Source of the DNA: a virus
Lineage: Duplodnaviria; Caudoviricetes
Direction: 5' to 3' (one strand)
IMG/VR virus record: IMGVR_UViG_3300038976_000013
Location: 1 to 39,327 of that record
Length of the DNA stretch: 39,327 nucleotides
Part shown: piece after piece, positions 1 to 39,327 of the stretch
How positions within the stretch are numbered: position 1 is the first letter of the stretch
Layout: each line of letters begins with the position of its first letter
Program-made: the position numbers and the translations under genes
Notes under the pieces: model-generated
The model's database searches: none
What the model was told of the DNA's origin: nothing
The model's input: the letters and a program-made list of their open reading frames with translations, nothing else

Positions 1-154
1 GGCGAGCTCCACATCGACCCCGGCACGTAGGTACATCCCGCCGTAGGCGCTTCCCTGCTCTGCCTGCTCCCGGAACACGGAGTATGCGCCGGAATCGCTC
101 AAGATCTGCTCCAGCCGATCCTGCGCCGGATTGTCCAGGATGACCCCGTCCGCC
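1..154. repeat. Terminal direct repeat (circular assembly overlap), copy 1
   Basis: Identical to 39174-39327 except T28 vs C39201, which is synonymous (CTA/CTG Leu) in the portal frame. Confidence 0.97.
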
Positions 155-513
155 GTCGCCCGCTCGCTCGATCCACCCGGCACGGTGAAGGCCGGCGGTT
201 CTGCGTAGAGCATGCCGGAACTCAGGCGGCTCACGTCGCGCGCCGCAGGGATGTGCAGCCTGGTCGTGCCTTGTCCAGGAGTCGGGGTCCGGCCATGCCA
301 GAACGTGTTCAGCAACCGCTTGGCCCCCGGCCAACGGGCGGTACCGGTGTCGCTGCCGAAGTACTGGGCACTGACCGGGTCGCTCTGGGCACCGTAGACG
401 TAGGCCAGTTGCTCCATGTCGCCGCGGTACCAGGCGCCCCACTCCTGGTAGTACTTGGCCGGTCCTTCGCACTCGGCGGGTGGCCAAACGACATTGCCGT
501 ATTCGATCGGCAC
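1..513 (-). CDS. Portal protein, 5' part (continues across the join to 38049; 545 aa in total)
   Basis: GTG at 513 after a GGGGAG RBS. MPIEYGNVVWPP...EWGAWYRGD...RLHIPAARDVSRLSSGMLYAEPP is a typical actinophage portal N-terminus. In frame with the 38049-39275 ORF. Confidence 0.88.
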   Translation of the reverse strand, partial: MPIEYGNVVWPPAECEGPAKYYQEWGAWYRGDMEQLAYVYGAQSDPVSAQYFGSDTGTARWPGAKRLLNTFWHGRTPTPGQGTTRLHIPAARDVSRLSSGMLYAEPPAFTVPGGSSERATADGVILDNPAQDRLEQILSDSGAYSVFREQAEQGSAYGGMYLRAGVDVELA

Positions 514-526
514 GATGCCGCTCCCC

Positions 527-805
527 TCACACGCCAATAGCCCTGACCTCGATTGAGGCTAGGGCTATCGTAGCGGCGGGGTAGATCAGGACATCAGAAT
601 CCAGCCAAACCGCACGTGGTGTGCAGGGGGGGTAATCACTGAACACGTGCCACGAACGGTCATGCTCGGGATCGACCCAAACGCCCAGGTAGCTCGGGAG
701 CACATCGTCCAGCCCCCCGCCCGCAGCGTCGGCACCCTCATCCACCCAAGCGTCCCGCGTGGGGTGGCCCCACGCGGGAACAATGTAGGTCCGACTACGC
801 GCCAT
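527..805 (-). CDS. Hypothetical protein (92 aa)
   Basis: TGATG overlap with the upstream gene; fills the gap before the portal. Confidence 0.65.
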   Translation of the reverse strand: MARSRTYIVPAWGHPTRDAWVDEGADAAGGGLDDVLPSYLGVWVDPEHDRSWHVFSDYPPCTPRAVWLDSDVLIYPAATIALASIEVRAIGV

Positions 806-1032
806 CAGCTCTCACTGGCGATGTTGGTCAGAGGCAGTTTCATGTGATCTCCGCTGTAACTGCCGTCCGGGTTCAGAAAGCCGATCTTTACCATTTCGGT
901 GTACCCGTAGAAATTCCAGCCCATCGCGCGAACGCGCATCCCTGCGAGGTTGACCGATCGGGTGTACTCGTTGTCAGCCAGTAAAACAGTGCCCCGGCTG
1001 TTGATAATCGATTCGATCTCTGTCGTTGTCAT
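805..1032 (-). CDS. Hypothetical protein (75 aa), probably leaderless
   Basis: ATG lies 6 nt after a TAGACT -10 box; plausible protein composition. Confidence 0.75.
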   Translation of the reverse strand: MTTTEIESIINSRGTVLLADNEYTRSVNLAGMRVRAMGWNFYGYTEMVKIGFLNPDGSYSGDHMKLPLTNIASES

Positions 1033-1286
1033 GTCCCTAGTCTAGCCTGCCCTGTCGTGCCTTGTCTAGCGTTGTCGTCACCCGAACAGGTGAATTGTTG
1101 CCGGCCAGCCCAAGCAACGCACGCGAGGCACTGCCGGAATCCTTGGACGGACAACACGCCCTTGGCGCCGGTACAGGCCACCCGCGCGCCGCGCTCCTTG
1201 ACCAGGTGTGCCATCCGGTCATCCCGGTCCCGAGCATGCCAGGACACGCCCCAGGAATAACCGACCGGCACCGGGGGACGCATCAT
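1029..1286 (-). CDS. Hypothetical protein with Cys motif (85 aa)
   Basis: ATGA overlaps at both ends; H...C...CLAC motif may bind Zn. Confidence 0.6.
   Translation of the reverse strand: MMRPPVPVGYSWGVSWHARDRDDRMAHLVKERGARVACTGAKGVLSVQGFRQCLACVAWAGRQQFTCSGDDNARQGTTGQARLGT
1039..1068 (-). promoter_or_regulatory. SigA/HrdB-type promoter TAGACA-N18-TAGACT
   Basis: Spacing fits. Shares a 22-bp near-repeat (1048-1069 vs 2192-2213, one mismatch) with the promoter at 2184-2212. Confidence 0.6.
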
Positions 1287-1507
1287 GCATCCCGTTCAGC
1301 TTGGAGCTGATCGATCAGATGTTTCTGATATGCGATCACGTTCTGCATGTCCGTCCGCTGCTGATTCACGATCGTATGCACCTGTGCCACGTTGTCTTTG
1401 ACCTTGTGGGTGGCTCGATAGTTGGCCAACGCGCCGATCAGTACGGCAATCGCCGTGACGAACGTGCCAACCGCAGTGATCACTCCGGCCCACGTCGACG
1501 GATTCAC
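1283..1507 (-). CDS. Small membrane protein (N-terminal TM helix plus coiled coil)
   Basis: Hydrophobic WAGVITAVGTFVTAIAVLIGAL; 4-bp overlaps with both neighbours. Confidence 0.75.
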   Translation of the reverse strand: MNPSTWAGVITAVGTFVTAIAVLIGALANYRATHKVKDNVAQVHTIVNQQRTDMQNVIAYQKHLIDQLQAERDA

Positions 1508-1728
1508 TGCGCTCTCCGGCGTCCGGTGTAGTCGGGACGAAGATTGATCGTCTGGTCGATGTGCTCCGCCAAGCGCCGGCGTTGATTGTCCCGAGCGGTC
1601 TCGGCGGCTCGATCACGTAACCAACGCCACATCCTGCGTTCCTGCTTCGTGCTGGTCAGCCATCGCCAAAACCCGACCTTGACGGTGTCGTCAAAGGTCG
1701 GGTTCAGGCTGGATACGGGAACTCTCAT
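1504..1728 (-). CDS. Hypothetical protein (74 aa)
   Basis: Start moved to the ATG at 1728, which makes an ATGA overlap with the upstream stop. Confidence 0.6.
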   Translation of the reverse strand: MRVPVSSLNPTFDDTVKVGFWRWLTSTKQERRMWRWLRDRAAETARDNQRRRLAEHIDQTINLRPDYTGRRRAQ

Positions 1729-1928
1729 GCTCCGATTGTGCGCCGATAGTTCGGCAACGACCGTCCGGTGGTCCGTGGGATACAAATACCGCACTCGGCA
1801 TACGTGCCGGCGTGGACACGCCGCACCGCAGGATTCTCGCCCGGACGGGGTCCGTACAGGCCCATGTCCCGGACTGGATAGCTAAGGTGAACCTCGGTCG
1901 CTCGGATCGTCTCGGTCTCGTTAGTCAT
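1725..1928 (-). CDS. Hypothetical protein (67 aa)
   Basis: ATGA-coupled to both neighbours. Confidence 0.6.
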   Translation of the reverse strand: MTNETETIRATEVHLSYPVRDMGLYGPRPGENPAVRRVHAGTYAECGICIPRTTGRSLPNYRRTIGA

Positions 1929-2176
1929 CGCTCTTCCGCCTTCCGCAGTTCGCGAGCTAGGCGCTGTCCGTATGCCGGCCAGACATACAGCAGGTAGTCC
2001 GGGACGAAACTGGAATACCCCGGCAGACCTCCGAACTGACCCATACCGATGTTGGCCACGCGGACCCCCGGAACCTTCCAGCTAGGGTCTTTGGCAACAT
2101 GCTCGATCACGCGGCCCGCGGACGTGCCGTTAGTGATGATGTCATTGATCTTGAATGAAACCGGGTGCTCAGTCAT
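1925..2176 (-). CDS. Hypothetical protein (83 aa), probably leaderless
   Basis: ATG at 2176 lies 7 nt after a TATTAT -10 box; small beta-rich sequence. Confidence 0.7.
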   Translation of the reverse strand: MTEHPVSFKINDIITNGTSAGRVIEHVAKDPSWKVPGVRVANIGMGQFGGLPGYSSFVPDYLLYVWPAYGQRLARELRKAEER

Positions 2177-2183
2177 GTCAACC

Positions 2184-2212
2184 ATAATACGTGCCTTGTC
2201 GTGCCTTGTCTA
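2184..2212 (-). promoter_or_regulatory. SigA/HrdB-type promoter TAGACA-N17-TATTAT
   Basis: Near-consensus boxes with a 17-bp spacer made of tandem GACAAGGCAC repeats; the -35 box overlaps the terL stop codon. Confidence 0.7.
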
Positions 2213-3547
2213 GTTGTCGAGTGACCAGCCGTACACATCCCGGTGCCACTGCTCCGCGCTGGTCTCCCATGAGTACCGACTAGCGTCCAGCCCGTGATCC
2301 CGCACCTTGATGACCTTGTCCTCACCCTTGGCTGCAGCCTTGTCGTCCCATGCGTAGTCCGGGAACTCCGCTCGGAGCTCGGTGCATCGCTCGGCGACGT
2401 ATAGCTTCCTGGCCTTGAGGAGCGTCGCCCCGGTGGAGATCCCGTCCAGCACGGCGTTATCGGCCGGCCATGAGTTGATCCCGTCCCGGAACAACTGGAT
2501 CCGGTAGCCCTTGGCCGCCGGGTCCACGAAATGCTGCTCCGGCTCGATCCCACACAGCGGTAGCCGTCCCGGTTCCTGGACCCCCGGAATCTCCGCCTCT
2601 GTGAGCCACTTCCGGTACGCCTGGACGTATTCGAGCGCGGTCATGTCTCGCATCGTCGTACGAGGGTCATGCCGCCACTCGTGCGTGATGAATAGTGCCT
2701 TTTCCGCATCATTCCGGGGATCGGCGCCGAGACCGAGAAGTACCGAGTGGAACGGGTTGGTGTGACCAACGTCGGTACCGGTACCGATCCACCGGGTGAT
2801 GAAAGGAATCTTGTGATTCGGGATGACGTGCAGCTTTTCATCCCACATCGGGTAGACCGCACCTTCAGCCATCACCCATTTGCCGAGGATAAACCGCTGG
2901 TAGAAGATCCCCGTATATTCCCGCTCCAGCCGGCGCACGAAATCGGCATCCAGCGTGGGGTTGTCCTTGAGCTGGAAATGGAACACCCGGACCTCGACGG
3001 AGTCATCGCCGTACCGATTGACGACGTTGCCGTTCAGGTCAATCTCCATCATCGCTCGGTTGATGACACCCGTCTTCAGCCAGTGTGTCGCACTGGCAGG
3101 GTTACCCGTACCGAACCACTGTGCATCCGGTATGGAGAGTCGTGTCGTCGCCATCTTGAACACGTCCTCAGCCCACACCGGGATCTCGTCACCGTAGAAA
3201 CCGGCGAGTGTCATGCCCTGAATCTTGGCCACGGCTGTCTCGTTGTCAGCGCCGGCCAGATAGATCTTCCGGCCGAGAAACTCCGCCTCGCCTGCTCCCG
3301 ACATCACCTTGAAACGGGTCGATCCGACCATGTCCACGATCGGATCGAGCACGTTGCGCTTCAGCGTCCGCTCGGTTCGGCCGATCATCGCGACCGGGCC
3401 GTCCGGACCGTTGCGGAGGTATTGCAGCCAGCGAAGCAGCGAGCAGACTGTCTTGGACGACCGCACAGCGCCGACCCAAAGGTTGCCCGGTGCAGTAGCG
3501 AGCCGGACCGAGTCTCGCTGCTTACCGACCAGCGGGCGGAGATCCAT
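2210..3547 (-). CDS. terL: Terminase large subunit (PBSX-like)
   Basis: Walker A-like GAVRSSKT, Walker B FYGDEI, TGNP coupling motif, RNase H-like nuclease motifs GTDVG, VDPAA and DHGLDASRY. Confidence 0.95.
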   Translation of the reverse strand: MDLRPLVGKQRDSVRLATAPGNLWVGAVRSSKTVCSLLRWLQYLRNGPDGPVAMIGRTERTLKRNVLDPIVDMVGSTRFKVMSGAGEAEFLGRKIYLAGADNETAVAKIQGMTLAGFYGDEIPVWAEDVFKMATTRLSIPDAQWFGTGNPASATHWLKTGVINRAMMEIDLNGNVVNRYGDDSVEVRVFHFQLKDNPTLDADFVRRLEREYTGIFYQRFILGKWVMAEGAVYPMWDEKLHVIPNHKIPFITRWIGTGTDVGHTNPFHSVLLGLGADPRNDAEKALFITHEWRHDPRTTMRDMTALEYVQAYRKWLTEAEIPGVQEPGRLPLCGIEPEQHFVDPAAKGYRIQLFRDGINSWPADNAVLDGISTGATLLKARKLYVAERCTELRAEFPDYAWDDKAAAKGEDKVIKVRDHGLDASRYSWETSAEQWHRDVYGWSLDN

Positions 3548-4049
3548 TCGGATCCTCCCCGATCATCGCACCCAGCCAACGGTCCAGCATCGCGCCGGAA
3601 CGCGCGTCAGCGTCGTACATGTCCAGCACCTTGTGCTTGTCGATCGCGATAGCCGCAATCGTCGCCAGATTGCGCTGATCGGCTGTCGGTGGCCGCTCCA
3701 CAGTTCGCTCATTGTATGAGTTGTCCTTGCCGCCGAAATTGTAAATCACGGCTGGCGAGTCCATATCAGAAAGCGCTCTGTTCGCTACTCCCAATAGCCT
3801 TTCCGCAAGCGCACTGCGCAATTCAGCATTGGTCTTTCTACGGGCCTCTACGGCGTTTTCGACCTTGTGTCGTCCCTCGTCTGACCAGGAAACTCCCTCA
3901 TCCGCAGCAATACGGACAATGGATTGACGCGAAACTCCGTGTCGTTCGGCAACGCGCCGGATAGACCCCTCAGGCGTACCGACCGTCGCGCGTAGGTCGG
4001 CCACGATCGCCGCTCGAACTGCTGGTTCGATCGGTACACCACGACCCAC
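3522..4049 (-). CDS. terS: Terminase small subunit / HTH protein
   Basis: N-terminal HTH (SIRRVAERHGVSRQSIVRIA) and YNFGGKDNSYNE motif; overlaps the terL start. Confidence 0.8.
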   Translation of the reverse strand: MGRGVPIEPAVRAAIVADLRATVGTPEGSIRRVAERHGVSRQSIVRIAADEGVSWSDEGRHKVENAVEARRKTNAELRSALAERLLGVANRALSDMDSPAVIYNFGGKDNSYNERTVERPPTADQRNLATIAAIAIDKHKVLDMYDADARSGAMLDRWLGAMIGEDPNGSPPAGR

Positions 4050-4161
4050 CGGGTCACGCTCCTATCCTGGCCCCACCGGGGCACCTACCCATCGTACCGA
4101 TCACGGGGCAGGTCCCTGGTCGACAGCCACTCTCCGACCAGGTACCAGCCACACGCCACGC

Positions 4162-4353
4162 CTACTCCCAGCAGGAAGCACACCACAATTTGGACAACGG
4201 TAAACATTTCGTCTCCCCTGCGGTTCCAAGCGCCACGGTCGGCGCTCCGTGACCCCTGGCCGCCCTGGACCGGACCGGCGGCACATCGTGCGTCCGGACG
4301 ACCAGCACAGCCAGCATCACGAGAATGACAGTCATTTTCACGAGGACTCCCAC
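4162..4353 (-). CDS. Possible small membrane protein
   Basis: Hydrophobic N-terminus; a competing frame (4101-4286, CPNC motif) also exists. Confidence 0.35.
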   Translation of the reverse strand: MGVLVKMTVILVMLAVLVVRTHDVPPVRSRAARGHGAPTVALGTAGETKCLPLSKLWCASCWE

Positions 4354-4715
4354 GGCAAGATCATCGGATTCCCGGACCGGGCGATTGCCTCCAGCAGCCG
4401 GCCGTACCAGCGCTTGGCCCGCTCGAACTCGCCGCGGTAGACCTCGATCGCCACGGTCCGCCGACGCCCGGAAACCCCGAACGCGACCGACCGACCCTCA
4501 TCGAACGTGATGGCGAACGTCCCGACGATGGCGTCCGGGACGATGTCCAGCGCGCCGGCCACGATCTCGGTCACTCGCATCCGGACCACCTGACCATGCT
4601 CCGGGCACTCCGGCCCGTCCGGGCATCGAGCGACCCCGTGCACCGTGACTTGTCCGGTCTCAGCGTTGATCGCCGCTCCACCGGTCACCAACTCCAGGAT
4701 CAACGGATCACTCAC
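4338..4715 (-). CDS. Hypothetical protein (125 aa)
   Basis: GTG start in a GTGA overlap; CPxxxxCPxH motif. Confidence 0.7.
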   Translation of the reverse strand: MSDPLILELVTGGAAINAETGQVTVHGVARCPDGPECPEHGQVVRMRVTEIVAGALDIVPDAIVGTFAITFDEGRSVAFGVSGRRRTVAIEVYRGEFERAKRWYGRLLEAIARSGNPMILPWESS

Positions 4716-4831
4716 AGCAGCACCAACCCGGCAGTGCACACGGTCAGAACGACCAGCAACCCGACCAGCGTGATGGCCACGGCGACGACCAGCGCACGCC
4801 ACGGTGTGATGGTTCCATGCTGGCCCGTCAC
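4712..4831 (-). CDS. Small membrane protein (39 aa, not in the ORF track)
   Basis: MTGQHGTITPWRALVVAVAITLVGLLVVLTVCTAGLVLL; GTGA overlaps at both ends. Confidence 0.65.
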   Translation of the reverse strand: MTGQHGTITPWRALVVAVAITLVGLLVVLTVCTAGLVLL

Positions 4832-4998
4832 AGCAGCGCACCCGCGCGACGGTCGAGCTCCACCCGCAAGTACAGCGTGACCCCGCCGGTGAGCAGTGCC
4901 AGACCGAGGTAGGTCACCTCCAGGGCGAACCAGCCGAGCACACCCCGCCGCTTGAGCCGACGCTCCAGGCGCCGACGACGGCTGTCCAGGTTACGCAT
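4828..4998 (-). CDS. Small membrane protein (56 aa)
   Basis: Arg-rich N-terminus followed by a TM helix; overlaps the upstream HTH gene. Confidence 0.6.
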   Translation of the reverse strand: MRNLDSRRRRLERRLKRRGVLGWFALEVTYLGLALLTGGVTLYLRVELDRRAGALL

Positions 4999-5206
4999 GT
5001 CCCGCATCCTTCCAGGTGAACCCACGGTCCAGGACCCACACCCGCACAACGTTCAAGTCCCACACTCGACCGCTGGCCAAGGTGCTGACCGGTGCCGGAA
5101 ACTTCGGCGCTCCCACGATCCCGCGTGTCGTCCAGTTGTGCACCGTTTGCTTGGCCATGCCGGTCGCAGCGACGATCTCCGCGATCGACCCGAGATGCTC
5201 TGTCAC
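4991..5206 (-). CDS. AlpA/excisionase-like HTH DNA-binding protein
   Basis: LGSIAEIVAATGMAKQTVHNW...FPAPVSTLASGRVW pattern. Confidence 0.8.
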   Translation of the reverse strand: MTEHLGSIAEIVAATGMAKQTVHNWTTRGIVGAPKFPAPVSTLASGRVWDLNVVRVWVLDRGFTWKDAGHA

Positions 5207-5673
5207 ATCTCCCAGGATACACCGTCCCCGAAGATATGGCGAGCCGGCGGGTCGATCAGGTACAGCCCGAGACGGAACAACGCGACCGGGTCATCCCGGA
5301 AGTGCCCGAGGATCCGGTTGCACGTCGCACAGAGCATCCCCCGGACACACGCCATGCACCCGACCTCCGGCGCGTGACCCTGCCGGCACGTGTGGTCGTG
5401 GTCGATCGCGAGCGCGCGCCGGCCGGTCCCCCGTGCCCGACGACAGCCCGCGCACCGTCCACCCTGCCCGTCGTACAGGCGCTGAGCGTCCTGTGGCGCC
5501 AAACCGTACGTCCGCTCCCGGTGAGCACCCCGCCGGGCCGTACGGACCGTCTGGCGCCGCTTCCGATGGTGCGTCGTGCAGCGCGGTCCCGGGTGCGGAG
5601 CCGGCCGGACGGTCCGGGGCGCGTCGTCCGACCCCGCCTCCACCGCGGCGCGACAGTCCTTGCACACATGCAT
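5203..5673 (-). CDS. Endonuclease VII (recombination endonuclease / resolvase)
   Basis: YGL...QGGRCAGC...LAIDHDH...VRGMLCATCN...LG.FRDD signature. Confidence 0.92.
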   Translation of the reverse strand: MHVCKDCRAAVEAGSDDAPRTVRPAPHPGPRCTTHHRKRRQTVRTARRGAHRERTYGLAPQDAQRLYDGQGGRCAGCRRARGTGRRALAIDHDHTCRQGHAPEVGCMACVRGMLCATCNRILGHFRDDPVALFRLGLYLIDPPARHIFGDGVSWEM

Positions 5674-5710
5674 ACCGAGTATCTACTTTCTCGACACTGC
5701 CACGGGGGTC

Positions 5711-5800
5711 TGACACGCATGGGGCCCTTATAGGGCCCCCATGTCATGTCAGAATGTCACCTTTGTCATGTCACATGTCATACCGATGTCAGTCATGTCA
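5711..5800. repeat. TGTCA iteron array plus palindrome; putative replication origin
   Basis: Eight TGTCA copies in 5742-5800 and a GGGGCCCT-tat-AGGGCCCC hairpin at 5721-5739, directly after the primase-helicase gene. Confidence 0.7.
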
Positions 5801-8203
5801 CTTTGCCTGGTCAGGCTCTTGATCGTCCTCCACAGTGGATGTCGTGCCAATGTCACTGTCCACTGTGGATGATGATCTAATGACATTGACATGGCAGAAT
5901 GTCTGGTTACTGAGCGCAAGCCTTGTTACCGTTTCCGTAGACACAATCCATCGACCGGTAGCTTTCTCTTGGGCGTCCACGACTCGTGCCATATAGCCCG
6001 AACTGACCGCTTGGTCCCACGCTCGCAGGAACGTCCGCTCGGCCATCGGTGACCCGGTCCGGCCGGCGTCATGCTTCAGCACCGTCCGCTTGATCTCCGC
6101 CTTGGTGCCCCCGTTGAACGGGAAGACCTCATGCGTGATCTTGAGCATTCGGTCAACGGCGGGGGACTCCGGTCCGACCTCGGGCGCCTCGAACGGATCC
6201 CGCGTGTCATCGGCGCCGACCAGGACGGCCGAGTCACCATCCGGTTCGAGGAAGAGCTCAATCGGCGCGAACTGAGCCTCATCTTTCTGCTTGTCGTTAT
6301 GGATGTGGATGACACCCTCGGCCGGCTTGGTCACCCGGATCTCCGTGTTCACCGCTCCGACCACGGCGGACGCGCCACGCCCCTGATCGCCGTTGTGACC
6401 GAGGTGGTGGACCACGCAAACACACGCGCCGGTCGAGCGCCGGATCTGCTCCACCCGCTCGATGAAGATGCCCATCTCGGAGTTGTCGTTCTCGTTCACC
6501 CCGACCGTGATCCTGGCCTGCGTGTCCAGGAACACCAGGCGGGGTCGAAGCTGGTGCAGCGCCAGGACCAGCACGCGCCACGCCTTGGTGTCCGCGGACT
6601 GCACCGGGCGGGGTAGCACGAGCAGGCGCTCCCGCTCGATCGGCACTCCGCCGTTGTGCCGGCGCTCCCACGCGCGCAGGCGCTTCTTGAACCCTCGGGC
6701 ACCTTCAGCGACCAGGAACACCACCAGACCTTGCGTCGTCTCCCGACCGTGCCATGGCTGGCCGGTCGCGACGGATCCGGCCAGGTCGAGTGCGACGAAC
6801 GTCTTGCCGTGGTTCGACTTGCCGACGATCCGTGCCACCGTGTCCAAGTCCAGCACGCCGGCCACGAGAGGTTCTGGATCCGGAATGCCGTCCAGTTCTT
6901 CGCTGGAGAGCATCTCGGCCAGCAGCGCGGACACCGGGTCTAACTCCGCCTCACCATCCACAACGTCCTCCCCGGGATCGTCGTCGGGGTCGGTGGCGTC
7001 CGAGAATGGATCTTGGCTGACGAACCGCTCGTCAGCCATCGGTCCTGGTAGCGGCACGTCGTCAAGCGCCCCGATGCCCATCTGGAAGCCGGGAAACTCC
7101 TCATCCCGATACGTGTCGGCCAAGCCCAGCTCTCGGAACACTGGCAGGAAAGCGCCGTCATGATCTCGTCGTGCCAGGTACTGAATCTTGGTGAACGTGT
7201 TCCCCCCGCCGGCCAGGAACTCCGGCGGGTTGTCCGTCCAGACGTGCAGCGGCCCCCACCCGGTGGTCACGTCGTAGCGCGAGCAGCCGACATCGTGCGC
7301 CGTGGCCGACTTGGGTGACGCGTGCGCACCCGGTGCCGTCCAGATCGGGCAGGAACAGGTGTCGACCAGCCCGGTGTCCGTCCAGCCGTCCACCTCCAGC
7401 AGGTCCGACCACGGGGTCTTGGCCTGCCACTGCTCGTCAGGCTTCCCGGAATCGAGCACCAGATCCAGTGACCGGGTCGCACGCTCCCGGCGCGCTTCCA
7501 CGGCCAGGGTGATCCGGTCGAGAATCCATTGCGGGCAGACCTCGGGTTGCGCCAGCAGGACGTACGGGCCTTCCGGCCGGCGTGACGGCGGTACGAGCAC
7601 CTGGTGCTTGGCCCACATCACCGACCAGCCGGAATCCGCCTTGAGCACCCCGCTTCCCTCCGGGAGTTCGACTCCGTCCGGCAGGGTGAACCAGAAGTGA
7701 CCCCCGCCGCTGTGCACCCACTCGCCCTCACGCATCACCCCCGGAGACTGCACCGTCATCCCGGGGGCGAGGTAGCCCCCGGTGTGCTCCAGAGCCCAAT
7801 CGGTCAGGAACGCGTCACGCTCTTCCGTCGTGTCCACGTCCACCACGACCATCCGGGACGCGCCGAGCTCCAGGCCGAGGTTCGGCACGATGCCGGCGGC
7901 GGCCATCCGACGCACGACGCGGGTCACCACGGCGGGGTCGGTCATCGCGTGCGCCAGACCGCACGCGTGCCGCCGACGCTGCCAGAGCCGATCCCCCGCG
8001 GCCTGTGCCGCGCGCTGAACCCGCGTGTCCTCGGTCTTGGCCTTGCGTGCCGTCAGCGTGCACATCGGCGCTTTCTCGCCCGGCCGGTCCAGCACGACGG
8101 CGTAGCCGGCTTTCGCCGCAGCCACGGCGATCCGTTCGACCAGTGCGGTGTCACCGGGCTCAGCCAGTCCGAAGATGTTCGTCCACACGCCCTGGCCGAT
8201 CAC
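5798..8203 (-). CDS. Bifunctional DNA primase/polymerase fused to an AAA_25 (RepA/RecA-like) helicase
   Basis: Prim-Pol motifs NLGLELG, VVVDVD, GGGHFWF and VLVPPS; helicase Walker A GKSNHGKT, LVAEG, Walker B VFLDT, VVHH and RGASA. Confidence 0.92.
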   Translation of the reverse strand: MIGQGVWTNIFGLAEPGDTALVERIAVAAAKAGYAVVLDRPGEKAPMCTLTARKAKTEDTRVQRAAQAAGDRLWQRRRHACGLAHAMTDPAVVTRVVRRMAAAGIVPNLGLELGASRMVVVDVDTTEERDAFLTDWALEHTGGYLAPGMTVQSPGVMREGEWVHSGGGHFWFTLPDGVELPEGSGVLKADSGWSVMWAKHQVLVPPSRRPEGPYVLLAQPEVCPQWILDRITLAVEARRERATRSLDLVLDSGKPDEQWQAKTPWSDLLEVDGWTDTGLVDTCSCPIWTAPGAHASPKSATAHDVGCSRYDVTTGWGPLHVWTDNPPEFLAGGGNTFTKIQYLARRDHDGAFLPVFRELGLADTYRDEEFPGFQMGIGALDDVPLPGPMADERFVSQDPFSDATDPDDDPGEDVVDGEAELDPVSALLAEMLSSEELDGIPDPEPLVAGVLDLDTVARIVGKSNHGKTFVALDLAGSVATGQPWHGRETTQGLVVFLVAEGARGFKKRLRAWERRHNGGVPIERERLLVLPRPVQSADTKAWRVLVLALHQLRPRLVFLDTQARITVGVNENDNSEMGIFIERVEQIRRSTGACVCVVHHLGHNGDQGRGASAVVGAVNTEIRVTKPAEGVIHIHNDKQKDEAQFAPIELFLEPDGDSAVLVGADDTRDPFEAPEVGPESPAVDRMLKITHEVFPFNGGTKAEIKRTVLKHDAGRTGSPMAERTFLRAWDQAVSSGYMARVVDAQEKATGRWIVSTETVTRLALSNQTFCHVNVIRSSSTVDSDIGTTSTVEDDQEPDQAK

Positions 8204-8742
8204 GTGCTCTCCCCGGGTTCAGTTGTTGATCTCAAAATTTGAGCGCGGGGACAGCGCAAGACCACTAGGCCCCTGCCTTCTCTGATTTTGACCCACCCCG
8301 CGCGCCGATAGCAGTACCCCGCAATGTCTGATGCGATAGCCGATGGTTTGACCTCGGTTTGAAGATCCTCAGACGGCAATTCTCCGTACCGGTGCAGCCA
8401 TTCGCGCACAGTCAGGGCAACGGCTTCCCGAATAAGGGTGCTCGATTGCTCACCAGAAAGGTTCCGAAACATCATGTTTCGCCACATGTATCTACCGGGT
8501 GCTGTTTCACCTGTGCGACCCCGGGACGCACCTGAACCTCGCGGCGCGGGCAAGCGATTACGAACCACAGCCCACACTGCTCCGGGCCGTACGAGGACGA
8601 TTTCCTGCCCTACGCCTGTAAACGTCCGACTACCCGGGGTGCGCCGGCTGTAGTGTGGGCCATTGCCGTCAAAAACCCCTGTGCCGTCAACGATCTCTAA
8701 GGCCGCTGGATCGCTTGATGAGGACAACCGCCACCTGGTCAC
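8200..8742 (-). CDS. Mom-like / GNAT-fold putative DNA modification protein (180 aa)
   Basis: GTGA overlap with the polymerase stop. HYSRR.PG, FRN...SS.LIREA and GYCYRRAGW resemble Mom/XF1762-type acyltransferases. Visibly lower GC than its neighbours. Confidence 0.5.
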   Translation of the reverse strand: MTRWRLSSSSDPAALEIVDGTGVFDGNGPHYSRRTPGSRTFTGVGQEIVLVRPGAVWAVVRNRLPAPRGSGASRGRTGETAPGRYMWRNMMFRNLSGEQSSTLIREAVALTVREWLHRYGELPSEDLQTEVKPSAIASDIAGYCYRRAGWVKIREGRGLVVLRCPRAQILRSTTEPGEST

Positions 8743-10586
8743 GCCGACGCCCAACGGTCGCCGAGGTCGGCACGGTCGGTCCGGAGCACCGGTGTGCGCT
8801 TGGCCAGCATGCACAATCGCTCGGGCGGGGTCTGCATGATTCGCTCGATTTCCCCCGCCGCCGCGGTGGAGCAGATGATCTCATCGTGCATGGTCAGGTA
8901 GACCGCGTCACCCAGACCGGCGTCCTCGATCGCGATCAGCGACTCGGCCAGGACGTCGTACGCCGACCCCTGAACGAAGTAGTTCACGGCCTTGTGCGTG
9001 GCGACGGACGGCGGGCCACCCTGCCACCCACGCCCCATCGGAATGGTCAGGATTCGCCCGGACATGGTGAACACCTTCCGGTACTGCTCTCCGATCGCAC
9101 GCAGCTTCCAGATCAGCCGGCCCGTCTTGGGCATGGCGCGGAAAATGAACTCGCGGAGCTCCTTGGCCGCGTCGATGTCCGGTTCACCGGCCGGGGTCTT
9201 CAGGTCCAGGTCGGTCGCCAGCTTGGCCATACCCTCGCCGTACAACTGCGCGAGCAGGACCACCTTGGCCGTCTTCCGGTTGATCCCCGCGTACCCCGCC
9301 AGGTCGGTGTACAGGTCCGACGTGCCGTCCTCGTACCCCTGCAGGACCTTCAGGTCGCCGGCGATGTTGGCCGCCACGACCGGCTCGATCTGAGCCCAGT
9401 CAATCGAGCTGAGCGAGTCGCCGTCGTCGGCCAGGATCACGCCGCGGGCGCCTTCCGGGAACTGATGAAGCGGCGGGTTGCCCATCGACGCGCGCCCGGT
9501 GGTCGCCGCGAGCAGGTTGAGCTCCGGATGGACCCGGTCATCATCGTCGGCCAGGTCGACCACCTTGGACAGGTAGTCGCCTTCGATCTTGGCAATCTGC
9601 TTGGCCTGGACGAACAACCGAGCGGTTTCGTTGGTCAGCCGGTCCAGGTTGGTCGCCGTGGTCGACGGTCGACCGGTCTTGGTCCGGGGCCAGTCGGCCG
9701 GTAGGGCGTCAGTGCTCTCCAAGAATTTGATGAGATCCCCCGCATTCCCGGGACGAATGTCCCGACTGGCCAGGACACGCTCAGCGGCGAACCGGTCGGC
9801 GTTGTAGCGCTCCCGGAACTGGTCCAGAAACTCCAGGTCGACACGCAACCCCCGGCACGCGCGCCGGAGCATCATCCGGTTGATCCGTTGCTCACGTTCG
9901 ACCAGCCGGGTGGCCTCATCCCCGGTCACCCCGTACGTGCTGAACGGGTGGCCGGCCGTCAGCGTGGCGAGCGCCGCGCGCCGGACGTGCGGCAGGATGC
10001 GCATGGTCACCAGCGCGTCCATCGCGTTGCCCATGAGGTACATCGGCGAATTGATGTCCAGCCGGCGGTACCCCTCCTGGATCGTCAGACCGAGTCGACG
10101 GAAAGCGTTCTTGATCGTCTCTTCCGAGTCGAGTCCGAGAAACCGCTTGGCCAGGGCATCAAGGCCCTTCCGGTCCAGCATGTCCGGGAAGGCCAACCGG
10201 GCGTAGATCAAGGTGTCCGTGACCTTGCTGATCGAGCGGAGATCGATCAACCCGTTCCGGTAGAGGTTGGGTACGTCGAATGTCGAGTTGTGGAAGACCA
10301 GCGCCGGGGCGTCCATCAGCCCGACCATGATCGCATCCGCCCCGGCGGGGTCCCGCGGATCGAGCACCGCCGTCTGAACCCCGTCGGAGAACGCCACGGA
10401 TTTGATCCTGAGCGCGTCCTTGCCCAGTCCGAACGTCTCGATATCGACGCTGAGGGGGCTGCCAAGCATCCGCTTCAGCACGACATCCGTGTTGCTTCCG
10501 GCGGTATACGTCGCGCCGAGTTCGGCCGTTCCGAGCGTCGCCGTACCGTCGATCGCGGGCCGAACCGGCGGATCTATGAAAATCAC
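8739..10586 (-). CDS. DNA polymerase I (family A) with 3'-5' exonuclease
   Basis: Exo motifs DIET, FHNSTFD and Y..GNAMDA; pol motifs TGRAS..NPPLHQFP, DWAQIE, RKTAKVVLLAQLYG, NYFVQGSA and MHDEI. Confidence 0.96.
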   Translation of the reverse strand: MIFIDPPVRPAIDGTATLGTAELGATYTAGSNTDVVLKRMLGSPLSVDIETFGLGKDALRIKSVAFSDGVQTAVLDPRDPAGADAIMVGLMDAPALVFHNSTFDVPNLYRNGLIDLRSISKVTDTLIYARLAFPDMLDRKGLDALAKRFLGLDSEETIKNAFRRLGLTIQEGYRRLDINSPMYLMGNAMDALVTMRILPHVRRAALATLTAGHPFSTYGVTGDEATRLVEREQRINRMMLRRACRGLRVDLEFLDQFRERYNADRFAAERVLASRDIRPGNAGDLIKFLESTDALPADWPRTKTGRPSTTATNLDRLTNETARLFVQAKQIAKIEGDYLSKVVDLADDDDRVHPELNLLAATTGRASMGNPPLHQFPEGARGVILADDGDSLSSIDWAQIEPVVAANIAGDLKVLQGYEDGTSDLYTDLAGYAGINRKTAKVVLLAQLYGEGMAKLATDLDLKTPAGEPDIDAAKELREFIFRAMPKTGRLIWKLRAIGEQYRKVFTMSGRILTIPMGRGWQGGPPSVATHKAVNYFVQGSAYDVLAESLIAIEDAGLGDAVYLTMHDEIICSTAAAGEIERIMQTPPERLCMLAKRTPVLRTDRADLGDRWASA

Positions 10587-10618
10587 TGTGTTACGCTCCT
10601 TGCGTCGGTAACGGATTT

Positions 10619-10649
10619 CGGCGCTCCAGGGGTGATGGAGCGCCGTTTT
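10619..10649 (+). terminator. Hairpin with U-tract on the + strand (antisense terminator or processing stem)
   Basis: CGGCGCTCCA-N7-TGGAGCGCCG-TTTT in the gap between two minus-strand genes. Confidence 0.55.
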
Positions 10650-10656
10650 CGTGTCT

Positions 10657-11040
10657 TCAGGCGATCAAACCCCCGGAGGGGTTCAGAAACTCCGGGCGCG
10701 CGTCGTCCGGCATGGTCGGTCCGCCGTTGCACTTGCACTCCGGGTTGGCACAACGAAACTTCGCCGGCACGGATGAGAACGTCCGTGTCGTCGTACCGGC
10801 CGGCACGGTGATGTGCGCCCCGGCGGGGATCGCGTCCGGCACACAGCACTCGTCGTCGGCCACGGCCGGGACCGGCTTGAGCATGCCGTCCAGCTCGTCC
10901 TGCCGGTACCGGATGGATTGTGTGCCGGCCAGCTTGTGCGCCTGGATCTGGCCGGCGGAGCGGTACCGGTCGAGGGTCCGCTCATTGATCTTCAGATACG
11001 CTGCCGCTTCCTCGCGGGTCAGCCAAGGGGAATCAATCAT
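10657..11040 (-). CDS. HTH_17 (excisionase/MerR-like) DNA-binding protein with Cys-rich C-terminus
   Basis: WLTREEAAAYLKINERTLDRYRSAG.I.A.K...IRYRQDELD; C-terminal CC...CANPECKC; probable leaderless start. Confidence 0.88.
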   Translation of the reverse strand: MIDSPWLTREEAAAYLKINERTLDRYRSAGQIQAHKLAGTQSIRYRQDELDGMLKPVPAVADDECCVPDAIPAGAHITVPAGTTTRTFSSVPAKFRCANPECKCNGGPTMPDDARPEFLNPSGGLIA

Positions 11041-11047
11041 GGCGATG

Positions 11048-11098
11048 ATCGTACCTCCCTTGTCGTTCCTTGCGCAACATTGTCAGTCCTGGTACGGT
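11048..11098. promoter_or_regulatory. Divergent promoters sharing the palindromic -35 TTGCGCAA
   Basis: Leftward TTGCGC-N18-TACGAT-N7-ATG(11040); rightward TTGCGC-N17-TACGGT. This is the only divergence point in the genome. Confidence 0.7.
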
Positions 11099-11150
11099 CA
11101 GGGTGTTCGGGGACACCGACCCCGTAGCCCACTGACACAGGATGTGAGAC

Positions 11151-12008
11151 ATGCATGGCGAAACCGAGCGACCCACCGAAAACCCCGAAACCGGGCAGCA
11201 AGCAGCCGGTACCGATCAAGCCTGCCAATCCAGCACCCCGACCGAAACCACCGGTCAAGCCAAAGTAGCGCTCCCGGCTACCCCGTTCCGAATGTTCACC
11301 TTCGGCACGGACCACCTGGAGCAACATGGACTCCGGCGCGACGCGTGCGTGATCTTCGAAGGTGAGGGGGACCTGCCCCGCGCCCGGATGCACCAGCGAT
11401 TCGGCAGAGATTGGGCCGCAGAGTACCTCCCGGATGCAGCGCGCAAGCAGATCGAATGGTGGAGCTACGTCCCGCTCACGCCGGCCGAACTGCCGCCGGT
11501 CCGGACGGACCTCCCGCCGGAGGTCGATCTCTGGATCCAGGAAGTGCTGATCGCACACGGTGAGCCGATCTTCGCCCGGGGCACCCCGTACGAACCACCG
11601 GACAGCACCGAGTACATGATGAAGCGGCCCGACGTCACTTACCGGGTGAATCACCTCGGCCAGACGTTCCGGGACGACGGTTCCCGGGTGTGGCCGGCCG
11701 ACTCCGATTTCCGGACGGCCATGGCCAGCGTGCATCTGTCCGGCTGCGTGCTGTCGTGGGACCACATCGGGAAATGCGCCCGGGGACCGGCGAATCACAC
11801 CCCGGAAGTGCGGGCCGACCTGACCGAGCGGAGAAAGGTCAGCAAGAGTGTCCAGCGGGGTGAGGACGCTGCTCGCACGCTGTACGTGCGTGGCGGTGCG
11901 GTCCCGCAGATGGACACGCTGGTCTACCCCGGGGAAAAGCCCGCCGAGGTCCGTGCGGCGCTTCGGGCGTACGCATGGTGGCTGCTCGATCTGGCCGACC
12001 GTGCGTAG
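11151..12008 (+). CDS. Hypothetical protein (285 aa)
   Basis: Long ORF, first gene of the rightward block; FTFG..H...AR.RM..RFG.DWA.EY phage-type motif. Confidence 0.8.
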   Translation: MHGETERPTENPETGQQAAGTDQACQSSTPTETTGQAKVALPATPFRMFTFGTDHLEQHGLRRDACVIFEGEGDLPRARMHQRFGRDWAAEYLPDAARKQIEWWSYVPLTPAELPPVRTDLPPEVDLWIQEVLIAHGEPIFARGTPYEPPDSTEYMMKRPDVTYRVNHLGQTFRDDGSRVWPADSDFRTAMASVHLSGCVLSWDHIGKCARGPANHTPEVRADLTERRKVSKSVQRGEDAARTLYVRGGAVPQMDTLVYPGEKPAEVRAALRAYAWWLLDLADRA

Positions 12009-12157
12009 TGCGTTCGAGATCAGCGCGATTCCGATGCTGATCGGGTGGGTCCGGCTGCTGGTCTGGGTCGTCCAGGACTGGCGCCGGCCCCCTCCCACCT
12101 GATATCGTCATGCATCACGGGGGACACCGTCTCCCGAGTTACCGACATGGAGGATCC

Positions 12158-12442
12158 GTGAACAAGGATCTTGAACTGAGTAGCGCGATGAAGGCTGTGC
12201 TGTACGCCCTGGCGTCCTCGTTCGGCCACGCCCCGGGTGTACAGCGGTGCCACATGCTCGGTCCGCGGCAGACCGTACGCGCGCTGGAGGTGCGCGGTCT
12301 GGTCGCCGTCCAGCCCTGTTGGCGAACCGCGCACGGCACCCCGACACACATCGCGCTTGTGCAACTGACCGAGGACGGTGCGGCAGAGATCCATATGAAC
12401 CTCAAGGTCATCGCGGGTCAGGCACTGGAGTGTGCATCATGA
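12158..12442 (+). CDS. Hypothetical protein, possible winged helix (94 aa)
   Basis: GGAGG RBS before GTG 12158; TVRALEVRGLV...LTEDG pattern. Confidence 0.7.
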   Translation: MNKDLELSSAMKAVLYALASSFGHAPGVQRCHMLGPRQTVRALEVRGLVAVQPCWRTAHGTPTHIALVQLTEDGAAEIHMNLKVIAGQALECAS

Positions 12443-12771
12443 AGCTGGAAATCGGCCAGCCGGTCAAGGTGGTCATGTACCGCGGCAAGGTGCTTGACGG
12501 TCGCGTGGTGAAGATCGCTCGGACATGGGTGACCATCGCCGTCGATCAGGGTGGGTATGAGAACGAGTTTCGTTTTCGTATGGATGACCGGACGGATGGC
12601 AGCGACTGGCCGGATCGGTTCTACACGCTCGATCAGTGGGCCGAGAAAGTGCGCCGCGATGAAGCCTTGACGTTTCTGCGCGAGCAGGGGGTCTATCTGG
12701 AGTCCAGCTCGCCATGGCGTGGCCGGGAGGAGACTCTGGCCGAACTGATCCGCGTGGCGGTACCGGAATGA
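12439..12771 (+). CDS. Hypothetical small beta-barrel protein (110 aa)
   Basis: ATGA overlap; LEIGQPVKV...GRVVKIARTWVTI is SH3/KOW-like. Confidence 0.75.
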   Translation: MKLEIGQPVKVVMYRGKVLDGRVVKIARTWVTIAVDQGGYENEFRFRMDDRTDGSDWPDRFYTLDQWAEKVRRDEALTFLREQGVYLESSSPWRGREETLAELIRVAVPE

Positions 12772-12869
12772 CCATCAAAGGCGGGTGGCCATCGTTGATA
12801 GCAGGAATCCTGTTTATCTTGGCCGCTGTATGTTGCGCCGGAGACCTGATTGCGCTGGTACAGCGATGA
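12768..12869 (+). CDS. Small membrane protein (33 aa, not in the ORF track)
   Basis: MTIKGGWPSLIAGILFILAAVCCAGDLIALVQR; ATGA overlaps at both ends. Confidence 0.65.
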   Translation: MTIKGGWPSLIAGILFILAAVCCAGDLIALVQR

Positions 12870-14581
12870 CCACACTGAAGCTACGGGAGTACCAGCTCGG
12901 CGCCATCATGGCCGTGATGGACGCATGGGCCAGCGGTGTGCAGTGTCCCGCCGTGGTCCTGCCGACCGGCATGGGCAAGACCGTGATCTTCTCCGAAATC
13001 GTGACGCGGCTGGTACGCGACGGCCGACGGCCGCTCGTGCTCGTGCACCGTGACGAGCTGGCCGAGCAGGCGGAGAACAAGCTGCGCGACGCTGATCCAT
13101 CGATGTCGGTCGGAGTCGTCAAGGCGGAGCGCAACGAGATCGGCAGTGATGTCACGATCGGTAGCGTCCAGACGCTCAGCCGGACACCCCGCCTGCACGC
13201 ACTGAGCAGGGAGCAGTTCACTGACATCATCGTGGATGAATGCCATCACGCCGCGGCAGTGTCGTACGTCAAGATCCTGAAGTGGTTCGGTGCGCTCGAT
13301 TACCAGGACTGGCGCGACGATCGAGCGTGGGCATGCGGTAAGAACACACCCGAATGGCCGCGTGCCGTCGGCTTCACGGCGACGATGGAGCGGGCGGACG
13401 GCAAGGCCCTGGGCACGGTCTGGTCCGATGTGGTGTACCGCAAGGACATCATGTACGGGATCTTGAACGGGTACCTGGTCGACGTGTCCGGCATCGCCGT
13501 GACGGTGGACGGCCTGGATCTGGCCAGCGTCGCACGCTCCAAGGGTGACTACCAGGACGGCGCTCTGGGCAACGCCCTGGAGTCGGCCGGCGCGGGAGAG
13601 GCGATCGCCAGGGCGTACCGGGAACACTGCTCGATCCCGTGCACGTGCTCGGATTGCCAACACGGGCGAATCGCGTACCGGCAGGCTCTGCTGTTCGCGC
13701 CCACCGTGGCTACGGCTGAGTCGTTCGCTCAAGCCCTGAACGATGAGGGGGTCTCGGCCGAGGTCATCACCGGTACGACCAGCAAGGAAGAGCGCGCGCT
13801 GATCTACAAGCGGTACAGAGCACACGAGATCGACGTGATCTGTTCCTGCATGGTGCTGACCGAAGGTTTCGACATGCCTCAGGCGGAGGTCGCCATCATC
13901 GCGCGGCCGACCTCCAGTGCGGCGCTGTACGTCCAGATGGTGGGCAGGGTGCTCCGGCCGTCCCCGCTCACCGGGAAGACCAGCGCGCTCGTGCTGGACG
14001 TGGTCGGTGTATCCAGCCGGCTGGCGCTCGCGTCGATCCCGGTGCTGACGGCCGGCGCGGTCGTCCCCGCCGAGGGTGAATCGATCGTCCAGGCCGCTCA
14101 GCGTCAGCAGCAGGAATCCCTGGGCAGGGTGGCACTGGAAGGCGAGCTCTCGCACGTCGTGGTCGACCTGTTCCACCGGTCCACGTCGGCGTGGCTGACC
14201 ACCCGCGGCGGGGTGTGGTTCATCCCGACCCGGGAATGTCTGATCTTCCTCTGGCCGGACGGTACCGGCAAATTCAAGGTGGCCAGGACCGGTACCCCGT
14301 ACACCTGCAAGGGCGGGAGTTACCTATACGACCGCCGGGCGTTCGCGCTCGAATACGCCATGGCGTGGGCGGAGCAGGCCGCGGAGGAGATCGACCCGTC
14401 CGTGGCGAGCAAGAAATCCAGTTGGCGCCGAAAGTCGAACCAGCCGAGCGACGCCCAACTGGCACAGTGCCGGCAGTACCGCATCGCCGTGCCGGATGGC
14501 GCTACCAAGAGTCAGGTGTCCGACCTACTGAGCGTGCATTTCGCCAGTAGGGCGTTGGACCGGGGAGGGAAACGATCATGA
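12866..14581 (+). CDS. SF2 DEAD/DEAH-box DNA helicase (571 aa)
   Basis: Q motif LREYQ, Walker A LPTGMGKT, DECHH, TAT, VLTEGFD and QMVGRVLR; start moved to ATG 12866. Confidence 0.95.
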   Translation: MTTLKLREYQLGAIMAVMDAWASGVQCPAVVLPTGMGKTVIFSEIVTRLVRDGRRPLVLVHRDELAEQAENKLRDADPSMSVGVVKAERNEIGSDVTIGSVQTLSRTPRLHALSREQFTDIIVDECHHAAAVSYVKILKWFGALDYQDWRDDRAWACGKNTPEWPRAVGFTATMERADGKALGTVWSDVVYRKDIMYGILNGYLVDVSGIAVTVDGLDLASVARSKGDYQDGALGNALESAGAGEAIARAYREHCSIPCTCSDCQHGRIAYRQALLFAPTVATAESFAQALNDEGVSAEVITGTTSKEERALIYKRYRAHEIDVICSCMVLTEGFDMPQAEVAIIARPTSSAALYVQMVGRVLRPSPLTGKTSALVLDVVGVSSRLALASIPVLTAGAVVPAEGESIVQAAQRQQQESLGRVALEGELSHVVVDLFHRSTSAWLTTRGGVWFIPTRECLIFLWPDGTGKFKVARTGTPYTCKGGSYLYDRRAFALEYAMAWAEQAAEEIDPSVASKKSSWRRKSNQPSDAQLAQCRQYRIAVPDGATKSQVSDLLSVHFASRALDRGGKRS

Positions 14582-14841
14582 AACGTTGCCGAGCGGGTAT
14601 CGCCAACCACGGATGTGCGTGCGGTAAGGCTTTCCACACCCCGACACAGGCCAAGGAATGCGGTCTGGAGAACCACGACCAGTGCCGCCGTAGGGCCGGC
14701 CACGAAAAGTTCACCGGGAACGAGGATGCGGAGTGGCACCTGCTGGATTGCGGGGGCGCATTCAGTGACGACGGGGTGTACACCGCCGATTGGACCCCAA
14801 TCTTCCATAGGGTAGACGAGGATGGAGATATCGTCCGATGA
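14578..14841 (+). CDS. Hypothetical Cys/His-rich protein (87 aa)
   Basis: ATGA-coupled; several Cys/His residues including CACG. Confidence 0.7.
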   Translation: MKRCRAGIANHGCACGKAFHTPTQAKECGLENHDQCRRRAGHEKFTGNEDAEWHLLDCGGAFSDDGVYTADWTPIFHRVDEDGDIVR

Positions 14842-15605
14842 CGAGTTTTGTAGAATCCAGGGACGCACTGTACGCAGCGATGATCGCGGCGCCGTCCAAC
14901 ACCGAGGGAGACCGGTCGTCCAATATCCTGGCCGAGCTTTCCAAGGTGGGGTACGAGCTGGTCAAGCGCGACCCGTTCACGTCGGTCGGGTTGACCCCGC
15001 CGGTATTCACCGTGGCGTTTGAGGACGGACCGGCCGGCCACATCTCAGTCACGTTTACTCACGTGCCGACAAGCAGGGTGTTCCGCGTTCCGGCTGCTGA
15101 ACACCGCATTCTTTTCATCAACGGCCGGGGGTACCGGCTGGACGGGAGCGGTACGTGGGACTCGCTGACGGATCCGTCCGTGTCGGAAAACGCTGAGCAG
15201 CCGCCCGCTCTGAAACATTCACAGCAGCCTCTCACTGTTCACCCGCTCGTGGTCGGCCAACAGGTCACGGTGAAACAGGCGGTGCCTCATGCAAACAACC
15301 CGACTGAGTTGTTGGCTGTGCCGGGTGATCGTCTGACGATTGTCACGATGCGTCATAACTCCAAGTATGTGCGCGTTCGGTGTCCCGATACGGGGTACGA
15401 CTCGTGGCTATCTCTCGACCAATTGGTGCCGTACCCGGCCGAGGACCTGGACCGCGTCGGCAAGCTGGCCGCCCGTGTGTCCGAACTGGAAGCTGACGCT
15501 GTTCGCTACTCCGAACTGGATGCTGACTGGCGGGCCATGTCCGATCGGCTGGCCCGAATCGAGCATTGGTTGGATCGCGAGGATCACGGATGGCAGGGTG
15601 TGTGA
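14838..15605 (+). CDS. Hypothetical protein with SH3-like region and coiled-coil tail (255 aa)
   Basis: Coupled start; ELLAVPGDRLTIV...YVRVR...GYDSWL pattern. Confidence 0.75.
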   Translation: MTSFVESRDALYAAMIAAPSNTEGDRSSNILAELSKVGYELVKRDPFTSVGLTPPVFTVAFEDGPAGHISVTFTHVPTSRVFRVPAAEHRILFINGRGYRLDGSGTWDSLTDPSVSENAEQPPALKHSQQPLTVHPLVVGQQVTVKQAVPHANNPTELLAVPGDRLTIVTMRHNSKYVRVRCPDTGYDSWLSLDQLVPYPAEDLDRVGKLAARVSELEADAVRYSELDADWRAMSDRLARIEHWLDREDHGWQGV

Positions 15606-15642
15606 TTCGGGGTACGATGTCCCCGGAAGGGAGTTACCGACG

Positions 15643-16014
15643 ATGACGAATGTGGATCTTGTAACATCCGAGAGCGACCAGGTCCCGACCGAACTGGGCA
15701 CCTGGACCCTCACCCCGGAGCAGGCGGAGCGACTACCGGCGGTGCTGAACGCGCTCCAGGCTGACCCACTCGGCCGGCCCACCGTGGTCGGTCCGGACCT
15801 CGATGTCCGGGTGCCGGCTCGCGTGTTGGACGGGCTGGAAACCAGCTACCACGACCGGGTGTGCGGGTGCCGGACCTGGCCGGCCAATTGCACAGCGTTC
15901 AGCGTGGTGGTCAACGGGGTATTCATGCTTGGCCCCCGGGTAGTCCGGATGCCGCACCAGTGGAGCGTGGCCGACGTGCTCACCGAAGCGAACCGACAGG
16001 CGTACGGCGAATGA
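15643..16014 (+). CDS. Hypothetical protein (123 aa)
   Basis: GGGAG RBS and GTTACCGAC motif before ATG 15643; HxxxCxC motif. Confidence 0.7.
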   Translation: MTNVDLVTSESDQVPTELGTWTLTPEQAERLPAVLNALQADPLGRPTVVGPDLDVRVPARVLDGLETSYHDRVCGCRTWPANCTAFSVVVNGVFMLGPRVVRMPHQWSVADVLTEANRQAYGE

Positions 16015-16214
16015 ACCTCATCCTGACCTTGACACAGGCCAAGGCCCTGCACGCCGCGGCACTGGCCGGCGCGATGGAGTACCGCACGTCGGTGGAGAAC
16101 GACCCGGACCGGACAGAGCAGGCCAAGGGCAACAACCTGGCCGCGTTCGACCGGGCGATGGCCAAGCTGGCTGAGCGCATCGGTACCGAGTCGAAATCGG
16201 TGGCCAAGAAATGA
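16011..16214 (+). CDS. Hypothetical helical protein (67 aa)
   Basis: ATGA overlaps at both ends. Confidence 0.7.
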   Translation: MNLILTLTQAKALHAAALAGAMEYRTSVENDPDRTEQAKGNNLAAFDRAMAKLAERIGTESKSVAKK

Positions 16215-17326
16215 CTGACCTATTCGACTCACCGGAGCAGCCGGCCGGGCGCGAGGAAGCCGGGGTCAAGCGGGACCGATGGGGGCGGTACCTGCTCCCG
16301 ACGTACCCCCCGCCCGCACCCGGAACGGCCAGCAAGGGCAAGCGGGGAAAGCCGGCGGAGATCGGGTGGACCCGTGCCACGACGTTCGCCAAATCGATCA
16401 GCGATACGTACGCCTTGTCGCTCTGGTCGCAGCGCATGGTCGCCAAGGGCCTCGCCATCCGGCCGGACCTGTACGCCCTGGCCGCCTCCACACCGGTGTC
16501 GGACAAGGACACCTTGAACACCCTTGTCGAAGACGCCAAGACGGCGGCCAACGCGCGGGTGTCGGCCAACCTCGGTACGGCGATGCACGGGTTCACCGAA
16601 ATGCACGACCGTGGCGAGCTCCTCGCAGACCCCGAATGGAAGTCCGTCCCGGAGCAGTTCCACGCTGATCTCAGGGCGTACGCCGCTTTGCTCAAACGGC
16701 ACGCGATCCTGATCGACCCAGCACTGATCGAACGGATCGTGGTCAACCCCCACTACCAGGTGGCGGGGACGTTCGACCGGATCGGGTTTCACGACGGCGA
16801 ACCCGTCGTGGTCGACCTGAAGACCGGCCGGGACCTCACGTACGGGTGGAACGAGATCGCGATCCAGCTCTACCTGTACGCGACATCGGCAGCAATGTGG
16901 AACCGGGACACCGAGACGTACAGCCCCCTGCCCAACGCTCTCAGCATGACCCGCGCGCTGGTCATCCATCTCCCGGTCGGCAAGGCCACGGCGACGCTGT
17001 ACGAAGTCGACCTAGAACCAGCGCGCGCCGCGGCGGACCTGTGCCAGGGCGTGCGCGAGTGGCGGAAGTACCGCAACCTGGCCCGGGAAATCGGCGTGGC
17101 CACGGCCGGCGCTACCGGGCCGGATATCGGGACCGTGGAAGAGTTGGTGACCGAGGTCCGACCCCCGACGTACGCGGAGCGCATCGCCGCGGCGAGCTCG
17201 GTCACCGAGCTCAGCGCGGTGTGGCGGGACGCGACAGCCGCCGGCCAGTGGACGACCGAGCTCGAAACCCTGGGCAAGCGCCGGCAGTACGAACTGACCC
17301 GTGCCGTCACCCCGCGGGCGGGGTGA
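16211..17326 (+). CDS. Cas4/RecB-like PD-(D/E)XK exonuclease
   Basis: RDRWGRY..., RATT.AK, GTAMH, E..VV, AGTFDRI, VVDLKTG and QLYLYA motifs. Confidence 0.88.
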   Translation: MTDLFDSPEQPAGREEAGVKRDRWGRYLLPTYPPPAPGTASKGKRGKPAEIGWTRATTFAKSISDTYALSLWSQRMVAKGLAIRPDLYALAASTPVSDKDTLNTLVEDAKTAANARVSANLGTAMHGFTEMHDRGELLADPEWKSVPEQFHADLRAYAALLKRHAILIDPALIERIVVNPHYQVAGTFDRIGFHDGEPVVVDLKTGRDLTYGWNEIAIQLYLYATSAAMWNRDTETYSPLPNALSMTRALVIHLPVGKATATLYEVDLEPARAAADLCQGVREWRKYRNLAREIGVATAGATGPDIGTVEELVTEVRPPTYAERIAAASSVTELSAVWRDATAAGQWTTELETLGKRRQYELTRAVTPRAG

Positions 17327-17637
17327 TGAAAGATCCACGGACACGCGGACTGAAGCCGGGGGACACCTACTCCCGGACGGTCCGCCGTCGGGACGACGTG
17401 ACCGGGCTCATGGTGGTCAAGACCATCACATGCGTATTCCAGCCCAAGGGGACCCGGATCGAGCGGGTACCGGCCATCACCGAATTGGCTGCCCGGGGTC
17501 TGCGGTACGGTCAGATCGGCGCTGAGCTGGGTCTGTCGATGCACGCCATCAAGCAGATCATCGCGGAGTACGGGATCCCGTATCAGTACGCCGACAAGCC
17601 GGGTAGACCTCGAAAGAATCTTGACGACAGGGTTTGA
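17326..17637 (+). CDS. HTH DNA-binding protein with AT-hook-like tail (103 aa)
   Basis: LAARGLRYGQIGAELGLSMHAIKQII HTH; C-terminal PGRPRK. Confidence 0.75.
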   Translation: MKDPRTRGLKPGDTYSRTVRRRDDVTGLMVVKTITCVFQPKGTRIERVPAITELAARGLRYGQIGAELGLSMHAIKQIIAEYGIPYQYADKPGRPRKNLDDRV

Positions 17638-17662
17638 CAGAGACAGTCAAGGCGGGTAGTGT
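17634..17662 (+). promoter_or_regulatory. Near-consensus promoter TTGACA-N17-TAGTGT upstream of the ncRNA locus
   Basis: Perfect -35 box, 17-bp spacer and TAGnnT -10 box; no convincing ORF follows until 18007. Confidence 0.8.
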
Positions 17663-17766
17663 CGTAGACAGCAAAGCACACCGCTCGGGCGATGGCTAGA
17701 TATGGCGCCGTTTGGCGAACGTCTGGGTGGTGGCGCAAGGCAAGCGATCCGGGTCGACACGGATCG

Positions 17767-17840
17767 TGTCCGTCGTATCTGGTGACCGGTACCCCGCTAA
17801 GCAAGGGCTACCGAGCAGGGTTCGATTCCCTGACGGACAG
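17767..17840 (+). ncRNA. tRNA-like element 1 (aberrant D and anticodon region)
   Basis: Acceptor TGTCCGT/ACGGACA (7 bp) stacked on T arm CAGGG-TTCGATT-CCCTG; no canonical 5-bp stem/7-nt loop anticodon arm. Confidence 0.65.
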
Positions 17841-17884
17841 CGAAATACGTGCAGAGGGGTCGCTCCTGGTATGCGCGGGCAACA

Positions 17885-17977
17885 GATCATGTCTGCTGGG
17901 TCAGCTTGATCTCAGTACCGGGACCGCGAATCTCGGGAACAGTGATAGGGCTGAGGGTTCGATTCCCTCCATGATCG
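17885..17977 (+). ncRNA. tRNA-like element 2 (very long anticodon-position helix)
   Basis: Acceptor GATCATG/CATGATC, T arm GAGGG-TTCGATT-CCCTC, and an imperfect ~20-bp helix capped by CCGGGA-CCGCGAA-TCTCGG. Confidence 0.65.
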
Positions 17978-18006
17978 CGCAATCGCACAACATGACGGGA
18001 GATCGC

Positions 18007-18165
18007 ATGGCGAACCATCGCAAGGAAGACAAGCGAACCGGGCCGCTGACCAACGCGGACAAGACGCTCCAGCCGAAGGACATCGGCGCGCAGGGAAAGC
18101 GCGAGTGGTCCCGACAGGACCCGAAGACCGGCCAGCCCAGTTCCAAGGGCACGCGCCGCGGGTAG
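18007..18165 (+). CDS. Small basic hydrophilic protein (52 aa) inside the ncRNA locus
   Basis: GGGAGA RBS; MANHRKEDKRTG...KGTRRG with high-GC3 codons. Confidence 0.65.
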   Translation: MANHRKEDKRTGPLTNADKTLQPKDIGAQGKREWSRQDPKTGQPSSKGTRRG

Positions 18166-18176
18166 TCTCAGGATCC

Positions 18177-18225
18177 GCCCCGCCCAGATTTGGGATGGCC
18201 GCCCGTTCGAGTCGGGCCAGGGGCA
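18177..18225 (+). ncRNA. tRNA-like element 3 (minimal; T arm clear, 5' end uncertain)
   Basis: T arm GCCCG-TTCGAGT-CGGGC followed by CAGGGGC-A; local partner GCCCC at 18177 and a CCCA-GATT-TGGG hairpin. Confidence 0.4.
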
Positions 18226-18324
18226 CGAGCAGGGCCGGTATGCCGACTGACGAGAGGCCAGCCGGACTCCGGTCCTGCGCAATCCCTCTCCCGTCCAGGG
18301 GGAGCAGACAGAACAGGACAGAAC

Positions 18325-18786
18325 ATGACACACGATCCGTTCAGTGACGCACGACCCGGATTCGTCCGGCTGGAAGACATGATCGGTCGCTTGGTGCTGG
18401 TCAACCCCAAGGAGATCATCACCAAGAAGTCGAACATGAAGGGCCAGGAAGGCAAGGAGTACGACGTGATCGTGGGGGACGTGATCGTCCTCGATGGTGA
18501 TGTTGACGACACGTTCGAAGAGATTCCCGGCACGCACGAGGACGTGCACCTGTCCGGTGCCGCACTGGTCGGCCAGCTCCGGGCCAAGGTCAAGCGTCCG
18601 GCGGACAACGGCGGGCTGGTGCTCGGTCGCGTCAGCAAGCAGAAGAGTCAGACCAAGGGGTTCAACGATGCGTGGATCCTCACGTCCCCGACCGACGATG
18701 ACAAGGTGATCGCCCGGCCGGCGGCCGAGCGGTACATCCGGGACCTCCAGGCCCTGGCTGTCGACCCATTCGCTTCGGCGGACTAA
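18325..18786 (+). CDS. Putative OB-fold / ssDNA-binding protein (153 aa)
   Basis: Beta-rich GRLVLVNP...DVIVLDG...LVGQL...VLGRV...AWIL; DPF at both ends; located downstream of the exonuclease. Confidence 0.55.
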   Translation: MTHDPFSDARPGFVRLEDMIGRLVLVNPKEIITKKSNMKGQEGKEYDVIVGDVIVLDGDVDDTFEEIPGTHEDVHLSGAALVGQLRAKVKRPADNGGLVLGRVSKQKSQTKGFNDAWILTSPTDDDKVIARPAAERYIRDLQALAVDPFASAD

Positions 18787-18875
18787 CCCTAAGCTGGCGG
18801 GGGAGTCGCGACACGTCTCCGGCACCCCGCCACACAACCGGTCCGGAGCTCCCCCGTTCAAGCTCCGGACCACCC

Positions 18876-18953
18876 GATCCCGTAGCTCAACTGGCAGAGC
18901 GGCCACCCGGGTTCAGCACCGGTCAGATGCAGGTTCGAATCCTGCCGGGGTCA
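18876..18953 (+). tRNA. tRNA-like element 4 (pseudo-tRNA; enlarged anticodon arm containing U-UCA)
   Basis: Acceptor GATCCCG/CGGGGTC, TA, D arm GCTC-AACTGGCA-GAGC, T arm GCAGG-TTCGAAT-CCTGC; 28 nt between D and T stems versus the canonical 22-23. Confidence 0.75.
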
Positions 18954-19047
18954 CGAGGGAATGGCGCTCCCGAGCGGGTAAACCGCTGAAAAGCGCAACT
19001 GGCCCGGTGCGCACCGGGTCGGGGCCGATCGTAGATCGGTTTGGCGA

Positions 19048-19120
19048 CGAATAGAGGGTGGGCACCAGTAGCCAGCGTGGATCCGGTCCGTATCGGTGAA
19101 GCTCGCTCACCCTCTATTCG
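19048..19120 (+). repeat. 16-bp inverted repeat (long RNA stem) between tRNA-like elements 4 and 5
   Basis: CGAATAGAGGGTGGGC (19048-19063) pairs with GCTCACCCTCTATTCG (19105-19120), with one G-U pair. Confidence 0.85.
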
Positions 19121-19124
19121 CCCC

Positions 19125-19190
19125 GACCCCGTAGCTCAACGGAACGAGCCCGCGACGGCGGAGATGCAGGTTCGAATCCTGCCGGGGTCA
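19125..19190 (+). tRNA. tRNA-like element 5 (anticodon arm cut to a 4-bp stem and tetraloop)
   Basis: Acceptor GACCCCG/CGGGGTC, D arm GCTC-AACGGAAC-GAGC, CCGC-GACG-GCGG, AGAT; the 31 nt at 19162-19192 are identical to 18925-18955. Confidence 0.75.
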
Positions 19191-19208
19191 CGGTAGTTAC
19201 CGACGAGT

Positions 19209-19685
19209 ATGAAGCGAGACATCATGATCCGTATCACGATTGACGGGGTGTCCGGTCCGCTGGCCGGCCAGCTCATGGCCGACCCCGCCCACGGTGTCAG
19301 CACCATCACGCGCCGGCCGGACGGGTACCAGATCACCGGGGAGTACGAAACCGCGGCGGACGCTGCTCGGCTGATCCTCGCCGTGGACGATGCGCACCGC
19401 GGCGGGGCGTGGCCGACCCGCAAGCGCGCGCTGAGCTTCCTGCGCTGGATCGCACCGGGACGGCCGGCGTGCGCCGGTGAGCAGGATGGCACCGTGCCGC
19501 CCCCACCCCGCCGGCCGGAGAGCCGATTGGTCGACCGGCAGACTCGCAAGCCTCTCCGGATCGAGGACACGCAACCGATCGTCCTGGGCAGGCACGCGAC
19601 CGACCAGCCGACCAGTCAGCTCTCCCGGGGGTTCGTGCCTGGGTTTCCTGACCGTGCTGCGTACTACCCCGTGGTCCGACCGTGA
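19209..19685 (+). CDS. Hypothetical protein (158 aa)
   Basis: ORF directly after tRNA-like element 5 and a GTTACCGAC motif. Confidence 0.65.
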   Translation: MKRDIMIRITIDGVSGPLAGQLMADPAHGVSTITRRPDGYQITGEYETAADAARLILAVDDAHRGGAWPTRKRALSFLRWIAPGRPACAGEQDGTVPPPPRRPESRLVDRQTRKPLRIEDTQPIVLGRHATDQPTSQLSRGFVPGFPDRAAYYPVVRP

Positions 19686-19783
19686 TACTGGACCGATGGG
19701 GAACGACGTTCGCCGTCATCGCCGTACTGGCCGCGTGCGCATTGCTGTGCGCGCCCTGCTGGATCGGATTCGTTCGTGGCTGA
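19682..19783 (+). CDS. Possible small membrane protein (33 aa)
   Basis: GTGA overlap; MILDRWGTTFAVIAVLAACALLCAPCWIGFVRG. Confidence 0.45.
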   Translation: MILDRWGTTFAVIAVLAACALLCAPCWIGFVRG

Positions 19784-19834
19784 GCGACCCCGCTCCGGCG
19801 CCCGACATGATCGTGACGTACGGATGGGCCTGAC

Positions 19835-20029
19835 ATGTTGACCCTGGAGGACAAGGTCCAGCGGTGGATCATCACGGTCTTGTCCGCCGCACTGCTGGTC
19901 CTGGTGCTCTCGATGGCGGGGTGCCGGCCGGAGAGTCCTCCGCCGCCGGATCCGCACCAGAGCGTGCCGGACAAGGTCGCGTGCCGCTGGTCGAACGGTG
20001 AGCGCGCGGACTGTGTGAGCGCTCCGTAG
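19835..20029 (+). CDS. Putative small lipoprotein (64 aa)
   Basis: Hydrophobic signal ending in lipobox-like MAG-C, Pro-rich linker and a Cys pair. Confidence 0.6.
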   Translation: MLTLEDKVQRWIITVLSAALLVLVLSMAGCRPESPPPPDPHQSVPDKVACRWSNGERADCVSAP

Positions 20030-20228
20030 AGCCCGTTTCGTTCCATGGGCGGGGTGCAATGTCCGATTGCCCTGCCAAGTTTTCGATCTTGGTCCGCCTT
20101 GTCCGGTATTGCACATCAACCGATTGGTCAAAGGTAGACAACGATCGACAATACTAGCCAACCTCAGACTGTCTACTGTGGATTTGACCATGACGGACAG
20201 TGAGAACCGACCCAAAATCATGACCCAC

Positions 20229-20255
20229 GACACCCCGACATGTTGTCGGGGTGTC
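20229..20255. repeat. Perfect 12-bp inverted repeat in a non-coding gap
   Basis: GACACCCCGACA-tgt-TGTCGGGGTGTC. Confidence 0.85.
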
Positions 20256-20296
20256 TGTCATTGTCTACCCGACATGTATGCCCTGGTCAGCGTCCC

Positions 20297-20325
20297 TTGC
20301 ACGACAAGGCTAGACAAGACAGACT
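20297..20325 (+). promoter_or_regulatory. Putative promoter TTGCAC-N17-CAGACT for leaderless gene 20332
   Basis: ATG lies 6 nt after the -10 box; contains the ACGACAAGG motif shared with other promoters. Confidence 0.5.
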
Positions 20326-20331
20326 CAAGGA

Positions 20332-20562
20332 ATGACAACCAATGACTTTCAGATCGACCTGGACCTTGACGGCGACCAGGCAGGCTCATTCCGGCTGACG
20401 GTCGGAGACGGCGACGACATCACGGTGTTCTCCGTGTGCGACGCAGACGGAGCGGTGATCGAAGTGAACATGACCCTTCAGGACATGAACGACCTCATCA
20501 CGACACTGAGTACGGCGCTTGGGCAGGCGCTCAAGAACAAGCTCAGCCAAGACGATCTCTGA
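20332..20562 (+). CDS. Small acidic hypothetical protein (76 aa)
   Basis: Asp-rich ORF; last gene before the terminator. Confidence 0.75.
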   Translation: MTTNDFQIDLDLDGDQAGSFRLTVGDGDDITVFSVCDADGAVIEVNMTLQDMNDLITTLSTALGQALKNKLSQDDL

Positions 20563-20579
20563 CAGACTCCATCGCACGC

Positions 20580-20610
20580 AAAAGGCCCCGGCGGCAACCG
20601 GGGCCTTTCT
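20580..20610. terminator. Bidirectional intrinsic terminator
   Basis: AAAGGCCCCGG-cggcaa-CCGGGGCCTTT between convergent genes. Confidence 0.85.
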
Positions 20611-20644
20611 GCTGTTGAACGTCCTGACGCGCGGCCAGGAACGC

Positions 20645-21007
20645 CTACCGTACCGGGCCGACCTCAGGCGCCGTGGGGGCGGGGTCAGAGTTCGGGGTCA
20701 CCTGGGTACGGGTCCCCATCGCCACGACAGCCACGACGAGTACCTGGATCGCGCCGACCAGTTCCTGTGACAGATGCAGCCCGTACGCCATGAGCAGTGC
20801 GGCGCCGACCGTCACGAGGGTCTGGAATGCCGCCGGCCCGACCGGTCGGACGTGGATCGCGTTCCACACGCCGAACACCGCGGCGATGACGGCGACGATC
20901 AGCCCCGCCTGCTCGGCGGACAGCCCGGGAAGCCCGAACGTTACGACCACAGCGAGCAGGGCGGAGATGGTCTGGAGGACCAGTGTTGGTTCAAGCCTGA
21001 GTTTCAT
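20645..21007 (-). CDS. Holin-like multi-pass membrane protein
   Basis: About four hydrophobic helices, EP near the N-terminus and RTQVTP at the C-terminus; last gene of the lysis cassette. Confidence 0.75.
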   Translation of the reverse strand: MKLRLEPTLVLQTISALLAVVVTFGLPGLSAEQAGLIVAVIAAVFGVWNAIHVRPVGPAAFQTLVTVGAALLMAYGLHLSQELVGAIQVLVVAVVAMGTRTQVTPNSDPAPTAPEVGPVR

Positions 21008-21320
21008 GATCTCTCCCCTTGAGTCTGGAGCGCCGGCCGTCCCGCTGGAAGCGGAAGAGCAGTTGCGCTCTCCAGCAGAGTACGGCGAACACCGACCCCC
21101 ACGCGATCATGCGAATGTACGGCCCTGCCGCTTCCGGGATCAGCATCCGGGCCAGGACCAACACGCTGAACACGGCAAATAGGATTCCGAGCACCATTGC
21201 GTTCCGACCGCCGGGGGTCTTCCGCCAGGTGGTCATCGCGTATCTGACCACGAAGATCAACGCGGCGACGAGAGATCCAACCTGAAAGATGATCGTCAAT
21301 AGGTCGGCCGCCCGATGCAC
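20991..21320 (-). CDS. Putative holin / 3-TM membrane protein
   Basis: FVVRY...WRKTPGGRNAM motif and three TM helices; in the lysis cassette. Confidence 0.7.
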   Translation of the reverse strand: MHRAADLLTIIFQVGSLVAALIFVVRYAMTTWRKTPGGRNAMVLGILFAVFSVLVLARMLIPEAAGPYIRMIAWGSVFAVLCWRAQLLFRFQRDGRRSRLKGRDHETQA

Positions 21321-21321
21321 G

Positions 21322-21495
21322 CTATTTCTCCTCCGCTGGCCGCCATATCTTGTCCTGGAAATGGTTCTCTTCCCGGACGCCTTTCATCCATTGTGCCAGG
21401 GCATGCACGCTCGGCCACTTGCCCCGTTGCGTCGTGAGCCGTTCGTCCGCTTCCTGCGCTTCCACGGCGGGATCGGTCGGCTGTTCGGTCATCAT
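21322..21495 (-). CDS. Lysis-cassette hypothetical protein (57 aa, not in the ORF track)
   Basis: MMTEQPTDP...WPSVHALAQWMKGVREENHFQDKI; ATGA overlap with the upstream gene. Confidence 0.7.
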   Translation of the reverse strand: MMTEQPTDPAVEAQEADERLTTQRGKWPSVHALAQWMKGVREENHFQDKIWRPAEEK

Positions 21496-21776
21496 TGCTC
21501 CCCAGACAGTGGGAGCGGCGGGGGCAGGGCCGCACGTGCGAACACCTGCATTGTCGCACTGTACTGAGTTGTCAGCGTGTCAACCTGTTGCGCGGCGACG
21601 TCGGCACGGTCCCGCTCGCGCTCGTACGCGGAGCGCCAGTACGCATTGTCCGCCTCCAGCTTGGACAGCGCTCGATCGACCCACCGGGCCGGCACCAGCC
21701 ACCCGCGCAGGACGGACAGTACCGCCAACCCGAGCAGGCTGGCGGTACTAAGCCATCCGGGATCGATCCCGGTCAC
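21492..21776 (-). CDS. Membrane protein with coiled coil (lysis cassette)
   Basis: TM helix, LRGWLVP motif and WRSAYERER coiled coil. Confidence 0.78.
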   Translation of the reverse strand: MTGIDPGWLSTASLLGLAVLSVLRGWLVPARWVDRALSKLEADNAYWRSAYERERDRADVAAQQVDTLTTQYSATMQVFARAALPPPLPLSGEQ

Positions 21777-22696
21777 GTCGCGTCGTCAGCCGTTTCGAAC
21801 GCGACCCCCGCCGCGGCCAGAGCGGCGGCCAGCTTGTTCTCCCGGGCGAGCGCCTGCGCGTGCGCCAGTTGGAGCGCGTCGAGATCGGATTGCAGCGCCG
21901 TGATCGCGGCGGACTCACCGGCGGCCACTTCGTTGATCCGGGCGATGATCGCGCCCGACTCGACATCCCCGCCCCCGGCGGCCACCGTGGCGGCCAGTGC
22001 GTCGACTTTGGCGGTCAGTGCGGCGATGGCCGCTTCGGTCCGCTTGGCCCGGCGGACCTGTGCCATCGGGGATTTGCTGCCGTCGTTCGCCCAGAAATCG
22101 AAGTCGTACATCACACTGTTGGTGCCGATAGCGGCCATGTTGATGTTGTACTCGTCAAGAGCCACAAGACCCTCCCCTAACAGGACGGCACGGACACCGT
22201 CGTGGTTGTTGAGCGCACGTGCACGGTAGAACGACATGTGACAGTGCCACAAATGCGACGAATCAAACGGCGATCGCGCCGCACCGTCCGAGCACCGGAA
22301 CGTGACGACGTTGTTGCCGTCCAGCGTGCCGGCGAACTCGAACACGTTCGCCAGGCGGGGATCCCGGGCCAGTGCGGCATTGCGCATCCGGGTGGTGAGC
22401 TCGATCATCCGAGCGGTATTGCCCGGCGTGAAATCCAGCGCACAGACGGCGTTCCGGTCGGCCGAGACGTTCAGCGACCCCGCCAGGGAGTAATCCTGGT
22501 CGTGGTCCCGGCTGTCCGGGCTGTTCCGGATCCAGTTCTCCGAGCGGTGAAACCCGGAGTTGTGAACGTTGTTGCCCTTGATTCCGACGCTGTCCGCCGA
22601 CGTGCCGTAATGCGACCGGAGCGCCTGCCCCACCGCGCTGATCGTGCCCGGACTCCACTCGGCCAGAATCCGAGGGTCGTTCATGTTGATGACCAT
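21773..22696 (-). CDS. Endolysin, probable Zn-peptidase (M15/LAS-like) with C-terminal coiled coil (307 aa)
   Basis: GGGAGG RBS; H..GFH, DYS, ALD, DPRL and DSSHLWHCHMSF motifs; sits between tail genes and holins. Confidence 0.78.
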   Translation of the reverse strand: MVINMNDPRILAEWSPGTISAVGQALRSHYGTSADSVGIKGNNVHNSGFHRSENWIRNSPDSRDHDQDYSLAGSLNVSADRNAVCALDFTPGNTARMIELTTRMRNAALARDPRLANVFEFAGTLDGNNVVTFRCSDGAARSPFDSSHLWHCHMSFYRARALNNHDGVRAVLLGEGLVALDEYNINMAAIGTNSVMYDFDFWANDGSKSPMAQVRRAKRTEAAIAALTAKVDALAATVAAGGGDVESGAIIARINEVAAGESAAITALQSDLDALQLAHAQALARENKLAAALAAAGVAFETADDAT

Positions 22697-22737
22697 GCAG
22701 TTCCCTCCCCTTTCTGTCCGAGCGTACGCCGAGCAGG

Positions 22738-22809
22738 TCAGACAGTGCCGAACTGGTGAGCGTACTGGTCCGCGTACAGCACCGGATAAATCTCGGTCAG
22801 CGTTGCCAT
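22738..22809 (-). CDS. Possible micro-ORF (23 aa)
   Basis: MATLTEIYPVLYADQYAHQFGTV after GGAG; fills the gap between tail and lysin genes. Confidence 0.4.
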   Translation of the reverse strand: MATLTEIYPVLYADQYAHQFGTV

Positions 22810-22815
22810 GACGCA

Positions 22816-23301
22816 TCACTCTCCTACGCAGTAGACAGCCAGCCGGGCAACAACCAAGCCAGCGGAGTAGTCCAGTTTCAACGTTGCTGCACCCTGGATC
22901 GAGATCCCCACAGTGACCTGACCAGCGCCCGGGGTGAACGTGCCGTCCATAGAAATCGGCGTGTTTGAGCTCACCACTGGAGCGTGTGTGGCGACAATCC
23001 GGAACTGTGTTCCGGCTGTCGTCACCGTGGCTCCAGCGGCCCATCGCAACCGAAACGTCGCGAGCGCCGGAGCGCCGGCAGACGCCTGGTACGCGCCGTC
23101 AAAATGCACCTGGTACTTGGCCGCTGCAATCGCGGTGAACGTCGCCGTGATGTGGAACGATTCCGCGGCGGAGGTGGTCCCCGCGGTGGCGAACTGTTCA
23201 GTGATGAACCCCTGCGCGGCCACCCGGTCCAGGATCGTGGACATCTCGGTAGCCGTCACCCGGTGCAGTGCCGGCAGTGACGGACGTGCGGCCCAGGTCA
23301 T
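22816..23301 (-). CDS. Minor tail / receptor-binding protein (161 aa)
   Basis: ATGA-coupled to the large tail gene; Thr/Ala-rich beta-sandwich sequence. Confidence 0.7.
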   Translation of the reverse strand: MTWAARPSLPALHRVTATEMSTILDRVAAQGFITEQFATAGTTSAAESFHITATFTAIAAAKYQVHFDGAYQASAGAPALATFRLRWAAGATVTTAGTQFRIVATHAPVVSSNTPISMDGTFTPGAGQVTVGISIQGAATLKLDYSAGLVVARLAVYCVGE

Positions 23302-25991
23302 AGCGAAACCCCTCTACCCTGCCAGAGCTTGACCGGTGTCCCGATGGGGATCACCTTGCGTACGTTGTTGATCGAGCGAATCACGGTGAGCGCCTGAGGA
23401 CTGGCCGCACCGACGATCGCCGTCACGCGCACCTGCTCACCGGCAAGATCGATATCCACCGGGAAGTCTGCGGGGTACGTCGCCGTGGTCGTGAGTAGCT
23501 GATACCCCGCCGCGGTGGCCACGGACAGCGCCGTATCGGTCGGGTAGTACGTCGCCGCGGTGGTGTTCCCCGCCGCTTCCAGCCGGTCCCCGTTGTTCGT
23601 CCCCTCGACCACCCACACACGGTATGGGTCGGCCCGCACGGTGTTCAACGTGACTTGCCAGGTCCGGCCGTCCGCACCCCACACCTGTGTCCAGCCCCGG
23701 ACCATGAGGTCCACATCGCCCTTGGCGTGCTGGAGCGGTGGGGTCGAGATCCGGACCACGTCACCAAGGATCGTCTGTCTCCAGTCGCCCACCATCTCTG
23801 GCCGGCGGAACAGGTCGAGCGTCACGGTGGGATACCGCTTTCCTGGCACCGTACCCAGCCCGACCACGAACGCGGCGTGATCGATCAGCGGCGCGTCGGT
23901 CGAGATGTTCGCGTCGATCTGCCCGTCGTACACACCCTTGGTCGAGTCGTACGCGGGATTGAGCGGATCCACCGACGGGTCCAGGTACGTGGGGGACGAC
24001 GCGCCACCCGGCCGGCTGGCCGTCACCGAGTTGCGCCGTTTCTGGTCGTCCCGGACCGGCACGAACGGCAGGAACAATTCCCGATCGGACCCGTTCACGA
24101 TCAGCGACGGTGCTTGGTTGTATAGGTCGGCCAGCATCCGGTACCCCACGGTGCCGAGGTGATCGGTCAGGATGCCGTGACCGGTCGTCTCACAGTCCCG
24201 GAATACCTCCAGCGCACGGTTGACCGGCTGGAGTCCCATCAACGGGCCAGTCGGCTCCAGCAGTCGCGCTTCATCGATCCAGAGCACATTGCCGGCGGCA
24301 GGATGAGGGGCCTGGCTGTAGATCGCGATACGACCGAGCGTGGCGGTACCCGGCGGCACGCTCAGGGCCAACGTCTCCAGCTTGGTCCAGACCCCGGCCG
24401 GTACGTTGACCAACTGCCCGTTGCTGGTCGAGATGAACGTCGGTGTGCTGGTGTACCAGTCGATCCCGATCTGATACTGCGTGGTCGCCGTCGAGTACAC
24501 CCACGCCGATACCCCGTAGGTCAGGCCCTGGACTACGGCGCACCGCTCCGAGGTCGCCTGCACCTGGCCGGCCCCGGACGGGGTCAGCGTCATCGACTGC
24601 TGGCCGTCGTGTGCCCGTACGGTGCTCAGCGCCACCGTGCCGGGGGCCAACCCGCCGTTGGTCCACGGGTCGATCGTGATGCCTTCGAAATACGGGTTCG
24701 CGTTGATCGCTCCGCCGCGGACCGAGACCGGGATCTTCTCTTCGGTACCGATCCGACTGATCCGGTCCTGGACCTGCTCTCCGACCCAGCCCCGCCCACC
24801 GGTGTACGTGACGGCCGGCGTGGGGGTGCTGTAGACCGCGACCTCTCCTACCGCGATCGAGTCGACCGGTACGAGCAGTGCGGCCACGGCGGGGTCGAAC
24901 GTCTGGTAGTCCCCGAGATGGATTGCCGATGGCTGGCCGGCCACGACGAACGTGGCGTTGGTGTCCGTGTCCCGAAGTACCCCGTCGTAGTACAAGGTCG
25001 CCGTGACCAGCACACCGGAGGTCTGCGCGAGGCAGTACCGGACGTGATGCCAATCGCCATCCATCGACCGTGCGACGCCGGCCGTCACGGTGGAGAACGT
25101 CGTGGTCCCGCCGGGATGGTTGGCCTGAACGTAGAACTGCTCGGTCCCGTCACTGAAGTGCGACGCGATCGCCTCGAAACCGTAAATGTAGTTTCCAGAT
25201 GATGCCGGAGCGCTACCGAACGTCCCCGTCGTCTCCCACCGGAGCACACCAGCGGTCGTGCTGTTGAGCTCGGTCTTGCGGTGGATCCGGAACCAGAACT
25301 CGATCGTGTATCCGAGACCGGTCGGAGTGATGTTGAGCGGCGCGTTCAGTGACCCCGCGTACGCATCCGGACCCATGAATTGAGGGAACCGGCCAGGCGA
25401 CCCCGCCCACCCCTCGACCGATCCGAAGTCGACCGTCCCGTTCACTGTGAGCGGAACTCCGCCGACCAGGTTGGACGGGATGAACGTCGACTCCGTGCCG
25501 GTATCGCACGACCAGTACGCGACCGGTCCCGCCTGGAGGATCGCGCGCTGAGCAGGCGTCTCAAACGTCCGGCCCTGACCCATGCGTCTGAACAGTCCGC
25601 CGGCCGTCACGCGGGTGACCTTCAGGTGCGGCGTGCCGGAGATCCATTCGTCTTCCAGAGAGCCGACGTACGCGACGTGTTCGACGTGCCAGCCGGTCCC
25701 ATCCCACGTGTTGGTGGAGAACCGGACCGGGCAATCCACGTCGAAGTAGGGGTACAAGTCAGATTCCGGGTTGTCCGAGACGTACCGGCCGAACATGTCC
25801 CGGAGCGTGAACGTCAATTCCGAGTTGGTCTCTGATGCCTCATCTTCGGCGCCGATCTTGGACACGACCGGATCGGTCTGATACAGATCGTCCGTGACCT
25901 CGATCCACGGGTAGGTGGCGGGGTCGGCTCGGAGATCGGCGCGCGGCGCGATCTCGATCCGCCGGCCGAGTGGCCGCTCCGGGTACGTCAT
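23298..25991 (-). CDS. Minor tail protein with LamG/concanavalin-like and carbohydrate-binding (CBM4/9-like) domains
   Basis: Follows the tape measure gene. PVAYW, TIEFWF, DGDWHHV and LYYDG indicate LamG; NANPYFE...RAHDGQQSM...WIDEARL indicates a CBM. Confidence 0.85.
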   Translation of the reverse strand: MTYPERPLGRRIEIAPRADLRADPATYPWIEVTDDLYQTDPVVSKIGAEDEASETNSELTFTLRDMFGRYVSDNPESDLYPYFDVDCPVRFSTNTWDGTGWHVEHVAYVGSLEDEWISGTPHLKVTRVTAGGLFRRMGQGRTFETPAQRAILQAGPVAYWSCDTGTESTFIPSNLVGGVPLTVNGTVDFGSVEGWAGSPGRFPQFMGPDAYAGSLNAPLNITPTGLGYTIEFWFRIHRKTELNSTTAGVLRWETTGTFGSAPASSGNYIYGFEAIASHFSDGTEQFYVQANHPGGTTTFSTVTAGVARSMDGDWHHVRYCLAQTSGVLVTATLYYDGVLRDTDTNATFVVAGQPSAIHLGDYQTFDPAVAALLVPVDSIAVGEVAVYSTPTPAVTYTGGRGWVGEQVQDRISRIGTEEKIPVSVRGGAINANPYFEGITIDPWTNGGLAPGTVALSTVRAHDGQQSMTLTPSGAGQVQATSERCAVVQGLTYGVSAWVYSTATTQYQIGIDWYTSTPTFISTSNGQLVNVPAGVWTKLETLALSVPPGTATLGRIAIYSQAPHPAAGNVLWIDEARLLEPTGPLMGLQPVNRALEVFRDCETTGHGILTDHLGTVGYRMLADLYNQAPSLIVNGSDRELFLPFVPVRDDQKRRNSVTASRPGGASSPTYLDPSVDPLNPAYDSTKGVYDGQIDANISTDAPLIDHAAFVVGLGTVPGKRYPTVTLDLFRRPEMVGDWRQTILGDVVRISTPPLQHAKGDVDLMVRGWTQVWGADGRTWQVTLNTVRADPYRVWVVEGTNNGDRLEAAGNTTAATYYPTDTALSVATAAGYQLLTTTATYPADFPVDIDLAGEQVRVTAIVGAASPQALTVIRSINNVRKVIPIGTPVKLWQGRGVSL

Positions 25992-27913
25992 CCGCCGACC
26001 AGCACTGTCTGTGCGCTACCGCCCTGCACCCGTGCCGTCCCGCGCACTCCGCGCAGGATGCCGGTACCGCTGATGACGACGTGCACCGTGCCTCCACTCC
26101 CCCCGCCCGCGGCCCGGGCGAGCATCGACTCCAGTTGCGAGCGGGGTATGCCGTACTCGACCTCTCCGCCGTCACCCATGATGACCGGGGTTCCACCGGG
26201 GCGGGGTGAGACGACTCCGCCGCCGGCCAACCGCGGGATGTTCTGCATCGTGTTGATGTTGACTCCCGGGATGTGGTTGGCCGCTCGAATGACCGAGTTG
26301 ATCCCGTTGATCGCCGTGTTGACCAGCCCGATCAGGTTGTTGATCGCTCCCCGTGCCACGGACACCGCGTAGTTGAACGCTCCGATGATGATCGATCCGA
26401 TGGTCGTGAAGATTGACATGAACCCGTTGCGTAGCCAGGTGAGCGCACCGACGATCTGATCGAACGCCTTTTTCAGCGACGGAACGATGGTCCCGGTAAA
26501 CCAGTCAGCGACAGCCTGAGCAGCCGCCTTGATCCCGGTCCAGGCCCATTTCCAGAGGTCTTGGAACCAGGTGGTCTTGGTCGCGATCAGCACGATGACC
26601 GCGATCAGCGCGATGACGGCCAGGATGATGAGACCGATGGGGTTTGCCATCATGGCCACGTTCCACAACCACTGTGCAGCCGTGGCCGCACCGGTGACCA
26701 CGGTCCACGCTGCCTGGATCGCGGTCCAGGCTTTCTGCGCGGCGGAGATGGTGACCACGACCGCGGCCAGTGCGGCAATGCCAATCGCCAGCTTGCTCAC
26801 CCACGATTGGTTATCCTTGATCCACCCCACGGCCTTCATCAGTTCCGGTGCCAGGCTGGCACCGAAGGCCGTTGCTGTCGCGGTGACCTCGCGCTTCAGC
26901 GCAGCCATCTTCCCTGCTGCGGTGTTGCTCGCCATGTCTCCTGCCTTGTCAGCGGCGTTGGCGAAGTCACCGAGTGCAGCCGTGGCCGCCGATGGATCGA
27001 GCGCGAACAGGCTGTTTTGCAGGTCCTCGGCTTTGGTGCCGAACAACGCGACAGCCGCCGCGTTCCGAGCGACCGGGTCCTTCATCGCGCGCAACCGATC
27101 GAGTACCTGGTCCAGCCCTGCAGCTGCCGCCGGTCCGCCGGCAGCGAACACCTTGGTCATCTGCTTGGCGTTCAGCCCGATAGCCTTGAACCCCGCCGCG
27201 GATGTGGTCGAACCGTCCTGTGCCCTGATCGCGAACTCTTTCAGCGCGTCGGCCACGGTGTCCGCATCTCGCGCGCCGGCCAGCAGACCTTGGGATAGTA
27301 ATCCCATCGCCTGAGCACCGGTCAGACCGAGATCCCGGAACTGTGTCGAGTACTCGTTGAACGTCTCGACCAGGTCACCAGCCTTGTCAACACCGTGCTG
27401 CGCGCCGGCCGCGATGAGGTCGAACGCCGTCTTAGCGTCCGGCACCAGCCCGTTACGGATCATATTGCCCACGGCGTTGATCGACATCTGTACGTCGAGA
27501 CCGAACGTGTCGGCCAGGATGCTCGCCTGCTTGGTGAGCTCCTTCAGGCCTTCGGTATCTGAGGGGTCGATCAGGTTGGCTCGCTGGATCGCGGTCAGCG
27601 CCTCGCCGAGCGATGCCATGCTGGCGCCCCAGTTGTCGGCGTACAGCTCACCGGCGATCTTCCCGTACTTGGCCGCTTCCTTGGACCCCTGGCCGAGTTG
27701 GGCGGCCACCTTGGCGCCGACCGATCCCTGATCCAAACCACTCAACATCGCCGCACCGAACGCGAGTGCGGCACCGGTGCCGGCCAGGGCGAATATGCTG
27801 CTGAAGTTCCCGCCGGATTTCTTGGCTGATTTCTCCGAATCGTCAAGACCCTTTTCGAACTTTGAGGGATCCAGCTTCAGATCAGCGACAAGATCGCCTA
27901 CCTTCAGCGCCAT
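25988..27913 (-). CDS. Tape measure protein (641 aa)
   Basis: Ala/Gly-rich helical sequence with DLVETFNEYSTQFRDLG, DTVADALKEF, ANPIGLII and LAGGGVV motifs. Confidence 0.93.
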   Translation of the reverse strand: MALKVGDLVADLKLDPSKFEKGLDDSEKSAKKSGGNFSSIFALAGTGAALAFGAAMLSGLDQGSVGAKVAAQLGQGSKEAAKYGKIAGELYADNWGASMASLGEALTAIQRANLIDPSDTEGLKELTKQASILADTFGLDVQMSINAVGNMIRNGLVPDAKTAFDLIAAGAQHGVDKAGDLVETFNEYSTQFRDLGLTGAQAMGLLSQGLLAGARDADTVADALKEFAIRAQDGSTTSAAGFKAIGLNAKQMTKVFAAGGPAAAAGLDQVLDRLRAMKDPVARNAAAVALFGTKAEDLQNSLFALDPSAATAALGDFANAADKAGDMASNTAAGKMAALKREVTATATAFGASLAPELMKAVGWIKDNQSWVSKLAIGIAALAAVVVTISAAQKAWTAIQAAWTVVTGAATAAQWLWNVAMMANPIGLIILAVIALIAVIVLIATKTTWFQDLWKWAWTGIKAAAQAVADWFTGTIVPSLKKAFDQIVGALTWLRNGFMSIFTTIGSIIIGAFNYAVSVARGAINNLIGLVNTAINGINSVIRAANHIPGVNINTMQNIPRLAGGGVVSPRPGGTPVIMGDGGEVEYGIPRSQLESMLARAAGGGSGGTVHVVISGTGILRGVRGTARVQGGSAQTVLVGG

Positions 27914-27924
27914 TCCGCCCCTCC

Positions 27925-28251
27925 CTACTTGGTCTTGGTCTCAGGCTGGAGCGCGCGAGACAGCCGGGTATCCGCCGAGCACAGACCGATGATCCGGACG
28001 CGCAACCACCGCCACGATCGGTTACTCATCATCGTACGGTTCCCGACGTCGACGCCGGCATCCTGAAGATCCGCCTCGACCAGTGCCCACCGATCGAGGA
28101 TCACTTCCCAGGTGAGCCGGGGCGTCCCGATCGAGCGGTACCGGTCTTGTGGGATCTCGTACCATTCCCAGAGACCAGAGGCGGGGTCGTACCGCCCGCG
28201 GCCGTACTGGTCGACCCCGCCCGTCGCGCCGACCGGTTCGGCGCCGACGCT
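27925..28251 (-). CDS. Tail assembly chaperone, -1 frameshift extension (G-T product)
   Basis: Open -1 frame after the slippery C-CCA-AAA (28251-28257), encoding TWEVILDRWALVEADL...RSWRWLRVRIIGL.SADTRLSRAL and ending just before the tape measure RBS. Confidence 0.8.
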   Translation of the reverse strand, partial: SVGAEPVGATGGVDQYGRGRYDPASGLWEWYEIPQDRYRSIGTPRLTWEVILDRWALVEADLQDAGVDVGNRTMMSNRSWRWLRVRIIGLCSADTRLSRALQPETKTK

Positions 28252-28613
28252 TTTGGGTCGCCTCCCGAATTCCAGAACTGTTCAGCGAGTTCACGCGAAC
28301 CGCCGACCCAGATGAATGCGGTCTGGCCGACCATCCGGATTCGCTCCCATGAGACACCGTCCGCCTGTAGCTGGTCCCACACCGGACCGAGCAGGCGCAC
28401 GTACAGGTCGCGCTCTTCCTGGTCATCGAGTTCTTGCGGGAGGTTCGGGATGGTGTCCGGATCCCCGCCGTTGGCGATGCTGATCCCCGCGCCGAGCACC
28501 CGTTGACACCAGAGTCCGAGCGTGGCGTCCGGTGACGGGACACTGTATATCTTGGCGCCGATCGGGAGATCGAGCGAGTCGTGGAAAAAGTCGTCAAGGT
28601 CCTTGAATGGCAT
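28101..28613 (-). CDS. Tail assembly chaperone (170 aa)
   Basis: GGAGG RBS; FKDLDDFF..L.LPI..K.Y.VP; lies between major tail and tape measure genes. Confidence 0.85.
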   Translation of the reverse strand: MPFKDLDDFFHDSLDLPIGAKIYSVPSPDATLGLWCQRVLGAGISIANGGDPDTIPNLPQELDDQEERDLYVRLLGPVWDQLQADGVSWERIRMVGQTAFIWVGGSRELAEQFWNSGGDPKASAPNRSARRAGSTSTAAGGTTPPLVSGNGTRSHKTGTARSGRPGSPGK

Positions 28614-28636
28614 GGTTTCCCTCCCCGGGTAAGGCA

Positions 28637-28681
28637 CGACCCCGCCCGCGCGCCCGGGGAGGACGACGCGGGGCGGGGTCG
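28637..28681 (-). other. GC-rich hairpin after the major tail gene
   Basis: CGACCCCGCCC...GGGCGGGGTCG inverted repeat; no U-tract. Confidence 0.55.
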
Positions 28682-28695
28682 CACCGGTTCGTAGG

Positions 28696-29466
28696 TTAGA
28701 CGTACACCACGGCGTTGGTGGCACCGGTCGCGCTGGTGCCGGTCGTGTTCGTCACCGTGACGTTGTACGGGCCTGCCGCCTTGGCGGGGTACCGCGCGAC
28801 GATCCGGTAGCGGCTTTCCACGACCCACTCCAGGGCGTTGGTACCGGTCACCTTGACACCGGTGACAGCCGTGACGACGTTGTTGCCGTTGGCGTCCATG
28901 AAGTTGTCGCCGATGATGACGATCAGTCCGCCACCGGCAGCGAGCAGGCCAGCCGATGGCGTGACCGAGTTGACCACCGGGAGCGGGAGCGCCGCGGCGA
29001 CCGGGTTCGTGATGATGAGTCGGTCCGACTTGCCAGTGACCGTGACCGTGATGGTCTCCAGGTCCGTCTGACTTCCGCCGTCCGGTTCCCAGGAGACCTC
29101 ACCGAAACCGGAGAACGCCTCGATCCCGCCGTTCCGGTCGTACCACCGGATGTTGGCCACACCGGACGCGCCGAACGTGTAGCTCAGCGTGCGCAGCTTT
29201 TCCTGACCGGGGTCGTACGTGATCGCACTGGCCGCGTCGGTCCGGCGCACCAACTTGAACTCCAGCGACCAGGACAGCGCTGTCTTGGTCTGCCCTGTCC
29301 AGCCGCCGGCCTCATAGACGTTGTCGTCTTCCAGGTTCGGCGCGTTTGGAGACGGGGTGAGCTCCTGGATCCCGTAGATCGGAGTCCAGATCGGCACCGC
29401 CACGGTGCCCGTATTGATGTCAGCCTGCCACTTCCTGGCCAAAGTTGACTGTTGCGGTTGAGTCAC
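28696..29466 (-). CDS. Major tail (tube) protein with C-terminal IPT/TIG Ig-like domain
   Basis: LARKW..DIN, DPGQE.LR and IRWYDRNG motifs; C-terminal PVVNSVTPS...AAGG.LIVI.G.NF...VTVTN. Confidence 0.9.
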   Translation of the reverse strand: MTQPQQSTLARKWQADINTGTVAVPIWTPIYGIQELTPSPNAPNLEDDNVYEAGGWTGQTKTALSWSLEFKLVRRTDAASAITYDPGQEKLRTLSYTFGASGVANIRWYDRNGGIEAFSGFGEVSWEPDGGSQTDLETITVTVTGKSDRLIITNPVAAALPLPVVNSVTPSAGLLAAGGGLIVIIGDNFMDANGNNVVTAVTGVKVTGTNALEWVVESRYRIVARYPAKAAGPYNVTVTNTTGTSATGATNAVVYV

Positions 29467-29831
29467 TGGATCAGCTCCTTTGGCACCTGGATAGCAGCGA
29501 CGGACACGCCCGTAGCTGAGTAATCGATCAAGACAGTCCCGTCCGTCTGATTGTAGACAGACCGGGGGAACCGGCTGGTCAGTACGCGGACGGCCGTCAC
29601 GGATCCAATCCCCAGGGTGATCGTGAGGTCAGCGATCGCCAATCCGTCCACGGTGTTCGGGGTCTGAATCGTGATGGTTCGGCTAGCCGCGTTCGTGCTC
29701 AGGAACGCGAGAATCGTGTTTCCGTCGTTCACGAACGAGTGGCCGCCGGCAACCGCCGGAGTCATCGCCGCATCAGCGATCGAGATCCCGGACCGGGAAG
29801 CGACCAGCAGGGTCAGAGCGGTGTATGCCAT
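29463..29831 (-). CDS. Virion structural / decoration protein (apparent paralog of 34386-34766)
   Basis: Beta-rich; shares T.T., DL..T and F....Y.Q.DG....D motifs with 34386-34766. Confidence 0.65.
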   Translation of the reverse strand: MAYTALTLLVASRSGISIADAAMTPAVAGGHSFVNDGNTILAFLSTNAASRTITIQTPNTVDGLAIADLTITLGIGSVTAVRVLTSRFPRSVYNQTDGTVLIDYSATGVSVAAIQVPKELIQ

Positions 29832-29834
29832 GGA

Positions 29835-30290
29835 TCAGTTCCCCTGATTCGGTCCGGCGCGATTGACCTGCACGTAGTAGTTGGCGGAGCGCTCCCACCG
29901 GCCGAGACTGTCTTGACCCAAGTTCGTCCCGCTCTGCCAATACACCTGACTGACGATGACCTGGTTTGGTGCCGTGCCGAGCGTGGCACGGGTCAGCCCG
30001 TTCAGCGTGTCATACACCCGGTCACCGAGGTTGGCCGCGCCAGCGGGGTCATTCGGCAAACCCCGGATACGTACCTGGACACCGATCACCACATCGGTTA
30101 ACCCTGGCCATCCCGCCACGGGGTAGTCGGTCAGGCAAATGACCTGGTCTGGCGCCTGAGGCAGATGAATCGCCGAGATAAGCACCGAATCGGCCGGCGG
30201 GATCGCGCCCGGTGTCCACGTACCGATACCGGCGATCTCCAGTTTCTCGCCCAACCCCGCCAGCAGATCCCGCGTGAACGTGGCGGTCAT
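29835..30290 (-). CDS. Tail terminator (minor capsid 3-like)
   Basis: LP..PD.VI.LT.Y, VQVRIRG and LGQD..GRWE.SANY motifs; synteny. Confidence 0.85.
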   Translation of the reverse strand: MTATFTRDLLAGLGEKLEIAGIGTWTPGAIPPADSVLISAIHLPQAPDQVICLTDYPVAGWPGLTDVVIGVQVRIRGLPNDPAGAANLGDRVYDTLNGLTRATLGTAPNQVIVSQVYWQSGTNLGQDSLGRWERSANYYVQVNRAGPNQGN

Positions 30291-30646
30291 GACAGGGCTT
30301 TCTTGAGCTGTTTCTGGACCAACTTCGGACCGTCATCCTTGCTCGCGTTCATCGGATCTTCCAGGTATTTAGCCTTACGCCCACCTGGATGCTGAAATGA
30401 CATGTCCTCGTGCTGGACCACCGCATACGACTGATCGAACACGACGGTTGCCTCAAGGTTGTCCGGGCTTACCCGCGACGGGACGACAGCACCGGACCGC
30501 TCCAGTGTTCCCTCATCGTGTGGAACCTGTGCACGTGCCTGCTGGAGCACGTGCTCCGCCCATAGCTGAACACCGCGAGCAGCGGCCACGCGGGCGGCTT
30601 TTCCCACCGCTTCACCGTTCCACGTGACCTTGCCGCTCTGCGCCAT
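30287..30646 (-). CDS. Neck / tail completion protein (HK97 gp10-like)
   Basis: VP.DEGTLERSG, YAVVQHE and H..GRKAKYLEDP motifs. Confidence 0.85.
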   Translation of the reverse strand: MAQSGKVTWNGEAVGKAARVAAARGVQLWAEHVLQQARAQVPHDEGTLERSGAVVPSRVSPDNLEATVVFDQSYAVVQHEDMSFQHPGGRKAKYLEDPMNASKDDGPKLVQKQLKKALS

Positions 30647-30663
30647 GGTGCAAGTATGCCTGT

Positions 30664-31269
30664 TTAGGAACGGTCGTCGTACCTCTGCTCCCCCGGCTTG
30701 GCGATCTGTTCACCGGTTACCGGGTCCCACTCGGTTGGCGTACCCACGATCGCGTCGTGTGCCCTGGTCAGCCGGTCAGCTTCGGTGTTGGTGTCGGCAG
30801 TCAGCGGGGCACCTTCCGGACCCTGAGCGTCCTCGTGCGGCGCGTCCACGGTCTGTTCGTCGTAGCGCACCTGCTCCCCGTTCGCCGCGCGCTGGCTGAC
30901 CTCAGAGGACAGCCGATCCGGGGTGTTACGCGCGCCGCCAACATCAGCGGCACCGCTCGCCACACCCTGTCGCCGGTCCCACTCGCCCTGGCCACCCCCG
31001 CGCGGGCGCGCGGTGAACGCCTGAGTGCCGTTCAGGAAGGTGACAAGTAGATTGACGGTGTCGTCGGTGTGGACGTAGGTGATCTCGGCCGGCACCTGGT
31101 CGTTGACGCTACTGCCGAGCAGGGAGTAATTCGCCGCGTCCTGTGAGCTGACCCGGTACCAGACATGCTCACCCTCGGTCGCGGCGCGCGTCGGGTCATC
31201 GGTGTTGGGCACGGTTTCCGGGGACGGCGGGGTCACGTCCGGGTCGGGAGTGTTCTTAGTCTTGGCCAT
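30664..31269 (-). CDS. Hypothetical acidic protein (201 aa)
   Basis: ATG at 31269 lies 6 nt after TACCCT within a hairpin; core VPAEITYVH...VNLLV...GEW flanked by low-complexity sequence. Confidence 0.7.
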   Translation of the reverse strand: MAKTKNTPDPDVTPPSPETVPNTDDPTRAATEGEHVWYRVSSQDAANYSLLGSSVNDQVPAEITYVHTDDTVNLLVTFLNGTQAFTARPRGGGQGEWDRRQGVASGAADVGGARNTPDRLSSEVSQRAANGEQVRYDEQTVDAPHEDAQGPEGAPLTADTNTEADRLTRAHDAIVGTPTEWDPVTGEQIAKPGEQRYDDRS

Positions 31270-31307
31270 ACGGGCAGGGTACCCGCCCGTACGGCCAGAC
31301 ATTCGCG

Positions 31308-31457
31308 CTACTTTCGTTTTTGTCGATCCGCGTGGCTACCGGGAGGCGGGGGTTTCTTCCCGTGCCCTTCCCGAATGTCCTTTGTGAACACCTTGCCGGT
31401 TACCGGATCGATACCGGCAGCTTTACCGGTTTGCTTGAGTTTGTCCGTGAAACCCAA
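31308..31457 (-). CDS. Lys-rich micro-ORF C (49 aa)
   Basis: TTG start 1 nt after the ORF B stop; MGFTDKLKQTGK...KKPPPPGSHADRQKRK. Confidence 0.5.
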   Translation of the reverse strand: MGFTDKLKQTGKAAGIDPVTGKVFTKDIREGHGKKPPPPGSHADRQKRK

Positions 31458-31458
31458 C

Positions 31459-31614
31459 TCACTTTTTCTTTCTGCTCGAAACGGCCTGATGTTCGGGCGT
31501 TCGAGTCACCGTGCGGGGGTGCCCCTCTTCTCGGCGTAACTCGCGCTCCACCGCAGCGGCTCGATCAGCAGCCGCCGCAGCGTCTTTCCGGATGATGATC
31601 ATGTCGGCGCCCAC
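31459..31614 (-). CDS. Charged micro-ORF B (51 aa)
   Basis: MGADMIIIRKDAAAAADRAAAV...SRKKK; N-terminus similar to ORF A. Confidence 0.6.
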   Translation of the reverse strand: MGADMIIIRKDAAAAADRAAAVERELRREEGHPRTVTRTPEHQAVSSRKKK

Positions 31615-31616
31615 GG

Positions 31617-31739
31617 CTACTTTTTGTCGTCCTTGGGCTTGTTCCGCAAAGGCTCGGTGTTGGTCTTCTTGCCGACCTCGGACGCGCGCTTGCCCGCGTC
31701 CTTGGAGTCCTTACGGATGATGTCCTTGTCCGCGCCCAC
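31617..31739 (-). CDS. Lys/Asp-rich micro-ORF A (40 aa)
   Basis: GGAGGGAG RBS; MGADKDIIRKDSKDAGKRASEVGKK...KDDKK. Confidence 0.65.
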   Translation of the reverse strand: MGADKDIIRKDSKDAGKRASEVGKKTNTEPLRNKPKDDKK

Positions 31740-31780
31740 GAGTGCTCCCTCCCCGGATACAGTGTCAGCGGGAAGAGAGA

Positions 31781-32074
31781 TTACCTGCGCTTGGGCGGAG
31801 CGTCGACCCCGGCACGGACAAAGCAGTCCTTTGCCTCAACCAGCTTGTGCAGGCCCAGCATGATCTGCGGATCATCGTCCGGCAGCATGATCAGCAGGGA
31901 TACCGCGGCATCCTGGAACGGCATGAACAGATCTTGCAGATCAGGCCGCTTGTCCAGGTGGGAGCAGTCGAGCCACCGCAGAGCGGCCACGACCGAGGGG
32001 TGTCGGTTACCGAATTGTCGCTGAAGCGGCTTGAGCCCTGGAGCATCCGATACAGGACCGGTAGATTTCGTCAT
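31781..32074 (-). CDS. Small helical protein, Acb2/Tad1-hairpin-like (candidate anti-defence)
   Basis: RHP.V...L.W...HL...LQ....PF...A......LP...GLHKLVEAKDCFVRA pattern; ATGA-coupled. Confidence 0.5.
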   Translation of the reverse strand: MTKSTGPVSDAPGLKPLQRQFGNRHPSVVAALRWLDCSHLDKRPDLQDLFMPFQDAAVSLLIMLPDDDPQIMLGLHKLVEAKDCFVRAGVDAPPKRR

Positions 32075-32394
32075 TCCAGAACGATCTCAAGGTGGTCCGG
32101 GGTCGGCAACCCTGCCCCGTCCCTCCGAAGAGCCTGCATCACCGCAGTCACTCGTCCGTCCGGCAGGGTCACGCGCGATTCGGCCGGCGCGACGGTCTCC
32201 AGCGGGGCATACGCGGTCGAACTCGACACCACCTGAGCACCGGTGCCGGCATCCCGGACCATCCGCACCTTGGCGTCCAGGAAACACCGGACAGTGACGG
32301 CCGGCCCGTAGAACGACGCACCGAAGCTGTCAGCGCCCTGGTACGGCTCGATCGCAATCGTGTGCCGGAGCAGCCAGCGGGGAACGGAGCCCAC
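32071..32394 (-). CDS. Head-to-tail stopper
   Basis: LLRHTI.IEPY.G, RMVRD..G.QVVSS, ESRVTLPDGR and PDHLEI motifs. Confidence 0.85.
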   Translation of the reverse strand: MGSVPRWLLRHTIAIEPYQGADSFGASFYGPAVTVRCFLDAKVRMVRDAGTGAQVVSSSTAYAPLETVAPAESRVTLPDGRVTAVMQALRRDGAGLPTPDHLEIVLE

Positions 32395-32397
32395 GGA

Positions 32398-33069
32398 TCA
32401 GCCCCCGGTCCACGGGGCCATACCGGTCAATCCGGCAAGCTGGAGAATCGTGAACGCCTGACCGCTGATCTCGGCCGGCGTGCTGGTCCCCCCCGCGCTC
32501 GCTCCTCGGGACAACGAGACTGATCCAATCGAAACTGACTGGTACCCGCCTGGAATGCCGTTTTCCCACCCCTGATCGAGTCCGTAAAGCGCCTGCTCAA
32601 TCGTGGCTTGCTGGAGTGCCAGGATTACATCAGCGTCGGCAGCGTCGTACGTCGCTGCGATCAGGACCCCGTCGATATCGCGCGACGCGCGCCGTAGTAG
32701 GAGTGCCGCGTTTGCCGGCGGGGTTTCCCCGGTGTAGTCGATCCACTGCGCCACCGTGGCGTATGAACCGGACAGCGCCGCGCCAACCGTAACCGTTTCG
32801 GATGAACTGACGGGACTGCCGCCGGCCAGTCCGTTCCAGGTGGCCAGATAGTCCCCTGCGGCCAACCCTGCCGCGGTGTTCCAGGTCCAGGAGTACGTTC
32901 CAGTACCGACATGGACGACAGCCGGTGTGCTGGTGTCCTGGACTGCGGCATCCGAGATCCGGATTAGCGTGATGGCGGGGTTGCCGTCCAGATCCACCAA
33001 CGGGCCGGCCTCAAAGGCCAACCATTGGCTGGTCAGCGTGACAGCCGCTCCGGCGGTTACCGAGGTCAT
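32398..33069 (-). CDS. Head-to-tail adaptor with N-terminal Ig-like domain
   Basis: C-terminal YAT..........P.NA..LL.RASR.ID...AT.EQ...SVSIGSVSLS; N-terminal TGTYSWTW..GDYLATW. Confidence 0.82.
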   Translation of the reverse strand: MTSVTAGAAVTLTSQWLAFEAGPLVDLDGNPAITLIRISDAAVQDTSTPAVVHVGTGTYSWTWNTAAGLAAGDYLATWNGLAGGSPVSSSETVTVGAALSGSYATVAQWIDYTGETPPANAALLLRRASRDIDGVLIAATYDAADADVILALQQATIEQALYGLDQGWENGIPGGYQSVSIGSVSLSRGASAGGTSTPAEISGQAFTILQLAGLTGMAPWTGG

Positions 33070-33617
33070 GCGCTCAACCCATACGCCTGTAGAAGTGCGA
33101 TGATCGACGCGATTTTCAGCGTGTCAGTACCGCCAGTCACCGTCTGTTGAGCGGCGGGAGCGTGGCTGAAGAACCCTATCTTTGGTGCGGCGGCAGTCCC
33201 GTCGATCGTGTGCACCGCTGCTCCATCCGGCGAGTCCGCCCAGATCCACTTACCGATCGCGTGTGCCAGTTGGACTCCTGATTCCAGTCGAAGATATGAC
33301 CGCTGAGCACCGTCGTAGTTCGTCCCGGACCAGACGGAAAATTGCCAGTCCGAACCGGTCGCCTCACAGTCCAACCGAGAACCGAGCGGACGGAAGCGAT
33401 ACCCCTTGTTCGTGCCGCTCACCAGGAAGTTTGCGCCGTTGACCGTCACCACACCCGAGAAGATCACAGAGCCGTCGTCGCCCACGATGACCGTGCTGTT
33501 CTGAACCACCTTGCCGGTTACTCCGTCGTACCGCGCAACTGCGTTGTCGGTCGCGGTAGCCGGCCCGGTGACTTTCCGGGGGTCGCCCGTTGCGCTGGTG
33601 TACCCGGTCGCCACCAT
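33066..33617 (-). CDS. Virion structural protein (head fibre / decoration-like, 183 aa)
   Basis: TGATG-coupled start; GPATATDNAVARYDGVTGK and IGFF...PAAQQTVTG...L..YGL fibre-type motifs. Confidence 0.65.
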   Translation of the reverse strand: MVATGYTSATGDPRKVTGPATATDNAVARYDGVTGKVVQNSTVIVGDDGSVIFSGVVTVNGANFLVSGTNKGYRFRPLGSRLDCEATGSDWQFSVWSGTNYDGAQRSYLRLESGVQLAHAIGKWIWADSPDGAAVHTIDGTAAAPKIGFFSHAPAAQQTVTGGTDTLKIASIIALLQAYGLSA

Positions 33618-33874
33618 CAGGTCGCCCAATCGTCGGGGAACACGTTGCCGTGCACCATGCTCGGTGGTTCCGAGATGATCAGACTGTCGTCTGATTCATC
33701 ACCCGCTCGGAGCACCTGGACCATCGCTGCCACCGTGCCGGCGTCCGGCTGCTCAGCCCACTGAACCTCGATCGTCTGGGCTATCTCGCCCAGCCAATAT
33801 GTGGCGCTGATCCGCACGGCCGTAGCGGGCGGGGTAGCTACCCCGCCCGCCTGAGTGTCCTCCCCGACACTCAT
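33617..33874 (-). CDS. Hypothetical protein (85 aa)
   Basis: TGATG overlaps at both ends. Confidence 0.6.
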   Translation of the reverse strand: MSVGEDTQAGGVATPPATAVRISATYWLGEIAQTIEVQWAEQPDAGTVAAMVQVLRAGDESDDSLIISEPPSMVHGNVFPDDWAT

Positions 33875-34344
33875 CAGCCGTACGCCTTGATCAGCTCTGG
33901 CTTGGTCATGCCGTCCGCCTGCTTTTCGGACGCGCCGCGGGACACCGCGTAGCTCTTCCATGCGGGAAGGCCCGCGTTGTCGCTCGGTCGGGCCGGCGCA
34001 ACCACGGTATCGTCCTCAACCAGTCCGGGAATTTCATCCTGGTGCGTCTGCGCGCCGGCCGTCACGGTAGAGCCACGGGTAACGGTGGTTTCCCCGGTCA
34101 CGCCCGACCAGGTAGTGCCATCCTCGTTGACACGCTGAATCTTGCCGGCGTTCAGTCGATCCTGGATCGACTCGGGGAGCGGGAGATCCATCTCCCAGAC
34201 AGCGCCGGACTCGCCGCGCACCCAGATGCTCGGGCGTGCGGTATGCGCGGCGTTCGCCTGGTCGATACGGTCCGCATATTCTTCGTCGGATTCGGTGTGC
34301 ATCTTCGGACCGGCGTAGCCCCGGTCTTCCTTCGAAATCGTCAT
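33874..34344 (-). CDS. Head-region protein with short C-terminal helical domain
   Basis: VRGESGAVWEMDLPL and C-terminal RP..A....W..YAVS.G.....A..MTK.ELI..YG motif. Confidence 0.75.
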   Translation of the reverse strand: MTISKEDRGYAGPKMHTESDEEYADRIDQANAAHTARPSIWVRGESGAVWEMDLPLPESIQDRLNAGKIQRVNEDGTTWSGVTGETTVTRGSTVTAGAQTHQDEIPGLVEDDTVVAPARPSDNAGLPAWKSYAVSRGASEKQADGMTKPELIKAYG

Positions 34345-34385
34345 GCTCTTGTTCCTTCCCTGGAACCGGCAGACCGGAACCTGTC

Positions 34386-34766
34386 TCAGATGTCCCGTGG
34401 CCAGTACAAGGCGTCGAACGTGCCGGTCATGGCGGTTTCGAAGTCGAACCAGATCGATCCGTCCGCCTGGAGGTACTTGTCCGATTCGAATGGCCCCATG
34501 TACTGGACACCGGTAGTTGCGGCGACGGTGACGACCAGGTCTCCCTGCCCGCCGCGGAGCGCCGGAGGCGCAACGCCGGCCTTCACGGTGACCGTGTTGG
34601 TAGAACCTTCGGTGTTGGCCACCCGGATGAACAACTGCTCCGGACGCGCGTTCGCGATGGTGACACCGTTCGTGACCAGGGTCGCGTCGATCGTGGTTGA
34701 TCCGGTCGTGCCGATCAGGTTGCTGTTCTTGGCAAGCTGACGTGGGACTACTGCGGTGCGTGGCAT
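34386..34766 (-). CDS. Probable capsid decoration protein (126 aa)
   Basis: Beta-rich, downstream of the major capsid gene; GPFES..YLQADG motif. Confidence 0.7.
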   Translation of the reverse strand: MPRTAVVPRQLAKNSNLIGTTGSTTIDATLVTNGVTIANARPEQLFIRVANTEGSTNTVTVKAGVAPPALRGGQGDLVVTVAATTGVQYMGPFESDKYLQADGSIWFDFETAMTGTFDALYWPRDI

Positions 34767-34927
34767 ATCGGGTTAGCTCCCGTCGAGTAGAAGTCGATCG
34801 ATCTCCGCCTCAGCATCTACCTTGGTGGCGTAGCCCGTCGAGATCGTGATGTAGGTGTCTTGTGGCGTTCGTGCTTTCACGATCTAGGGAAACGGCCAGC
34901 GCCACCCTCGATCCTGACCCACATAGA

Positions 34928-35776
34928 TCAGGTCTTGCTGGCGAGCAGGGTAGCGAGGTGATCCGGGCGGACGACCTTGGCACCCCACACGTTCAGACCG
35001 CGTACCGCATCGGCGAACGTGGTCTGGAGCCGAAGCGCTTCCGTCTCCAGGATTTGCTGAGCGAACGAGATCGCGCCGTTCGTGCCGGCCTGGACGATGT
35101 AGTCGTCGCCGGTCACCAGAATGCAGTTATTCGACTCGTACACGTCGAATCCCGCCGCGCGACCGATGTGCCCGTTGCGCAGACCGTCGGTCGTGCCGGA
35201 TGCGTCCAGCCGAACAAACTTGTCGTTGTTCAGGAGCAGGGCCACGTACCACGGGGGCACGATGACGTAGCGTCCTTCGTCCTCGACATCACCCTCGGTC
35301 AGCTCGTTACGGAGCGCGAGCAGGTTGGTGTACGCCAGATCGGCAGACGTGATGGCGACGGCAACACCGTTGTTGACCTGGTTCGCCGCGGGGGTAGCGG
35401 TGTACAGGCCAGCAATGTAGTTGTCGATCGCCAGCTTGAGCTTGTACGCCGCGCGCTCCATGGCCACGGTCATGACTTCGCCGCGTGCCTGACGCTTGTC
35501 GATGTCATCGACCTTGAAGGCAAAGCTCTTGCCCTGGTCGATCGGCATCGTTTGGCCGGCATCGGCCAGATCCTCGTAGGTCAGCGTGGTACCGGCCGTG
35601 TAGTTGGAGATCGTCGGGTCACCGATGGAAGAGATGTGGACAACATCGCCCATCTGGGAGATGTCACCCTCATAGTCACGGTTGACCACGTTCGGGCCGC
35701 CAAATACGAGCTTGCGCTCCAGGGCCTTGAGCAGAACGGCCGACCAGATTTCAGGTCGGAACCGGAGAATCGACAT
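34928..35776 (-). CDS. Major capsid protein (HK97 fold, P22 coat-like family)
   Basis: F.PEIWS..LL..L, VNRDYEGDI...GD.V.I, F.VDDID..Q, GR..IV.P, G.IGR.AGFDVYESNN and D.VRGL.VWGAKVVRP motifs. Confidence 0.95.
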   Translation of the reverse strand: MSILRFRPEIWSAVLLKALERKLVFGGPNVVNRDYEGDISQMGDVVHISSIGDPTISNYTAGTTLTYEDLADAGQTMPIDQGKSFAFKVDDIDKRQARGEVMTVAMERAAYKLKLAIDNYIAGLYTATPAANQVNNGVAVAITSADLAYTNLLALRNELTEGDVEDEGRYVIVPPWYVALLLNNDKFVRLDASGTTDGLRNGHIGRAAGFDVYESNNCILVTGDDYIVQAGTNGAISFAQQILETEALRLQTTFADAVRGLNVWGAKVVRPDHLATLLASKT

Positions 35777-35829
35777 GCTGATTCCTTACCGGAAAAGAGG
35801 TTCGGCCGTAGCGGTTGCTCCGGCCCGAT

Positions 35830-36510
35830 TTACATCAGGTGCTTGAGCTTGCCAGCCTTGAGCGCCGCATCGATCTCATCGGGCGTCATGGCTTTCAGTT
35901 GCTCCATTGTGATCTTGTCGGTTGGCGCCCCGCTCGCCATCCCTGGCGAGTTGGCGCCGCCCGCAGCGGGGGAGGGCGGGGTCGGTGCCGCGTTCAGGGC
36001 GAGACGCGGGTTGGCAGCCATCTCGGAGGTCACCAGCGCTTGCACCTGAGCGGCGAAGTCGGGGGCGGTGGGGTCGAGTCCGGAAAGCTTGCCGTTGTAC
36101 GTCAGTACCGCGGTCATCAGGTCACCGTCGGCACCAGCCTTGTACGCCGCACCAAGCAGGGCGTTTTGGATCTGGAGCTGTCGGTTCTGCTGACCGGTTT
36201 GGGTCAATTGCTGCGTGAGCTGAGCGGGGTCAGTCGGCGCGTCATTCTGACCAAGGGCTTTGGCCAGCGTCGTCAACAGATCTTTTTTTGCCTGCTCAGC
36301 AGCATTGTCCCGCGCCTGAGTCCGTGCCTTGTGGTTCGCGTCGGCAATCTGCTGGTCCAGGTACGCCCGCGCCGCAGGGTCCAGGGTGGCAGGGTTGAAC
36401 GGAACCGGCGCCGGAACCGGAGCGGGTGGGGTCGGCACCGGAGCAGGCGGGATCCCGCCGGGATCGGCCGGCGCTGGTGCCGGATCAGTGTTCGGGAGCG
36501 GCTGTCCCAT
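35830..36510 (-). CDS. Scaffolding protein (226 aa)
   Basis: GGAGG RBS; Pro-rich ends with a helical core; immediately upstream of the major capsid gene. Confidence 0.82.
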   Translation of the reverse strand: MGQPLPNTDPAPAPADPGGIPPAPVPTPPAPVPAPVPFNPATLDPAARAYLDQQIADANHKARTQARDNAAEQAKKDLLTTLAKALGQNDAPTDPAQLTQQLTQTGQQNRQLQIQNALLGAAYKAGADGDLMTAVLTYNGKLSGLDPTAPDFAAQVQALVTSEMAANPRLALNAAPTPPSPAAGGANSPGMASGAPTDKITMEQLKAMTPDEIDAALKAGKLKHLM

Positions 36511-36593
36511 GCGTTCCTCCGGAACGTAGGAAAGGGGCGGCATCCACCGGATACCGCTGATCATCAGGATACAGCGTAGGGCCAGGACAGCGT

Positions 36594-37814
36594 TTATCGC
36601 TTCAGCCCGAGGTCGATCCGCTCACGCTCCGGCTTGCGTTTCAGGTCAGGGCTGGACGCGACATGCGCCTTGATCTCGGCATTGACAGCCTTGATCCGGT
36701 CCTTCAGCGCCGGCGGGGTCTTCCCGTCCGTAAACGGCTTGGTCGCCGCTTCCTGACGCAAGAGCTCGCGCTTCCGGCGCTCCAGCGCGCGTAGCCGGTC
36801 CCGCGCGCGCGCGCCTTCGGGGTCTGCTGTGTGCGTCGGAGCTACGGTCAGCCCCGGCAAGTACGCGCTCAGCGAATGCCGGCAATTCGGGTGGAGCAGG
36901 CCGGCGCCGACCGCTTCATCGACGCTTCCGGCAATCTCGATCCTCACAGTCTCGTCATCGATCTCGGATTCACGCTCGATCGTGCGTTTCCCCGCCGGCC
37001 CACCACGGGCTAGAACCTTGCCCTCCCACGGTCGGCATTTTGCACATTCCATCGCCGCATTGCTGACAATGACCAGGTCTATCTGCGCGTCGGCCAAGCG
37101 GTCCATGTGTCCTTCGACCGCAGCCTGTGCGGTTGCCGTCCGGCCGGCCATCTCGACGTAACCGGCTAGGGTCCAACCCCGCCCCGCCTGATCGACAAAA
37201 CCGGTGATGCCCTGGCGGGTGAACGCGGTAAACGCGCGCTGAGCAGCCTCTCGGCGTGTTTGAGACCCCGCCAGGACGCTCGGCACTGCAGTACGCGCGA
37301 CCGTCTGCCGGTAGATGTCGTCCACCGCACGCAGGATCGGCGTGTGCATCCCTCCCAGCTTGGTCACGGTCGTGTTGATCAGCCGGTTCAGCGAACCAGC
37401 TCCGGGCATGTCGGTCTCGATCCGGCGCGCTATCTCCGCTAAATTGCCGATCCGTTTATCGATCATCTCGGTGAGCCGTGGTCCGGGACGGATGTCAGCG
37501 AGTCGAATCCAGTCGGCATGGGTGCTCTGGACCTTGGTCAGCTCACGCAATGCCTCACTTCCGCCGGCGGCGTACGCCTGGACCAGTGATCGCGCGACCT
37601 GCTCCTGAGCGGGACCGGTCACCCGAGTGAGCGCACGCTCGGCGAGACGCCGCACATCCCCCATCGCAGCAAGTTTTTTGGCCTGCCAATCCGGTGTGCC
37701 AATCCCGCGGGCCAGTTGCCGGCCGATTTGCTCGATCAGGTCCCGCTCAAGCTGTGCGTACGTCTCGCCGAGCTCCGACACGAGAAACGCCGCAGTATTC
37801 CGATCAACCGGCAC
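36594..37814 (-). CDS. Phage minor capsid protein (minor capsid 2 / MuF-like)
   Basis: GITGFVD.AGR.W.L..YVEMA.RT, C..CRPWEGKVL and GLLHPNCRHSL.AY.PG motifs. Confidence 0.9.
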   Translation of the reverse strand: MPVDRNTAAFLVSELGETYAQLERDLIEQIGRQLARGIGTPDWQAKKLAAMGDVRRLAERALTRVTGPAQEQVARSLVQAYAAGGSEALRELTKVQSTHADWIRLADIRPGPRLTEMIDKRIGNLAEIARRIETDMPGAGSLNRLINTTVTKLGGMHTPILRAVDDIYRQTVARTAVPSVLAGSQTRREAAQRAFTAFTRQGITGFVDQAGRGWTLAGYVEMAGRTATAQAAVEGHMDRLADAQIDLVIVSNAAMECAKCRPWEGKVLARGGPAGKRTIERESEIDDETVRIEIAGSVDEAVGAGLLHPNCRHSLSAYLPGLTVAPTHTADPEGARARDRLRALERRKRELLRQEAATKPFTDGKTPPALKDRIKAVNAEIKAHVASSPDLKRKPERERIDLGLKR

Positions 37815-37827
37815 GGCGTTCTCTTCT

Positions 37828-37878
37828 CTACTTCGGTCGTGGTCGTGGCATCGGTCGGGGGCAGGGATTCCCGATCAT
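37828..37878 (-). CDS. Pro/Arg-rich micro-ORF 3 (16 aa)
   Basis: MIGNPCPRPMPRPRPK; ATGA overlap with micro-ORF 2; ends 13 nt before the minor capsid start. Confidence 0.5.
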   Translation of the reverse strand: MIGNPCPRPMPRPRPK

Positions 37879-37958
37879 CGTGTCGGGCGGGGCGGGGCGG
37901 GGTTACCGCCTGGTCGGGGTTTCGGTTGGGGCTTGGGTTCAGGCGTCGTGATCTTCAT
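37875..37958 (-). CDS. Pro/Arg-rich micro-ORF 2 (27 aa)
   Basis: MKITTPEPKPQPKPRPGGNPAPPRPTR; ATGA overlaps at both ends. Confidence 0.55.
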   Translation of the reverse strand: MKITTPEPKPQPKPRPGGNPAPPRPTR

Positions 37959-38059
37959 CGTTTCCCTGGTACTGGTAGGTCTTTGGGCTCACGTGGTGGC
38001 AGATTCGGCGGTTCCGGTCGGGGTGGTCGTGGGGGAACCGGGGGCGGGTTACTCGGCAT
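37955..38059 (-). CDS. Pro-rich micro-ORF 1 (34 aa)
   Basis: MPSNPPPVPPRPPRPEPPNLPPREPKDLPVPGKR; overlaps the portal end by 11 nt. Confidence 0.55.
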   Translation of the reverse strand: MPSNPPPVPPRPPRPEPPNLPPREPKDLPVPGKR

Positions 38060-39327
38060 TCTGAGGATCGTATCCGGGGACACTGTCATCAGGTGGCCCG
38101 AACGGATCGCCGGCGGGATTGGCACCGAACGTCGTGGGATCCTCCACCGGAGCACCCTCGATCCGGAGCACCTCAGCATCCACATCCTGATCAAGCCAAT
38201 CCGGATGCAGCATCTCGACCTTGGTCTGAGTGCTGACTGCTTTCGCCGCGTCGAGCAACTGGAGCGTGCGCGCCTGACTTTCCGGGTCTACAGCAGCCGC
38301 GTCCTGCCACTCGATCGTTGCCGGCATCGGGGTGTACTTCCCTCCCAAGTGCGCAACGTCGAGTTCCTGCAGGATGAACGCCAGCTTGCGCAGACCCGGT
38401 TCCTGATAGCCCTGCTTTTCCAGCCGCGTCGCTGTCGAGCGCTCCCCGGCTTTACCAACCTCTTTCGCTGTCCGGTCGCCTCCACCCTCTTGCTCCCCGA
38501 ACGCGTCCCGACTCAGGCCGGCGGCCTGAGCGATCGTCCGCCAGCAGGCGGTCGCGGTGCGCTCGTGCTCTTCCACCCGGATCGCGAACTGGACCTGCTC
38601 CAGTTGCATCCCCTGGTCTTTCCCGCCCATCATCTCGATCCCGGTAAACACTTCCTGCTCCAGATCGAAATTCGCGCCGCGTCCAGCCCCGCCTGACTGC
38701 AGGTACGCGCGCGGCACGACCAGCCTGCCCTTGGCCAACCGAATGTCCCGCATCCAGGACGACCAGGTCTCGTCCAGCGCGTCCATCGCCGATGTCGCAC
38801 CGAAGTAGTCGGAACAGCCCAGCGCCGTCCCGCGGAGCATCGGGTGTGGCCGGAGATTGGGCTGGTACACCACGTCCAGCACGGTGCACCCGGTAGCGAT
38901 CCGGTTGTTACCGTCGACCAGCGTAGCCACGTGCTGACACTGGTCGTCACCGTCCTCCAGCGGCACCTTTTCGCCCAACCGGTCAGCTCCTCCGAGGTAC
39001 AGCGCGTGCTCGATGTACCCGACCTTGCCGGCAACCTCGTGCAGCTCCAGATGACGCCAGATCTTCGAACCGTCCCGGTAGACCTCTCGCCAGAACGTCA
39101 CGGCAACGAGAATCCCCCGACGCCAGACCGGGATCGCGTTGTCCGGGATCAGCGCATCGGTGATCGGGTAGTCGGCGAGCTCCACATCGACCCCGGCACG
39201 CAGGTACATCCCGCCGTAGGCGCTTCCCTGCTCTGCCTGCTCCCGGAACACGGAGTATGCGCCGGAATCGCTCAAGATCTGCTCCAGCCGATCCTGCGCC
39301 GGATTGTCCAGGATGACCCCGTCCGCC
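38049..39327 (-). CDS. Portal protein, 3' part
   Basis: GG.YLR, WRHLE.HE..G.IEHALY.G, Y.PN, LG.SDY, LDETWSSWMRDIRL.K.R..VP and QFAIRVEEH motifs; continues from 1-513. Confidence 0.92.
   Translation of the reverse strand, partial: ADGVILDNPAQDRLEQILSDSGAYSVFREQAEQGSAYGGMYLRAGVDVELADYPITDALIPDNAIPVWRRGILVAVTFWREVYRDGSKIWRHLELHEVAGKVGYIEHALYLGGADRLGEKVPLEDGDDQCQHVATLVDGNNRIATGCTVLDVVYQPNLRPHPMLRGTALGCSDYFGATSAMDALDETWSSWMRDIRLAKGRLVVPRAYLQSGGAGRGANFDLEQEVFTGIEMMGGKDQGMQLEQVQFAIRVEEHERTATACWRTIAQAAGLSRDAFGEQEGGGDRTAKEVGKAGERSTATRLEKQGYQEPGLRKLAFILQELDVAHLGGKYTPMPATIEWQDAAAVDPESQARTLQLLDAAKAVSTQTKVEMLHPDWLDQDVDAEVLRIEGAPVEDPTTFGANPAGDPFGPPDDSVPGYDPQNAE
39174..39327. repeat. Terminal direct repeat (circular assembly overlap), copy 2
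   Basis: Matches 1-154 with one mismatch. Confidence 0.97.

Follow-up and report, generated by a model that had tools for sequence, protein, structure and literature searches.

A chain of proline-rich short open reading frames at the portal/minor head junction of an actinophage-like genome and its reading as a candidate family of accessory phage microproteins

Introduction

Short proline-rich peptides with an intracellular target are represented by the PrAMPs, for which a proline content of at least 25% and a net charge of at least +1 have been given as criteria, with a PRP motif indicative but not essential, and for which antimicrobial activity and an intracellular target, either DnaK or the 70S ribosome, are stated as essential (PMC7736402, with the compositional criteria in its Box 1). 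Type I PrAMPs such as oncocin, Bac7 and pyrrhocoricin are described by the consensus (R/K)XX(R/Y)LPRPR (PMC11484942), with PRPxP as the core of type Ia (PMC12056610), and in the type II group, to which apidaecin and drosocin belong, the penultimate arginine contacts the release factor and the C-terminal segment is intolerant of change (PMC13233979; PMC11347161). Equally, Bac5 and the rumicidins have been reported to act without the type I consensus (PMC12056610; PMC11484942), the orientation of PrAMPs can flip through single changes (PMC13233979; PMC12056610; PMC11484942), and arginine- and proline-rich sequences have been attributed a general propensity for the ribosomal exit tunnel, with a mode of action that is hard to predict from the sequence (PMC13233979).

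Leader peptides acting in cis, for which MgtL can serve as a precedent (PMC12856214), form a second point of comparison. A third is provided by the tight packing of prokaryotic genes, where -4 and -1 are the commonest gene-to-gene distances, overlaps of -4 lead to tight coupling and the subunits of complexes are enriched for short overlaps (PMC10666635). A literature search, with most subscription papers outside its scope, found nothing on phage-encoded proline-rich or tunnel-binding small peptides. The initial annotation of the phage genome considered here had described three overlapping proline-rich micropeptides between the portal and minor head protein genes, and had read them as PrAMP-like effectors or as a stalling relay that sets head-gene stoichiometry in cis.

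Genome setting

The window, i.e. the whole analysed stretch of 39,327 nucleotides, is a circular, actinophage-like phage contig of 39 kb with a 154-nt terminal repeat. The peptide chain is flanked by the 3' part of the portal protein gene (38049..39327, minus strand; phrog_533, E 3.6e-76), which runs on across the contig ends, and by the gene of a minor head or head morphogenesis protein (36594..37814, minus strand; phrog_12049 and phrog_581), which has a GTG start and a weak Shine-Dalgarno (SD) sequence (-2.9). Major capsid, tail, polymerase, primase and terminase genes are also assigned in the window by PHROGs. The nearest cultured relatives of the portal protein are Streptomyces phages (approximately 44%) and those of the polymerase are Nocardia and Gordonia phages (approximately 42%), so that the host is likely to be an actinomycete. 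The public sequencing run that matches the window best is a soil metagenome, which probably represents the source sample; no RNA dataset was listed among the runs that contain the sequence.

Additional sequence elements were observed elsewhere in the genome. A 22-nt motif occurs in three copies (82-100%; window 257-278, 1048-1069 and 2192-2213), possibly operator or promoter sites, between terminase and portal, in an interval that also carries four small inserted ORFs without a confident Pfam match. A 20-nt exact repeat (window 22301-22320 and 28870-28889) is common to two tail-region genes, and a contig of run X1 shows two 3-nt deletions inside the minor head gene (window 37310 and 37316). 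Two tRNA-like elements (window 18876-18953 and 19125-19190, plus strand; Rfam tRNA scores of 46.8 and 45.0 bits) have an identical 31-nt 3' part and differing, aberrant anticodon arms; ARAGORN assigned a four-base anticodon to the first and did not call the second. These elements, which had been associated with the peptides as a possible strategy of translation manipulation, sit approximately 19 kb from the chain.

Layout of the chain

Three ORFs on the minus strand occupy the space between the portal and the minor head gene: p1, a 34-aa proline-rich microprotein (37955..38059; 46-47% Pro, net charge +3), p2, a 27-aa K/R/Pro-rich ORF (37875..37958; 36-37% Pro, net +5), and p3, an ORF of 16 aa (37828..37878; 35-38% Pro, net +4). 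The ATG of p1 lies inside the portal 3' end in the +1 frame with an 11-nt overlap with the portal stop, ATGA stop/start overlaps read directly from the window sequence join p1 to p2 (37955..37958, minus strand) and p2 to p3 (37875..37878, minus strand), and the p3 stop is located 13 nt before the minor head GTG. The three ORFs, the peptide sequences quoted for them, their separate frames and the two CGATGA junctions are thus all present as initially described. The identity of the two junctions is, however, nothing special, as 4-nt overlaps are found at 17 of 40 adjacent same-strand gene pairs in a crude gene map of the window and the CGATGA ending occurs also in two other called genes. The SD sequences of the chain are weak or absent overall (-3.3 kcal/mol for p1, -4.9 for p2 and +0.4 for p3, which amounts to none), and no promoter- or terminator-like site was seen in 36400-38400.

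The reservation that C-rich DNA would give proline in any frame is refuted by three lines of evidence. Proline is frame-specific, with 46/12/15% in the three frames over p1, 36/22/22% over p2 and 35/12/12% over p3. When the 232-nt stretch was shuffled 20,000 times with its dinucleotides preserved, three ATGA-linked ORFs with at least 30% proline never arose; 34 shuffles gave a two-ORF chain and 19 a three-ORF chain of any composition. The third line is the substitution pattern of p1 set out below, and with it a compositional artefact was rejected. Furthermore, no chain of at least two proline-rich ATGA-linked ORFs was found in 283 related loci (1.86 Mb, redundant).

p1 as a protein-coding gene

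A second strain is represented in the soil run by one contig of 165 nt (depth 3.7) over 37914-38078 with 18 differences to the window. The terminal 31 nt on either side of this contig match the window by construction, and its informative span therefore does not reach the p1 ATG. Fourteen of the differences fall inside p1, 13 of them at third codon positions, changing 12 codons synonymously and one from Val to Ala, which corresponds to approximately 13 changes per 26.7 synonymous sites versus 1 per 63.3 non-synonymous sites. The bias has a binomial p of 6e-6 and was reached in 0 of 100,000 permutations matched for base composition. As a control, 9 of 10 and 14 of 15 changed codons were synonymous in two bubbles of the portal gene. 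In its own frame, p1 is consequently under purifying selection. At Asn, Arg, Glu and two Lys codons the changes are synonymous throughout, suggesting that residue identity beyond the mere proline count matters in p1. Alternative frames were rejected: four of the five others over p1 would have 0-1 synonymous versus 13 non-synonymous codons, and the antisense frame with third positions in common belongs to ORF 37716-38696, whose changes in the portal bubbles are non-synonymous in 10 of 10 and 14 of 15 cases. The p1/p2 ATGA overlap is unchanged in the second strain, with differences at the neighbouring sites 37961 and 37954.

The closest relative among the loci sampled, L007 (portal 73%, minor head 64% identity), encodes a p1 homologue (L007:2114-2251), a 45-aa ORF that is 61% identical to p1 and equally has its ATG in the +1 frame to the portal gene. 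A profile of p1 and the L007 ORF retrieved two hits from 1.84 billion proteins, P0121 and P0122. The former, a repetitive ORF without the p1 motif, was dropped; the latter carries the p1 core in residues 27-57 and has a second motif in common with L007. None of 3,000 composition-matched shuffles reached the similarity of L007 or of P0122 to p1 (p=0.0003, the lowest value this test can give), and both retain the pattern P..P..P.LPP.EP..LP.PG.

In this alignment of three rows (p1, the L007 ORF and P0122) the core is internal and the C-terminus is the most variable part, with p1 ending at once after the core, L007 10 residues and P0122 85 residues later. The L007 ORF and P0122 27-57 have a net charge of -1 each, and the PRP motifs of p1 are not aligned with PRP there. 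What the family keeps is a neutral Pro/Leu/Glu core, and neither charge, PRP nor C-terminus. P0122 is not fused to a portal protein; it is a singleton without family match on a 1,356-nt contig, and the approximately 85 residues following the p1 motif include a hydrophobic stretch near the end.

Other searches gave no homologue. PHROGs had no match for p1 and p2, Pfam none for p1, p2, p4 (see below), the L007 ORF and P0122, the PDB none for the peptides tested and the ESM Atlas none for P0122 and p1. The exact sequences of p1, p2, p4 and the L007 ORF are absent from approximately 15 billion collected proteins. Word searches with the L007 peptide and, among shorter proteins, with P0122 were equally without result, as were blastn and tblastn against INPHARED phages with the low-complexity filter on. 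In IMG/VR, a degenerate DNA pattern recovered the L007 contig only and P0122 matched one unrelated tail gene. Two apparently much overlapping samples of 401 GTDB genomes gave 6 and 2 weak hits, which were judged by a quick frame check, with L301 looked at more closely, and included no evident homologue. On the pattern of substitutions and the homologues found, p1 is with high confidence considered a real gene.

p2, p3 and the look-alike p4

A fourth peptide that was absent from the initial annotation, p4, is a 37-aa K/Pro-rich look-alike (11155..11268, plus strand; 38% Pro, net charge +8) with an SD sequence of -8.0 kcal/mol. It is the first ORF of the rightward gene run, next to an excisionase-like HTH_17 gene (11040-10657) transcribed divergently, and its location is remote from the head genes and outside the structural region. 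The short ATG ORFs of the genome with at least 27% proline, 4 of 312, are p1-p4. Proline-rich ATG ORFs number 79 among 12,997 in related loci, a background from which approximately 2 are expected among the 312 of the window, so that p4 on its own could be due to chance. No p4-like ORF was found upstream in three polymerase relatives, and the gene following p4 had no relative in IMG/VR.

The motif (G/S/A)NPxP is present in all of p1-p4, which hold 4 of its 7 copies in the six genome frames, and joint shuffles with the motif in all four peptides numbered 0 of 200,000, for a motif picked post hoc. p3 and p4 have the ending xPK in common besides this motif. The p2-p3, p3-p4 and p4-L007 alignments beat shuffles (p about 0.003-0.004, uncorrected, with 15 pairs tested). 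The similarities of p1 to p2, p3 and p4 do not rise above composition-matched shuffles (p 0.68, 0.27 and 0.23), nor does p2-p4 (0.30), and a single p1-p4 family consequently rests on the post hoc motif. The second-strain contig takes in the start of p2 and leaves out p3, the p2/p3 junction and p4; its four differences in p2 are confined to codons 2-5 and comprise the conservative changes K2R and I3V and one synonymous codon. The read depth beyond 37914 (10.7, with about 54% of the run read) is that of the main strain alone, so that the second strain is traced as far as 37914 in p2.

It is therefore conceivable that only p1 is functional, the other two ORFs of the chain, and perhaps p4 as well, being of recent origin, specific to the strain or in decay and serving just to pass ribosomes on from p1 to the minor head gene. 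No homologue of p2-p4 was found in related loci or in phage and protein collections (p3 being too short for family and look-up searches), two of the three changed p2 codons are non-synonymous, the depth beyond 37914 is accounted for by the main strain, and the codon usage discussed below is atypical. On the other hand, the p2 changes are conservative and the p1/p2 junction is kept, shuffling fails to reproduce the chain, and p2-p3 and p3-p4 are alike beyond composition, and a function of p1 only is regarded as rather improbable. p2-p4 are seen as probable genes, less firmly supported than p1.

The portal/minor head junction in relatives

A portal end was present in 215 loci, 158 of them distinct, and the gap to the minor head gene was measurable in 86 relatives, with 46 gaps of at most 30 nt, 4 of 31-150 nt and 36 of more than 150 nt. 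The long gaps hold unrelated genes, among those listed, and since they occur in 36 of 86 relatives, the junction is marked as a position for accessory genes; in L008 (1956-3600) an extended series of short, GC-rich units repeated in tandem occupies the beginning of the gap. L007 alone among the 158 distinct relatives has a p1 homologue at this junction, with sampling near the window phage thin and only L007 closer than 60%. Its junction contains a single ORF that overlaps the portal gene by 53 nt, without an ATGA chain, and its minor head gene has its own, stronger SD sequence (-6.4).

One consequence of this position would be a role in the virion, with p1-p3 as virion or procapsid accessory peptides that are co-translated with the portal protein and bind the portal, the minor head protein, the scaffold or DNA, similar to a split-off proline-rich portal tail. 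The location in the head module favours such a role. Both p1 and its L007 homologue begin in the +1 frame inside the portal 3' end, the last 25 residues have at least 20% proline in 52 of 120 portal homologues and a basic proline-rich tail ends 7 of the 120, the scaffold-position protein of the window has 13% proline, and the reported enrichment of short overlaps among complex subunits (PMC10666635) would fit as well. A structural function nevertheless appears unlikely in view of the restriction of the p1 homologue to one relative, the presence at this junction of two other proline-rich ORFs that are unrelated to p1, the gap of 6 nt in L171 (portal 54%, capsid 76%) and the location of p4. Equally, a fusion of portal and p1 by a programmed +1 frameshift is disfavoured, as no slippery sequence common to the window and L007 was seen by eye, both keep the ATG and the position of the portal stop differs between them.

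Conservation of the ATGA junctions, which had been proposed as a check, is seen for p1/p2 in one close strain and not in L007. A stalling relay for head stoichiometry finds no support, given the single ORF and own minor head SD of L007 and the 46 of 86 relatives without insert; such a relay is thus a feature neither of the clade nor of the nearest relative, and the conserved position and coupling expected of a cis-acting leader or arrest peptide are lacking.

In a wider sense, control in cis could be exerted by slow translation of proline-rich, CGA- and CCA-rich ORFs, which, as a relay or by sensing Pro-tRNA or EF-P in the manner of MgtL, would tune the downstream gene via coupling or via access of Rho to the C-rich transcript. 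The codon usage of p1-p4 is unlike that of the long genes of the phage (GC3 0.45-0.65 versus 0.74-0.87; negative codon scores). Arginine is encoded by CGA in 9 of 11 cases, whereas ten long genes use this codon in 39 of 352 (Fisher p 3e-7), an excess that persists without the two junction codons (Fisher p 1e-5), and CCA makes up 13 of 46 proline codons versus 20 of 280. The 8-mer CCCCGACC (Pro-Arg-Pro) has one copy in each of p1-p4, i.e. 4 of 8 genome copies; shared ancestry, weak expression or a signal at the nucleotide level may underlie its recurrence and the CGA bias. The 6 PP steps in p1, the leader position of p4, the weak SD of the minor head gene in the window and the MgtL precedent (PMC12856214) also speak for an action in cis. 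However, the second strain freely swaps such codons, including one CGA and two CCA, and L007 dispenses with the chain at a stronger minor head SD. Furthermore, PP steps are missing from p3, which adjoins the supposed target gene, mRNA folding is the same as in shuffles (z 0.05), 36400-38400 contains no terminator-like site, a RAPP/RAGP-type motif is absent from the peptides and actinobacterial EF-P has been reported to be active unmodified (PMC12856214). Taken together, cis control is considered quite improbable.

Interpretation and significance

The ORFs with their overlaps, the purifying selection on p1, the two p1 homologues and the look-alike p4 elsewhere in the genome are directly established. 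Proline-rich peptides tend to adopt a polyproline-II conformation, and peptides with 37-47% proline cannot fold into a globule and are usually extended ligands. The explanation that is tentatively preferred regards p1-p4 as accessory phage microproteins, predicted to be made by re-initiation in the case of the chain, which would act in trans as proline-rich ligands or decoys of a host protein. Ribosomes finishing the portal gene would start again at p1, then at p2 and then at p3 (overlaps of -11, -4 and -4), whereby peptides would be delivered in low, late doses, and p4 would be produced separately from its own SD. This scenario supposes that p2-p4 are translated and of one family with p1, that the peptides adopt a stiff polyproline-II conformation and that the partner in trans is a host rather than a phage protein. 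The non-proline residues that are kept, the free C-terminus, the varied contexts and the insertion-prone site together suggest an accessory effector in trans on a host protein. Equally, an internal core that is kept next to a variable C-terminus is expected of a binding motif and not of an arrest peptide acting at its stop codon, and, as p4 is encoded at a distance from the head genes and P0122 is free of any portal sequence fused to it, the motif would recur in other contexts. Against the preferred explanation counts that selection on p1 is read from the single 165-nt contig of depth 3.7 of what is probably the source sample, that two of three changed p2 codons are non-synonymous and that the codon usage is atypical.

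In the best reading, p1-p4 would constitute an undescribed family of very short proline-rich accessory phage microproteins, with a function inferred from sequence. Gene callers discard genes as short as 16-37 codons, and p1, with a clear selection signal and homologues, documents a hidden phage microprotein family. If a host defence or chaperone protein is bound, the peptides would be host-interaction factors of unusually small size for a phage; if the ribosome is hit, PrAMPs would have counterparts encoded by a virus, which might provide new antibiotic scaffolds for actinobacteria.

Comparison with known systems

The proposed resemblance to PrAMPs extends to composition and ends at the motifs. 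With 47, 37, 38 and 38% proline, net charges of +3, +5, +4 and +8 and 2, 2, 3 and 1 PRP copies, p1-p4 are within the compositional limits of the definition (PMC7736402, Box 1), and p1, p3 and p4, unlike p2, the L007 ORF and P0122 27-57, contain PRPxP, the type Ia core (PMC12056610), which in peptides this rich in proline is likely a matter of chance. The type I consensus is absent from p1-p4, the L007 ORF and P0122 27-57, the latter two having LPRP alone, and none of p1-p4 has an aromatic residue. Instead of the penultimate arginine of type II, K, T, P and P are found in p1-p4 and W in L007.

Entry of the peptides into the vacant ribosomal exit tunnel or binding to DnaK, by which host translation would be damped or redirected, is a further alternative. 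They might represent effectors convergent with insect and mammalian PrAMPs, with another pharmacophore, (G/S/A)NPxP..RP, delivered as a late chain and a single early copy. Composition, PRPxP and the tunnel propensity of Arg/Pro-rich sequences with their unpredictable mode (PMC13233979) are in line with this proposal, and a PrAMP-like way of working is conceivable by analogy, as Bac5 and the rumicidins work without the consensus (PMC12056610; PMC11484942) and the orientation can flip; the best candidates would be p3 and p4, which relative to length are the most basic of the peptides. Missing in four of four peptides, however, are the type I consensus and the penultimate arginine, and a ribosome blocker coupled to the portal gene would presumably appear when the phage most needs translation. 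As p1, the only member with homologues, has a family that keeps the neutral core and loses charge, PRP and C-terminus, p1-p4 are not classed as PrAMPs, and convergence on the ribosome or DnaK is regarded as very doubtful.

Compared with type I PrAMPs, p1-p4 are alike in length (16-37 aa), proline content, positive net charge and PRP, with PRPxP in three of them, and differ in the absence of the consensus and of aromatic residues, in being phage-encoded, cytoplasmic and provided with their own ATG, and in the failure of the p1 homologues to keep charge or PRP. With type II PrAMPs they have the composition and a C-terminal basic residue in common, whereas the penultimate arginine is absent and the C-terminus is the part where the p1 family varies most. 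Leader and arrest peptides such as MgtL and SecM are equally encoded by short proline-rich ORFs directly upstream of a gene and with odd codons, and p4 holds a leader position; in contrast to them, the arrangement is not kept in L007, no attenuator fold or terminator is seen and three ORFs form a chain inside an operon. Actinophage head-module accessory genes with 4-nt overlaps share the insert-prone junction (36 of 86) and the ATGA coupling (17 of 40), and from these p1-p4 are set apart by their extreme shortness, their proline content and the occurrence of four look-alikes in one genome.
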